A stretch of DNA of 63,829 nt, counting the filler, from Craspedostauros australis (lineage: Eukaryota): assembly GCA_030167865.1 (NCBI GenBank). It is 12 parts of 12 records of this genome, joined end to end, with 100 filler letters (N's around TTAATTAATTAA, not from the genome) between each part and the next. Parts side by side here need not be neighbours in the genome. Positions count along the whole stretch, not along the records: positions 24,682 to 29,301 come from JALAGF010004549.1; 11 more parts are not named here. One strand, given 5' to 3'. The translations under genes were made by a program, and so were the position numbers. Of the stretch, positions 1 to 63,829 are shown piece by piece (within the stretch, counting starts at the first letter, position 1; each line of letters starts with the position of its first letter). The notes under the pieces were generated by a model, which saw only the letters and a program-made list of their open reading frames with translations, had not been told where the DNA came from and made no database searches.

Positions 1-172
1 TTGTGTTGATGTTGATGTTGTTTGATGAATCATGGGTGCAAAATCGAAGATTCGTTGTTTTGGATGGTGTCAAGAATTGTTGGCGCGTTTGGCGAGTACT
101 CGTCTGTCTGCCATCCGTTGTTCATTCAACCAATGATACACACAAACACTCACAACCAACATCACCTCTCTG

Positions 173-2640
173 TTGTCTTCATTCGACACAACTCTGTTCG
201 ACGATGGTGATGGTGATGGCGATGGCGATGGCGATGGCAACCACTCCAATGACGCCGCATCCCTTCACAATTGGTACCACCACCAACAACACAAGCACAA
301 ACAAACAGACAAGATGATGAGACATCGACATCCAAGAGGATCTGTGGGAAGGCTCGCCAGTTGCTCCATGCCTTGACCCACCCGTCGTACGACTATGAGT
401 ATTGCTATGGAACCTTCCATGAGTACGATCTACTCTGGGAGTTGCCACAGCAAAGCGTCCAGCCTGATACTCTGTTCGAACCTTCATGAGGTCATGACAA
501 TCGAAGTTGCTGGAAGAGGACGGTGTCAGACTGATAGCGGAGAAGCAAACGGAGACCAAGCAACCGCAACAGGCCCACACGAAATCGAAGGCGCGCAAGC
601 CCACCAGCGTTGCCAAAGAGGCCAAAGCAGCTGCAAAATCAGGTCGTCGTGCGAGTGTCAGCACAGATACACCAAGCAGGGCCAATAGAAGCACAGCACA
701 AGATGCGAAAGCTTCGGCTGTGAAACTATCATGTGCGAAGAGTCTGGACATGCTCGACATTCTCAACATGCAAGATCACAAGATGTCATTCAACTCCCTT
801 GATCCCAGCAAGTTCAACAACAACAAACCGATGCCGGTGCCAATCACCCCAGGTGGGCTCTGCTTCGCCACAGCCCCAGCACTCGGCGCAACCAGCGAAT
901 GGAGCAGCCAAGACAAGATGAAGCTTGCCCAGAGTCGGAGACGCAGGCCAAGGACACAACCGAATTCCAACGGAACGACCAGCAGCGCCAAATCGAGGAG
1001 CAAGAGTTTGGAATTCTCGAAGGATGGACACCACATGCCAGGCACAACATACACATCAGACACAACAGGCGCGATGAGCGCAGCCAGCACCCCCGCTCTA
1101 TCTCGAGTTGCGACAACGGAGACGTCACGCAGTGAGAGCCTGGAGTCACTCTCCAATCTGCCAAGTCTCTACGACAACGATGACGACAGCATCGGCGTTG
1201 CGACAAGTGCTGCTACAACGAACGTTGGGAGAAGCCCCGAGGCCCCTGTCACGCCTGGAGGTTGGAGCGCGGCATCTACACCAGCCCCCTTCAGCCGCAC
1301 ACATGAATAGAGACAACAGTCTTCGTCGTTGAACAAGCGCAGGTCGACGTTGGACAGCATCCTCAAGATCAAATCATCAACATTACGTGAAGCGTCATCG
1401 ACCAATCCTGCCAAATCGAAGCAATGACCATCTCTCGAATGTCGACCATCGCAATTGGCCGACCTTGCCTTGACTGAAGTATCCGCAAAGGTGTCATCAT
1501 CGTCGCTACCGTCATCATCATCACAGTCCAAATCCAAACTCAATCTTCAACAGTTCGAACACGAACGCGAACATGGAGGTGTCTCGGCCATACACCTCAA
1601 GCCCCATCCAGTCCTGGAGCCATGAGTTTGGGAATCGAATTGAAATCGAGCAAGAAGGACCAGGTGGCTCCTTCTCACAACAGATCCGCACACAGTTCGT
1701 TGCGCCCAAGTGAAGACTCAAAGCAACGACGTTCACACGGACGAAGCACGGGTGTTCTACGTGATGAGAAGCGATCAAGGAAAGGATCTCCAAGGTGCTT
1801 GGCAATGGGCCCCAACATCACCACTCCAGCAAAACAAGAGACGTGTCATCACCATTGATATTACCATCGAGATCACCGTCGCCACGGCATCGGCGGAGAA
1901 GCACACAACACACCAGTGGCAAGCTGCACTCGACATCGTCAAGATCAAAGAGTGTGGAGCGTTCACCATCATTGCGTCATCGTCGTGACGGAGCAATTCA
2001 CACTTCCTCCTCTGGAAGAAGCTGCCGCTCCCCATCGGTGCAGAGTCGTCGAAGCCTGTCCGATCGCGATCACAGAAGACTGCGCAAGTATCGATGGACT
2101 CATCACCATAATCGCGGCGACAACGAACATCTGGCAGTTCGGATGATATGAACGCAGCCTCGCGTTCACGCCAATCCAACTCAAATGCGCACTCCACCGG
2201 TACTGGTTTGCACCAACGCAAGGGCTCACCTTCCCGAACGCATGCCCAAGGAAGTTCGCGAAGACCAAATCAACGTGGCCATAGCCAATCGACACCATGT
2301 GGCGAAGATCAACGAAGGAAGTTCTACGATGAACGATCATCATCGGCGCGACAACGAAGCAGATCAAGAGGATATCGAAATTGCAGTGTCGAACAGCACA
2401 GCGATGAGAGAGATGAGAATGGACGACATGGCAAAGAACAACATGGCCAACAACAGCAAGGCAACAAACGTTCGTCATCACGCGGGGCCCTTCAATCAAA
2501 TTGTTGTGGACGAAGCAGATCATCGACTCGCGATGCTGTCTACCATGAGAAGCTGTCCGGCACAAAGCCACTGCAACTCATATCAAAGAAAGCAGTCAGG
2601 AACAAGAGCGCGTCTCAGTGCCGCCATCCCTTGATGAATG
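173..2640 (+). pseudogene. Decayed gene for a Ser/Thr/His-rich low-complexity protein
   Basis: Chain of + strand ORFs (173-376, 395-, 507-1310, 1622-, 1795-, 2185-2634) with similar composition. The frame continues past in-frame stops at 374-376 (TGA), 1308-1310 (TAG) and 1425-1427 (TGA); several frameshifts. No recognisable domain. Confidence 0.4.
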
Positions 2641-4399
2641 GTACCAAAACTCCCACCCAGTGATGCATCACGACATGATGGGATGGAATGAGATGGATGG
2701 GCCGCTCCGTACTCGTATCATACTCATAGAGGTATGGTAGATCCACATCCCTGCAATGTAATACACCTACGAATGGATTGTAATGTTCTATGATATGTAG
2801 GATTGGAACAGTACCATAAGCACTATATCTGCTGGTGCAATAGAACACCGTGATGAAGTCACTGGATGTGTCAAGAGATTGAAGGGCTGGATACTGCTCC
2901 CACGCTGCCTCCGCCTTGTCTATGACTGCTCTGGTCCGCTCTCTACGATACATACGCACACACGGATGTTGCTGATGTCATTCACAAACAGATTGGACAT
3001 CTGTGGTTCCATCCACACTCCGCCATCAGCATCGTTGTTGGTTCGTTGCTCAGACAAAGGACGCATGGCAGCAGCATTTTCACAAGCCGTACGGTCGTCA
3101 CCATGCCACCGGATTCGTACACAGAGCACTCCACTCCAAGTCACACTGCCAAGCAGATTGGAAGCAACAGTGCCAATGCCAGCCGATCCAAGTTGCTGGA
3201 AGAGGCGATCTACGAAGAGCACATGGCGAACAAGGCAGAGAGAAATGGTGAGAAGCCGCGAGGAGCATGGTTGCTGTGCGGTTCCATCGACCGTCCCGTA
3301 TCATGCTATTGTCCTCATCTCTCCATGAGTTGCACTCCACCATTGTGCCAACACTGCAGTCGAGACCCTTTCCAAGTCCCAGGAGGAGCAATCACTCATT
3401 GTTGGAGTAACAAATGCAGGGATCACCATCCATTCCAATCTTCGAAGCGAGCAGTGCCAGCGTGGTGGAAAGACAAGAACCGACGAGCCAGCGCAGTCCA
3501 AACATCCAGAGTGCTTGACGAGCAACAGAAGAAACCAACGAATCAACCAACCAACAAGCAACCCCATGCAGAGTGCGAGTGCCGTATTGCGGATCATGGC
3601 TGACACAGAGTTTTCGTATGGCACAAGAAGCACACGGCCAGCAATCCATGGCCCATGAGCACCGTATCTCCACATGTCCTCCTTCGTGGTGCTCCCAACT
3701 TCGTTGATGAGACGGATGTTCCTGTCGATCACCTCGGTTGAGCATCGATGCTCTGGAAGTCATGAGCCAAGACGGCGGTGCTTCTGCCTGTGGATAGAAC
3801 GCGCATGGTGTTGTGTGTTGGTGGTCCGTGTGGCAGGAACAGTGGAGGCGGCACGGTATCGCTCCGCCTGATGCTTGCTGAATGTGTCAACTCATCCCCA
3901 ATACGCAATGTGGTGTTGGTTGGATGTTGAGGACTCTTGTTGCCTGTGCGGATGGTGATGCTTGCAATGTGGTGGGATGGCAACTAGTCAAATCCAAATG
4001 AGATGTGTCACGACCAACAAAGGCAACCAACAGAGGCAGTCACATTGGTGGCTTCATCGTTGTTCGAGGCATTGGTTCGAACCTCAAGTTGGTGCTTGTG
4101 ATGGCAGGCGGACAAGGGTCGGTGGTCTTGCAGATGCCACGATGACGCAAGCAAGCGTGGGCCATGGTGCACATGGTGGTGGTGGCGGCGGTGGTGGCGA
4201 CGATGAAAGCTGTCTGTGTTTCCGAAGACTTTGACGTTGTTTGCTTCGGATTGGTGTTGCGTTGATTGTGGCCAAACGAGAACTCTGTTGTGGTGCTTCT
4301 TTCTTGTTGTTGGTCGCACGCATTTTCGTGATGGATGGGAACAGAAAGATCCAATCCGCGCGAACCAGACACTTTTGATCAAGAGTGACAATTCTCACA

Positions 4400-6480
4400 G
4401 AATTCTTTACTTCTTACTTCTCTACTAATCCCATTAGTCAAATACTGGTCGGGGGCTGTCTTCGGACAGCACTCACAAATAAACAACAAGAGCTCCGACC
4501 AGGGCACGAAACAACGGGCCAATACGTCTTTCGTAGTTACTTGCACTGTTTGACAGATTAAGAGTCGTGCTTACCAACACTGAGCAACACCCAACACCAC
4601 ACCACCTTTTACCATTTTACGAGTTATCACCATGGACCGGCCAACCAACATCAACACCTTCAACAAGATCATCCAAGAACTGGTTCAGCTCGATGACGAC
4701 GAGATGGCGTTCATCGGCGAGAAACTCGGAAGAATCGATCGTGTCATCCGCAACTCGGACGTCACCATCGTGGCAGCCTTGGCGCTCTCGCCAACCCTGT
4801 CATCAATCAACATCACAAACATCCTCCGCATCTTCGCGTACGTGCGATCCAACACCATCACCGCACGCACGGATTGGGCAGCAATCAATCTGTTCAACGA
4901 AGCGAACAACTACGTGCCACCAGAAGTCAGCACACCGGTCGCGAACGCAGCTGCTCAAGTGCAATCGGAGATGGCGATCAGGGAGGCAGCCGCAGCAGCG
5001 GATGCCACCGACACCACGGGTCGCGAAATCACCGTTAGCTCACCGAGCCGCGCGAGACGCACCCCGCGATCACCACGAACCCCACAGACTCCATCAGGAT
5101 GGAAATTCGACAAAATCAGCATGCCAGAGGCACCCGAATTCACCGGGAACAACAGCGACTGGTATGACTGGAAGATTGCATTCAAGCGACAGCTGGTCAC
5201 ATCCAGATACGCCGCATACCTCGACGTCGACAAGCCATCGCACTTCAGCGAGGAGATCGACGCGCAGATCTACACTGTCCTGCACACCAAGACAGAGAAG
5301 GGATGCGCGGCATTCATCATGGAAGCACATGAGCCGAACGGCCATGATGCTTACCAAGCGCTCATACGCAACTATGAATTCGTCAACCACAAAGCTGAAA
5401 CCATCGCAAAAGAAGAACAGAAGATTGCCAAGCTCCGTTATGACGGATCAGAGCCCTTCCCAGTCTTCGTCAATGACTTCTCCAAATGCATCCGTGTCAT
5501 GGAGCAGAACGGGAAGCAGATGACCGACCAGCAAAAGATCGCGAAGTTCTTTTGCAACATCACAGACGATCGCTTCACGAGCGAGATGTCCAGATTCCGC
5601 AACACGGAACAATCCTTCAACACGATCCACGAGGCGTTCATGCAACATGACGCACTCCTCACGAAGTCGGAAGGACACTACTCTCCCAAGCGCAACCGTC
5701 GCTACCAGCAGAAGGACACCAAGGACGACGGCAAGAGGCCACGTGAATCCTCCAAGTGGGATCGCAAGGGCGCCGCATCGTTTCGGTTGCCGGACTCCGT
5801 CTTCCGACGCATGCCGGTGAGCACTCAAGTGCTCCTTGTCGAAGCGTCTCGTCACTTCCGCACCACTGGGAAATCCATTGATGAGGACACCCTCAAGCGC
5901 AACAAGCCAACAGAGTACGCGCGCAACCTCGAGTTGCCACTGACCCAGCGAGGGCCCAAGCGGCCTCGCACAGGCGACCACAAGACCGGACGACCCGGCA
6001 CCCAAGGATCATGGAACGCTGGTTCTTGACAATCAAAGACGGGCACAACTCGCCGTCAGTCGGAGATTGTCATCCACCTCAAACCCCGCGACTGTAGGGG
6101 GGCGAGCGTGACGACCGCAGCGGGGGTGCCCGGACGTGCACGTCCGGAGGTACCACAAGAGTCCCGTCCGTGCACAACCCACCCGACAGTGGAGCACTAC
6201 ATCCGAAGGGCAAGAGCAACCAACAATAGCCAAGGCTTTATCATCCTAGACTCAGGGGCGGACGGAGACATCGTTCATGCGTCGGGCTGGGAGGTGACTC
6301 ACACACACCAACAAGAGTTTCGCGCCCGAGGGGCGACGATCAACTCACCAATCGAGACATTCCAGATAGTCGACGCGGTGGCAGCATACGAGCCCCCATC
6401 AGGCGGCGTGATCCTCATACAAGCAAACTACGTGGCTCTCGACAAGCATCCACAGCAGACGGAATCACTGTTTAACACAC
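4400..6480 (+). mobile_element. CoDi-like Ty1/copia LTR retrotransposon, 5' part (probable LTR end, gag, protease), 3'-truncated
   Basis: AATAAA at 4478-4483 inside a hairpin, gag-like ORF 4632-6029, and an in-frame aspartic protease motif IILDSGAD...IVDAVAAYE...ESLFN. Similarity stops at about 6480 with no integrase or RT. Confidence 0.8.
4632..6029 (+). CDS. gag: Copia-type Gag polyprotein
   Basis: 465-aa ORF with a copia gag-like pattern (EFTGNNSDWYDWKIAFK...GHDAYQALIRNYE...LRYDG...FVNDFSKCIRVMEQNG...QKIAKFF) directly upstream of the protease. Confidence 0.8.
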   Translation: MDRPTNINTFNKIIQELVQLDDDEMAFIGEKLGRIDRVIRNSDVTIVAALALSPTLSSINITNILRIFAYVRSNTITARTDWAAINLFNEANNYVPPEVSTPVANAAAQVQSEMAIREAAAAADATDTTGREITVSSPSRARRTPRSPRTPQTPSGWKFDKISMPEAPEFTGNNSDWYDWKIAFKRQLVTSRYAAYLDVDKPSHFSEEIDAQIYTVLHTKTEKGCAAFIMEAHEPNGHDAYQALIRNYEFVNHKAETIAKEEQKIAKLRYDGSEPFPVFVNDFSKCIRVMEQNGKQMTDQQKIAKFFCNITDDRFTSEMSRFRNTEQSFNTIHEAFMQHDALLTKSEGHYSPKRNRRYQQKDTKDDGKRPRESSKWDRKGAASFRLPDSVFRRMPVSTQVLLVEASRHFRTTGKSIDEDTLKRNKPTEYARNLELPLTQRGPKRPRTGDHKTGRPGTQGSWNAGS

Positions 6481-6518
6481 ATCATACCTTCCACCTCACT
6501 CACTCGGCAAAGCAATAG
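6030..6518 (+). CDS. Pol N-terminus (aspartic protease), in frame after the gag stop; truncated
   Basis: The gag frame stays open from 6030 to TAG at 6516-6518 and carries the LDSGAD catalytic motif near 6247-6264. Confidence 0.75.
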   Translation, partial: QSKTGTTRRQSEIVIHLKPRDCRGASVTTAAGVPGRARPEVPQESRPCTTHPTVEHYIRRARATNNSQGFIILDSGADGDIVHASGWEVTHTHQQEFRARGATINSPIETFQIVDAVAAYEPPSGGVILIQANYVALDKHPQQTESLFNTHHTFHLTHSAKQ

Positions 6519-8399
6519 CACTAGTTGTAGAGTTTTTTGCCCTCCAACGTGGGATTAGTCGTGTTGCGTAGTCCAGTCTAGAGCAAAAATGCAATCCATC
6601 CCAAAAAGTGCTTATGATGCTATATCACAACACCCCATCATTCACAATTAAAACTAAATGTACCATGTGAACAAACAACTTGCGATGTATAGGAATATTG
6701 AACTTAAATTAAAATTAACTTCAAATTTAACAGCATTTTTGTTGATAACGTGGGATTGTGCACGCCACAAAACTCTGGATGGCACCATGGTGCCATCACT
6801 TTGCCATCCAAGATGATGCCCATAACCGTCTCGTTTCGACCACCTGCGTGTCTCATTGTCTCCATATACCCCATATGTATCCATCTCTGCCAAGCATGCA
6901 CCGTCAGATCTCCCTTCAACACATGTTGGCAGCCCATACCTGAAATCCAACATTTTTGAAAATGAAGGACAGTCCGAAGCCAGCTGCTTCATCTGATCAT
7001 ATCTCCCTCTCACATCCATCTCTGTTCCCCCCACGCAGCACACCTCGATCNCTGATTCACTGGGGACACGTTGATGCATCCCAAAANGCCTCAAGATGGA
7101 TCTCCAATTTTTTATCCATCCTGACGCTGATGCCATTGTCAGTTTTTCTTCGTGTCGAAAAAATGCGACTGCAGCATTTGGTTGGTTTCAACCTCTTCCC
7201 CTCAATGTAATCGATCCCCACTTCTCCAAACCCATTCCTGACTTGATGATTAACACATCTTGTATGGGTGGGTTGGCGGTGTGGTGGATGTTCACATGCG
7301 CCACCACACCAGCAAAGCCACGTGATGGGTGCTTTGTCACCACCCAAAAAACTCTTGCACTCCACTTGTTCCTTCTCTTGACACCTTCCAGGCAGTCTTT
7401 CAGCCTCAAACTTCGTAGAACCCTTCATCTTGATCCCCTTGATGCGTNNNNNNNNNNNNNNNNNNNNNNNNNNNNTTGTATCGTCCACACACAGCCCGTA
7501 CCCAACGTGCATGGTTGACGCTTTTTTGCGCGTTTTGCTCGTTTCGCTATCGCTGATTCAAATGAACCGCTCTGACAGCGCCCTCTTGCCCATCCACCAA
7601 ACTTTCCATGGCGGTTCCGTTGATGTGCTTGGATTTGGTATCGGACTGGTGGTTGATGCAGTGCCGTCCATGTCTTTTTGGCGGTTCTCACAGAGTGTTG
7701 TTTTGTTTCCCCATTGTCGTGTTGTTGTGTTTCTTTTCTTGGTGACGGTCTTTTCTTGCTGTTGGGGTTTGGGAAATTAAAACAGAATTCCAACGAATGC
7801 CTCCAAACCTTTGCTACAAATCCCGAGTCTGGTGAGTCCACTGTTGGTTTCTGTGAAAGCCAAGACATGGGAAACACTCGGAAAAAATAGTGCATTCTAA
7901 CTACAGTCCTGTGACCCTCCCACAGTTGAAGACGTACTTAGGACCAGTGCAATTTACGTAGAACAAGTAGAAACTGCACTAGAAAACACAATTTTCCATA
8001 GCATGCAACGATGCTACAAACGACTATGGGAGAGGCTCTCAGAGGACCCGAAAGAAACAGACAATGTGATGATCGGGAGACGATACGGGATGTGTTGTGT
8101 GTGTGATGATGTTATTGTGACTATCTCCGACCGTGCAGAGGCTGTGAACATGGGATTTGCTGCTGCACCGTCTGTCATGGGACCATATACCAACAGACAA
8201 CACCCCGTGCGGGTACAGGAAGAGGAGGGCGTCACACTGGTGGTGACAGCGGACGAGGAGGTGGTCGAGGAGGAAAGCAACAGGCCAGGAGCTCACCAGC
8301 AAAAAGACGTCGCCAACTTGTCCCACAGAGGATGAGAACTGTTGGATTTGGAGCCACCAGCTGGAGCGAAAATGGGGTGACATCCTCCAGGAACGCAAC

Positions 8400-8499
8400 N
8401 NNNNNNNNNNNNNNNNNNNNNNNNNNNNNNNNNNNNNNNNNNNTTAATTAATTAANNNNNNNNNNNNNNNNNNNNNNNNNNNNNNNNNNNNNNNNNNNN
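8400..8499. other. Artificial contig spacer N44-TTAATTAATTAA-N44; also at 24582-24681, 29302-29401, 34231-34330, 40197-40296, 43831-43930, 49531-49630, 51519-51618, 53189-53288, 57115-57214, 62414-62513
   Basis: Identical 100-nt structure eleven times. The core gives TAA stops in all six frames, and ORFs are cut abruptly at the spacers. Confidence 0.97.
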
Positions 8500-8949
8500 G
8501 CTGATGATGATCTGTGCCAGTTGCTCGTCTGACAGGTTGAGCTGCTTCTGTTCCGTTGTGCATGTGGCGGCGACGGCCAATGCGGCCATGGAATGCATCC
8601 ATGCACGTCGGGATGTCGACGTTGATGGCAGGGATGGAGTGGCGTCAGCGGTGGCGGTGGCGCTCCAGAGAGGATCGGCAGGTGTGGCTGCATCCTGGAA
8701 AGATTGTTGTGGCACGTTGGATGCGATGGCTTGTCTGGCGTTTTGAAGGAATGCGAAACGGGATGCCGATGGTTGCTCGGACTCGAACATGGTGGCGAAG
8801 AGCTGGGTGTTGGTTGATGCTGGCTGTCTTGTGGTGGTGAATGCCTGTGCTTGGTTGTTGGCGCATGGTGTTGCGAGGACGACGAGTCCAAGGAAAAGGG
8901 AGAGCTTGACACTGGATGTGGTTGGCTTGCTGTTGTTGTTCATGATCAT
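8500..8949 (-). CDS. Nuclear-encoded plastid, probably thylakoid-lumen, protein; 3'-truncated by spacer (possibly DUF2358-like)
   Basis: Signal peptide VKLSLFLGLVVLATPC, ASAFAP-type cleavage site AQA-FTT, Ser/Thr-rich transit peptide, twin-Arg motif SRRAWMHSMAALAVAA, then KQLNLSDEQLAQII. The family guess rests on only about 15 mature residues. Confidence 0.7.
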
Positions 8950-9031
8950 GATTGTATTGTGTGTGTGGTGTATGTTGTTGTTGTTGTTGTTGTTGTTGAT
9001 ATGGTAGAGTCTGATTATCCTCTTTTGCTTC

Positions 9032-9032
9032 G

Positions 9033-9073
<41 letters not shown>

Positions 9074-9080
9074 GCTGTTG
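9032..9080. repeat. (GTT)n microsatellite; second tract at about 8973-8998
   Basis: About 14 perfect GTT units, read directly. Confidence 0.95.
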
Positions 9081-11007
9081 TGTCGCTTTTGATTTTGTGA
9101 GGAGAGGATGGACATTGGAAGAATCCACACCAACGCACAGTTGCGCACATTCACGAGCACAACCACCACAGAGAAGACTGTAAAGAGGGAGAAGAACAAC
9201 ACGTGGGTGTTGGAGTCATGATACTCCATGCAGAATCGCCATTCACAGCAACGTCACCAGTTTGACCGATCCCCACTTATCGTCTCCCTTCTCCCCACGA
9301 AACTCAATTGCCAATACCGAAATGTGGAGAAGCGATCTGGTTGGCTGTCGAAACACGTCATTCACCAGTCCACGCCAACGGCGAACATTTGGTACTCACA
9401 CACAAACACTCAACCAGGCCCGAACAAGGCAAGAGCAATGATACAACAACACCGGTGAGTGGGGAAAGGTTGGTCTTGTGTGGTGATCCCACTCCCAAAT
9501 CAAATCACATACCACATACCACATACCACATACTTTGGCCCAAGCAGCGGCAGAGTGGCAACGCAAACTCCTCACCATGTAGACCAGTCCATGGGGGCCA
9601 TCACACCAAGCAACACAAACCAGCACGATACTCGAGCGCTGCAAGTCCGAACCATGGACATCCTCCTGATCGTGTCATCCTTCCTCCTCTTCTCTCTCAC
9701 CATGTATTCATACTCGGATAGATGCGCACGTCTCATCATCCACACAGACAACCTACACATGGTCGAAGCATGCACATGCAACCCAGTAGTCCAGCAGCTT
9801 TCGTGATGATGGAGCATTGGCAGGGAACAGTAGCTTGAGCACCATCAACAAGCGTGGGACACTTGAAGACCAGCTACTCCAGGTGCCTCGCTTTTTGAAT
9901 CCGAGTATGACGTGCAGTTGTAACGGGCGACTGTGGAAGCATCCTCAATTGCAACTGCAAAACCGAGAACAGAGACCCGCGCACAGTGACAGTCTGATGG
10001 CAATGCGACGTCTCGCGTGCTTTCTTCCATCGTTGTCATCGTCATCATCATCATGGTAATACGGATCCAATCATGCAAACCAATACCATCTTCGCCATGC
10101 GTACCATACGTACCATACGTACCATGCACCCCTCCTCTCTGCAGTTGCTCTGCAACCAGTTTGCTCCATCTTGTTTGGTGAAAATGTGAACTGGTTGAAT
10201 CGTGAAGGATCTGTTGTCTTGTTGTTCTTGTTCTTGTTGTTGTTCTCTCGGGTACTCATCGCGCAATGATGATGATGTTTGCGGATTAATGGGGTTTTCT
10301 CCGAGAGCCAATTAACAGTTGGAATGGGCAGGATAAGTTATTCACGACCAGCACGCCCAACTGTGTATCTCGGATTGTTGTTGTTCTTTGTGTGAGGAGA
10401 AGGGATGTTGTTGTTCGTAACGTGGTATTCGTGGTTGGGTGTGAGACCATTGAAGCTGTGTTGACGAAAGACTGATAGAGGCTTCTGATTGGCCATCACG
10501 GATGGACGTGGCAACGAATTCATGACAAACCGGTGTTCATGTTTCCAAACGTTCAGTGAAGCTCACTTTCACCACACAACACCACAACTTCGTGTGCTTT
10601 GCGGGTGCTCGCTACTTGTGGCCTCACCTGTATTTCCTGTGTGCCGAACAAGACCAATGGTTGGGGATGGAAGTGTGGCTGAGACTGCTCCAGGGCGTTG
10701 TGTTCTCTGCACTCGCATGTATTCCGCCATGACTGAAACCTGTATGACAGATTGCGGAGTTGCCGCTCTTGGGTCAGCAAGCTGGTGCCTTCTTCGTCCT
10801 CTCTGTGGCGTCTGTGAGAAACAAAGCAACGTAAAGCAACGCGGATCAACCTTCCTCTCACAAAATACAAACCCATCCACTCCACAAACCGCAACAACAA
10901 CAAACAACAAACACCAATCAAGAGAATACATCCGCTCCACACACACAACACAATCCAACGAGAGCATCCGACGAAGAACAACAACAACAACAATAACAGC
11001 AACCGCA

Positions 11008-12341
11008 ATGACAGCATACAACAACACGACGACACTCATCACACTCACGCTGCTGTGTCTGTGCAACTCCATCACAAACTGCCAAGCGTGGGTGACACAC
11101 AACACGCCATCGGTGTCGAAAACATCAACCACACACACACGACAAGGACCGCCACCGGCCGCCACGGCAACTCACATCAATCCACAGCAAACGCACGTCC
11201 TCGTTCTCCCAGGCTTCGCAACCGCAGCCAGCGACTACGTCGACGACCTTGTTCCCAACATCGCACAGCAAGCCATCGACGCTGGATGGTGGAGCAACGA
11301 CAACAACAACAACAACAGCAACAACAACAGCAACAACGACATGACCAACGCAATGGATCACATCCACGTCCTGCCACTCCAGCGACATGATTGGGCACAG
11401 ATCATCGCATTCGGCATGTGCGATCTCGACTTCATGACCTTCAAGGCGCCAGCAACCAACTGGGCGTACCGATGGTACCTTCAGAAGGTGGCGAAAGAGG
11501 TCAAGAGAATCCAGGATGTCGCCAAGGAGGAAGGCACGACCGCCAAGATCATCCTGGTGGGACACTCTGCCGGTGGCTGGCTCGCAAGGTGAGTTTGGTG
11601 CGGCTTTGCTCCTGTGCGACTGCTCCTGTGCATGCTTCAGCCCTCCACTCTGCTCTATTCCATTCATTTCACTCACACTATCAACACTCGCGTTCTCTCT
11701 CCATGCATCATCACACGCATCTTTCATCATTCATCATCCGCCTCCTTCCAACCAACAGAGCTGCTGTCGGATACGGAATGGATGATACCAACGGCAAGGA
11801 TCTGCAGATTGACATCGACAGCATCCTGGGAATCGTCACGCTTGGATCTCCCCACATCCCATGCCCCAAGGGCTCCGTCGACATCACCGGTGGTGCACTC
11901 CGCATCGTTCATGACACCTTCCCAGGTGCCTTCTTCAACGACCGTCTCTTCTACGTGTCTGCTGCCGGATCCGCATTGAATGTCGAGCAGCAGCAAGCAC
12001 ACATCCCTTCCCCACACACCATCACCTCACAGCCAGATACTGATCACATGCTTGCGTACCAATCGTACAAGTTGCTGTCTGGTCAAGGACACCAGGACGG
12101 TGATGGCATCGTCCCTGTGCCGCTTGCGCACCTGGAGGGTTCCAATCTCCAGATTACGTTGGACAACGTGTACCACACCTCCATGCTGCAGAACCAGCAT
12201 CAGCATCAACATGAGCACGATCAACACACATCTCCCACATCCGAAGCCTCGGAATCGAGATGGTACGGATCGAAGGACATCGTCCAGCAATGGTTCAGTC
12301 CTGTTCTGCACAAGGTGCTGCCAGCCATGATGGTTCAGTAA
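11008..12341 (+). CDS. Plastid-targeted alpha/beta-hydrolase (PGAP1/esterase-lipase-like); exons 11008-11588 and 11759-12341
   Basis: Signal peptide plus CQA-WVT presequence; VLVLPGF; nucleophile elbow GHSAGG. The GTGAGT...CAG intron 11589-11758 joins WLAR-AAVGYG in frame. Further motifs VTLGSPH, GDGIVP, NVYH. Confidence 0.88.
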
Positions 12342-14733
12342 CTTGCTTTCCTGCGCTTAGACTTGAAGTCGCAGATGCAGTTGCAGCCAATCGCCGAGCG
12401 GGTACGCAACCATGAATACCACAGCATCACACCGCCCGTCTACACTCAGACACAATTTTCACCATACACAAACATATCATATAATAGAATACCATACAAT
12501 AGATTACCAAACAAGAGAATACCATGCGAGTACGAATGATGATGGTCGATGCGTCCACCGCACTCATGGGGACAGCAGAGATCCTGGCTTGACACCATTT
12601 TGTTTTGGCCCATTCCATGATCACTCAGGAGCACTCAACTCAACTCAACTCCATCTTTGTATCTGTTGATTCAAAGCTGGATGCTGCCTCGCTTGCTGCA
12701 TTGGTAGCGCATAGTACTTCAGCTTGATGGATGCCTTCGGACCTGCTTCATCCAGTGGTTCAATGATGTTGCTCGGATGAGATGCGCACAAGAGAGGGGA
12801 GTTGGAGACGTGGTTTGATGGTTGTGACGGATCTTTGTGGATACCTTTATCGACTCATCTGAATGGATCACACACTTCGATCGTGGAAGCTAGGGACTCA
12901 TTTGGACACGACCAAACAAGAACAAAAATGGCGCACAACATCACCAAATTTGTGGCTTCTCTTTTTGTTCGCCAGAATGGCAGACACGAGATGAGACAAC
13001 GGCGACGGCGGTGAGGACGCCATGAAGAGGAATGGCCATGGTCATGTGGCGTGGTGTGGTGTGGTGTGGGACGAGGATGGCAGATGAAGGTGGAATGAAG
13101 TGCCACTGCTATTGATGAGCGCCGATGAAGCACGGCGTTGCCAATGATGACCACATGACAATCGCGTTGACAGACATCCATCAGTGAAGAGAAGAGCAGA
13201 GAAGAGAAGAGATGAGGTATGGACGTGACCGAGCATGACGGGATGTGATGGGACGGCAACCAACGGCCAGGATCAAGAGAAGGTGATGCGAGACAGAGAG
13301 ACGGAGAAACACAGAACACAGCATTGCTACTCCAAGCATGCCAGCAGCGCATTCAACGATCTCATGACGACTCCATCACCACGAATGAAGTTACGATGAT
13401 CACGATGATCATGATGTGAACGTCCACAGACACAGCTCATGCCACCATGGTCAGAGGTATCATCAATATCAGCTTCTGCGACACGAGGATCGATGGTCGG
13501 GGTAGCATCGCAGGATGTGGGCGGAATCTGGCGTCGCAGATCCAAGAAGCCCGAGGATGCGCAGCACGAACCAGACATGCTGATCCTCGGCAATACTTCA
13601 GCAACCGCGGTTGCTCAGCCTGCTCCAAAGCAGAATACAACACGGCTGCACGAAGCGGAGAAGCGCTGCAAGCGTGCCTGCGCATCGAGCATCCATAGAT
13701 GGAGGATGCTTCCACATGGCCAGCTCACAGTTGCCAACGCCAGTATTCGTCCTCGACACTTGATCAAGTGTCATGGGTTTGACAACACACACACACAGAT
13801 CAGGATTTAGGAAAGCAATGATTGCCGTTGCCGATGAATCCAGCATCAGTTCAACCATGGAGGCGATCATTGCATGCCAGGCGACGATGAAGGAGAGGAT
13901 TGACAAAAAATGACCAACATCTTCCCCGCAACCTACATCCGATGGAGATGAGAACATCAGGCAACCGATGCCATGAGGACCATACAACATGTCCGACGAG
14001 TCATCCCCAATGAAGTCCCTCAAGTGACGGGCACAGCAGTGCGTTGTGAAGGCTTGTAGCCATCAAAACATCAGCAGATCCGCGGCACAAGTTCCAACGC
14101 GCTTACCGAAACGTAGCGGACTGGAATGAATGCTTCTGCTCTACCTTTGGAGTGCATGTGTTGCGTTTCGCATCCTCCCCATGCACTCTTTGCTTTCCCG
14201 GGCGGTTGCGGTAGAATTGGCTTGCGTGAACTGTGCGGCAGCGACATCAGACAACCCTATTGGACTTGACTCCGAGTGAAAGGGACATGTGCTTTATCAG
14301 TTGCTCAACTGTACGTACGTCAGCCAGAGACGTTGGCAATGGATCTGCTCAAGGCTCGGCTGCGCTGGCGTTCCGTGCTCCTCGCTAGTTCACCATCGCA
14401 CCAACATCTATGGGATCTTCCCATCAGGTTGAGACGTCACAAATCCGGACCAAAACATCAGCTCTGGCGATTCTGGTATGCAGCATGATACCATCCACAA
14501 CACAAAGCACAGCAATTGCAAAGCGAGCACAACGTGCAGATCAACCTACGTCTTTTCACTGAATGCAAGCAAAAGGGTTGAACTAATGAATGGCTCGCCA
14601 TGCGCGGCGTGCCATTGAATGGATCACTGATCATCTGCTTGAATCATAGTTACTAGTACTACTCTTACTCCTCATCTAATTCATCTTCATTCCATGACAT
14701 GCTCCTCAGTCTGCTGCTGTTGTTGTTGCTGCT

Positions 14734-16478
14734 TTATTTCTCTTCCTTGGCAGCGCCGTCGCTCTCAGCCACCCTGGAAGATGTGATGGAACGCACGAAG
14801 CGCAACAGCGCAACGCGATACATGTACGAATGGACCTGCGCAACACCCTCGTCTTCATCCACAACCTTGTACAACTACATCATGGACATACGACCGTACC
14901 CATCATCAACTCCATCACTCTCCGCTCCCCCACTGCAGAGGACATGGATGCCTCCCATCAGTTGGGGCTGTATAATCAGCTTGCTGAAATCTGAATGAGT
15001 GAACATATCTTTCTCGCTTTCAGCTGCCATTCTCATTGCCGCATCCTTCAACATCACACAGTTGTGTTGATGGGCGAATAGCAATGCATCTATCATGTTG
15101 TCCTCTGTGAGATGCTTGTGGGCCAACTCTGCTTCAAGAACAAGCTTGAGTCGCCAGAAGCCGAATTCGTTGGCCACAAGGATCAGCTGTTGCAGATCAT
15201 CCTGTCCCGTGAGGATGGGAGTTGGCAGGTGAAGGGCGTCTGCATCGTGGTGAGCGCCGGCGTGAGCGCCGGCATGAGCTCCGATGTGAGCAGCAGCGTT
15301 GTCACGAGCGCTGTCATTGAAGGATATCTCGCCTGTGTAGATGCATTGGAGAACGTATCGGACGTGTGTTTGGTTGAAGGTTGGGAAGAGGGACAGTTGC
15401 TTGCATGGGACCGTGCCGTCTTCGGTGCCATCATTCGCGTGCTGATGTTGGATTCCTTTGTCAATCAGTGTCTCAATGGATGGGACGGTGATCATGAGGA
15501 CTTCGGCATTTGCCTTGATTGGTTGTTGTTGGTTGCCCTGTCCACACAAGAAGATGGTGTCTGCCGTGTTCTCAGTTTGAAAGGATCTGAGGCGGTCTTC
15601 TCCAATGCGATGTTGGTCCTCTTGTGGGTACTGTGTTTGTGTTCATTCTCTTGCCTCTTTCGCTTCAACTGTTGTCCCAACTGTTCTTGTGGCTGTTCAT
15701 TCTCTTGCTCGTTTTGTTGTAAGCGTTGCTGCAGTTGTTGCAGTTGTGGGTGAGCTGAAGGCGAAAGCCCTCTGATGAGGGACTCCATACACTCCAGGTG
15801 GCCGCTGTCGCATGCGTTATCAAGGGGAGTGATACCATAGTTGTTTTGGCAGTTGATGTTGGCCTCACATGATTCGATGAGGTACTCCACGCACTCCAGT
15901 TTGCCGTTGCAGCATGCCCAATGAAGGGGAGTGTAACCATAGTTGTCTTTGCAGTTGATGTTCGCCTCTCGTGATTTGGTGAGGTACTCCACGCACTCCA
16001 GGTGGCCGCTGTCGCATGCGTTATGAAGGGGAGTGATACCATAGTTGTTTTGGCAGTTGATGTTGGCCTCACATGATTCGATGAGGTACTCCACGCACTC
16101 CAGTTTGCCGTTGTAGCATGCCCAATGAAGGGGAGTCCAACCATCGTTGTCTTTGCAGTTGATGTTCGCCTCACATGATTCGATGAGGTACTCCACACAC
16201 TCCAGGCGGCCACACTTGCATGCCCGATGAAGGGGAGTCCAACCTTGGTTGTCTTTGCAGTTGATGTTCGCCTCACATGATTCGATGAGGTACTTCACAC
16301 ACTCCAGGTGGCCGTTGTGGCATGCCCAATGAAGGGGAGTCAAACCAGCCCAGCCTGTAACCTGGCTGACATCAACTCCTTCATTCTGCGACTCGTTCTG
16401 CTTCTTCCATTCCTTCAACACCGACAAGTCACCTTCCCTGGCAGCATCAATGAGTTGTTGGTCTGTGATATTCGGCAT
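14734..16478 (-). pseudogene. Ankyrin-repeat + BTB/POZ(-BACK-like) gene with one frameshift and one in-frame stop
   Basis: Ankyrin ORF from ATG 16478 and a Gln-rich coiled coil. A frame change at about 15645-15585 leads into DRLRSFQTENTADTIFLCG...VLQCIYTG...LILVANEFGFWRLK...DALLFAHQHNCVMLKDAA (BTB). After TAG 14875-14877 the frame continues LYKVVDEDEG...RVALLRFV to TAA 14734-14736. Could be assembly error rather than a true pseudogene. Confidence 0.8.
15775..16346 (-). repeat. Six near-identical 102-bp tandem ankyrin-coding units
   Basis: 34-aa unit GxTPLHxACxxGxLECVEYLIESCEANINCxxNx; units 3-4 and 5-6 form a 204-bp duplication. Confidence 0.95.
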
Positions 16479-18425
16479 TTTGAGAGGATGGTCAATGATT
16501 GACGTTGGACGATTGGCGTTGGATTGACTGTCGAGGAAGTGTGCTGTTCGAGCTACCCATGACATGTGTGTTGTTGATGTGTTGGAGTGTGGGGTTGAGC
16601 AGTGTGTGCAGTTGCCTCGTTTCGATGTTCTCCCGTTTCTCTCCTCGTTTCTCTGTTTGTCTACTTCTTGATCGCACCCCTGGTTTGGGAGAGGGCACCA
16701 GCGCTGTCTGGAGAGTGCGGATCCTTCCTTTTGCTGACTACGAACTGGCGCACACAACAACGAGAAGAAGGAACAGGATACGACACGCCCCACAAGATCG
16801 CTGTTGCGAACGCGAGAACACCACAAATGGGAATCGTCGATTCTCGCTTCACCGCTTTTGCGCGCGCCGCAAGATGGAGAATCGCGAACAAGGCCAAAAC
16901 GACGGAAGGAAAAAGAACGTTTTGGAATAAGTGACCACTGCGACTCAACTGAAGGGACCATGAGCACCGTAGCGTCTGTGCGTTATTCACCTAATAGGTA
17001 GATATACCATGATTTTCAACCCTCCACAACTTCAAACTGATTGGACGGAACAAATCTCGTTCTTGCCATACGATGTATCTGATGTAAGAGAAGAGATCTA
17101 TGCAGTTAGTTTTCACATAGAAACCACGTTCCCAAGAAAGGTGTACTATTTTCACTCAACCGGGTCTGATGTCGCCTGTCCGTGAGTACGTTTCATTCAC
17201 GAATGTTTGGCGGAAAATCGAGGTCGACAGGGTCTCGGATCCGTGAACCAACCAGAAATGTACCGAATCAGTCTCATTGACAAAAAAACAAAACAAGGAA
17301 CAACGCAAAAAACGCACCTACAAAGGACCGGTTAGAGATAGCTTGGCCATGTTCATCGCCTCATAACTTTATAAAAAAGAGCCGGATTCACTTTCTAGCA
17401 CCTTCCCCTGACTACCAATGTGTTATTGTAGATATTATGTAATATTACAGAATATGATTTACTTTTAGTCTGAATAGGAGCCCATGTTTTCAGGATCCTG
17501 TTGGGACCGTACGGTCATTGGCTGGCGTGGGTCGTACTCAAATTATTGTGGATGGCCGGCTCTGCTGTTGGATTTTGGCGCCGGCTGGCTGGCGACAACA
17601 AATTTCGGTTTGAATTTTTGGCGCGACTCGTCCGCGGTTGAACACCAACACGATCAACAACACAAACAACGGTGTGTGTCATGAAAGCAGCTCGTTTCAG
17701 CCGAAGCCGCTTCTGTGGCACCAAGAAAACGAGTTCCGCAACAGAGCCAGATGTTCTCATAAAACCGAAGGGATCTCAAAAGCAAAGCGATCAACCAAGC
17801 GTTGCAAACAGTGATCAATAGCAGCCAGACCATCAGCAGCTCCATCCAACAACGACAACCACAAAAACATCAACTGAGAGGTGAGTGCAACGCAAGCAGA
17901 CTCGAACAGAACACAGCGCACGGTGCTATGGCATCATGATGCGGCGATATACACTGAACGACGCAGCGTGATGAATGGTCATGACTGTTATGGCACAATC
18001 GGACCACCGGCCAACAAGACGCCTTTCCGTCTTGTGCGCGATGCCTCCCTCCTCGTCTGCTGGTGCACTCATCGTCACGACTATCGCAACGTCACCTCGT
18101 TGCGAAGGAAGTTGTCGATGCCTTCTCCTCTGCCGACCTGTGTCCAACGAAAGAATGGGAACTCGTCCCTCCTCGTGGTTACCACATTGCGTTCGCAAAT
18201 CGAGTGACGCTGGTGTTCACCGGCGATCTGTGCCCATCGGGACTCGATGACTCGTGACAACATCCACGACTGACATGGATCTCGAAAATGACGAAAACCC
18301 AAAGTTCGGAAACAACACACAAAAACTGACCCACCACCGCTTCTGACACAATCTCAATCTTCTCCTACCACCACATGCACCAATCCTCGCTGTCAACTTC
18401 CTGCAGGCACCAAACAACAGCCAAG

Positions 18426-21400
18426 ATGTTCAGGATCAAGGCGGCCATCCTCAGCGCGCTCCTCCTCGCCCATGTGGGCTCAACGGAGGCCGTGCTGCGT
18501 GGCAGCAGAGCCGTGGGCCAGACCGAAGAGCTTCACGTCATGATGCAAGCCACCCGTACCCTCAAGGCCGGCGATGGCGGCGGCGACAAGCAAGACAAGG
18601 AGGGCAACAAAAAGAACAAGGACACGGAGGCGCCAACCAGCAACCCGACGGCCACCCCTGGCATGCCAACGGCGGCACCAACCAGCGCCCCAACTTCGGC
18701 ACCGACATCCGCACCGACCAGTGCCCCAACTTCGGCACCAACATCCGCACCGACCAGCGCCCCTACGTCGGCACCGACGTCTGCCCCGACCGCCACCCCT
18801 GGCATGCCAACGGCCGCACCGACCAGCGCCCCAACATCGGCTCCAACATCGGCCCCAACCAGCGCCCCGACATCCGCACCGACTTCGGCACCAACTTCGG
18901 CACCGACCAGCGCCCCAACATCGGCTCCAACTTCGGCTCCAACTTCGGCACCAACTTCGGCACCAACCAGCGCTCCAACCAGCGCTCCTACGTCGGCACC
19001 GACTTCTGCCCCAACCGCCACACCTGGCATGCCAACAGCGGCCCCAACCTCGGCTCCAACTTCAGCACCAACATCCGCCCCAACCTCGGCCCCAACCGCA
19101 CCAACCGCAGCACCAACCAGCGCACCCACGTTGGTACCAACATCTGCCCCAACCAGCGCACCCACATCCGCACCAACCTCGGCTCCAACTTCGGGACCAA
19201 CATCCGCGCCAACCTCGGCACCGACATCGGGACCAACTTCAGCACCCACTTCTGCTCCAACGTCGGGACCAACATCTGCACCGACATCGGTTCCAACATC
19301 CGCCCCAACTTCGGCACCGACGTCGGCACCGACATCCGCACCAACCGCGTTCGATGCCACCATCACCACTCAGTGCAATCCCGATGACGGCGGAGGCGCG
19401 ACTGTGGGAGACGTGAAGACCATCATCTGCAACAGAGACAAGGCTTCGTGCCGCCAGGCCATCCTTGCCGTCCGCGGCCTCCCGGATCTTCAAACATTCT
19501 TCGCATGTGCCGGCGACGGTACCAGCGAGGGAGCGTCCCGCACTCTGTTCAACAAGTTCGCTTCCAATCCAGACCTCGCTCAGCAACTCGAGATGGCCTT
19601 CTCCACAGGAACTCAATTCGTCACCGCCTTGGCTTCCGGCATCGCCGCGGCGTGCATGGGAGCTCCGGGTACCTGCTGCACACCGGCTGGTACCTGCACC
19701 TCCAGTTCCCCTCTTTCGTACATGACCGTGGCACTCAACGCATGTGTGGGAGACTTGGCATGCGATAGCATGGGACCCAACGCCATCGTCCTTGAATCTT
19801 CCTGCAACGGGGATAACGCATGCCAAGGCATGAATTCAAACGACGCTCCGGCGGACCCGGTGGCATCTGGAGTCACCTTTGTGGGCGAAGTCGCCTGTAC
19901 CACTGCGAGCTCTTGCAAGTACCTTGGAGTGTTCTCCTACGGCGATGTGATCATTCAGAACGGAGCGTGTGTTGGAGCGAACTCCTGTACCGAGGTTGGA
20001 GTGCGTCAACTGCAGACCACTGCAGGACGCACCGTGGCCAATATCAACATCGGGCAGAACGCCTGCAACGAGGTCAACTCGTGCAACAGAGCCCACTCCT
20101 CCGGCACTGGGAGTACAGGAACCAAGATCGGCGGAAGCCTCAGCATCGAGGACGGAGCCTGTGTTGGCAGCAGCGCCTGCGAAGACCTGGCCAACAGTGA
20201 CCTCATGACCACAGACGTGGTCGTCGAGGCTGACGAGTGCTTCGGAACCGAAACCTGCAAGGGATGCGTCATTGACAATTGCCCCACCCCGTTCAACCAG
20301 GTGTACGTCATCAGCAACGCAGCCCTCGCGTGCCCCAAGGACACCATGGGCAACCCAACCGGTGCCGCTGTCTCAGGCTCCTGCGTCAGCAGGGCCGATC
20401 GCCCAACCGAGTGCCCTACCTTCGCCCCAACTCCGCTCATGAGCGACGTCCCGTCCGTCCTTCCGTCCGAGCTCCCGTCGCTTGGCCCAACCGGAAAGCC
20501 GACCGATATTCCAACCGACCGTCCATCCGAGCTCCCGTCCATTGGTCCGTCCAACATCCCAAGTGTCCTTCCATCCGACGGACCCACCATCGAACCAACC
20601 GCTGCTCCAACCATCAACAAGACTACGCTGCAGACGCTCTGCCTGACAACTCCTGGTGATGTTGATGGCGGGTTGACGATGGGACCAGAGGTGCTCTGCG
20701 ACGACAACATGGGCGTGTGCACCAACTTCGTGAACGACATCGAGTCGCTCCCTGATAACAAGGACAGACTCGTCAAGAGTATCTTCGGATGTGGGGATGG
20801 TCTACTCATGACCAACGGCGTCGCCCAAAGACGCTTCGACACCATCAAGAACGACGCGAGTGCCATCACCGCCATCCTTGGTGCCCTTGAGGGCAGTGGC
20901 ATTATCTTGACCGGAACTGCATCGGCTATCTCCGACGAATGTACTGCGAACAGCGCCCCGTGCTGCACTGCAATCGGTTCAGATTGCACCGCACCAACTT
21001 CCACCGATGTCATCACCATCACTCCAGACTCGTGCTCCGGAGACCTGTCCTGCAACGGCCTTGGCCCCGACGCCATCATCCTCGGCAGCTGTCTCGGTAT
21101 GAATTCCTGCAATGGCCTTGGCAGCTTCGACAACGCACCCGACCCCGCGGCCGTCATTGGTCACACCATCATCGGACCAGCAGCCTGCACCAACGAAGAT
21201 AGCTGCAGAGGCCTGGGAAGCAACATCTACGGAAACATCCGCATTGAGCGTGCCGCATGCAACGGTGTGGGCAGCTGCCTCGGCATGGGGGAGCGCGTGC
21301 AACAGTCATCGATGGTCATCACACCAGTTCTTGCCGATATCATCGTGCAGCAGGAGGGATGCCAGGGACAGCGCTCGTGCCAGAACGTCCACCGCGGAAC

Positions 21401-21653
21401 TGGAAAGACCGAAGGAAGCCTCAACATCGGAGTGGGCGCCTGCATGTCCGTTGACAGCTGCAACGGCGCCGCAAGTGGCAACACTGCGGTCGATGACCTC
21501 GTCATCGCCGACGGTGTTTGCATGACCAGCAACAGTTGCCAGAACTGCGTCGCCACCGACATGTGCCCCGGCGACCCTGCTCAGACCTACACCATCGCCG
21601 ACCCGAGCATGGACTGCCCCACCGTCAACGGAGGTGCATGCACTTCTTCGTAA
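18426..21653 (+). CDS. Large secreted mucin-like/cysteine-rich extracellular protein (about 1075 aa, single ORF)
   Basis: Signal peptide MFRIKAAILSALLLAHVGSTEA, LRG and RTL motifs, long PTSA repeat tract, two copies of a Cys-rich module (IGxxACxxxxSC repeats) separated by a P/S/T linker. No transmembrane anchor seen. Confidence 0.88.
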   Translation: MFRIKAAILSALLLAHVGSTEAVLRGSRAVGQTEELHVMMQATRTLKAGDGGGDKQDKEGNKKNKDTEAPTSNPTATPGMPTAAPTSAPTSAPTSAPTSAPTSAPTSAPTSAPTSAPTSAPTATPGMPTAAPTSAPTSAPTSAPTSAPTSAPTSAPTSAPTSAPTSAPTSAPTSAPTSAPTSAPTSAPTSAPTSAPTATPGMPTAAPTSAPTSAPTSAPTSAPTAPTAAPTSAPTLVPTSAPTSAPTSAPTSAPTSGPTSAPTSAPTSGPTSAPTSAPTSGPTSAPTSVPTSAPTSAPTSAPTSAPTAFDATITTQCNPDDGGGATVGDVKTIICNRDKASCRQAILAVRGLPDLQTFFACAGDGTSEGASRTLFNKFASNPDLAQQLEMAFSTGTQFVTALASGIAAACMGAPGTCCTPAGTCTSSSPLSYMTVALNACVGDLACDSMGPNAIVLESSCNGDNACQGMNSNDAPADPVASGVTFVGEVACTTASSCKYLGVFSYGDVIIQNGACVGANSCTEVGVRQLQTTAGRTVANINIGQNACNEVNSCNRAHSSGTGSTGTKIGGSLSIEDGACVGSSACEDLANSDLMTTDVVVEADECFGTETCKGCVIDNCPTPFNQVYVISNAALACPKDTMGNPTGAAVSGSCVSRADRPTECPTFAPTPLMSDVPSVLPSELPSLGPTGKPTDIPTDRPSELPSIGPSNIPSVLPSDGPTIEPTAAPTINKTTLQTLCLTTPGDVDGGLTMGPEVLCDDNMGVCTNFVNDIESLPDNKDRLVKSIFGCGDGLLMTNGVAQRRFDTIKNDASAITAILGALEGSGIILTGTASAISDECTANSAPCCTAIGSDCTAPTSTDVITITPDSCSGDLSCNGLGPDAIILGSCLGMNSCNGLGSFDNAPDPAAVIGHTIIGPAACTNEDSCRGLGSNIYGNIRIERAACNGVGSCLGMGERVQQSSMVITPVLADIIVQQEGCQGQRSCQNVHRGTGKTEGSLNIGVGACMSVDSCNGAASGNTAVDDLVIADGVCMTSNSCQNCVATDMCPGDPAQTYTIADPSMDCPTVNGGACTSS
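18644..19347 (+). repeat. 12-bp coding minisatellite (PTSA)n with three PTATPGMPTAA higher-order markers
   Basis: Read directly; markers at about 18644, 18785 and 19010; synonymous variation among units. Confidence 0.95.
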
Positions 21654-24600
21654 ACACAACGCATGATCCATCCATCAACCGCTGTGTGCGCATACCGACG
21701 AGTGACAGCATCTGGCACCACGCTCCCAAGTCCAACGCGCAGCTGCAACTGCCGATCCTCAGTTGAGAGGACGGTGAGGCGCGCGAGAACCAACCAACCA
21801 CGTGGGTCCGTCGGCGTTCAGAGCCTGTGCCATACTCACACCCACACATCCACACATCAACATTCAACAAAACCACCCCGATCAATTGAAGCGCTACACA
21901 ATCGAACCAACCCCAACCAACACAAACAAAATGAACAGTGATCCATCTCGCAAACCCCCCTCACCCCCCTCCCCATTGCATCTGCATTTGCATGTTTATC
22001 TGGGAGTGAGCCTGTTCCTGACGTCCATAGAGGCGACGTATCTTGTGCACGGAGACGACCGGCGACGAAGTGTCTGCCTACCGGTATCAACCGCATGAAA
22101 GTCTGAAAGGAAAAAGGATTACAGCCGTCTGCACAAGAGGCTGTGTCGTCTTGCCCATGTCCACATTGGAGTCTAAACTGCGAATGGTCATGTGCTGTCC
22201 CACGACCTCTTCTTTCGAGTAGATCAGATCAAACCTTGGCCCGAGTATTGCCAGGGAATGATTTGATAGCATCTATAAATTAGCGAAGAGAACAGCACAT
22301 GTAAAACAACAATCGTCTCATCGCTATTGCCTCGCGAGCACCAGCGCACGCACCAGTCTTGAGAGAGCAATAGCAGCACAATTCATTGTATATGTTTCTG
22401 TCAGAGGTGAGGAGAAGGGATAGGAGGCGCCCCAGTTTGCTTGTCGACATCGCCGTATTTGTGCGCGTCGCCCAAGGCCAAAGTCAGAGTAGTCGTAGAT
22501 GAGTTCCACTGGTTGCCTGCCTGATGCTCTCTACTGACTCAGCAGCAGTGGCGAGATGTTCTGCTCTGTTTTCTGCTGGCTGCGCTCTTTTCAATACTCC
22601 GCGGATCCATCGAGTGAACCAGATGATCTGCAGAATCGGTGGCTGTGGTGCAACGCCCCGATCATGAGTGTCGTTGTCCATGCCCACGTCCCAGTGCAGG
22701 TGGTTTTGAACTTGGATACCCGTATACTATTATATGTACAGACGCTCAGGCAACGGTGCTGCGGGTTGGATCCATGCACTCCACATACATATTAACCATG
22801 CTTTTTTGTTTTGTAATGTAATATTGTATTACATTATACTATCCAGCTGGTGGTCAGATGCGCTCAGCAGCACTTTGATGAAGCCACAGGTGGGCTGCAG
22901 CTGGTGCATGCTGTTGCAGGCAGGCACTCTGGGGACTGACTCCACACCGAATGGATCGAACAGGAGATAGAAGTGTACCATACTCTATAGCAGCTCCTTC
23001 CTCCCTCCTGCATGTGCAAATTGTGTGGGGAAAGTGGTGATCGTGTCCATGTGGACATGGGCGTTGTACGACTACAAACATGAGCTATTCGTAGGAATCG
23101 TTTGGGGCTACACTTTGCAATAGTCAACCAGCGTGCGAAGGAGACGCAGTCTCGAGGCCCAGAGCTCGACAATCAACATCAGCAACAATTTGGCACCCGA
23201 TAAGATCGGAGCCCATGTGCATGTTAGAGTATCTGTTCTCCACAAAGTGGACAACTCTTACTGCGCCAAGTAGCGCTCTCTCCTGCCACCGCCCTCTCAC
23301 TTTGTTGTTGTCTTCCTTTCGCAGTTGCACATATTCGCACTTGTCGAATCTGTGCAACCTTGGGCACGTGTCATCCAACTATCGGATGGTTGTGTGGAAT
23401 TGGCAGTGGTCTTTCCAAGTTACGACACACGTGAAACCGATTTAGAGTGAAAAAGAGTAAAGATGTAGATTATGAGTCTTATCCATGTCGTATGCGTCAG
23501 TGTCTTGGCTGCATTACCGTGTTGTTCATGATTGGTAACAGCGTCTATCGTGTAACGCCATTTCAACGGTTTCATACATATCCGTGAGGAAAATAAAAGG
23601 ACTCGTGAGTCCGTTTAGCGCTAAGTGGACTCACCAATCCACTTGGCATTTTTGTTGCTTCGTAAGTGGACTCACCGATCCAGGAGGATACGGAAAAGCA
23701 CAGACCAGCGCGTCAAGTCTTGGAGCGTATCTAAATTGTTAATTCTGACTTTCCAAAAAGGTCTGAAAATAGGGTTATTTTTTGAGAGGAATACGCGAAT
23801 TGTATTTTCCCAAAGGTGCACTTGTNNNNNNNNNTCATCAGTGCTGTACGCGTCACTCTGTGTGGTTTGTCTGTTGTGACAACAACTGTGTGTTCGTTGA
23901 CACAGATTGGCGTGTGTGGTTCTTTTGATGACTTCAGCTGTTGTGGTGCTTGATCCACACAAGGTGCCTCTGTTCTGGTACACAGCCAGCAAGTGTCATT
24001 GCACAAGGAGCGTTGGTAAATTGTTTGTTGGGTCGAAGTTGTCTCGCACCAAACCGCATCACACCACTCGCGTCACCAGGACAGCATGCACAGTCGTGTG
24101 GCATCGAACAGGCACCGAAGCGTCTGTGCCATGAAGCACATTGGGACGGGTTCATTGGCAAGTTGGCGCTCTCACGCTGTTGGGTGGGAAGATTTGCGAT
24201 TTGGTGGATCTCTCTCTCTCTGTGTCACCACAACACAAACAATCGTGTGAGCGAGTTGTTGTCGCCACGGTGGCGAGTTGATTGCCAATGACGGTTTTCG
24301 CTGTGACCCAGTCTTCGATTGATACGCATGCGCATAATGTCTGTTTCTTCTTCGCTTAAATCAATGAACACAAGTGAGCTCTGGGCATATTTTATAGAAC
24401 TTGCTTTTTGTCGCAAACATGTCCGTAACCATAAATACCTGCATGCGATGACGTCCGATTGCCCATTCAGGACAAAAATGACAAAATACTGGCACCTGCA
24501 TGGAGCACAGCCTGCACTGGGCACGGTAGAACAGGATGGTGTCCATGTCTCCCCACGAAGACTGTTTCCAATGGGCATGACNNNNNNNNNNNNNNNNNNN

Positions 24601-24681
24601 NNNNNNNNNNNNNNNNNNNNNNNNNTTAATTAATTAANNNNNNNNNNNNNNNNNNNNNNNNNNNNNNNNNNNNNNNNNNNN

Positions 24682-27600
24682 GCAGCAGAATCGGTGGATG
24701 GGATGGCGATGTCAACGCCGATGCAAAGCCATCAACGTACGAGTGTTGCGATCACGTACCAGACGTTGATCTATGCAACGGCGCATCTCGTCATTCAATT
24801 GAGACAGAAGATCCGCCAATGCGCGCCGCTTCCTTCATTCGACGAGAACATTCCATCCATCGGTTTGCCCATCGCCGTTGCCATACCGGAAGGTCCGCTC
24901 CTGCCCCTCGTCATCCTCGCGGTGCATTGTCTCAATCATCCCTTCCGACTTGGGCAACGCGATGGCGCAGCGTACCACGGGCACGCGGTCATGATTCCGA
25001 TCGAGCCCAGCCAAGACGCGAAACAGAGGATCGCGCATATGATGGAGGATTCGAGGCCGTTGCTGGTGCTGTCCACGTCGCAAGGCGGTGCCGACTATCA
25101 GATTCTCCGATCTACTGTTGATCGTGACGCTGGAAACAGCAATGGCAACGCAGCTGCCGAAGGGCGGATCAAACCAACTTCATCGGCACGTTACATGCCC
25201 GCCGAAAAATCACACCTCGTTGACTTGCATCAGCTATGCCAGAGTATGCCGTCGATCAACCTAGACATGGAGCATCAGATCTACGAAGTTTTTCGAGTTG
25301 ATTCGGACTCCACCAAGAAAGGCAAGGCACGCGGTGATCACATTTCTCTGAAGCTGGCGATCAACTTCCTTGCGGATACATGGGATGATTCAGATCGAAT
25401 GGACAGCAGCAGTGCGTCCACTATCTCGGCAGAAACGCATACGATACCGAACGACATCGCGTCTCACAATCGGCTTTCGCATATGGTCTACACGTCCGGC
25501 ACGACGGGATGGCCGAAGGGTTGCATGTCCTCCATCCAGTCGTTGGACAACTACCTGCGTGCCAAGAACGAAGCGCATTCTGTCACATCCAAATCTACAG
25601 TTCTGTTGGCAAGTGCGCTGTCCTTCGATCCATGCATGTCCGATGTGTTGGCCACCTTCCTATGCCAAGCGACGCTGGCCATCGCGCCACGGTCAAGGCT
25701 CGTCAGTCATCTCTCACAGATCCTTCGGCAGCTGCACGTCACGCACTTGCTGTGCACGCCGACGTTGTTTCGTTTGGTCCAGGAGCCGCCCTCTGCGTTT
25801 CCGCAATTGCGGACGTTGGCGTTGGGTGGCGAACCCATTCCGGCATCTATCCGGCGTGTTTGGGGAGCGGGCGCAACGGCAACGAGCAAGACGGAATGTA
25901 AGCTGTTCGCCACGTATGGTGTGACGGAAGCATGCGTATATCAAACCATGGGAGAAGTGTGCCATTCGCCATCATTGCCAGCGTCGCCATCGTCTTTGTC
26001 TCACGCTCAAGCCGTCACGAGCAATCAAGCGAAGGCTGCGACGCGGGCCACCGGAAAAGGGCTCGTTGGACTACCTTTCCCAGGCATGCATGTGCAGATC
26101 TGTGTGGAAGCAATTCAAGACAGAATCGTTCCCGTTGCGCAAGATGATGGTGGCGTTGCCAACGGCCCTGATAGATTCGGAGAGATTGTGCTTTCTGGCA
26201 ATCAACTGGATGAATTCTCCGGATACTGGAATCGCAATGACTTGCATCACAAATTCATTTGCGAGACTCAATCTGCTGCAACACGGTGCTTCTACCGAAC
26301 AGGCGACAGGGGATACGTCGACCACGATGGCAGCATCCATGTGATGGGGCGAATCCAAGGCGAGGAAGGCATGATCAAGCATAATGGTGTTCGGATCGAG
26401 CTAAACGAGATCGCTGCGGCCATGGAGGAGTGGCCAGGCACGTCATCAAGCATCGTCCAAGGCTGCGTCGTCGTGGCGCGTACGGTTCCATTGCATCAAG
26501 GGTCCGAACAGAGCGGCGCTTCCCATGACGATGGAGATGGCGCCATTGGTAGTGACGACGATACGAAGACAGAAATTCATGCCTACGTTGTGCTCACGGA
26601 TTCCTGTCTCCGTAGCATGGGGGTTCGATTCGATTCATCAAGGAAGCAGCCGCCGGCCTATCTCATCAGTACCAGCCCCCTCTGGACACTACTTCGCGCG
26701 GCATGCCTGTCCAGGATCAAATCGGCATGTGTGCCGTCGAGCTTCGTGTTGATCTCCCAAATACCACTATCACCAACGGGCAAGAGAGACAACAGGCAGT
26801 TACCTCGGTTGCAGGACTGTCTCAAGTTTAACTTTGCCAAGCAAGCCAACAGCGGCATCGGAAACGATACTTGCGATGACGACGAGAACAGCGGTGACGA
26901 TGAAGGGAATACGCCACTGGCAGAATACGGCAACACGGGAAGGCTCGTCGCCGAACAAATCATCGAGTGTCTGAATCTGCAACAGTGCCAACAATCCATG
27001 CTCACCATCGATGCCAGCTTTGGCATGCTCGGAGGAGACTCCCTGGCCGCGACGCGGATCACGCGTGCCTTGTACGCAATGCATCATAACATCAACAACA
27101 CTCGGCATCTCGGTGGAGAATACGGAACATTGGAGGGACCCTTCAATGTTGTTCATATCCTTCGCGCGACGAAGCTGAAGCATTACATCGACATGCTTGA
27201 CGATCACAATGTTTGCAGCCACGCTTGGGATCATGAAAAGCAAAGTGGGACAGCTAATTCCGCGACCCAAACATCATCGCCGTCGCCAATGGCAACCACA
27301 GACGTTGCATCGCCGCATGACGCCGAACAACAGCGACTGTACGACGCGCTGCTGCAGGCGTGCACCTTGCAACAGACGGACGTCGCCATNGGACTGCTGC
27401 AGTTCGGCGCCGACCCCAACTGGGGNGCGCACGGTGGACGGTTGGGCAAGACCTCCGGCCGCATCGCGCAGAAGCAAANCTTCCGATCCAGCCCCCTGCA
27501 CCTGGCCGCGGCGAAGGGCGATGCGCGTCTNGTGCACAAGCTCCTCGCCTGCGANGCCAAATGGAACACGCCGGATGCATCGGGATTGTATCCGCTGCAT

Positions 27601-28089
27601 TTGGCGGCCGCCTCCCATTCTCGATTGTTGCGGGCGGGGCTTGTCGAGACCAACGAAGATGATCAGGAACGTCTGGATTGCGTCAAGATGCTTCTGCAGA
27701 GCGGATCCCCCATCAAGATGAGGGACGGCAACAAGCAGAGCGTGTTGCACTGCGCCGCCCGAGCCGGGCACACCGCGATCGTGGAGTACGTCATGCAGGA
27801 ACGCATGCACGACGAGGACGCGAATCCAAGCGATCATGACTTCAATTGCTTCGATCGCTGGTACAGAACGCCTGCGCATTGGGCCGTGCTGAATGGCCAT
27901 GCGGAGTCCTTGGCCGTCCTGCTGCAGCACGGCTGTCACCCCGATCCGCCGAAACCCAAGGTGAACAGGAAATCCAGCGCCGCCGTCGAAAGTCCGATGG
28001 AGATGTGCGAACGTATCCATGGCGATGATTCCGAAGTCGGACGTCGCATGATGGATCTGCTGATGAAAACCCAGCGCGGAATGGATTGA
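24682..28089 (+). CDS. NRPS-like monomodular enzyme: adenylation domain + phosphopantetheine carrier domain + C-terminal ankyrin repeats (possibly 5'-incomplete at the spacer)
   Basis: A-domain motifs YTSGTTGWPKG, SFDP, TYGVTE, GEIVLSG, YRTGD, GR...IKHNGVRIELNEI, PLSPTGK. Carrier motif FGMLGGDSL (Ser codon 27040-27042). Ankyrin motifs SPLHLAA, YPLHLAA, SVLHCAARAGH, TPAHWAVLNGH. Confidence 0.9.
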   Translation, partial: AAESVDGMAMSTPMQSHQRTSVAITYQTLIYATAHLVIQLRQKIRQCAPLPSFDENIPSIGLPIAVAIPEGPLLPLVILAVHCLNHPFRLGQRDGAAYHGHAVMIPIEPSQDAKQRIAHMMEDSRPLLVLSTSQGGADYQILRSTVDRDAGNSNGNAAAEGRIKPTSSARYMPAEKSHLVDLHQLCQSMPSINLDMEHQIYEVFRVDSDSTKKGKARGDHISLKLAINFLADTWDDSDRMDSSSASTISAETHTIPNDIASHNRLSHMVYTSGTTGWPKGCMSSIQSLDNYLRAKNEAHSVTSKSTVLLASALSFDPCMSDVLATFLCQATLAIAPRSRLVSHLSQILRQLHVTHLLCTPTLFRLVQEPPSAFPQLRTLALGGEPIPASIRRVWGAGATATSKTECKLFATYGVTEACVYQTMGEVCHSPSLPASPSSLSHAQAVTSNQAKAATRATGKGLVGLPFPGMHVQICVEAIQDRIVPVAQDDGGVANGPDRFGEIVLSGNQLDEFSGYWNRNDLHHKFICETQSAATRCFYRTGDRGYVDHDGSIHVMGRIQGEEGMIKHNGVRIELNEIAAAMEEWPGTSSSIVQGCVVVARTVPLHQGSEQSGASHDDGDGAIGSDDDTKTEIHAYVVLTDSCLRSMGVRFDSSRKQPPAYLISTSPLWTLLRAACLSRIKSACVPSSFVLISQIPLSPTGKRDNRQLPRLQDCLKFNFAKQANSGIGNDTCDDDENSGDDEGNTPLAEYGNTGRLVAEQIIECLNLQQCQQSMLTIDASFGMLGGDSLAATRITRALYAMHHNINNTRHLGGEYGTLEGPFNVVHILRATKLKHYIDMLDDHNVCSHAWDHEKQSGTANSATQTSSPSPMATTDVASPHDAEQQRLYDALLQACTLQQTDVAXGLLQFGADPNWXAHGGRLGKTSGRIAQKQXFRSSPLHLAAAKGDARXVHKLLACXAKWNTPDASGLYPLHLAAASHSRLLRAGLVETNEDDQERLDCVKMLLQSGSPIKMRDGNKQSVLHCAARAGHTAIVEYVMQERMHDEDANPSDHDFNCFDRWYRTPAHWAVLNGHAESLAVLLQHGCHPDPPKPKVNRKSSAAVESPMEMCERIHGDDSEVGRRMMDLLMKTQRGMD

Positions 28090-28669
28090 TGTGGATTGAT
28101 GTGGATTGATGTGGACAGAGCAAAGGTATGACGCACGCTTGCTCCTGCAAATGGAATGCGCCGAGGGTGGTCATGTTTCGCGATGGCCCACAGAGATCAA
28201 GAACGAATGTTCGAATTGTTGACATCATTAGTCGAACGAGTCAATACTGCGAAGACAATCAGAAGCGTTAGGAAAAAGAGAAGCACAAGGAACACAACAG
28301 ACTTCGAGAGGTCAATAAATCCTTCGAGACAACACAGGATCAGACACGCACGCACAGCACAAAGATCGACGCGTCGTCAACAAGGAGGAAAGATCGACTC
28401 GATGCAGATTGCGTTCTCAACGATGACAGCAGAGAGAGGCAGCGAAGGCAATGGTGATGGCAATGGTGATGGCAATGGTGATGACCATGACCATGACGCC
28501 CACAATCGAAAAGAGAAGCACAAGAGAGTCTCCAAGCACTCTGCACCTCATACCGGCACCCACACTCACACCCACACCCACACATCATCATACTCGTAGT
28601 TCATAAGCAAGACCACAAGCAACAGGAACAGCAATAGGAATAGCAATAGATATTGCAGCAACAGCGACC

Positions 28670-29301
28670 ATGACGACCGAAAGCCCTGCCACTGACGCCA
28701 CCACTGCGGAGGCCACCCCAGCAACTGCTTCAGCAGAAGCAGACGCAGCAGAGACAAAGACGGACCTGTCTGCCGCAATCTACTCACCTGATGACATCGA
28801 GGAGATCCTCGTCTACGCCATGCCCGGATCGCAGTTCACCGCCAAGGTCCTGGCGGCCTTCGATGCCTGCAAGATCCCCCACACCTGCTTCTTCGTCAGC
28901 CCGCAGAAGGCCAAGCGCGCGAAGGAGATCCCCAGCGGCGGAACCTTGGTCCCAGAGATCAAGATCACGCTCAAGACCACGGACGAGGCCAAGGACAAAG
29001 CCAAGGACGAAGCCAAGGACGAGGACAGCACCATCCTCCTCAAGGACAGCGAGCACATCCTGGAGTGGTTCAACGAGCACTACAAGATGGCAGACGCCGA
29101 CACCCTGGGCTTCTTCCCAACGCCCGAAGCGAGCGTCGCGTCCATTCGCGCCTCCAACGGCCTCCTCGCTGGCTCCGTCTACTTTTACAACTGGGTCTAC
29201 AATGACGGCTACGAGCGCAGCATGAAGGTCTCCGTGCGCCGCTTCCTCTCCATCCCGGAATGGATCCCCGCCTTCGTCACGTCCGCTCCGCTCGATATGC
29301 T
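28670..29301 (+). CDS. GST N-terminal (thioredoxin-fold)-like protein, 3'-truncated by spacer
   Basis: VYAMPGSQFTAKVLAAF...KIPH, cis-Pro-like motif TLVPEI and DSEHILEWF match the GST-N layout; strong C/G-ending codon bias. Confidence 0.7.
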
Positions 29302-31408
29302 NNNNNNNNNNNNNNNNNNNNNNNNNNNNNNNNNNNNNNNNNNNNTTAATTAATTAANNNNNNNNNNNNNNNNNNNNNNNNNNNNNNNNNNNNNNNNNNN
29401 NCGGATCGCTTGCCAGTCAAGCCTCTGCCTACAGCTAAAGAACAGCCAACAAGACAACAGCCATTACGTTTGGGCTCTATTAAGGAGAGGGGGATGCCTT
29501 CGGAGGCTGTGGTGCCATCGGGACCGACGAGGGTGGCGAGGTTGGCCATGGGAAAGACGAGCGCGGTCATTCCGTGGAGCATGAGGAGTCCGCCGAGCTG
29601 ACGCTTGTCGCTCTTGAATCGTTCTTGGCCGATCATGTTGTTGCTGCTGTTGTTGTTGGTATTGCTTTTGTTCATGTTGCTGGTGGTGGTGTTATTGATG
29701 ATGATATTCGTTGCTTTGCTTTGCTAGTTGCTGAGTTGCTTTTCTTAGTTGCTTGCTTCTGAATTGTTGCTGTTGCTGATTTGTGAGATGAGGAGTGGCA
29801 GATACAAAGACACTTGAGAATCTCACACGATGGAGATGCCACAAGATGAATGAGGATTCATTGTCAATGCAGAGAGTGGCATCTTCCTGCAAGTAGAGAG
29901 TGGGTGCTGCAATCTCTCGCACTCGTAGTTGTACGAGTATGTTACGGTAGTCGACCAAGGATCAGCAAGGAACGATCCACCATGCGCCATTCACAATCCA
30001 AGACACAAGATGCTCCTGATGCATGTGAAGCATGATGCACATGGCATGATGTATCTGTATATGTATGATAGATCGCATTATATGTTCATGGGAGCACCTT
30101 GGCACGATCGTTTTTGATACTGCGCAGGCATTCGACAAGAGGGATCGGCTTTGTTCGGCATCTTCAGGGATGTCGCGGGTTCTCAAATCACCGTTTCCCT
30201 TGGCAGAGGGATCTTTGCGATCTTCGAAGTATCCATTGGTATTGGTCTTCTCGTCCACCGATGATTCATGGTGCAACCATCGCAGCCATGATGATCACGA
30301 TGGCCAAGAGGGAGAATCGGAGTTGACCCGAGCATGATGGCGATGTGCGTGCGGCGATGTTGTTGTTGATGACATCTTGCCCTCTTCCTGCTTCTCTCTG
30401 TTGTTCTTGGTCTGTTGTCGCCACACTTTTGTTCTGTGAATATTAGCGTGTTCTAATTGAGGCAATATGAAGCGGTTCAAAGAGTGTTCCGATTTAACAA
30501 ATCAACCTCTGTTGTTGTTGTTCGTGTTCGAGTCTGTCGAAATCGAACATTCTGTGATATGCGGTAAATACAGGCATGTCAATATTCATATTGAAACAGA
30601 TCTCAACAGAGTGTCCGATTGCAAACAAACAAACAAACAACATGAAGACGCCAGTTTGACCCATTCGATCAAGTTGCAGAACATCACAGAAACGGCGGGA
30701 ATGAATCCTTTTGCCCAACAACAACGCAACAGCGCAACAACACACGGAAGCTGATCGCGGAATTCCCAAATCGACACGACAAGGAACAACCAACACAACC
30801 ACGTCTCAGTCCTCCGACTGTTGTCACCACTGCAACGAAGGCCATCCACAAGAGAAGATGATGTGGCGTCCACGTGCGAATACTCGCACCATCATGGCGA
30901 CCAACATAACATAATCCGCACCATCAATAGAAAGAACTGCGAGAGCAGTGAAGACAGAAATTTCCCACGGTGATTTGCGAGGTCAGCCGCGAACAACACA
31001 ACACAACATCCATCACATCACATCACAACAGGACACTGGTGGCGAAGAAGATCAGGCACGACACTCTCCTCTTCGGCGGTCTCCCCTCATCCCACCAGCA
31101 GGATCAAGCAAGCAAATCTTGTCCTCCCTTCCAGCTTCTCCCGTCATCTTCGCGTATCGTGGACGTTTCTGATCGCCGTGAGCACACCGCCACTATCCTC
31201 CAGACGATACGCAAGTGAGTGACAGTTCCCATCCACTCTTGCCCAATTGATTGGTTGTTTGGTCGGAGGGAATGTTTCCATGGTTCCGATGAACAGGGCG
31301 ATGAATGATTCATCATCACCAAGGCTAACACCACTGCCTCATCGCCTTCGTCTCGTTTATTTCCATTCATCGACACGAACGCACTGTGTTGGATGAGGTT
31401 GCGCAGAG

Positions 31409-33776
31409 ATGTCTGATCTGGGCCGAGCTTCGCGCGGCGCCAACAAAAAGGTTGGTCATGAGACAGACCGATCGAATGGACCCGACGATGATCTCCCACG
31501 GGACGGATATGGACGAACGGAGCTCATGCGGGCTTGTCGTGATGGAGATGTTTGGAAGGTCGAGATTCTGATCGAAGCAAGTCCCTTGCGTATCAACTGC
31601 AGTCTCACCGACTTCAACGGCTTCACGCTGTTCCATCACGCATGCTGCAGCAAAAACTTAGACGTTGTGGAGTACTTGGTTGAATCCACGCAGGTCGATA
31701 TTGACCCAAATGCGCAAACCAGGGACATGTACACGCCATTGCACTTTGCATGCCTTTACAAATCTCTCGACGTGGTCGGGTACTTCTGTACAACGAAGGA
31801 ACTTCGCATCGATCGGTTCCTTCGTGACCATAACGGTGACCTGCCAATTCACATCGCGTGCGCAAACAGGGATCTTTGTGCGCTGAAGTGCCTGGTGCAG
31901 GCTGACCGGACGAAGACAGTTTGCAACACAGCGGATAGGAATAACCGGACGGCACTCCACTATTCATGCGGATACTTCAACAAATCCATGGCGGAGTATC
32001 TCATCAATACCTGCCAATCTAGTCTTGATGTCAACATCCAAGACAAAGACGGCCGAACACCGGCCCATCACATGTCTCAATTGATGGATGGCCAGTTGAT
32101 GAAACTTCTGCTTCGAAAGGATCAAGCCTACGTCGATCTCACCGTCGCGGACAGCAATGGCGAGACACCGTTCCATCTGGCTTGCAAGAGTGCATCGAGA
32201 GAGGTGATTGAGCTCATGATGACATCGACCAAAGCGAAGACCGACCTGGAAAGAACGAACGAGTCCGGTCAAACGCCATTCCACTGTGTGTGCATGAATT
32301 ATGATCGGGGTGTGGCTTTTTGTTTCGCCCAATTGAACCTCGCTTCCATTGATTTCAGCGCACAAGACAAGCAAGGCAATACTCCGATCCACTACGTGTG
32401 CGAAAGAGGATCTACTGGCTTGATGAGAGGCTTGGTGGCACTCGCATTGGAGCAACTCAACGACGCACTTAGCATTCAAAACAAGGCTGGTGAGACGCCA
32501 TTCCATTTGTGCGTGCAGGAATAGAGGTGATGGAGAAGATTTCATCCAGTACCTCATGGAATCGGACCAAATCAAAATTGATTTTGATATCCATGACACG
32601 AACGGCAATACACCATTCTATTCCGCCTGCAAATATGGCAGTGTGGGCGTCGTGAGCTACTTGATTGAATCGAGTGAGGTTGATGGCAGCGTCTATACAA
32701 GAGACAGCACCGGTAATACACCGCTCCATAGTGCATGCGCCAGATATGATGAAGACTTGGTGGAGTACCTTCTTGGGTTGGACGAAGACAACATCGGCAT
32801 GGCATTGCAAAATGATGACGGCAATACACCTCTTCATCTGGCATTAATGAAAGACAGCGTTTCTTTCCTTTGGTGCATCAACGAGAATGAAGATACGTAT
32901 TTCGACATGGAGCTCCAGAACAACGATGGGGACACGCCGCTTCATCTGCTGGTGCGATCCGGCTTCACCAATCATGCGGATTGGTTGGCTGATATTGCGT
33001 CTCGTGATATCGATGGCACCATCCGAAACGACAACGGCAATACTCCGCTCCATCTCGCGTATATGAACGCCAGACCTTACATGCTCGACGCGCTGCTCGA
33101 GTTGAACAACCTGAAGGTGGATGTCAATGCACAGAATAATGATGGCAACACCGCCCTCCATCTTGCATATCAAAATGAGTCATTGCATTTCCTCCAGGAT
33201 AAGTACTTGGATGGATTTCACGAAGATTGCTTTGATATTACCATTCAAAACAACCATGGCGACACCCCAGTCCATTACTCCAGGAAGGATCACAGAGTGC
33301 TTGCCGTTGACCAAGAGATGAAGCTCACGAAACTCTACGATCAAATCCAAAAGGAGATAGTCCCGAATCGTAACTTGGATCAAGGTCGCACCGTCGAAAG
33401 GGGAGATGCGATAGATCGCTTGATCACATCAGCACAACCATTGGCGGATATACAGAACAAGAACGGCGACACACCAATGCACCACGCAGCCCACAACGGG
33501 TTTCTCAACATGGCAGTGTCTCTGATTAAATCAGATGGAGGAGTGGATGTGAGCATTCAGAATCGTCATGGCGATACACCGTTGCACATGGCAAGTTGGA
33601 ATGCTGGAAAGCGAGTGATTGAAGCATTACTCAACAGTGCGGGCGTGATAATTGATTTGGATATCAAGAACAACGCCGGCGAAACTGCGATGGGCATCGC
33701 GAAGACGAAAGGGCACAGTGACATCGTTGCGTTGTTGGGAGGACGAAGGCGGAGAAAGCGCATCAAGTTCATGTGA
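31409..33776 (+). CDS. Long ankyrin-repeat protein (roughly 20 repeats) split by a single +1 frameshift
   Basis: ORFs 31409-32524 and 32490-33776 are both made of GxTPxHxAC repeats. Removing T32510 joins ETPFHL-ACRNRG in repeat register. Basic tail GRRRRKRIKF (NLS-like). Confidence 0.85.
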
Positions 33777-36398
33777 TAATAGAGCTAAACTAGTAACCAC
33801 CTTAGCGAGAGAGACTACGAATCATCCGACTCGTCAGCATTCCAGTAGATCGGACGGACACTTCGCCGAACCCCACGTTTGGAGACAGATCCAGAACCTT
33901 GAAGCGGATCTTCNNNNNNNNNNNNNNNNNNNNNNNNNNNNNNNNNNNNNNNNNNNNNNNNNNNNNNNNNNNNNNNNNNNNNNNNNNNNNNNNNNNNNNN
34001 NNNNNNNNNNNNNNNNNNNNNNNNNNNNNNNNNNNNNNNNNNNNNNNNNNNNNNNNNNACCCACGGTACTTGGGCTACACAACCCACACGCATTGTCATA
34101 CAGGACATCACAGGAGATTCCCCTCGAAGAGAAGAACCATAGCAAGAATCTCATAATCCGCACGTTTCTTCACCATCTACCAGTATTCTAAATTGACTAC
34201 TTGTGGAACAGAAGACTCTCGTCCGGATCGNNNNNNNNNNNNNNNNNNNNNNNNNNNNNNNNNNNNNNNNNNNNTTAATTAATTAANNNNNNNNNNNNNN
34301 NNNNNNNNNNNNNNNNNNNNNNNNNNNNNNGCGCGTTTTTGTTGAGTGACCTTGTGTCATACTCCTCTACATCCATCACAACATCATGCGCACTGCATAC
34401 TCTACGCACACCCTACTATTCTACTCTGCATGATGTTGCTTTTCTGCATAATAGATCTGGATTGTTTGCCAACTGCTATCTTTGTTATTCTAACATGACG
34501 TGCACAATCACCTTCATCATTGAATGGGAAAGAGTAGTCTTTCGCATCTTTGTTTTTGTGTTGTTTGTGTGTCGGAATGTGTATAGGTGTATGTGCATTA
34601 CTCACCCATTATTCTCTTGTACTCTCTGTGCAAACGGCGCTAACATTCATGCCATCAATGAAGCGTGATTGAGTGAATCACATCACGAATTTACGCGCGC
34701 CAATGTGTTCACCATTTCGGAAGGCAATAGGTGAACAACATTATCTGAGAGCATCAGATATTTGGTCTGTCCATCCATTCGACAGAAACAAGTGACATCA
34801 AGCCAAGGTCGAAATATCTCACAACTATGCCCAAAATGACAATACCTTTACCTCCCATCTACATCATCATTGGAATATGGAATGTGAAGGAGTATGGAAT
34901 GACAGCTAGCACTGACACAATGTCATGTGTCCCCACATCAACAGCTGACTCCACATCAGAACAGAATCCAAAGATTCTATTACTGTGGCATCATGGAGAT
35001 CATGGATATGAGTTAAGATTTGGGCTTAGGCGACGCGGATCAGTGGAGGATGCCTCGTGAATCTGCCAGCTTCGAGATAGCCATGTAATGCAGTTCAAGA
35101 GAGGTGTGCTGGTTGAAGAGTTATTGCTGTAATGATGAGTAGAAGAGTACTTTGTAGCTAATCCTTGTCTGTTTATGATGAGTTAGCTTGTAGTGTTAGT
35201 AGGGTGAAGAAACGATGTTGCTCAGCTTGGTGGGACCCTGCACTGATGTACTTGGTTCAGTGCTTGGGGGTAAGCAATTATTGCAGTTCTTTGCTCTCCA
35301 CACACATAGACACACTGTAGTGTAGGTCATGACACTCAATGGTGATGGTCATGAAGCAATGACTGTGGCTTGAGTTCACTCTCGGATTCCATTGCTTGAG
35401 TTGAAGCAGGTTGGATACACGTGTCAAGACTACAGCAATAGTGCAGCAGCCATTAGCACGGATGGAATCAAGATGTGTTGTAGAGAAAGGATCTGAGGAG
35501 CATATAGTTCCCAAGGTGAGATGTAAGTCAGGTCGGTCATGTTTGAGTCATGATGGATTTGTGAATGGAGGAGAGAAAGAAGGGGGAAAAGATTTGGTGG
35601 TCAGTCAAGTCGGAAGATTTCGCGCCAAAACAAGAATTTCTCCCATCAGAGGTGGATACCATGTCCGGTAATAGTCTGCTCGCATTGAATCTCAACTATA
35701 TGTAAAGGAGGAGTTCAACCAAGACTTTGAAAACTCCGCATGAAGCAGTAGGCCAATATGAGACAGGATGATTGAGTACGTATCGGATACAGAGTATCGC
35801 GCACTGATAACATGGAGAGAGAGAGAGTGTTGGAAGGCTCCGCGCACGGAGAATCAGTAGTAGTCACACTCTTTGGCTGTAAGTGTTTCTGTTACTTGCT
35901 ACTGTTACTGTTATCGATTGTTGATGAGCGAGCGTGCAGAATGAGATGATCAAGATGCTCTCTTGATCCATCTCTTCCTTGCTCTCATTACTGGTACAAT
36001 ACTCTTGCACCTCTATGCACATTGCTCTCCTTGTTGTTTGTTGATGTTGACTTGATCGTCAACGTTGTCGTCTCTCTCTCGTTGTCTCGTCGTTGTTCCA
36101 TTCTCGGGTTTTGTTGAATCTGATGATTGATCGAATCTGATGGAAAATATAAATCATATTTCATTCTCTGTAGACCTGGTAGGTAAGGCCTTGATGTGAT
36201 GTCACATGCGGTGGATACTGTGGTATCCGCTGGTATTGCAGTATCCTGACATTGTAGTATCATAGTGTCCTCATGGTATCATGGTAGTATTGTTGTGACG
36301 TCATCAATTATCAGCACAAAACCGAATAGTGCTAAGTACGTTACTCCTGTAGCCCCCACTATCTATAAATTTCACTTGTGTTCGGTTCAGCAATCGCA

Positions 36399-36469
36399 TT
36401 GCCTGTAGCTCAACGGTAGAGCACCAGTAATTCTATCTGAGGTTCCGGGTTTGAAACCCGGCATGGTAC
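36399..36469 (+). tRNA. tRNA-like Pol III unit (pseudo-tRNA or SINE head); isotype undetermined
   Basis: D arm GCTC-AACGGTA-GAGC with A box; T arm CCGGG-TTTGAAA-CCCGG (B box with C>T). Acceptor and anticodon stems imperfect. TATAAAT at 36364-36370 and TTTT at 36475-36478. Confidence 0.65.
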
Positions 36470-39027
36470 TTTGCTTTTGCTCTCCCCTCGTGATTGTTAC
36501 GATAGTGCTCTAATATCAATTTTGGGTCATGATTGCGCCAACAAATATTCCTGCTGGCACGCAAGTGTGACTGATGCATACACATCCGAGTACACACATT
36601 CCAACAAGTGTGATGAGTGCACGGACATGGGGAACTTGGTGGTGCATGCATGTCCATGGTGAATTCAAGATGAATGCAAATTGAATGTATGCTGGACCAA
36701 TGGATGGACCCATGGAGATCTCAGGAGGAGATCAAACTTTGGAAGTTGAGAGCAATGAAGAGCTCACAGTTCAGAGAAGTAGATTCTAACAAATGATTGG
36801 CTTTCTAGTATCACCACCAGCCTGGATTTCCAACATTCAGCATTGGTAAGTTGATGTGCGTGCAGCTTTTGCAGGCTGATTCTGTATGTGATCATCTGCA
36901 TGTGGCATGGTAATGTCACACTCACTCATTCATTCACTCACTGGACGCATCATCCATGACAACAAAACAAACAACAATACAAACAGGCTTCCTACCGGAC
37001 CTGTGGGATCACCTTTCGAACATGTGGAACACGAGCTCCACCAAGTACCTCATCTGCTACTTGAATCCACACGATCTCATTGAAATCTCCAACTTCGACG
37101 TCGAGCTGGTGTCCTGCATGCCAACCTCCATGCATGGATCGAAGGAGGGACATCTGGGATACGTCTACAAGCGCATCTGTGCTAGGGAAGAAGGCAACAA
37201 ATCCTGCAGCCGTCGATGTGCCAACGCAAACAGCAACAGCCGCAACCGAAACTGACGAGTCAAGTGCGACCCCATCTTCCAAGAGGCCTACGACCTGGTC
37301 TGCGATGGTTCGGAGCCTTTGCACAAGATGGTGACACAGCAAGCTATCTCGACCATGAACTCGGGATGTATGACTCGTTCACGCGGAGTGAAGCTGACGC
37401 GATGAACGCGATTGATCATGTCACTCATTCGGGGGAGACGAGAGAAAGGAGAAACGCACCCATTACAGAGTAAGTGCACGAGCATGTCACCAGGCCACGC
37501 CGTGCGTAAGTGTTGGACGATGTTGCGATGACAGTGGCTGTGACGACGGCAGCAATCATGGCTGTGACCGTGAATGATAGCACAAGTACGGCAGTGCAAT
37601 AGAGCCGCAAAGGGAGTTACACGTATTATAGATAGTGCAAGATGCACCACAACATGCAAAGCAACACAACAGGCTGCAGCATGACGACGCATGGGATGTA
37701 GCAAGCGGCATCGGCCACAACGAGGACTGCAACAACGCAAATCCAACTCGATTTCTCCTTTTGTACTTTGGGATACCATGTTCTGGTATGAGCATGCAGT
37801 CAGTTATAGAGACTCTGGATAGTAAAGAGAGAGCACTTTGGCTTGATTCTCTTGTCTTCCCTTCTGGACGTGTTGACTCTCCCGGGTGAGTATGGCCGCC
37901 TGTGCCGTTGCATTTTTCGCGCCGGCTGACTGGCGACAACACATTTCGGTTTGGATCTTGGTTGCTGGCTGTTGGAAATCCGGGGTTATAGTTAGTACTA
38001 AGATCTAATCTGCTGTTAGAAACTGTACCGTTTTAGAACTGTGAGCACAATCTCACTTTCTCTTCCGATTTCGTTTTCTTGACAGGCATCTGTCGCGGTA
38101 ACGACACGGGGCATCCTGTTGTCTCTTAGGTGCTTTCCCTCTTCGTTCATCATGCTCTGTTCTTGCTTCCTTGTCTCTGCATCGTCGTAGCTGTCTACGC
38201 TTGCATGGTAGGATCTGCANNNNNNNNNNNNNNNNNNNNNNNNNNNNNNNNNNNNNNNNNNNNNNNNNNNNNNNNNNNNNNNNNNNNNNNNNNNNNNNNN
38301 NNNNNNNNNNNNNNNNNATATTCTGATCCTTTCTGATGTTCCAAACCTGCAGATGTTCTTGTCCGCAGGGGAGGCATGTGCTGTCCTCTGAAGAAGGTGC
38401 GTCACTTGCCCATGGACATGCTGTTCTGATCGACGTCGTCGTCTGGATGGTTGTCATGTTTGGCGTGGTATCGGGACCTCCTGATCCGCCGTGGGTGTCT
38501 TCCTTACGTTGCTAGAGGACAGGCTATCCTCCTCGCGGTTATACAGGTATCAATCGCGTCCGTATGCTTAGTCATGGTCATAATGACATGGTATACAAAG
38601 GTGTGACGAATAGTCTCTGAACATGTGATGAATAATATTCAAAGCTGTGACGAACAATGTTGGGAGGTGCGGCAATTATGGGTATTCCGACAAAGTCGTA
38701 CCCTCAATTCCTAACAGGCACCAAAGCATCGAACAGAATCGAACACCATCCCAAGATTCTGCATCAACGCAGCACTGTGTTGCAAACTTGGAGCATGTGC
38801 GATCTGATGCGATCTTGTGCGTGTTCGAATTGGCGTGCGACCATGTCTCGAAGGTGTACTGGAATGCAACAGGAGTGCAGCAATGTGCTCCACACATTCT
38901 CCAACCATCCTCTCGCAAAACCCCAAACTCAAACAAGTTGTGAAGCTGGGAAAGACACAAGCTCACATCCTCAAGCAAACATAATTTTCAATCAGCTCTT
39001 GACAAACAATTCGAACACGTAGGCACA

Positions 39028-40196
39028 ATGTGGCCAAAAAAGAATAAAAAGTTCGTGAGTCTCGGCGGTGGTGGAGCTGTTCTCGAGGAGATCGAAGGGG
39101 AGGAAGAGGATGACAGCGATGATGAGGAGGATATCCAACAACAGATCAGCGATGCGAAGAAGAAGGAGGCCAAAGTAAGAGTGGACCTCGACGAAAGCAT
39201 GAAGGCAGCCCAACAGCTGATGGAGAAAAGTAAGTCAGACACAACCAACAATCTATCTACTGAACTACTTTCTCAATGCAACACTGAGATCAGCAATTGC
39301 AATGATCAACTCGACAATGCCACCAAATCCCGCGAGGAACTTGCCGCAAAGTTGCGTCGATGCCGACTGAAGCGTCGCANGAGGGAATCCAATATCAAGG
39401 ACGTGCTGGGCAAACTCGATGCTGTGGAGAACGAAATCGATCTGGTGTTCATCATGGACGCTACTGGTTCAATGAGGTCATACATCCGCAGTGCCAAGAA
39501 GACTATCCGCAAGATTGTCGAGAAGATCAAGGCTGATGGAAAGGGGAAGGATCTACGGTTGGGGTTTGTGGCCTACCGAGATATTTACAATGGATCTGAT
39601 CGATACCAAGTGCTTGATTTTGTGGATGACGTCAGTGTCTTCGAACGCTTCCTGAAGGGACTCAAGTCCATTCGCAGCGACGACCGTGCAGAAGACATGG
39701 CAGTTGGCATCCAAAAGGCCAATGAGCTCTCCTGGATGCACTCCACCAGAGTCGCCTTCATTGTTGGTGATGATGCATGTCATGGAACCGAATTCCACAA
39801 CCACGGTGAGTCTGGCGACAACTACCCGACCGGCACTCCAGGCATCAACATCGTCTCGGAGCTGTCCAAACTCAGGACCAATCCAAGGGGTGGAACCATG
39901 AACGTCTTCTTTGGTCGTATCACCAGCAAAACGGACAAGATGATTGAGCGGTTTGCGTCCGTCTACAACATTGATCTCGAGGTTGTGGACTTCTCTTCTC
40001 CCAAAATGGTTGAGAAAGTCGTGGTCAAGAGCGTCCGCCACTCTGTCTTCAACTCGGTGTCGTTGATCGACTCTCAGATCAAGTTAGTGGAGTATGAAGC
40101 AGACAGAGGGACGATGAAGAAGGCCAAGATGAAACCATACACAATCTCCAAAGATTTTCCAACATACTTTGGATGGAAAGCAACGGTGCCCGTCAA
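39028..40196 (+). CDS. Coiled-coil + von Willebrand factor A domain protein (VwkA/alpha-kinase-associated type), 3'-truncated
   Basis: MIDAS-like DLVFIMDATGSM, LRLGFVAYRD, AED...LSW...FIVGDDACHG; acidic and coiled-coil N-terminus. No kinase domain is visible before the spacer. Confidence 0.82.
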
Positions 40197-41838
40197 NNNN
40201 NNNNNNNNNNNNNNNNNNNNNNNNNNNNNNNNNNNNNNNNTTAATTAATTAANNNNNNNNNNNNNNNNNNNNNNNNNNNNNNNNNNNNNNNNNNNNTCTG
40301 GCCGCGGACCATACGAATATAGGCTGATAACCCATGAAACATGATTGGTGCAAAGGGTTCCACGTCAGTGTCGCGATGATATTTCTGTCGTCACAAGGCA
40401 TGGGTACAGCGAATTGAAATGAAGGAAAATAACGTTAACGTTAAATATTGCAAGAAACGATAGATATTTTTGTCAATGCAGTGTCAAATATGGTTGTAAG
40501 GCGTTAAATTCAAATCACCCAAAACACACAAGCTTCCAACAGCGGCAAGCAGCGAGTGCGTAGCAGCTTGGACGACCCAGAAGTCATCGTTAATTCTAAT
40601 GATGCATGCTTTAATCTCCCCAATGATATAACTAGAACGAATACGGGTACAATAGATATGAGAAACCCATTGTGAATAGCTAAGAACATGCTAGAATCAT
40701 ATAAACTAACGAGGTTAGACCCTCATAGACTGTTGGGGTTAGGGTTAGGGGGCTTGGGGTTCGGGATGCCACCACCAGGCAACATCAAATGAGCAGCGCA
40801 CCGCTGTTCCGGAAGCCGAGCAAGTCGTGGAAACCATGGGCGCCAATTCTGCAACGGACAATGANATGTCGTGTTGGACTAGCTTCCCACTTTTTCAAAC
40901 ACTGATTGTCGAACGGGAACCCCAATCTTTCCCGAAATCCACGCTCAAAAGTATCAAAACAGTGACGTCTGTACGTCGCCGCCAAATTAGTTGTAGCCTT
41001 ACCTCAAAACTAAAATTAAAATAACTTCTGAACTAAAGGAGATAGGGGGGGGGGTCTTGAGGGTTGTGTAGGGTCCTCACATATAGGGCTATCGATGTGT
41101 GAAGTTTAAGAGGCAGCAATTTGGAATCATCGGGGAATATCCATCGATCCTGTTGAACCCGGGTCGTATGACTGCATGAGCTTATGGCTGTTTACGCACC
41201 TCGACCGTACCTGTTGCCCATGAAAGCGTACCACGGAAGGGACATGGAGTCGAGTGACACGCTCGTCAAGCAGATCGACAGAAGTCCGTTCGACCCAGAT
41301 CGCGCCATTGCATACATGCAAGAGTCTCTGCATCTACGAGCTACATGGACCCATAGCCAAGTCCTCGTGATCAGAATGCAGCTGAAGTATGGTGAACCCT
41401 GCATTGAGGCGATTGCATTTTGCGACCTTGACACTTCCACTTCAGAATGGCATCACAAGGAGGCTACTACTTTTGATGTTCATAGTGCTAAATAGAGTGT
41501 TATCCACGTGGGATCTACCTCATGCTTGTGTTGATGCATGATGCAATGGTCCAATGGGTATGTGTATGTATCTCGTTCATGTTCACTGGGAAATCCTCTC
41601 TGATGATCTTCCTCTCGAAATAGTTGGAAGTGATGTCGTACTCACATGGTACCATGGGAGTATATTGATAGAGTGTGCCGAGTCTCTGTTTGGTTTCACC
41701 CAGGCGATCGGCATGGATCTGTCCCAACAAACTATGGGGCTGTCGGCTTCGATGTGCGCGACGTCTTCGCAGTTGTCGATGCACGCGAGGTATGGCGTGG
41801 TAGGTTGGGGAGGGTCGATTGGGGTCTCTGCCGACTGG

Positions 41839-42342
41839 TTACCTGCGAGTCAGGAACTTCTTGAACCCCCGTTTTTTCTTGGACTTCTTGTCTTTCAGGA
41901 TGACCATCATATCCGCCAAGTCGCGTCTTATTTCGGCCACCTCTGCTTTCAAATCCTCGTTTTGCTTGATGAGCGTCGCGTTTTGATCTCGAAGGGCTTT
42001 GTTGTCCTTTTCAACGGCTTCCAAGCGCTTTCGCAGTGCGTCCGCCTCCTTTTTTTGCTTTCGGGTCTGTTTGTCCTGCTCTTCCATGGCTTTCAAGCGC
42101 TTTCGCAGTGCATCCGCCTCCTGTTCTTTCTCTCGAAGCTTTCTGTTCTGCTCTTCTTCGGACCCATGATTGCTGTTCTTTTTTCGTGCCGTGCTGCCTG
42201 CTACGGCACCAAGCGTGCCACCACCCAAGCCACCCCACAAGGCACCGGCGAGGGCACCTACCGGGCCACCCATCACGGCACCCATCATGGCACCTTGGGC
42301 GGCACCACCCACCGCTCCAATCGCAGCGTTTGAATCTGTCAT
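41839..42342 (-). CDS. Small glycine-zipper + coiled-coil protein
   Basis: GxxxG-rich N-terminus GAVGGAAQGAMMGAVMGGPVGALAGALWGG, duplicated EADALRKRL coiled-coil unit, Lys-rich C-terminus. Confidence 0.65.
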   Translation of the reverse strand: MTDSNAAIGAVGGAAQGAMMGAVMGGPVGALAGALWGGLGGGTLGAVAGSTARKKNSNHGSEEEQNRKLREKEQEADALRKRLKAMEEQDKQTRKQKKEADALRKRLEAVEKDNKALRDQNATLIKQNEDLKAEVAEIRRDLADMMVILKDKKSKKKRGFKKFLTRR

Positions 42343-43395
42343 GTTAGCGGGGGTTGCTATATACGCTTGCTTCGCTGTCTCTCGTGTGTGAGGCTGAGTG
42401 CTGTCTTCTACTTGTTGTCGAGTTCAATCGTCTGTGCAACTGATTAGAGGGAAGAGAAGAGGGGACGATAGTTTAGATTCTGAAATTATGAGTGCTAGCA
42501 ATGGCATGAACAACATGTGGCACCTCGCGAGGTAGTTTGAAAGAGCAACGAGAAACATATAGCAGTAGGTACAATACATACGGTGAAGACAGTTCCGAAA
42601 GGATGCTCGCACCCTCGGGCCCAGTCGACGTCATCAGAACTCACGTGTTCTGACGGATGCAGGTTCCTTGATTCCTTCCTTCTCCCCCTTGGTCGCACGC
42701 CCCAGATGCCTGTCCACGCCACAACTGCACTTGCACTTATGTTGAGATTTGGATCCTGGGTTTGCATTTGCGCTGGAACAAGGCCACGCGCGTCGAGAAC
42801 TGAGACACAGAGATCTCCATTTGGTTGTTGCCTGCTCTTGCCGACTATCCTGTGTCCTGATGAGTTGGAGCCTCTGTTTCCTATCTCTGTGGCTGATCCG
42901 CAACGGACGAAACGAGAGGCTGAGCAAGAAAAGTATGGATTACAACCACTGCCAGAGCCAAGAGCATACGAGTGCCTTCCACGCATCTTGGAAGCGTCAT
43001 GTGTGAGAATCACACTGTTTCGAGGTCGGCCGCGCATACCGTCGCGCAGTATGGAACCAAGCAAGGAGGTCGCATGCGCAGCAAGCCCTTCAGATACGGA
43101 CGATCCAACCGATTCCGACATCATGTTCGCACCCTCAATTCCAGACGTCACGAGAACACTGACGTGTTCGGATGGATTCTTGTTCTCGATTCATTGCTCC
43201 TTCCTTGGTCGCATGGTCTTCCGAAGGAGGGGTTTGGCGTAGAACCAACTTGTGCATTCCATTGCTGCTCGTGCAATGCAGAGAAACACTTTTGCCACGA
43301 GATGAGCGGATACGCTCATGTCCAAGGGCGGCCAACACCAGCAACCAGAGAGGAATCCCCACGAAGGAGTAGATTGCCGTCTCTTTTCCTGCTCT

Positions 43396-43830
43396 CTAGT
43401 TTATCTGGTGCTGTCTGCCTTGCTCATCCAGTTCTGCCAGGAGGCTTTCCAGTTCCGAGATCTCCGTCGGGTGCGTCGGCAGATCCACCCGTGCCGCCTT
43501 GATGCGGTTGACGACGCCACGGACCAGGAATTTGGATTTCGCAATGTCCTTCGGTGTTTGTCTTTGGAACGCGACGATCTGCTTCACCACCCTGCTGACC
43601 TTGATGACTTCGTAATCGTCCTTCTCCCAGCCACGGATAGTTTGCAAGGAGCGGTACTCCTTCATCAGATTCTCGAGCACGGCGTCGTCATCTCCGATTT
43701 GCTCATTGAAGTAGGCAAGCGTTTCGTACACCCATGGGTCCTTGAGGCTGGTGGATAATGTCTGCAACAGATCGTGCAATCTCATGAGGCTGCGTCGGGC
43801 GGACTGCATCGCTCCGCTGTTGCTGCCCTC
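43396..43830 (-). CDS. Hypothetical helical protein, possibly 5'-truncated by spacer
   Basis: 137-aa ORF (43396-43809) with a natural amphipathic composition; no motif recognised. Confidence 0.4.
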   Translation of the reverse strand, partial: EGSNSGAMQSARRSLMRLHDLLQTLSTSLKDPWVYETLAYFNEQIGDDDAVLENLMKEYRSLQTIRGWEKDDYEVIKVSRVVKQIVAFQRQTPKDIAKSKFLVRGVVNRIKAARVDLPTHPTEISELESLLAELDEQGRQHQIN

Positions 43831-43930
43831 NNNNNNNNNNNNNNNNNNNNNNNNNNNNNNNNNNNNNNNNNNNNTTAATTAATTAANNNNNNNNNNNNNN
43901 NNNNNNNNNNNNNNNNNNNNNNNNNNNNNN

Positions 43931-46900
43931 ACTTCACGTCGTAGACGATGTGGTATGGGATCTTGGTGTACCCATCGAGTGCTTCGTTCGGTCTTGGTTG
44001 TCTGAAGGTTCCCAGCCGCTTGATCTGGTCCAGTTCCTTGTTGATGGCTTCGCTCCAGAGTCTGTTTCCGTTGAGCCTGTCGATAGCCATGGCGTGTTTC
44101 AGGCTGTTGGGTACCAGGGTGCCGAACTTGTACTTGTTTCCTGGGCGNNNNNNNNNNNNNNNNNNNNNNNNNNNNNNNNNNNNNNNNNNNNNNNNNNNNN
44201 NNNNNNNNNNNNNNNNNNNNNNNNNNNNNNNNNNNNNNNNNNNNNNNNNNTCGGTGTATTCGATGATGATGTCCGGCTGTTGGGCCCTTAGGTCTCCCAT
44301 CCTGCACCATGATCGCATTCCGTTCATCCATAGGATCTCTAGGATTGCTTTGGTGGTTCTGTCCTCTCGTGTCTCGTGGTGGTGACGAGTGATTCCCTTT
44401 GCCTTCCAGTTGAGGTTCCTTCCATCGAGGATGAAGTTGTCTCTTTCGGTGTACTGGTCGCATTGAGCCAGGTATGCGAGTTGGTTGACTTCTGTTGCTG
44501 TGAGGTTGCAGGCAAAGGAGATGGATGTCGTGTCCCATGGAATGTTCGTGTTGCACCCTGGTGGGTTCTGCCTCGGGTTCCCTGGATGGTTTGTTAGGGT
44601 GGGTACCCTTTGNGGTGGCGCGGTNTTCACGCCTGTCGTGACTGGATCCGCTGCGATGGTCTGGATTATGGATCTGATCGTTCCATGGACGATGTTCTTC
44701 CATGGGATGCCTTTCCTGGTGCCTGTGGACAAAACGGACCGTTTGTTTGCTTGGTCCTCTTATTCCCTCCCCTTTCTTTGGGGCTGTCATCCATGCATTG
44801 GTATGATGGTGGCCCTGACGAACACGGAAGATACGAAGACCCTGGGTCAGAGTCTCCCCTGTCTGGCGCATCGGGGCTCGTTCGCGGATTGTCCTTCTCG
44901 GTGGCGCGCGTCGTGGATACCTTCGCTGTCCGCTTGGTTAGCGTTTGGGATCGGGTGACGGGTCGTGTGTTCCGTGCCTCCCCTGAGTCAGGATCCCGGC
45001 AGGTCGTGTTGGTTTGTTGGCCTTGTTCTCCCATGCCCGCGGGTGTGTCGTCTTGGCCGTCGCCGCATACCCTCTTTTCGGTGGGGTCTTGGTCTTCCAT
45101 CCTTGTGGGGTACTGGACAGTTCCAGCGGGGTCCGTGTGCTGGGGTTGTCCGCCTCGGGGTCCATGTCTTGGTTGAAGGTGACACGCCTGCTGTTGTGTA
45201 TACCCTTCCGGAAGGGGCGAACCACACTCCGTACCAGTACTCGTCTGGATTCATCGTCCAGCACTTGGTATGTGAGGAAGTCCCCATGGGACTCTGCCAC
45301 GCCGAGCCAGTATCCTGATTTCTCCTTCGAGTTCGGGAAGGTAGCGTTGGGGTCATGGTACAAGACCTTCTCGTAGAATTGGAAGGTCAAGAGCGCAGAG
45401 ATGTCGACGGTTTCTCCGTGTCGTACGGTGTATGGGATTGCGTATCGTAGGGACGGGTCTGATGTATGGTTGTGCACGTAGCACATGTATCGGAAAGCGT
45501 GGAACCATGCTTTTGGCGGTGCCCCTGTCCGGTCGATGAGTGTTGTGACACATCGCTTCATGTACAGGATGGCATTGTGCTCGGCCGGGTTTTGTTGCTG
45601 GTTGTGCAGTTCTGTCAGCCTTGATTTGATGTGGAGGTCCCTAAGAAGCTTGAGGACCTTCTCTCCGGTCTGTTCCTTCGCGTTGTCGCTGTGGAAAGCC
45701 CATGGTGCTCCCTCTGTCCTGATGAAATCTTGGAAGGCGACGAAAACCCCTTCTTTCTTCTTCAGGCCGTATGCGTTGATCATGTGGGAGGATGTTCCGT
45801 AGAAGATTTGTGCCATGGAGTATCCATCTCCAAAAGACTTGACGTTGGAGAATATGGTGTCTATCGCCACGATCTCCCGGATTCGTTGTCGTCGCATCCA
45901 TTCGAATCTGGACTTCTTGTGCCTTCGCATAGGGTAGGTGATCACTGCCCGCATGAGTTGCGTGGTTCTGGCGAGGGTCTGTTTGATCACGTGCGTGGGT
46001 AGGTACCCGAGGTACGGTCGGATCTTGTGAAGATCGATGGACTTCCATTTAGCTCGGAAAGGAAACCCTTGGTGGCTGTACTCGGTCATAGCTTCCGCAG
46101 GGTGTCGGTCCATGGTGTCCATGGGATTGTCCTTTCCCGGATCATCAATCCCGACGGGGTTCTCGCCTTTGGTGTGCCCATGGTATTCAGGTGCGCTTCG
46201 CGGGTCTCCCCGGAGGGTGTCATCGCGCGTTGCCTTGGTCACGCCGATCTCGTTGGGGATGCGAAATGTCTCCCGATTTCTCTGGAACACCGGTTCGGAT
46301 CCTACCGAGTGTAAGGATGAGATGGCGCTGTCTGCCTCGTCATCCGGGTCTGGTACCTTTGTCGGTGGTACGTTGGTTGACTCGGTGTATCCCTTCTGGT
46401 CCGTTCCTACCGCGTTAGCCTTGCGATCGATGCCTAGCTCCCTGTATAGGTGGTCGATGTCTCCCGCAGAGAGATTGTCCACCAGGTTGAAGAGGGTGCC
46501 TTGGATCGAGATGGCCGTGTCGGTGGCCGATTTCGCGAACGTTACCGTGTCAATTGCATGTGACATTCCGATGAGCTCCTCGAGACTTAGAGTGTCAAGG
46601 AATGCGTCCACTTTGGGGTACTCCTGGTTGACACGGTTGAGGCCTCCTGTGGCGTGCTCATCTGGATGACGGGCGTAGGGGTCCATGGATTCTCGTTCCT
46701 CTATGGGATTATCCGGGGTGCCGTCCTTGGCCTGGCGTGTCCCGGGTTCCATGGGATCCATTGATGCGTTGTGAGTGCTTGGATCCATCGCTCCAGCGTC
46801 ATGCGGTGCATCAGATCGGTCATCCCAATCAACTACCTTTTCTCCTCCGATTGGGTCCCTGGTAAGGTAGCAACCCATGGGCACGTTGCATACGTGTCCT

Positions 46901-49530
46901 CCTTGGTGATCCGAAGGGTTCCATCCTTGCTTTGGGGTGATGTCATGGGTGGGAAGATCCTCATCGTCCTCCACGATGGGGAAGATGTCGAACGTCATCA
47001 GCGCGTCTCGCATCTCCAAGTTGATCGTTGTGTCCTCATCAGGCATTAGGCATTGTCGACCTGTGCCTGGTGTCGAGAACGATGCCCGGTGTTCCGACGA
47101 AACCGTATCGAGGACGGTTCCACTGGCCCGAATTTGGTGGTCGGAGAGCAGCGTTACCCGGCTGTCAACGTTCAGGGCGGCTTCGTAGATCCGGAGGATC
47201 ACTTCGTTGCCTTCCCTGGTCCTGGCCTTGATGCTCGCGTCTACCACCGCGAGGTTGTTCTTCCTCATCGTGCTTGCCACGGCACCGACGATGTTGTACG
47301 TCCGATGCGGGTAGATGTAGTCAATCTTCCAGACTCAGTCCTTGTTCCCGATAACGCAGCATTGTGCGCCGCCGTCGCATACTGCGTATGTTTGCGGGGA
47401 AAAGGTCGCCAGGTTGATCAGCTGTTCGGGTACTGATTGGCGTTGTTTGGATGCTGGCGGGTCGACGGGGCTTGTGGCGTCGGATGAATCACTCATCGTG
47501 ATCATCTTCACGAGCCGGTCGTTGCCATTTTCCTCGTACCCTCCATAGTCAACCAGGAACTTGGCAAGTTCCGAAGCGTCAATCGAGGATAGATCCGAGC
47601 CATTCTCGTCCTGGGAATCGGTTCCCTCGGTGGATCCTGGGGTGTATATGGCCAGGTTCGCGTGGGTGACACCTCCATACTGTTTGTGTGGCTTGGCTTC
47701 CTCCCCTTTCTCTGGGGGCTTCACGCTGGCAGGTGGTTGGGGTTCTTCCTGCTCCTTCTTGTTCTCGACGCGGGCGAATCCGGATCCGTTCCGGTCATTG
47801 TTGCGGCGGGCCCAACAGAGGGAGCTGCGGAGCTTCATGATCACTCGACGGACCTTTTCGGGTAGTCCATCGAATACCTCTTGCGAGATGAAGGTGGGAT
47901 CCTCCTGTAGTTTCTTCGAAATGGCATTGATGACCATCTCGGTGTTGGATTCGCCTTGATCTTGGCTGGCTTCGGTGGTTGCCTTGAAAATCCTGCGCTT
48001 GCCGGACCTTGATCCCCGCTGGTTGTTGGCTACCGCATTGTCTCTGGCGGACTCGGAGATGAGATACATGCAGGTGGCTCCCATCGACTGCATGTCTGGG
48101 CTTCGCTCGATGCTCCGGACCATGGTGCGTACGTTGATGTCGTCGCAACCAATGAGGTGGTTAAGGAGCGTGCGACGTTGTTGCGCGTCGGAGACTTGTT
48201 GATCTGGGTTGGTTGCCAGGAAATTCACATTCGCGAATATATCCTGGATCTCTTTCACGTAGGATCCCAGGTCCTGTCTGCTGGGGTTGAAGTAGTGCAC
48301 TCTCTTCATCAGAGAGTCGACCTCCATTCCTCTGATCCAGTCGTTGTCGTAGGTATTGAGGAGTTCATTCCAGAATAGGATACCGTCCTCAGTGAGGAGT
48401 CCTCTGGTGGCGAGTCCATGTGCTGGGCCGCCGGCGAAGACGGAGTATAGTCCCGCGAATAGGGTCCTGACGTCGCTCGCGACCTGTTCTGGAGAGGTGG
48501 TTGTTGGCACTCCTGTCACCGGGTCGATTTATTCCTTGATCGCGTGGATTCCCTGGGAATGGTATCTGTGCCGAAACTGGTCGTTGATCAGGTACGCCAT
48601 GTCGTTTCCAAGGAGATGAGCATGGATTTGATGTTTCACCACTTGGAAGGATGCCGCATCGCTCGTGAATTTGACGGAGTCAGGGATGGGGCGTCGCTTT
48701 GTTAGCTTGGCCTGGGCGACTGGTGGTTCGCTGCGGGTGGATCCTCGATGGGGTGCATACCCGGGTTCGTGTTGCCCGTGTGGGATGTTCGGGCCCATGT
48801 TGCGTGGGTCATGCCTTCCGAAACCTCCATTGGGATCGGTTGGGCGGTACCCATACGCGGGTGGTCGTGGTGGATGCCCGGGGTGAGGGTGTCCAACGGG
48901 GGTGAAGGCTCCTTGTGGCATTGGAAAACCTCCGGCTCCATGGGGAAAATGGCCCATGGGGATAGGGATCCCAATGGGCGGGAATCCTCCTGGGTGGGTT
49001 CCGTGGTACATCGGAAGTGGTGGGCCATGAGGGAATTGGTTTCCCATGTTAGGGGGATACCCATAAGGGTTACCACTGTTGTGTCCATGGTTAATTGGAG
49101 GGCCATGGTTGTCACGATGCGGGCGGTTTGTCCCATGGTTCGCGGGTGGGTTACTGGCAGGATTTCGGTTCACGGGTCCGTGTCCGTTGTTACCTCGATA
49201 GTTACTCACGCCATGTGAGGCTGGTGTATCCGCGGTACCGTGGTAGGGATGCGGGTTCCGATCGTGGGGTGGATGGTTCCCGTCGTTCTCTGGGTANNNN
49301 NNNNNNNNNNNNNNNNNNNNNNNNNNNNNNNNNNNNNNNGTTTCGGGGGCGAAGGTTACTACCTTGGCGCCGGTTGGGTTGCGGTTGTAGTCGCCGATCG
49401 TCGCGGGGTCTACGTTGGGGAAGAGTCGGTTCCGTCCTGTGGGACCGCGGTTGTCGGGTGCGTCAACGGTTTCGTCGTTACCAGGGTGTTGGTCGTAGTC
49501 AGTGCCTGGTTCGGTGTCTTCGTTGGGCGG
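43931..49530 (-). mobile_element. CoDi-like Ty1/copia retrotransposon (gag-PR-INT-start of RT), inactivated
   Basis: One frame runs from 49209 to about 45150 with nonsense stops at 48529-48531 (TAA) and 47335-47337 (TGA). Protease CDGGAQCC; integrase VAIDTIFS...FHSDNAKEQ...NQQQNPAE; RT lead-in KYKFGTLVP...NGNRLWSEAINKEL...IPYHIVYDVK. Frameshifts at about 45100 and 44730. Confidence 0.92.
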
Positions 49531-49630
49531 NNNNNNNNNNNNNNNNNNNNNNNNNNNNNNNNNNNNNNNNNNNNTTAATTAATTAANNNNNNNNNNNNNN
49601 NNNNNNNNNNNNNNNNNNNNNNNNNNNNNN

Positions 49631-51474
49631 AATGCCTTGTTCAACGAGGAGGTGATGCTGACCTGCTGAACTTGGTTGATATGGTCGAGCCCTCCGCAGA
49701 AGAGGATATCGGCGAGGGTTTGGATGACCATAGGTGTCCTCTCGTCGTTTTGGAGGACGGCCTTGATCTGAGCTGTGGGGTCGGGAGGCATCTGGAAGAT
49801 TGATGGTTGCATCATTGTTGGTCCTCGGTCGCTGGACATGATGTATCCGGATCGAAGGCGTCGGGGTGACGGGTATGCTATCGCTGGTCGGGCATTCGTT
49901 CGGGCTCTCTTGTTAGCATTGCTGATCTCCGGAGTGTCGGGGGTCGATGGTAGGGGATGCTTCGAGGCACGGAGTTGGCGGGTATTGGCGTTCGTGTACT
50001 CATTGTAGTTCACGGGTGCCGGGTACGCGGTTGCTACTGGCACGTCATCATCGGTTGGTTCCTCTGGTGGTGTAGGGACCTCTGGTTGCTCATCCTGGGT
50101 TGTGGGAGGCACTGGTTCTGCCGTCTCGGTAGGTTCTTCCATGGTCGTGGTGGGGGCACTTTCCGTGTTGATGGTCCCGCTTGTGGATTTCTTGGCGGAT
50201 CTGACCTGTTTGATCATCTTGATTCCCGACGTTCCCGAGGAAATGGTGGAGTCCTCGGATTCGTCGAAGAGCCCCTCTCTTTTGGGACGGTTGTTTTGCT
50301 TGCTGCTGGTTCCAGAGCTGGGTCGTCGCGACGCTTGGCTTCGTTTGGTCGACTTGCCTTCTGGTCGGTAGATGGACCCAGAATCGTCGCTGTCGCCGGG
50401 CTCTGGGATGGATGTGCTGTCCACGGAATGGTCGGCTGGGATCATGGGCTTTGGGCGTACCTTGTCGGTATACCCTTGTCCATCTCGCGTGGCTGTCAGG
50501 ATTTTGGACGCCGGTGATGGTCGTGAGGATCGCCTGACGGGAGGTCTGGGGTGGCTGATTACCGCTCCACTTGCGATCTCTGCCTCCACGTCGATCACAC
50601 TTCCTGGGTCCTGCGATTCTTGGTCTCCATCGCGGTATGCCTCTGATTCAGATTCCAGATGGCTGGCTTCTTCTGCGGACATCTTTTCGTCGAAGTATCC
50701 GTCAGGGATCTCGTCCAGGAACCTTCCTTCTGGTGTCTCTCCCTCTTCGAGACTGGGACGGCTGTCTTCGAGGGATGGTATTCCATTGACCATCTCATCA
50801 TTGTCGGTGGGAGGAAGGGGCTCGTTTGCGAGTGCTTTCTTCTCTCGTGCGAGGTTGGTGGCGAGGGTGTCGCTTTGTTTTCGGACCATTCGTGCCTTCC
50901 TTGCGCGTGCGAGGATGATCGGGATCCGGTTCTTCCTCACTTTGAAAAAGTGGCATATGGATGGCTTCCGCATGGTTGCGCGGTACTCGTCGGGTGGTTC
51001 GCCCCATGCGCCGTCCTCCTTGGGGTAGAAGCACTGACCATCGGCTATGGCGATGCTGAGGACCTCGGTGGTTTGGAGGTCGTTATCCAGGTACTCGGAG
51101 AGGGTGAGAGGGTAGATGGATTGCTTCTCTACGTGGGAAACACGGCCGGCTGGTGTATTATCGTTTCCCTTCGTACAGAAGATTCGGACTCTGCGGCCAC
51201 TGTATCCGACGACGATTCCTTGGAAGGGTCCCTTCTTTCCTGCGGGATATAGTACCCTGGATCCGGGGACGGGGCATTGAATGCCATCGTAGAACGGGGT
51301 GTACTTTGGGAATGTCATCTTGCGTGTCCTCGTCTGGAATGGGGAGAGGTTGTGTCCGGGATCCTGGTTGTGGCGGCTCCGTTTTTGTGGTGAGAGCATG
51401 TTCATGTCGCGGAATGCAATAGAGGGTGCGGTCACGTTCCGTGCCAGGTCTTCTTGGAGATCAGCAATCAACAT
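49631..51474 (-). CDS. Long (>610 aa) mostly disordered ORF, probable N-terminal extension of a copia gag
   Basis: Open from ATG 51474 into the spacer, with the same strand and similar composition as the open gag frame at 49530-48529. N-terminal beta-rich segment PGSRVLY...FQGIVVGYSGRRVRIF. Linkage across the spacer is inferred only. Confidence 0.55.
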
Positions 51475-51618
51475 GTCACACCTGTACGTTTCGTGCTCAG
51501 GTGTGACGAAAGCCCGAGNNNNNNNNNNNNNNNNNNNNNNNNNNNNNNNNNNNNNNNNNNNNTTAATTAATTAANNNNNNNNNNNNNNNNNNNNNNNNNN
51601 NNNNNNNNNNNNNNNNNN

Positions 51619-53188
51619 CAATGACCTTGACGCAGCCAACCACCAACGCATCAAGATGCTACTCGCACTGGCTGATGGGGAGACGCATGACCTCATCTCC
51701 TACGTTGAGCTCGCCGACATCATCGAACGGCAACAGGAGCACAACGACGACCCTGACGCCAAGTGGGAGTTCGACTCCATCATCGGACACGAGGGTCCTC
51801 TCTCATCTTCCTCTCCCTCCTACAAGGGATCAAGCTTCAACGTCATCGTGAAATGGGGAGACGGCTCCACCTCCACCGAACCACTCTCCATCATGATTCA
51901 GGATGATCCCGTCTCTTGCGCTGCCTACGGCCGCCGCCACGAGCTGCTCGACNAGCCTGGCTGGAAGCGCCTCAAGCGCCTCGCCATCCGAACCAACCGT
52001 CTCGAGCGACAAGTCCACGTCGCCAAGTCCAAGACCTTCAATCACGCCCCTACCTTCCAGTTCGGTGTCCAAGTCCCTCGCAATCACAAGGAAGCGATGC
52101 GACTCGACGACAAGAACGGCAACACCCTCTGGGCCGATGCCGAGAAGAAGGAGATGGACCAACTCTTCGGGTACCACACCTTCAAGTCTCTTGGAAAAGG
52201 CGCCCCTGTCCCCTCCGGCTTCCAGAAGATCCGCCTCCAATGGGTCTATGCTGTGAAGCATGACCTCCGTCACAAGGCGCGCTGCGTCGCTGGCGGTCAC
52301 CTCACCGACCCCTGCAAGGATGCATCCTACGCAGGTGTGGTCAGTCTTCGCTCTCTCCGCCTCTCCCTCCTCGCCGGCGAACTCAACGGCATCCCAACCT
52401 GGGTTGGAGACATCGGCAATGCGTATCTTGAGGCCTTCACTCAGGAACGCATCTGCTTCATCGCTGGCGACGAATTCGGTGACTTCGCTGGTCATACCAT
52501 GCAGATAGTCAAGGCACTCTACGGCCTGCGCACATCGGGCGCCCGATTCCATGAGGCTCTCGCCGACACCCTTCGCGACATGGGTTTTCTCCAATGCCGC
52601 TCCGATCCCGACGTCTGGATGCGTGACGCCAACTCCCATTGGGAGTACGTCTGCGTCTACGTTGATGATCTCACCGCGACGATGGCCGACCCCAAGGCCT
52701 TCTTCGACATCCTCTCTTCGAAGTACGGGTACCAGCTCAAGGGAGTTGGTCCTATCAAGTACCACCTCGGTGCTGACTTCGGCCGTGATCCCGACGGCAC
52801 TCTCAAGCTCTCCCCGCAATCCTACATCAAGCGGATGATGGAGAACTACGANNNNNNNNNNNNNNNNNNNNNNNNNNNNNNNNNNNNNNNNNNNNNNNNN
52901 NNNNNNNNNNNNNNNNNNNACACCTCTTCCGAACTTAGCGAAACCGACAAACGCAAGTTCATGTCGCTCATCGGTGCACTCCAGTGGTGTATCTCCCTCG
53001 GACGGTTCGACATCTCTGTCGCCGTCATGACGCTGGCACGCTTCCGCTCAGCTCCCCGCCAAGGCCATCTGGACCGCGCAAAGCGCATCTACGGATATCT
53101 TCGTAAGCACCCTGATGCTGCCATCCGCTTCCGCACCTGCGTTCCCCGCTTCGATCTTCACTACGAGGTTCCCAACCATGACTGGATC
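51619..53188 (+). mobile_element. pol: CoDi-type copia pol fragment: chromodomain-like region + reverse transcriptase
   Basis: WEFDSIIGH...FNVIVKWGDGSTSTEPL (chromo-like), then WVYAVKHDLRHKARCVAGGH, GDIGNAYLEA, KALYGLRTSG, YVCVYVDD, SLIGALQW. Confidence 0.93.
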
Positions 53189-53288
53189 NNNNNNNNNNNN
53201 NNNNNNNNNNNNNNNNNNNNNNNNNNNNNNNNTTAATTAATTAANNNNNNNNNNNNNNNNNNNNNNNNNNNNNNNNNNNNNNNNNNNN

Positions 53289-56200
53289 ACCATCCGCTTG
53301 GTAGTCGCTCCAGCTGGTTGGCCCAGCGCTTGGGTATGCAAGACGCCATGGTGCCGTCGTGAGCCTCGCCGAATATCCTTGTGCCATTGGCCAATACAAT
53401 GTCAGACAAGCGTAGCACTCCCAACTTCTGGCGCACCATGTTCAGGTGACGGAGCTGTGCTCCTTTGATGCTTTGTTCCAGCCAGATATCCGTGAGGAAG
53501 CTGTCTCCTTCCCGTTGGACCTTCGCTGTCATTGTCTTGTAAATCTGGATGATGGTGTCTTGGAGTTGTTGCCATAGCCCCGTCACCCAGCACTGTGTGG
53601 CACAGTGGCCCACACTGTCGAAGGGGTACTGGAAAATAGATCTGCCCGTTCCCAGCTCTTCCTTGAGTGCCAGAATAGAGCATTCGATCATCTTTCCTGT
53701 CTGGGTTCTTCGATGCACCTCATCAAATGCAAGCTGTATTTGTGAAATCAGCTGGGCGTTGGCCGGGTTAATGATTCCCAACCCGCCAAGCAAGGTTGTG
53801 CCGTACACAAGGGCCCATGGGAAGTTCCTGGACACTCCCATTTTTGGAAGTGACGCCAGCAGCGCCGGAGCCATGATTCGTCGCCATTGTTGTCTGGAAA
53901 GCTGCGTCATTGGCAGGGCATACTCGATCGTCTTCAGGAACCTCAGCGATAGCGCCGACTTAGCGTCTTCCGGTGATATCTGTGCTGTCNGCATTCTGTC
54001 TCCGAAATCCTCGGCCTTCGCTCGCATCCTCTGCATCTGCTCTGTCTGGTCGCCGTCGAAATCAATGAACACTCCCAGTTTGAACAGGGGATGGTCCATC
54101 GTCTTGTAGGGTATCTCTGGCCTGACACCATTTCTTTCCTCGATTTGGATGGTGGTGCGGGTGTCGACGTCCTTCCAGCCCCACTCGTCTTTGATGAACT
54201 CGGGCTGGATGGCCCACCAAGCTGACTTAGCAGGAACCAACGCCCCGCCTGTCACTCTCAACAGCCGGCTCCAGTCGTGGACCATACTCTTGAATGCCTC
54301 CATGTCGGCTCCTTCGCTGCCTGTGACCTCCAGTTGGACCAGATCCGTGTTGTCAACAAACGCCGAGCCGAGGATCTCAATGACCTCTCCGTCGGGCGTC
54401 GTCACTTGGGATGCATGCCCCAACTTGAGCATAGCATTGAACATCACGGAGCTGATGACGGCCCAAATCGCAGGGCCCGCTCCATTGCCTTGTCCAATGC
54501 CATGCATTTCACAGTCTGGGCCTCGACGGTATGACCTATCTGACACCCCGTACGCTGTGCTGATGCGGTGGTCGGCATCTCGAAGGGTCTTGAACATGCT
54601 CCACATGGCTGCCCCATTTGCGCCTGCCGCTATCATCGCAGATGCCACAAAGTTGGGGACGATCCTGTTGCAACACGACTTGGCATCATTCGAGCAGAAC
54701 CCAATCGCCACCTTCTGTTGGAAACCCAGATCAACACTCAGCCTCTTGTTCAGGGCGGCACTCATGGCANNNNNNNNNNNNNNNNNNNNNNNNNNNNNNN
54801 NNNNNNNNNNNNNNNNNNNNNNNNNNNNNNNNNNNNNNNNNNNNNNNNNNNNNNNNNNNNNNNNNNNNNNNNNNNNNNNNNNNNNNNNNNNNNNNNNCAT
54901 TTTCTCGATATTGAACACTTGGGCCTTCTTCAGGATCTCAACGTCTGTGATCCGTTGCCATGGTCGGGGTGAGTGTCCCGTCTGGTATGAGACATCACGC
55001 AACTGCACGTCCGTTCTAGCCAAGCTATCCACCATCATTGCTGCCTTGTAGTGGCCAAAATGTGGGTTGCTTGGCTCCGAGTTGGTGAGCTCTGTTTGTC
55101 GCTTCCACGCTTTCTGGTGATCCTCGACTGTGAGTTTGGTCTTGTCCTGTGCTATGGGCTCTAGTGCTGCGAGTAGGGTCCGGATCATGGGGTCAAGTTC
55201 GGCTGGAGACGTGCCCTCCTTGTTCACTTGTTGGGCTGCGAGTTCCGGTTGCCAGATACGATCCATGACACCCTTGTCTCGACCTGTCATACAGGGAGTA
55301 CCGTTTGCTTGTGAGAACCTTCGCTTGTTCTCCCAGATACACGCGGTGACAATCTCATGTTGTTTGGTGCATTCATGAAGCCTGCCATCTTCATCGGTGA
55401 ACAGGACTTTGGTGGTCATTGACTTGTCCTGACTGAAGATCGCTCGGAGGCGGCCTGCTTGCTCCCTTTGTCTCTCACAGTTCAGCAGAAGATGTAGTGC
55501 AGTTTCGTATTCTTGATCATGAGCATCGTGGCGTTGCCTCGCAATCTCCACCAGGTAGTGTCGTTGCGCTTGTGTGTGATGTTTTTTCTGTGTGTAATAG
55601 GCTGCATATGCTTCAGACTGTTTCTGTTTCGCTTGCTCCAGCGTTGCCTCGCTGTCCAGCCCCACTGACTTCTTGGTGCGTTGTTGAAGGGACGAACTCA
55701 CTTTGACACCGGACATGTGCTTCACTTCCAAGGACCAGAACTTGATCACGTTCCTTGCGTGTTGCAGGTCGGGAGACCACGCCACAGCACCCATTCTCAG
55801 CTTGCGACACTTCTTCTCTGCGTATCTTCTGATCTCATAGGTCTGCGCCAAGAGCTTGTCGTACTGGAGTTGTTGGGCAGGGGTCAGTCGCCATCCTTGA
55901 GATTTCGCCAGGCGCCATTTCTCTTGCACCCGTTCGCATATGTTGTGCTTTCCGTACTCTTCCAACAGTGTGTCATTGTACTTCTGGGTGACATGTGGGT
56001 CACTGAGGACCAACCGCCTGGGCTGAGAGGTCCAGATGGGCTTCACGGCCACACCTAGGACTTGCTCGAAACCAACGTCGACCCATACCGCTCTGTGGTT
56101 GGATGGTATGGCCTTGCCAAACCCCAGGTAGCCTGCCTTCTCCAGATGCACTCCTTCCGACACGAATATCGCGTCGATAGGCACGTTGTTTCGGTTTCTT

Positions 56201-56612
56201 TGTTGGGTAGCTTGCCTTGCCTGGTCTCCTGTTCTATTCCATACCGCGTTCTTCAGCCNTGTGGCCTCCAGAAGGCGAGCAGTGGTACTGTCCAGGACGT
56301 CGTCGTTGAGGTCGACCCCCAGTATAATAGTGTTGCCTTCAGTAGGCCATTTCCTGATCTCATTGGCCATGTTGTTGCCCCACGCCTCGTGCGGGTCTTC
56401 TTCCCGACCTGCCGCCGCCAGTACTCTCACCTGCTGGGACCACACTGTAGGCTGTTCACTCTGCTACATGCTATGTCCCACATCGCAGCTACCGTTCCCC
56501 AGCGCAAAAAGCGTGGATGTGTCGCCGCATCTCCCAGCCTGCGAGCTGGAGCCCCGAAGCTGACCGCGTGGGCGCCGCCCCGTCTCCTGCCGTTGACGTC
56601 CAGTGACGCTTA
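53289..56612 (-). mobile_element. Non-LTR retrotransposon (Ambal-like), APE endonuclease C-terminus + RT, catalytically degenerate
   Basis: APE motifs ILGVDLND, PIDAIFVS, SNHRAVW; RT motifs SNDAKSCCNRI, GIGQGNG, AFVDNTDL, TGGALVPAKS. Clearly homologous to 57215-61430. Confidence 0.9.
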
Positions 56613-57214
56613 GCGTAACATGCATGCTCTAACTACACCTACACTACCTAATGCACGCTATCTAATGCACACAATCAAATACACCACAAGGACAGCAGCT
56701 TCCCCAACATCATCTGTTCCTGCCGGATGAATGATGCAGAAAAACGAGGTGACACTAAGCGCCTACGGCGCATAGTTAAAGAATATAATCTATGTGGTAA
56801 ACAACAACTACGACTTCTCCAAAACATGTCTCGACATGTGTGGAATTGGTTGCCTGAGGACAAGGCCTGNGCAGAGGCNAGGATCAGCTTCGTGCATGCT
56901 GCAACATGGCTGACTCNAACCGTTCACATCAACGTTAGTCTAGGAAAGAAACAAGACAATTCAAGAACAATGAAGATGCGAACCGAAGAAACATGTACGC
57001 TTATGATTGGATACAAAATTGTCAATTCATTTTACTTCCGCGTGGAGTTCGTATTTGGCGGGACTCTTCAAATTACATGCCATGTCAAACGAAAGTTTCG
57101 TTTGACATGGCATGNNNNNNNNNNNNNNNNNNNNNNNNNNNNNNNNNNNNNNNNNNNNTTAATTAATTAANNNNNNNNNNNNNNNNNNNNNNNNNNNNNN
57201 NNNNNNNNNNNNNN

Positions 57215-60200
57215 CCTCGAGCACCGACGCACATTCCTGGAACAACGAGCTGACGAGATGGCCGAAGTTGGCAACACCTCCGCAAGCACCGCGCTGGCGG
57301 TACTCATCGCAAGGGAGGAGACTGCCAAAACATTTCGCTCCATCAAGCGAGCGATCCAGGGAGACTCCAGCGGAAGCAAAGTCACAATGGTCATCGCAAC
57401 CGACAGCACAGGAGAGGAACGGACGTACAGCAAGGAACAAGATGTCATCAGCCAATGCATGCAAGCCAACGAACAAAAATACAGGCAGGCATACGTGACG
57501 CCGCTGCAAACAGACAGCTTCAAGCGGAGTCTGGAGCACGGCGGGATCGACCATGCGGCGAGGCGACACAGGCGGTCCATGGACCAGCACGCTCAGGCTC
57601 TGCTCGAGCAGCTGCAGTCCGCCAGTCTAGCGCCGTTATGGGAAGAGCATCGATTGGAAGTGCCGGTAAAGGAGCATCAGCAAGCCTGGGCGCGAGCACG
57701 GGAGCGTACGGCCTCAGGGCCCTCAGGACTGCACTTCGGAACGTGGAAAGCAAACGCAAAAGTGCTCGAGGTCGCAACTACGGACGCAGCCATGCGAGAG
57801 ATATCCTTGCGTACAGGGTACAACCTGAAGCGATGGCTCAGATGCTCCGACATAACCCTGCTGAAGGAGGAAGGCAATTTCAGAGTCAACCGATTCCGAA
57901 CAATCAGCTTGGTCGAAGGCGACTTCAACGCCAACTTGAAAAAGATCGGAAGGGAGATGATGAGCCACGCCGAAGCCAACAGCCTGCTCCCAGAGGAACA
58001 ATACGGCAGTCGCAAGCAACGNAGCGCNGCNGAAGTAAGCCTGAACAACCGGCTGACCGGCGACATCATCAGAAGCACCGGGCGAACGAGCTTCGTCTGC
58101 TCCAACGACGCGAAGAGCTGCTATGATCGTATGGCACATGTGCCTCTCCAGCTAAGCATGCGCGGGGTCGGGGTGCCACCAACGGTGGGAACGAGTGTGA
58201 TAGCTGCAGTGGAAGCAATGAAGCATCACGTACTTACAGGATACGGGCTTTCACGGGACACCTATCCCAAAAAGGGGTCCAAGCTCCAAGGCCTATTGCA
58301 GGGACTCGGGATATCGCCAGCAGGATGGGTAGCCATGAGCTCGCCTTTAATGAAGACAATGGCAGACAAAGGCTATGGGTTCTCCACGAAGCACCCAGTG
58401 ACGAACGAGGACACGAAGCTAGTCTGCTTCTCATTCGTAGACGACACCGACATCATACACACAATCCAGGCGGATGCAGCCAACGCGGAAGCATGCATGG
58501 CAGAGATACAACAAGTGGTGGACACGTGGGAGGGTATGCTTCGAGCTACAGGCGGGGCGCTCGAACCGCGGAAAAGCTACTGGTATCTTCTGGCCTTCAA
58601 ATGGAGCGGGAAGGAATGGATACACCGAGGCGATGAGGAGGTCCCGGGCAGCATCAATATCCGACAGCCAGACAGCGCGGAGCGATCTACACTGCTCAGA
58701 CTGCCAGTCGATCAAGCCAGAAAGGCTCTTGGAGTAATGGTGCGCCATGACGGAGTGCAACACGACAACGCGGAAATGTACACGCAGAAAGCTCGGAAAT
58801 GGGCTGACGCAATACGACGAGGCGGGCTGCTCCGAGGGCAGGCAAAGGTAGCCCTGCACGCTACCATCATGAAAACCCTGGAGTATCCCCTGGCAAGCGC
58901 AACATTCACGAAAGCAGAGTCCGAAAGCATCATGCGACCCATGCTACAATCAGCGCTCCCGGCGACAGGAGTCCAACGAAACGTGTCACGAGCACTGGTA
59001 TTTGGTCCGCGGCGGCAATTCGGATTGGGTATACCGCACATATATTATACGCAGGTCACACGACACGTCGAGGAAATCACCAAGCATTGGAACCAAAGCA
59101 CGATCACAGGAAAGCTGATGCGCAACGCCATGGGCACGCTGGAACTACAAGCCGGCATGGACCAAGTGTTCACTAGGACGCTGAAACAGTGGCAAGGAGT
59201 ACTGCCAGACTCGTGGATGAAAGCAGTATGGGCCGAGCTCAACCACGTTGAGATCACCCTTCGGTTCGAAACGTCGCCGCTGAAGCCGCCAAGGGAAGGA
59301 GACACGTTTGTCATGGAGCGCATACTCTCTCTCAACCTGACCAAGGCGGAGCTCCAAGCAGTCAACCTGTGCCGAATGGCGAAACAGGTGCTGTGGGTAT
59401 CCGACATAGCGAATGTCCAAGGCGACGAAGTGCTAGCGGCCTCCGTCTCTCCAGGACCAACACCTCTCCGGAAAAGCAGCATGAGATGGCCGCGTGTCGG
59501 AGAACCATCGCCACGGCAGTGGAAAGAGTGGTCACAGGCAGTCGGCCGATGCTTCCCATCCACCAGGGGGCCATCTAGAACGTTGTCCCCACCGCTCGGG
59601 GAATGGCGGAACTACGGCTCTCAAAAACCCCAATACATGTATGATCCGGAAGCAGACAGAATCACATCCATCGACCAGGAGGGAGTATATTACCGACGAG
59701 TCCCACGCAGGGGACGCAGGAGGGAGTACGCGCGAACAGTCGGCACCACCGCCCGGGGCACGCAACCAGTGGATGGCTACACCAGCGGACCAAACTTGGC
59801 AGTTACAGGAAGCTCCTCAGGTATCGCCACCCAACCGCCACCGCCAGTCCAAGACCTCGCGGCCAAGTTCCAGCATCTCTCGGACTCGTCAGCGTGGGCG
59901 ATCGAGGCATGGGACATCGAGGGCGACGAGACAGTGCTTGGCGAAGCCATCAGGGCCGGAACGCTCACCGCATGCAGCGACGGTTCGGTAGCCGATGGGC
60001 TAGGAGCGGCAGGAGCAGTGATCACCGGCGAGGCCCACGACCAAATGGCCAAACTGTGGTTAACCTGCAGGACGCCACGCAGCAGCGACACGATGCAGTC
60101 CCACAGGGCGGAGCTATCGGGTTTGTACAGCCTTATGGTGGCGATCCAATGCATATGCGACTCCCAGGGAGTTGTGTCGGGGCGAGCAGTGGTCGGATGC

Positions 60201-61586
60201 GACAACGTCGGAGCGCTCAAAGCGCTGGATCCTACCTGGCACCTGACACCCAGGTCCTCCGATGCTGACCTAATGAGGGCTACGCGAAACAAGATGCTGC
60301 AGCTACCAATCAGCATTGAAGGACGGCATGTGAAGGGGCACCAAGACGATGACAAGCAGTGGCACGAGCTCGATGAGTGGGCAAAAATGAACGTGGAAGC
60401 TGATAAATTGGCCGGGGCCCAGCGGCGAGCCAGCGGTGGCATCACGCCCTATGACGATATCATCGAAGGCGAGGAAGTATGCCTTTCCAGGCATATGAAG
60501 ATAACCTCGGTGCGTTATGAACACATAGCCGAGGAAGGTCTGACCAAAGCAACATTCGAGATATTGAGAAACAGGAAAGTGGTGGACCGAGCAGACGAAG
60601 TCAGNTGGCCGGCACTGGGAAGGGCAATTACCGGCCTCGATCATGCCAACGCAATGCTGACGTTCAAATTGGTCACCGGCGAAGCAGCAGTGGGCAAGCG
60701 GATGAAACAGTGGGGGCTACGGGCGTCCAGCAAATGCCCCAGTTGCGACGCTGAAGAAGTCCAGGCTCATATCTGGTCTTGCCCCGCCGAGCACAGGGCG
60801 GAAGCGACGGCCAAGCACCTGAAGGGAATCCGCATGTGGATGGCCAAATATCCAACCAGCCCGCAGGTCACCGCAGCCATAACAGCCATGCTGAGAAGCC
60901 AACTGGCAGGCACAGTGCATCTTCAGGCAATGACTGCAAGTAGAGCGCTGACCGAGGCAATCGAGCAGCAGCGGCGAATAGGGAACGTGTCTCTTTCGCG
61001 CGGACTGATCGGCACAAAGTGGGTGGAGTTACAAGCGGTGTTTCTGGCAAGCCAAGAATCGCGACGATCGCCCCTAACGTGGGGGGCGGAGCTGGCCCGA
61101 CGCATATGGAGAATAGCGTGGGAACAATGGCGGCTTCGAAACCATGACATGTTCAACGAAGCCGAGTCAGCCGAGCAGGAGATGATGGAAGCCATGCGCG
61201 ACAGGTCGGAAGACCTGGCAAGCATGCTCCAAGCCGACAATGCCGTCCATAAGCGAGTGCTGGCAGTACGTCCAGGATGCGAGTCCGACGCTGCAAGTGT
61301 AGCGCTGTGGATGGAACAGGCGGCGAGACTGCTGCGAACCAACCTAGCCACAGGCCCTCTGCTCAAGTGGATGCAAGTCCACTCGAAGACGGGGTTCCAA
61401 TTGTACCGCAGGACCGAGCCCAACAAGTGAGAACGCAATCAACACAGGCAAACAAGTGCTGAGCACCCATACTTCAGATTCCGTACCCCCTCCAGGTGTT
61501 CCACCTGGAGTTGAAAGGAGGCGGAGAAAAGCGTCGCCGACGCAGTCGCAGCATAAGACCGACTAATCTATGAGTTATTTATTTAC
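57215..61586 (+). mobile_element. Non-LTR retrotransposon (Ambal-like): RT + RNase H + zinc finger, with 3' UTR; 5'-truncated by spacer
   Basis: Uninterrupted ORF to 61430: SNDAKSCYDR, GLLQG, FVDDTD; RNase H SDGS...RAEL...CDN...HVKGHQD...ADKLA; CPSC...E...HIWSC. The 3' UTR ends in TTATTTATTTA at about 61575-61585. Confidence 0.93.
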
Positions 61587-62513
61587 TGTCAAACCATTCT
61601 GCTGAGAATCGGACAACCAGTGTTGGTGCAGATCAGCCAAAGAGTGTTTCTTACCTGGTTTTGCAGGGGAAGCAAAGTCAAGGGCGGACTGCTACTAGCT
61701 GCGACAGCTTTTTTGGCTGCTGCGGTCACATCGGATGATCCGTTCAACATTTTGCATCTGGTGATCTGTGGGAGGGTGCGTTGAGTGTGACAGTTTTTCT
61801 CGACTGTTGCCATCCTTGCCTTCGACATGGAATACAGTCTATTCCAGCATTATCACATGGGCTGGNCCATCCATCCACCAACTTTTCCATGCACCCNTGG
61901 AAGTANTCAACNTGGCATGCNCTGCCAACGTATTGCAATGTTGGTGCTGAGCGTGGTATACTCTGGGAAAAGATCCGTCCACAGACACACCTCACATCAA
62001 TTCTGCTCTCCCATACATGCACAGACCCATCATACTTGTACCAGGCCGGGTCCATGCTTTTCACAGCATCCCATGTGGGCTTGCACGATACACGAATAGA
62101 TGGCGTTGTCCATCCCTCCATCCATCCAACCATCCAACCATCAGCAGGCAAGCAGGTGGCCACAAGAGACAACATGGCCATCATGATGACTGCATCCAAA
62201 GCCTCCAGCCACCAACATCCTTGGAACATGCACAGACATCAGAACAGTGGAGGTTGCTGGAGAAGAACCAAGAGGATTGATTAGCAGCAGTAGCAACATC
62301 ATCTCATCTACTCCTGTTGTGAAGAGCACGCCAAGACATCAATCATGCGCCCTTTTGTGCAGTCTGTACAAAACTGGAGAGAGTTGCTGGCTATTGTGCC
62401 ATTGGTGTCAACANNNNNNNNNNNNNNNNNNNNNNNNNNNNNNNNNNNNNNNNNNNNTTAATTAATTAANNNNNNNNNNNNNNNNNNNNNNNNNNNNNNN
62501 NNNNNNNNNNNNN

Positions 62514-63829
62514 AACCAAGGACAAGAATCCTACTACGACGCAAGCCTCACCAACGAAGGGGCCACCGACACCGAGGACGTGGATGACGACATGGGCAAT
62601 GCCAACCGAGGAGAAGCGGGACGTCGTCCTATCTTCAACTTCGCCCCAGAGCTCTCTCGTGTGGACCGCATGATCGGGAACTCGACAGGGCTTACCACCA
62701 ACACGGCCTGGTGCCCTCTGTGCCTCAAGCGAGGACCACTCTACGCATGGTGCGTGGAATGTCCCCAAGTTCCTTTCTTCATCCAGCTCCACAATGAGCC
62801 GAGTGGCCATGTGCCAACCAACGATGAAGAGCGCGCGGAACGACGCACCAGACTCGAAAGAGCTGGCTCCCTCCGCGACGCTGTGCGAGCATCGTTGAGC
62901 AACGTGCTCCGAGCCAATGATGTGCGAAACGAACTCGCCCTGTTGTGCTACGACGCTGTAGCAACTCACAGTGGGGATCGCCTTCCACTGATCGAGGCGC
63001 GCACGGTGTACTTCAAGCTACACGAGATCGGGATGATCACCACATTGAGTGTGTGTCGCAACCCGTGCAACATCAACAACAGTCTGGAATCTCGTCGCTT
63101 CGACCCCCTCCCCAGCGATCTGATTACACGCATGACCCACCATGCCGCGAACTCCATCAGGTGGACCCATCACCAAAGTGACTGCGGAGTCAGACTCCCA
63201 AAGCCAGAGCACTGGGTGCTGCCAATCTACTCTGAACGCGAAGAGCAACACGAAGTGGCAATGGTGGTCGGCAACACCGACAACGTCAGCGCAAGGCGCT
63301 CCTCCGTCGCACCGGACAACTACGAGACCAACACCTGGTTGGGCGATTCTGGCGCGTCGTGCCATCTCACCAACAACGATGAAGGGATGACCAACGTTCG
63401 CGTCTCTGATCAAAATGTGAAGATCGGGAGCGGGCGCTACCTCAAGGTCACCAAGGTGGGCGACAAGCGCATGACCGTCATGCAAAGGAACGGAAGGAAG
63501 TACAACGTGGTGCTCAAGTCGGTGAAGTACGTGCCCAAGCTTTGGATTAATCTACTGAGCATCAACAAGGCTCTCGAGAGCGGATTCAATATCAGCAACC
63601 TCGGCGTCATCATGACTCTGAAGAAAGGCAAGGCCCGCATCAGCTTTGATCGCATCATGGCGACTCATAGCGGCTTCGTCTGCGGAGTGACCATGGTGAA
63701 CAACGCCAAGACCGACGACCAAGCTCATGTTGGTGTGTCAACCGACGCACCAGTCGACATCAACACAATCCATAAAAAGTTAGGCCACGTTGACGCGTAC
63801 ACCATCTCTCGAACAGCAGGGAGGTACGG
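62514..63829 (+). mobile_element. Ty1/copia polyprotein fragment (extra domain, protease, GAG-pre-integrase), open at both ends and absent from the ORF track
   Basis: Manual translation from 62514 has no stop: ...TWLGDSGASCHLTN...VKIGSG...VKYVPKLWINLLSI...DINTIHKKLGH. Confidence 0.88.

Follow-up and report, generated by a model that had tools for sequence, protein, structure and literature searches.

Adenylation–thiolation (A–T) enzymes that carry a binding scaffold as their third domain, with AASDH as the type case, pose a long-standing puzzle: where does the activated acid go? The question is raised by a gene of the diatom Craspedostauros australis (assembly GCA_030167865.1), located in a window, meaning the whole stretch of DNA analysed, of 63,829 nucleotides. 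An earlier note on this DNA had proposed that the gene encodes a stand-alone A–T–ankyrin (A–T–Ank) enzyme with no condensation (C), thioesterase (TE) or reductase (R) domain. Our analysis supports this layout and extends it to a whole family of diatom proteins.

Gene structure and contig context

The assembly is highly fragmented, and the window consists of short contigs glued by eleven identical N44-TTAATTAATTAA-N44 linkers. One of these linkers (24582–24681, unstranded) lies immediately outside the gene and marks its 5′ break; the upstream 'spacer' that the earlier note had mentioned is this artificial junction between unrelated contigs, and not a natural feature. The true neighbourhood of the gene is therefore only 24682–29301.

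The coding sequence occupies 24682–28089 on the + strand. Its frame is already open where the contig begins (24682), with a GTG at 24694 as the first listed start, and the resulting + strand ORF (24694–28089, 1131 aa) closes with a stop codon at 28087–28089. The span of 24682–28089 given previously was right in that the frame is open throughout, but it overlooked the loss of the 5′ end: the ORF is 5′-truncated at the contig edge and lacks about 35–40 codons, in which a Met and the 'PAI.W ... YW' start of the family would be expected. A tblastn search with the N-terminal segments of those of the 120 listed homologues that begin with Met did not find the missing piece on the other contigs of the window (best off-gene E 0.005).

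The gene is nuclear and apparently free of introns. No query-specific insertion exceeds 19 residues, little for an intron, nor does any begin with GT and end in AG. Five single N bases in the ankyrin-coding part give rise to X residues. One RNA run, with 0.10 of words present, gave zero coverage when mapped onto 24682–27389. The sole true neighbour is the start of an ORF on the same strand (28670–29301, +), cut by the next linker; it has only a sub-threshold match to GST_N_3 (E 0.085) and is probably unrelated to the A–T–Ank gene.

Adenylation domain and substrate pocket

The A domain belongs to the amino-acid-activating NRPS type, with every catalytic motif retained; the full motif set claimed in the earlier note was borne out. 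Its large N-terminal subdomain (residues about 20–555; 24751–26358, +) contains A1 (ITY), A3 (YTSGTTGWPKG), A4 (LSFDPCMSD), A5 (ATYGVTEACVYQT) and A7 (YRTGDRG), together with lineage-variable insertions at residues about 140–250 and 428–453. The small C-terminal subdomain (residues about 556–712; 26359–26829, +) contains A8 (GRIQGEEGMIKHNGVRIELNEIA) and A10 (PLSPTGKRD), the latter with the catalytic Lys697 (codon 26782–26784). These core motifs, read from the sequence, are invariant across the diatom A–T–Ank family. Pfam AMP-binding matches residues 98–512 with an E value of 2.5e-29, while TIGR01733 matches at E 8.7e-50 with 169.7 bits, under its 317.4 cut-off. A profile of the family matched the LgrA A domain at 5e-61, and VIA structure comparison placed the model (1–554) at Z about 31 to the A domains of SidN, TycA and LgrA (rmsd 2.7–2.9 over about 365 residues). 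At the family level, the best match was to NRPS amino-acid adenylation domains and not to CoA ligases.

Ten pocket-equivalent positions, assigned by motif offsets from the GrsA literature rather than a computed structural superposition, spell D P S L A G T V Y K. Each of them, and the A10 lysine too, is the same in 120–121 of 121 sequences. We take the Asp, by the same offsets, to be the alpha-amino-group-binding position, and D-P-S-L-A-G-T-V-Y-K is not known to match any specificity code. Because this Asp and the A10 Lys are invariant and the pocket is frozen, the substrate would be one fixed acid bearing an amino group. A pocket this constant, in proteins that otherwise evolve fast, speaks for a probable role of the housekeeping type and less for the making of a variable secondary metabolite.

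Beta-alanine was considered as a substrate by analogy with AASDH and Ebony. Specificity codes for beta-alanine begin with V-D, and this candidate is not supported because the pocket starts with D-P.

Carrier domain

A divergent putative carrier (thiolation) domain spans residues 738–848 (26905–27237, +). Its phosphopantetheine-site residue, Ser783 (GGDS783L, in FGMLGGDSLAATR; codon 27040–27042), sits 86 residues past Lys697 and is identical in 121 of 121 sequences. R791 and Y794, near GGDSL, are invariant in alignments of 54 and 44 sequences. The GGDSL carrier named in the earlier note was thus recovered, with the Pfam PP-binding model scoring 14.7 bits (E 0.038, residues 766–793), under its cut-off of 20.8. 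Within the family, PP-binding was matched in 13 of 44 members at E ≤ 0.01 and in 3 of 34 at E ≤ 0.001, and it was absent from the precomputed Pfam lists of the best 120 of 291 homologues. The carrier segment alone, searched against PDB sequences, returned nothing significant (best carrier match ObiF1, E 0.7).

The AF2 model predicts a helical bundle (749–760, 783–798, 819–824 and 828–837) with Ser783 at the start of helix 2 and an unusually long loop between helices 2 and 3 in the second half of the domain. In the VIA comparison, two LgrA entries aligned with model residues 1–846 and 2–845, that is, through the first carrier domain, with an rmsd of about 13 that is explained by the domain arrangement. 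The nearest ESM Atlas clusters shown combine AMP-binding with PP-binding (score 0.98) and are bacterial where a taxon is recorded; no A–T–Ank cluster was among the matches listed for X-free pieces of the query. The putative carrier assignment, below the Pfam threshold, rests on the invariant motif, the predicted fold and the position in the protein. A low-confidence linker (residues 849–870; 27238–27303, +; AF2 pLDDT below 50) joins this domain to the tail.

Ankyrin tail

The tail (residues 871–1131; 27304–28086, +) is an ankyrin solenoid and includes the five single-N positions. Pfam Ank_2 matches residues 930–1084 (E 1.7e-19, 70.6 bits against a cut-off of 27.3), and Ank, Ank_3, Ank_4 and Ank_5 also exceed their cut-offs. 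The AF2 model (pLDDT 79.1, pTM 0.75) resolves five helix-turn-helix repeats and a helical C-cap from residue 874 to 1130, so the previous count of at least four repeats was correct. A conserved basic insertion, HGGRLGK.SGR, precedes repeat 2.

Canonical target-contact positions, mapped by offsets from the DARPin literature rather than a computed structural superposition, are conserved: F930 (0.98), S932 (0.80), A962 (0.83), Q1015 (0.96), R1023 (1.00), W1056 (0.94), R1058 (0.93), L1066 (0.85) and N1067 (0.79). The range of 0.79–1.00 compares with a mean column identity of about 31–33% in the family alignments. Across four repeats in a row, conserved residues lie on the face that canonically binds targets. 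Such conservation in the groove would fit a fixed binding partner, but could also mark an intramolecular contact or a localisation partner. A complex prediction pairing the ankyrin part with the carrier part, run without controls, scored 0.15 against a mark of 0.34. Since the groove is conserved, it is mutable by design.

Distribution and architecture of the diatom family

The best 120 of 291 homologues (784–1281 aa) all carry AMP-binding (PF00501) and Ank families, and in all of them, as in the query, the A and Ank parts share one uninterrupted frame, in agreement with the single ORF read by the earlier note. They span pennates and Thalassiosirales, every source-named organism among them is a diatom, and they include transcript-derived MMETSP ORFs, which speak against the possibility, raised previously, that the ankyrin part is a separate gene. 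Source annotations label relatives 'acyl-CoA synthetase/ankyrin repeat protein'. The A–T–Ank layout is conserved across pennate and thalassiosiroid diatoms.

An exhaustive search of representatives yielded, among the matches listed, 66 proteins of the family type, none longer than 1291 aa; the other 84 were giant NRPSs matching profile positions up to 747 only, and not the ankyrin part. Short representatives (527–658 aa) still cross the T–Ank junction, and Thalassiosira exigua was the only new name among ten low-scoring representatives. No fused long form was seen: AMP-binding was present in none of the best 120 proteins of 1981–5000 aa that match the T–Ank part. A metagenome scan with generic A-domain peptides returned 67 loci at 22–28% identity, none of them at family-level identity. 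A quick tree of the query and 17 chosen homologues separated Thalassiosirales (support 100) from the pennate group that holds the query (97), which suggests vertical descent of the family as far as these sequences reach.

Among Met-started relatives (n = 109), only 12–133 residues (median 62) precede the Tyr of A1, and for this reason the family has no upstream C domain; this counters the earlier concern that the gene might belong to an ordinary NRPS. No match to Condensation (PF00668), Thioesterase, NAD_binding_4, PQQ or epimerase families was found in the query or in the 78 scanned members (44 + 34), as the earlier note had read for C, TE and R domains in this ORF. Ank families were matched in 44 of 44 scanned members, and the ankyrin domain is retained in every complete family member.

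Comparison with known A–T enzymes

The C-terminal domain of AASDH is a PQQ-like beta-propeller, and that of Ebony is catalytic and amine-selecting. In the diatom protein, an ankyrin solenoid stands in the place of these two domains and of the reductase of Lys2 and carboxylic acid reductases (CAR). We know of no acyltransferase chemistry in ankyrin repeats. Animal AASDH (ACSF4-U26) likewise consists of a monomodular A–T core followed by a repeat domain that is not catalytic and stands where C, TE or R would be; like the diatom family, it is an orphan for which no acceptor is known. It differs in the nature of the tail, which is an ankyrin solenoid in the diatoms, with no PQQ match in the query or the 78 members. 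Lys2 and CAR (A–T–R) have the monomodular A–T core in common with the diatom protein, which has no reductase and scores 43.8 bits with the Lys2 equivalog TIGR03443 against a cut-off of 1030.1. Ebony, the insect beta-alanyl-amine synthase, is likewise a stand-alone A–T enzyme whose thioester is released with no C domain involved, according to the available part of PMC10531068, whereas the C-terminal 260 residues of the diatom protein are ankyrin repeats.

Among diatom NRPS-like enzymes, the only one with a studied function is PtNRPS1 (A–T–R1–R2), which converts tryptophan to tryptophanol (PMC13194791, available in part). The 'Other(A)' enzyme type (A–T–R1–R2), with which it is grouped, is conserved in three diatom genomes (PMC7073580, available in part). 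PtNRPS1 has two terminal reductase domains and reductive release, whereas the diatom A–T–Ank enzyme has no reductase and represents a separate architecture. In the available portions of PMC13194791 and PMC7073580, the word 'ankyrin' occurs 0 times and the A–T–Ank family does not appear. A full-text literature search found no paper describing or testing a diatom A–T–Ank enzyme, and hence no characterised orthologue of this layout, the existence of which the earlier note had left open.

Dinoflagellates provide a further parallel. Single PKS/NRPS domains fused to HEAT, ankyrin or PPR repeats (PMC6361889, available in part) and ankyrin on FabD-like acyltransferases (PMC8283056, available in part) have been described there. 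As here, assembly-line domains are combined with repeat scaffolds in a chromalveolate alga; the dinoflagellate fusions, however, come from another lineage, are known at survey level, mostly involve single domains, and include no defined A–T–Ank family or function.

Proposed mechanism and alternatives

We lean towards a reading in which a monomodular A–T–Ank enzyme loads one fixed amino-acid-like acid on itself, and the ankyrin groove recruits the acceptor. The A domain would adenylate one fixed, amino-group-bearing carboxylic acid, and the activated substrate would then move to the phosphopantetheine arm on Ser783. As there is no release domain in cis, the thioester would have to be resolved in trans. 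The concave ankyrin face may recruit either a target protein, a side chain of which would be acylated, or a partner enzyme that takes the acyl group. A cytosolic site of action is probable, because in most relatives the A domain opens the protein and no presequence comes before it. The earlier note had already suggested docking of the acceptor by the ankyrin module and possible protein aminoacylation; the architecture that it read is supported, while this functional part stays an inference. A more specific form of this proposal is distinctly unlikely in our estimation: that a particular diatom protein docks in the groove and receives the amino acid on a side chain from the carrier arm, which would amount to a ribosome-independent, NRPS-type protein aminoacylation predating the pennate/thalassiosiroid split.

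It is possible, though doubtful, that the enzyme is instead a small-molecule amide or ester synthetase, in which a diffusible amine or alcohol, or else a separately encoded enzyme, releases the acid independently of the ankyrin part; the latter would serve localisation, oligomerisation or regulation, for example as a membrane or cytoskeleton tether. Ankyrin repeats are generic adaptors, a frozen pocket suits a defined metabolite equally well, and Ebony makes beta-alanyl amines from an A–T core (PMC10531068, available in part). Single PKS/NRPS domains of dinoflagellates, moreover, frequently carry HEAT, ankyrin or PPR repeats for which the available part of PMC6361889 gives no known specific role. 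However, the dedicated amine-selecting C-terminal domain of Ebony has no counterpart in the query or the 78 members, conserved residues line the target-binding face of four successive ankyrin repeats, and every complete family member keeps the domain. Because the face is conserved and the domain always kept, the ankyrin part would be essential to what the protein does, although acyl transfer need not be the step it serves.

That the carrier-like segment is a degenerate relic, and the protein an acyl-AMP/acyl-CoA ligase or amide synthetase, seems very unlikely. Such a reading would account for the sub-threshold PP-binding score of the query, for the 31 of 44 members in which PP-binding was missed at E ≤ 0.01, for the lack of a significant sequence match between the isolated segment and any solved carrier, and for the annotation of relatives as acyl-CoA synthetases. 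It is at odds with GGDSL and its serine being unchanged in 121 of 121 sequences, which elsewhere agree at about a third of their residues, with the invariance of R791 and Y794 in both alignments, and with the family's best match to NRPS adenylation domains rather than CoA ligases. The modelled carrier-like helical bundle, in which the serine opens helix 2, and the A–T didomains of the nearest Atlas clusters shown also argue against it.

The loss of the 5′ end at a contig edge in a highly fragmented assembly would allow for an ordinary NRPS module with its C domain past the break, or for an artefact joining separate A–T and ankyrin genes, but this highly improbable reading is already close to refuted by the small size of the missing part (about 35–40 residues), the at most 133 residues ahead of A1 in 109 Met-started relatives, the single A and Ank frame here and in the 120 listed relatives (transcript-derived ones included), the 527–658 aa representatives that span the T–Ank junction, and the absence of a C domain among the 78 scanned members.

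Implications for diatom biology

To our knowledge, protein aminoacylation by animal AASDH has been suspected but never demonstrated. Were protein aminoacylation by the diatom A–T–Ank enzyme true, it would be a functional parallel to that suspected role. Diatoms offer a clean family in which to pursue the question, with a frozen pocket, a conserved groove and no room for hidden domains, and several of these algae are amenable to genetic work.

The A–T–Ank family has escaped genome mining for natural products of diatoms. The one type that an algal survey describes as common to the three diatom genomes it covers is A–ACP–reductase (PMC7073580, available in part). Beside this absence, we observe that the carrier domain of the family falls under the Pfam threshold.

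A protein acceptor would mean a new type of machinery for post-translational modification in organisms that are major marine primary producers; with a small-molecule acceptor, the family would lead to a conserved diatom metabolite not yet known.

Contig context and 5′ end of the reading frame

The short contigs of the window are joined by eleven identical N44-TTAATTAATTAA-N44 linkers of 100 bases each (window positions 8400, 24582, 29302, 34231, 40197, 43831, 49531, 51519, 53189, 57115 and 62414), which contain stops in all six frames. The window is therefore a string of unplaced short contigs, with no meaningful gene neighbourhood across linkers, and ORFs touching a linker are truncated. What the earlier note had called a spacer upstream of the adenylation-carrier-ankyrin (A-T-Ank) gene (24582–24681) is one of these artificial linkers. 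The contig holding the gene spans 24682–29301 only, so that sequence outside these limits is not its genomic context. Its reading frame is open from the first contig base, 24682, with the listed ORF running from a GTG at 24694 to 28089 (+; 1131 aa). Five isolated N bases in the ankyrin-coding part (27390, 27426, 27479, 27531 and 27555, all within 170 bases) yield X residues and suggest low-quality or heterozygous assembly positions.

When the query was aligned to 120 homologues, 109 Met-started relatives had 12–133 residues (median 62) ahead of the conserved tyrosine of adenylation core motif A1, compared with 25 codons from contig edge to this tyrosine in the query. The query also lacks a ‘YW’ motif found upstream of the tyrosine in 103/120 relatives. 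The short N-terminus and the missing motif indicate that the ORF is truncated at its 5′ end, with some 35–40 codons lost beyond the contig edge; this piece was not found on the window's other contigs. A condensation (C) domain, at ~450 residues, is too large for the N-terminus of any relative aligned, and the 109 Met-started proteins leave no room for the upstream C domain that the earlier note had named as a refuting condition. Query-specific insertions are ≤19 residues long and lack GT..AG ends, and hence there is no sign of introns.

Downstream on the same contig, an ORF at 28670–29301 (+), cut by the next linker, encodes an N-terminus rich in Ala, Thr and Glu, and its next segment matches only GST_N_3, below threshold (E 0.085); it had no match among PDB sequences and is possibly a thioredoxin-fold or GST-like protein. 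On another contig, an unrelated ankyrin-repeat coding region (~15774–16487, −) shares 26–32% identity with the family's ankyrin part (tblastn), and a weaker ankyrin-like match lies at 32676–33101 (+). G+C content differs strongly between joined contigs (0.59–0.61 vs 0.41, 18001–22000 and 34001–36000), which could reflect different genomic compartments or contaminant contigs.

Domain architecture

The query matched AMP-binding (Pfam, residues 98–512, E 2.5e-29), and its top NCBIfam model was TIGR01733, the NRPS amino-acid adenylation domain (8.7e-50). Adenylation motifs A3 (YTSGTTGWPKG), A4 (LSFDPCMSD), A5 (ATYGVTEACVYQT), A7 (YRTGDRG), A8 (GRIQGEEGMIKHNGVRIELNEIA) and A10 (PLSPTGKRD) are present in its sequence. 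The front 700 residues of an AF2 model, built from a 44-sequence family alignment (pLDDT 79.1, pTM 0.75), resembled NRPS adenylation domains in Foldseek (E ~1e-22) and VIA (Z ~31, rmsd 2.7–2.9 over ~365 residues). All family members carry four lineage-variable, low-confidence insertions in the A domain and A-T linker (query residues 140–250, 428–453, 600–625 and 717–731); the insertion preceding the carrier domain, acidic in the query, lengthens the A10-to-serine distance to 86 residues.

The PP-binding match after A10 (E 0.038, 14.7 bits) fell under the Pfam cut-off of 20.8, and the isolated segment had no match to sequences of solved carrier proteins. Nevertheless, the carrier motif FGMLGGDSLAATR is directly legible, the model forms a helical bundle at residues 749–837 with Ser783 at the start of the second helix, and two LgrA entries aligned in VIA through the carrier domain, up to model residue 845/846. 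The nearest ESM Atlas clusters among those listed were AMP-binding plus PP-binding didomains, bacterial wherever a taxon was recorded. Motif, position and predicted fold, set against the lack of profile-score support, identify the segment as a putative divergent carrier domain.

Five ankyrin models exceeded their Pfam cut-offs across residues 930–1084, and residues 874–1130 were modelled as five repeats plus a helical cap, with a conserved basic insertion ahead of repeat 2 (HGGRLGK.SGR, R916 invariant). The earlier reading of adenylation, GGDSL carrier and ankyrin parts in one ORF is thus borne out by Pfam, motifs and the AF2 model, with the carrier qualified as above. Neither the query nor 78 relatives matched any condensation, thioesterase, reductase or PQQ family, in agreement with the absence of the first three noted earlier.

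A diatom family

A first database search returned 291 matches. All of the best 120 contained AMP-binding and ankyrin families (784–1281 aa; query coverage 70–100%, identity 33–44%), and the source names given among them were exclusively diatoms. The matches listed included pennates (Nitzschia, Pseudo-nitzschia, Mayamaea, Amphora, Epithemia, Bacillariaceae), Thalassiosirales (Skeletonema, Thalassiosira) and MMETSP transcriptome ORFs, one labelled ‘type:complete’. These ORFs place A, T and Ank on a single mRNA in relatives, which bears on the earlier question of a single transcript. The names of relatives are all automatic, for example ‘acyl-CoA synthetase/ankyrin repeat protein’ and ‘non-ribosomal peptide synthetase family protein’.

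Among the matches listed in an exhaustive family-profile search of 1.84 billion representatives, at least 66 were family-type proteins (≤1291 aa), while the other 84 were giant NRPSs matching profile positions up to 747 only, i.e. the A(-T) part. Representatives as short as 527–658 aa still cross the T-Ank junction; AMP-binding occurred in none of 120 long proteins (1981–5000 aa) listed as matching the T-Ank part, all generic ankyrin proteins. In a quick tree of the query and 17 chosen homologues, Thalassiosirales (support 100) stood apart from a pennate group (97) that includes the query, which fits vertical descent predating the split between them. The stand-alone architecture that the earlier note described is real, and it is ancient in diatoms, with at most 133 residues before the A1 tyrosine in the 109 Met-started relatives.

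Conservation of the pocket and groove

The family evolves fast (mean column identity 31–33%; median terminal branch 0.87 changes per site). Ten positions equated with the specificity pocket by motif offsets in GrsA-PheA (D312 P313 S316 L353 A376 G378 T407 V415 Y416 K697) and the carrier Ser783 each show the same residue in 120 or 121 of 121 sequences. The catalytic core is thus frozen, in contrast to the rest of the protein. The first-position Asp and A10 Lys hold the α-amino and carboxylate groups in amino-acid-activating domains, and the remaining positions are small or neutral. Together with their conservation, these residues point to one substrate that bears an amino group but lacks a charged side chain, probably the same across diatoms. 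We know of no specificity code that the pocket string fits; β-alanine codes, which start V-D, differ from it in that start.

Target-binding groove positions, assigned by the numbering of ankyrin and DARPin structures, are conserved over four successive repeats (F930 0.98, S932 0.80, A962 0.83, Q1015 0.96, R1023 1.00, W1056 0.94, R1058 0.93, L1066 0.85, N1067 0.79). A groove so fixed implies a probably fixed ligand.

Comparison with known enzymes and possible mechanism

The nearest analogue is animal AASDH/ACSF4-U26, in which a repeat domain that is not catalytic follows the A-T core; its defining PQQ-like propeller is absent from the query. Ebony, Lys2/CAR and PtNRPS1 have only the A-T core in common with it, and the Lys2 equivalog scored 43.8 bits vs a cut-off of 1030 (NCBIfam). 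PtNRPS1 is described as a diatom A-T-R1-R2 enzyme (PMC13194791), and the available text of an algal genome survey describes the A-ACP-reductase type alone as common to its three diatom genomes (PMC7073580). Dinoflagellate surveys report fusions of PKS/NRPS domains to repeats of the ankyrin and other types, with no A-T-ankyrin family defined in the text available from them (PMC6361889, PMC8283056). Full-text literature searches turned up no functional work on A-T-ankyrin enzymes. These proteins are NRPS-like A-T enzymes with a scaffold tail, already deposited in databases with automatically assigned names.

The family conserves an intact A domain of NRPS type, a carrier-like domain whose serine is invariant, and an ankyrin solenoid at the release-domain position. 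We lean slightly towards a mechanism in which an acid would be adenylated by the A domain and loaded onto the phosphopantetheine arm, and the thioester resolved in trans, with the ankyrin groove recruiting the acceptor, either a protein to be acylated or a partner enzyme. A small-molecule amide synthetase, its ankyrin domain merely localising or regulating it, would accommodate the same A-T core and pocket, but is set against the conserved groove and is rather doubtful. The sub-threshold carrier score would suit a relic carrier domain in a CoA or AMP ligase, which the invariance of Ser783 makes very unlikely. A hidden C domain or assembly artefact, for which the truncated 5′ end leaves scope, is practically negligible given the short N-termini and single-transcript ORFs of relatives.

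Within the favoured mechanism of trans release to an ankyrin-recruited acceptor, the specific case of protein aminoacylation seems improbable. The interpretation first offered is thus supported in part: the stand-alone architecture stands, and docking with aminoacylation is a plausible hypothesis to which the conserved groove gives a concrete handle.
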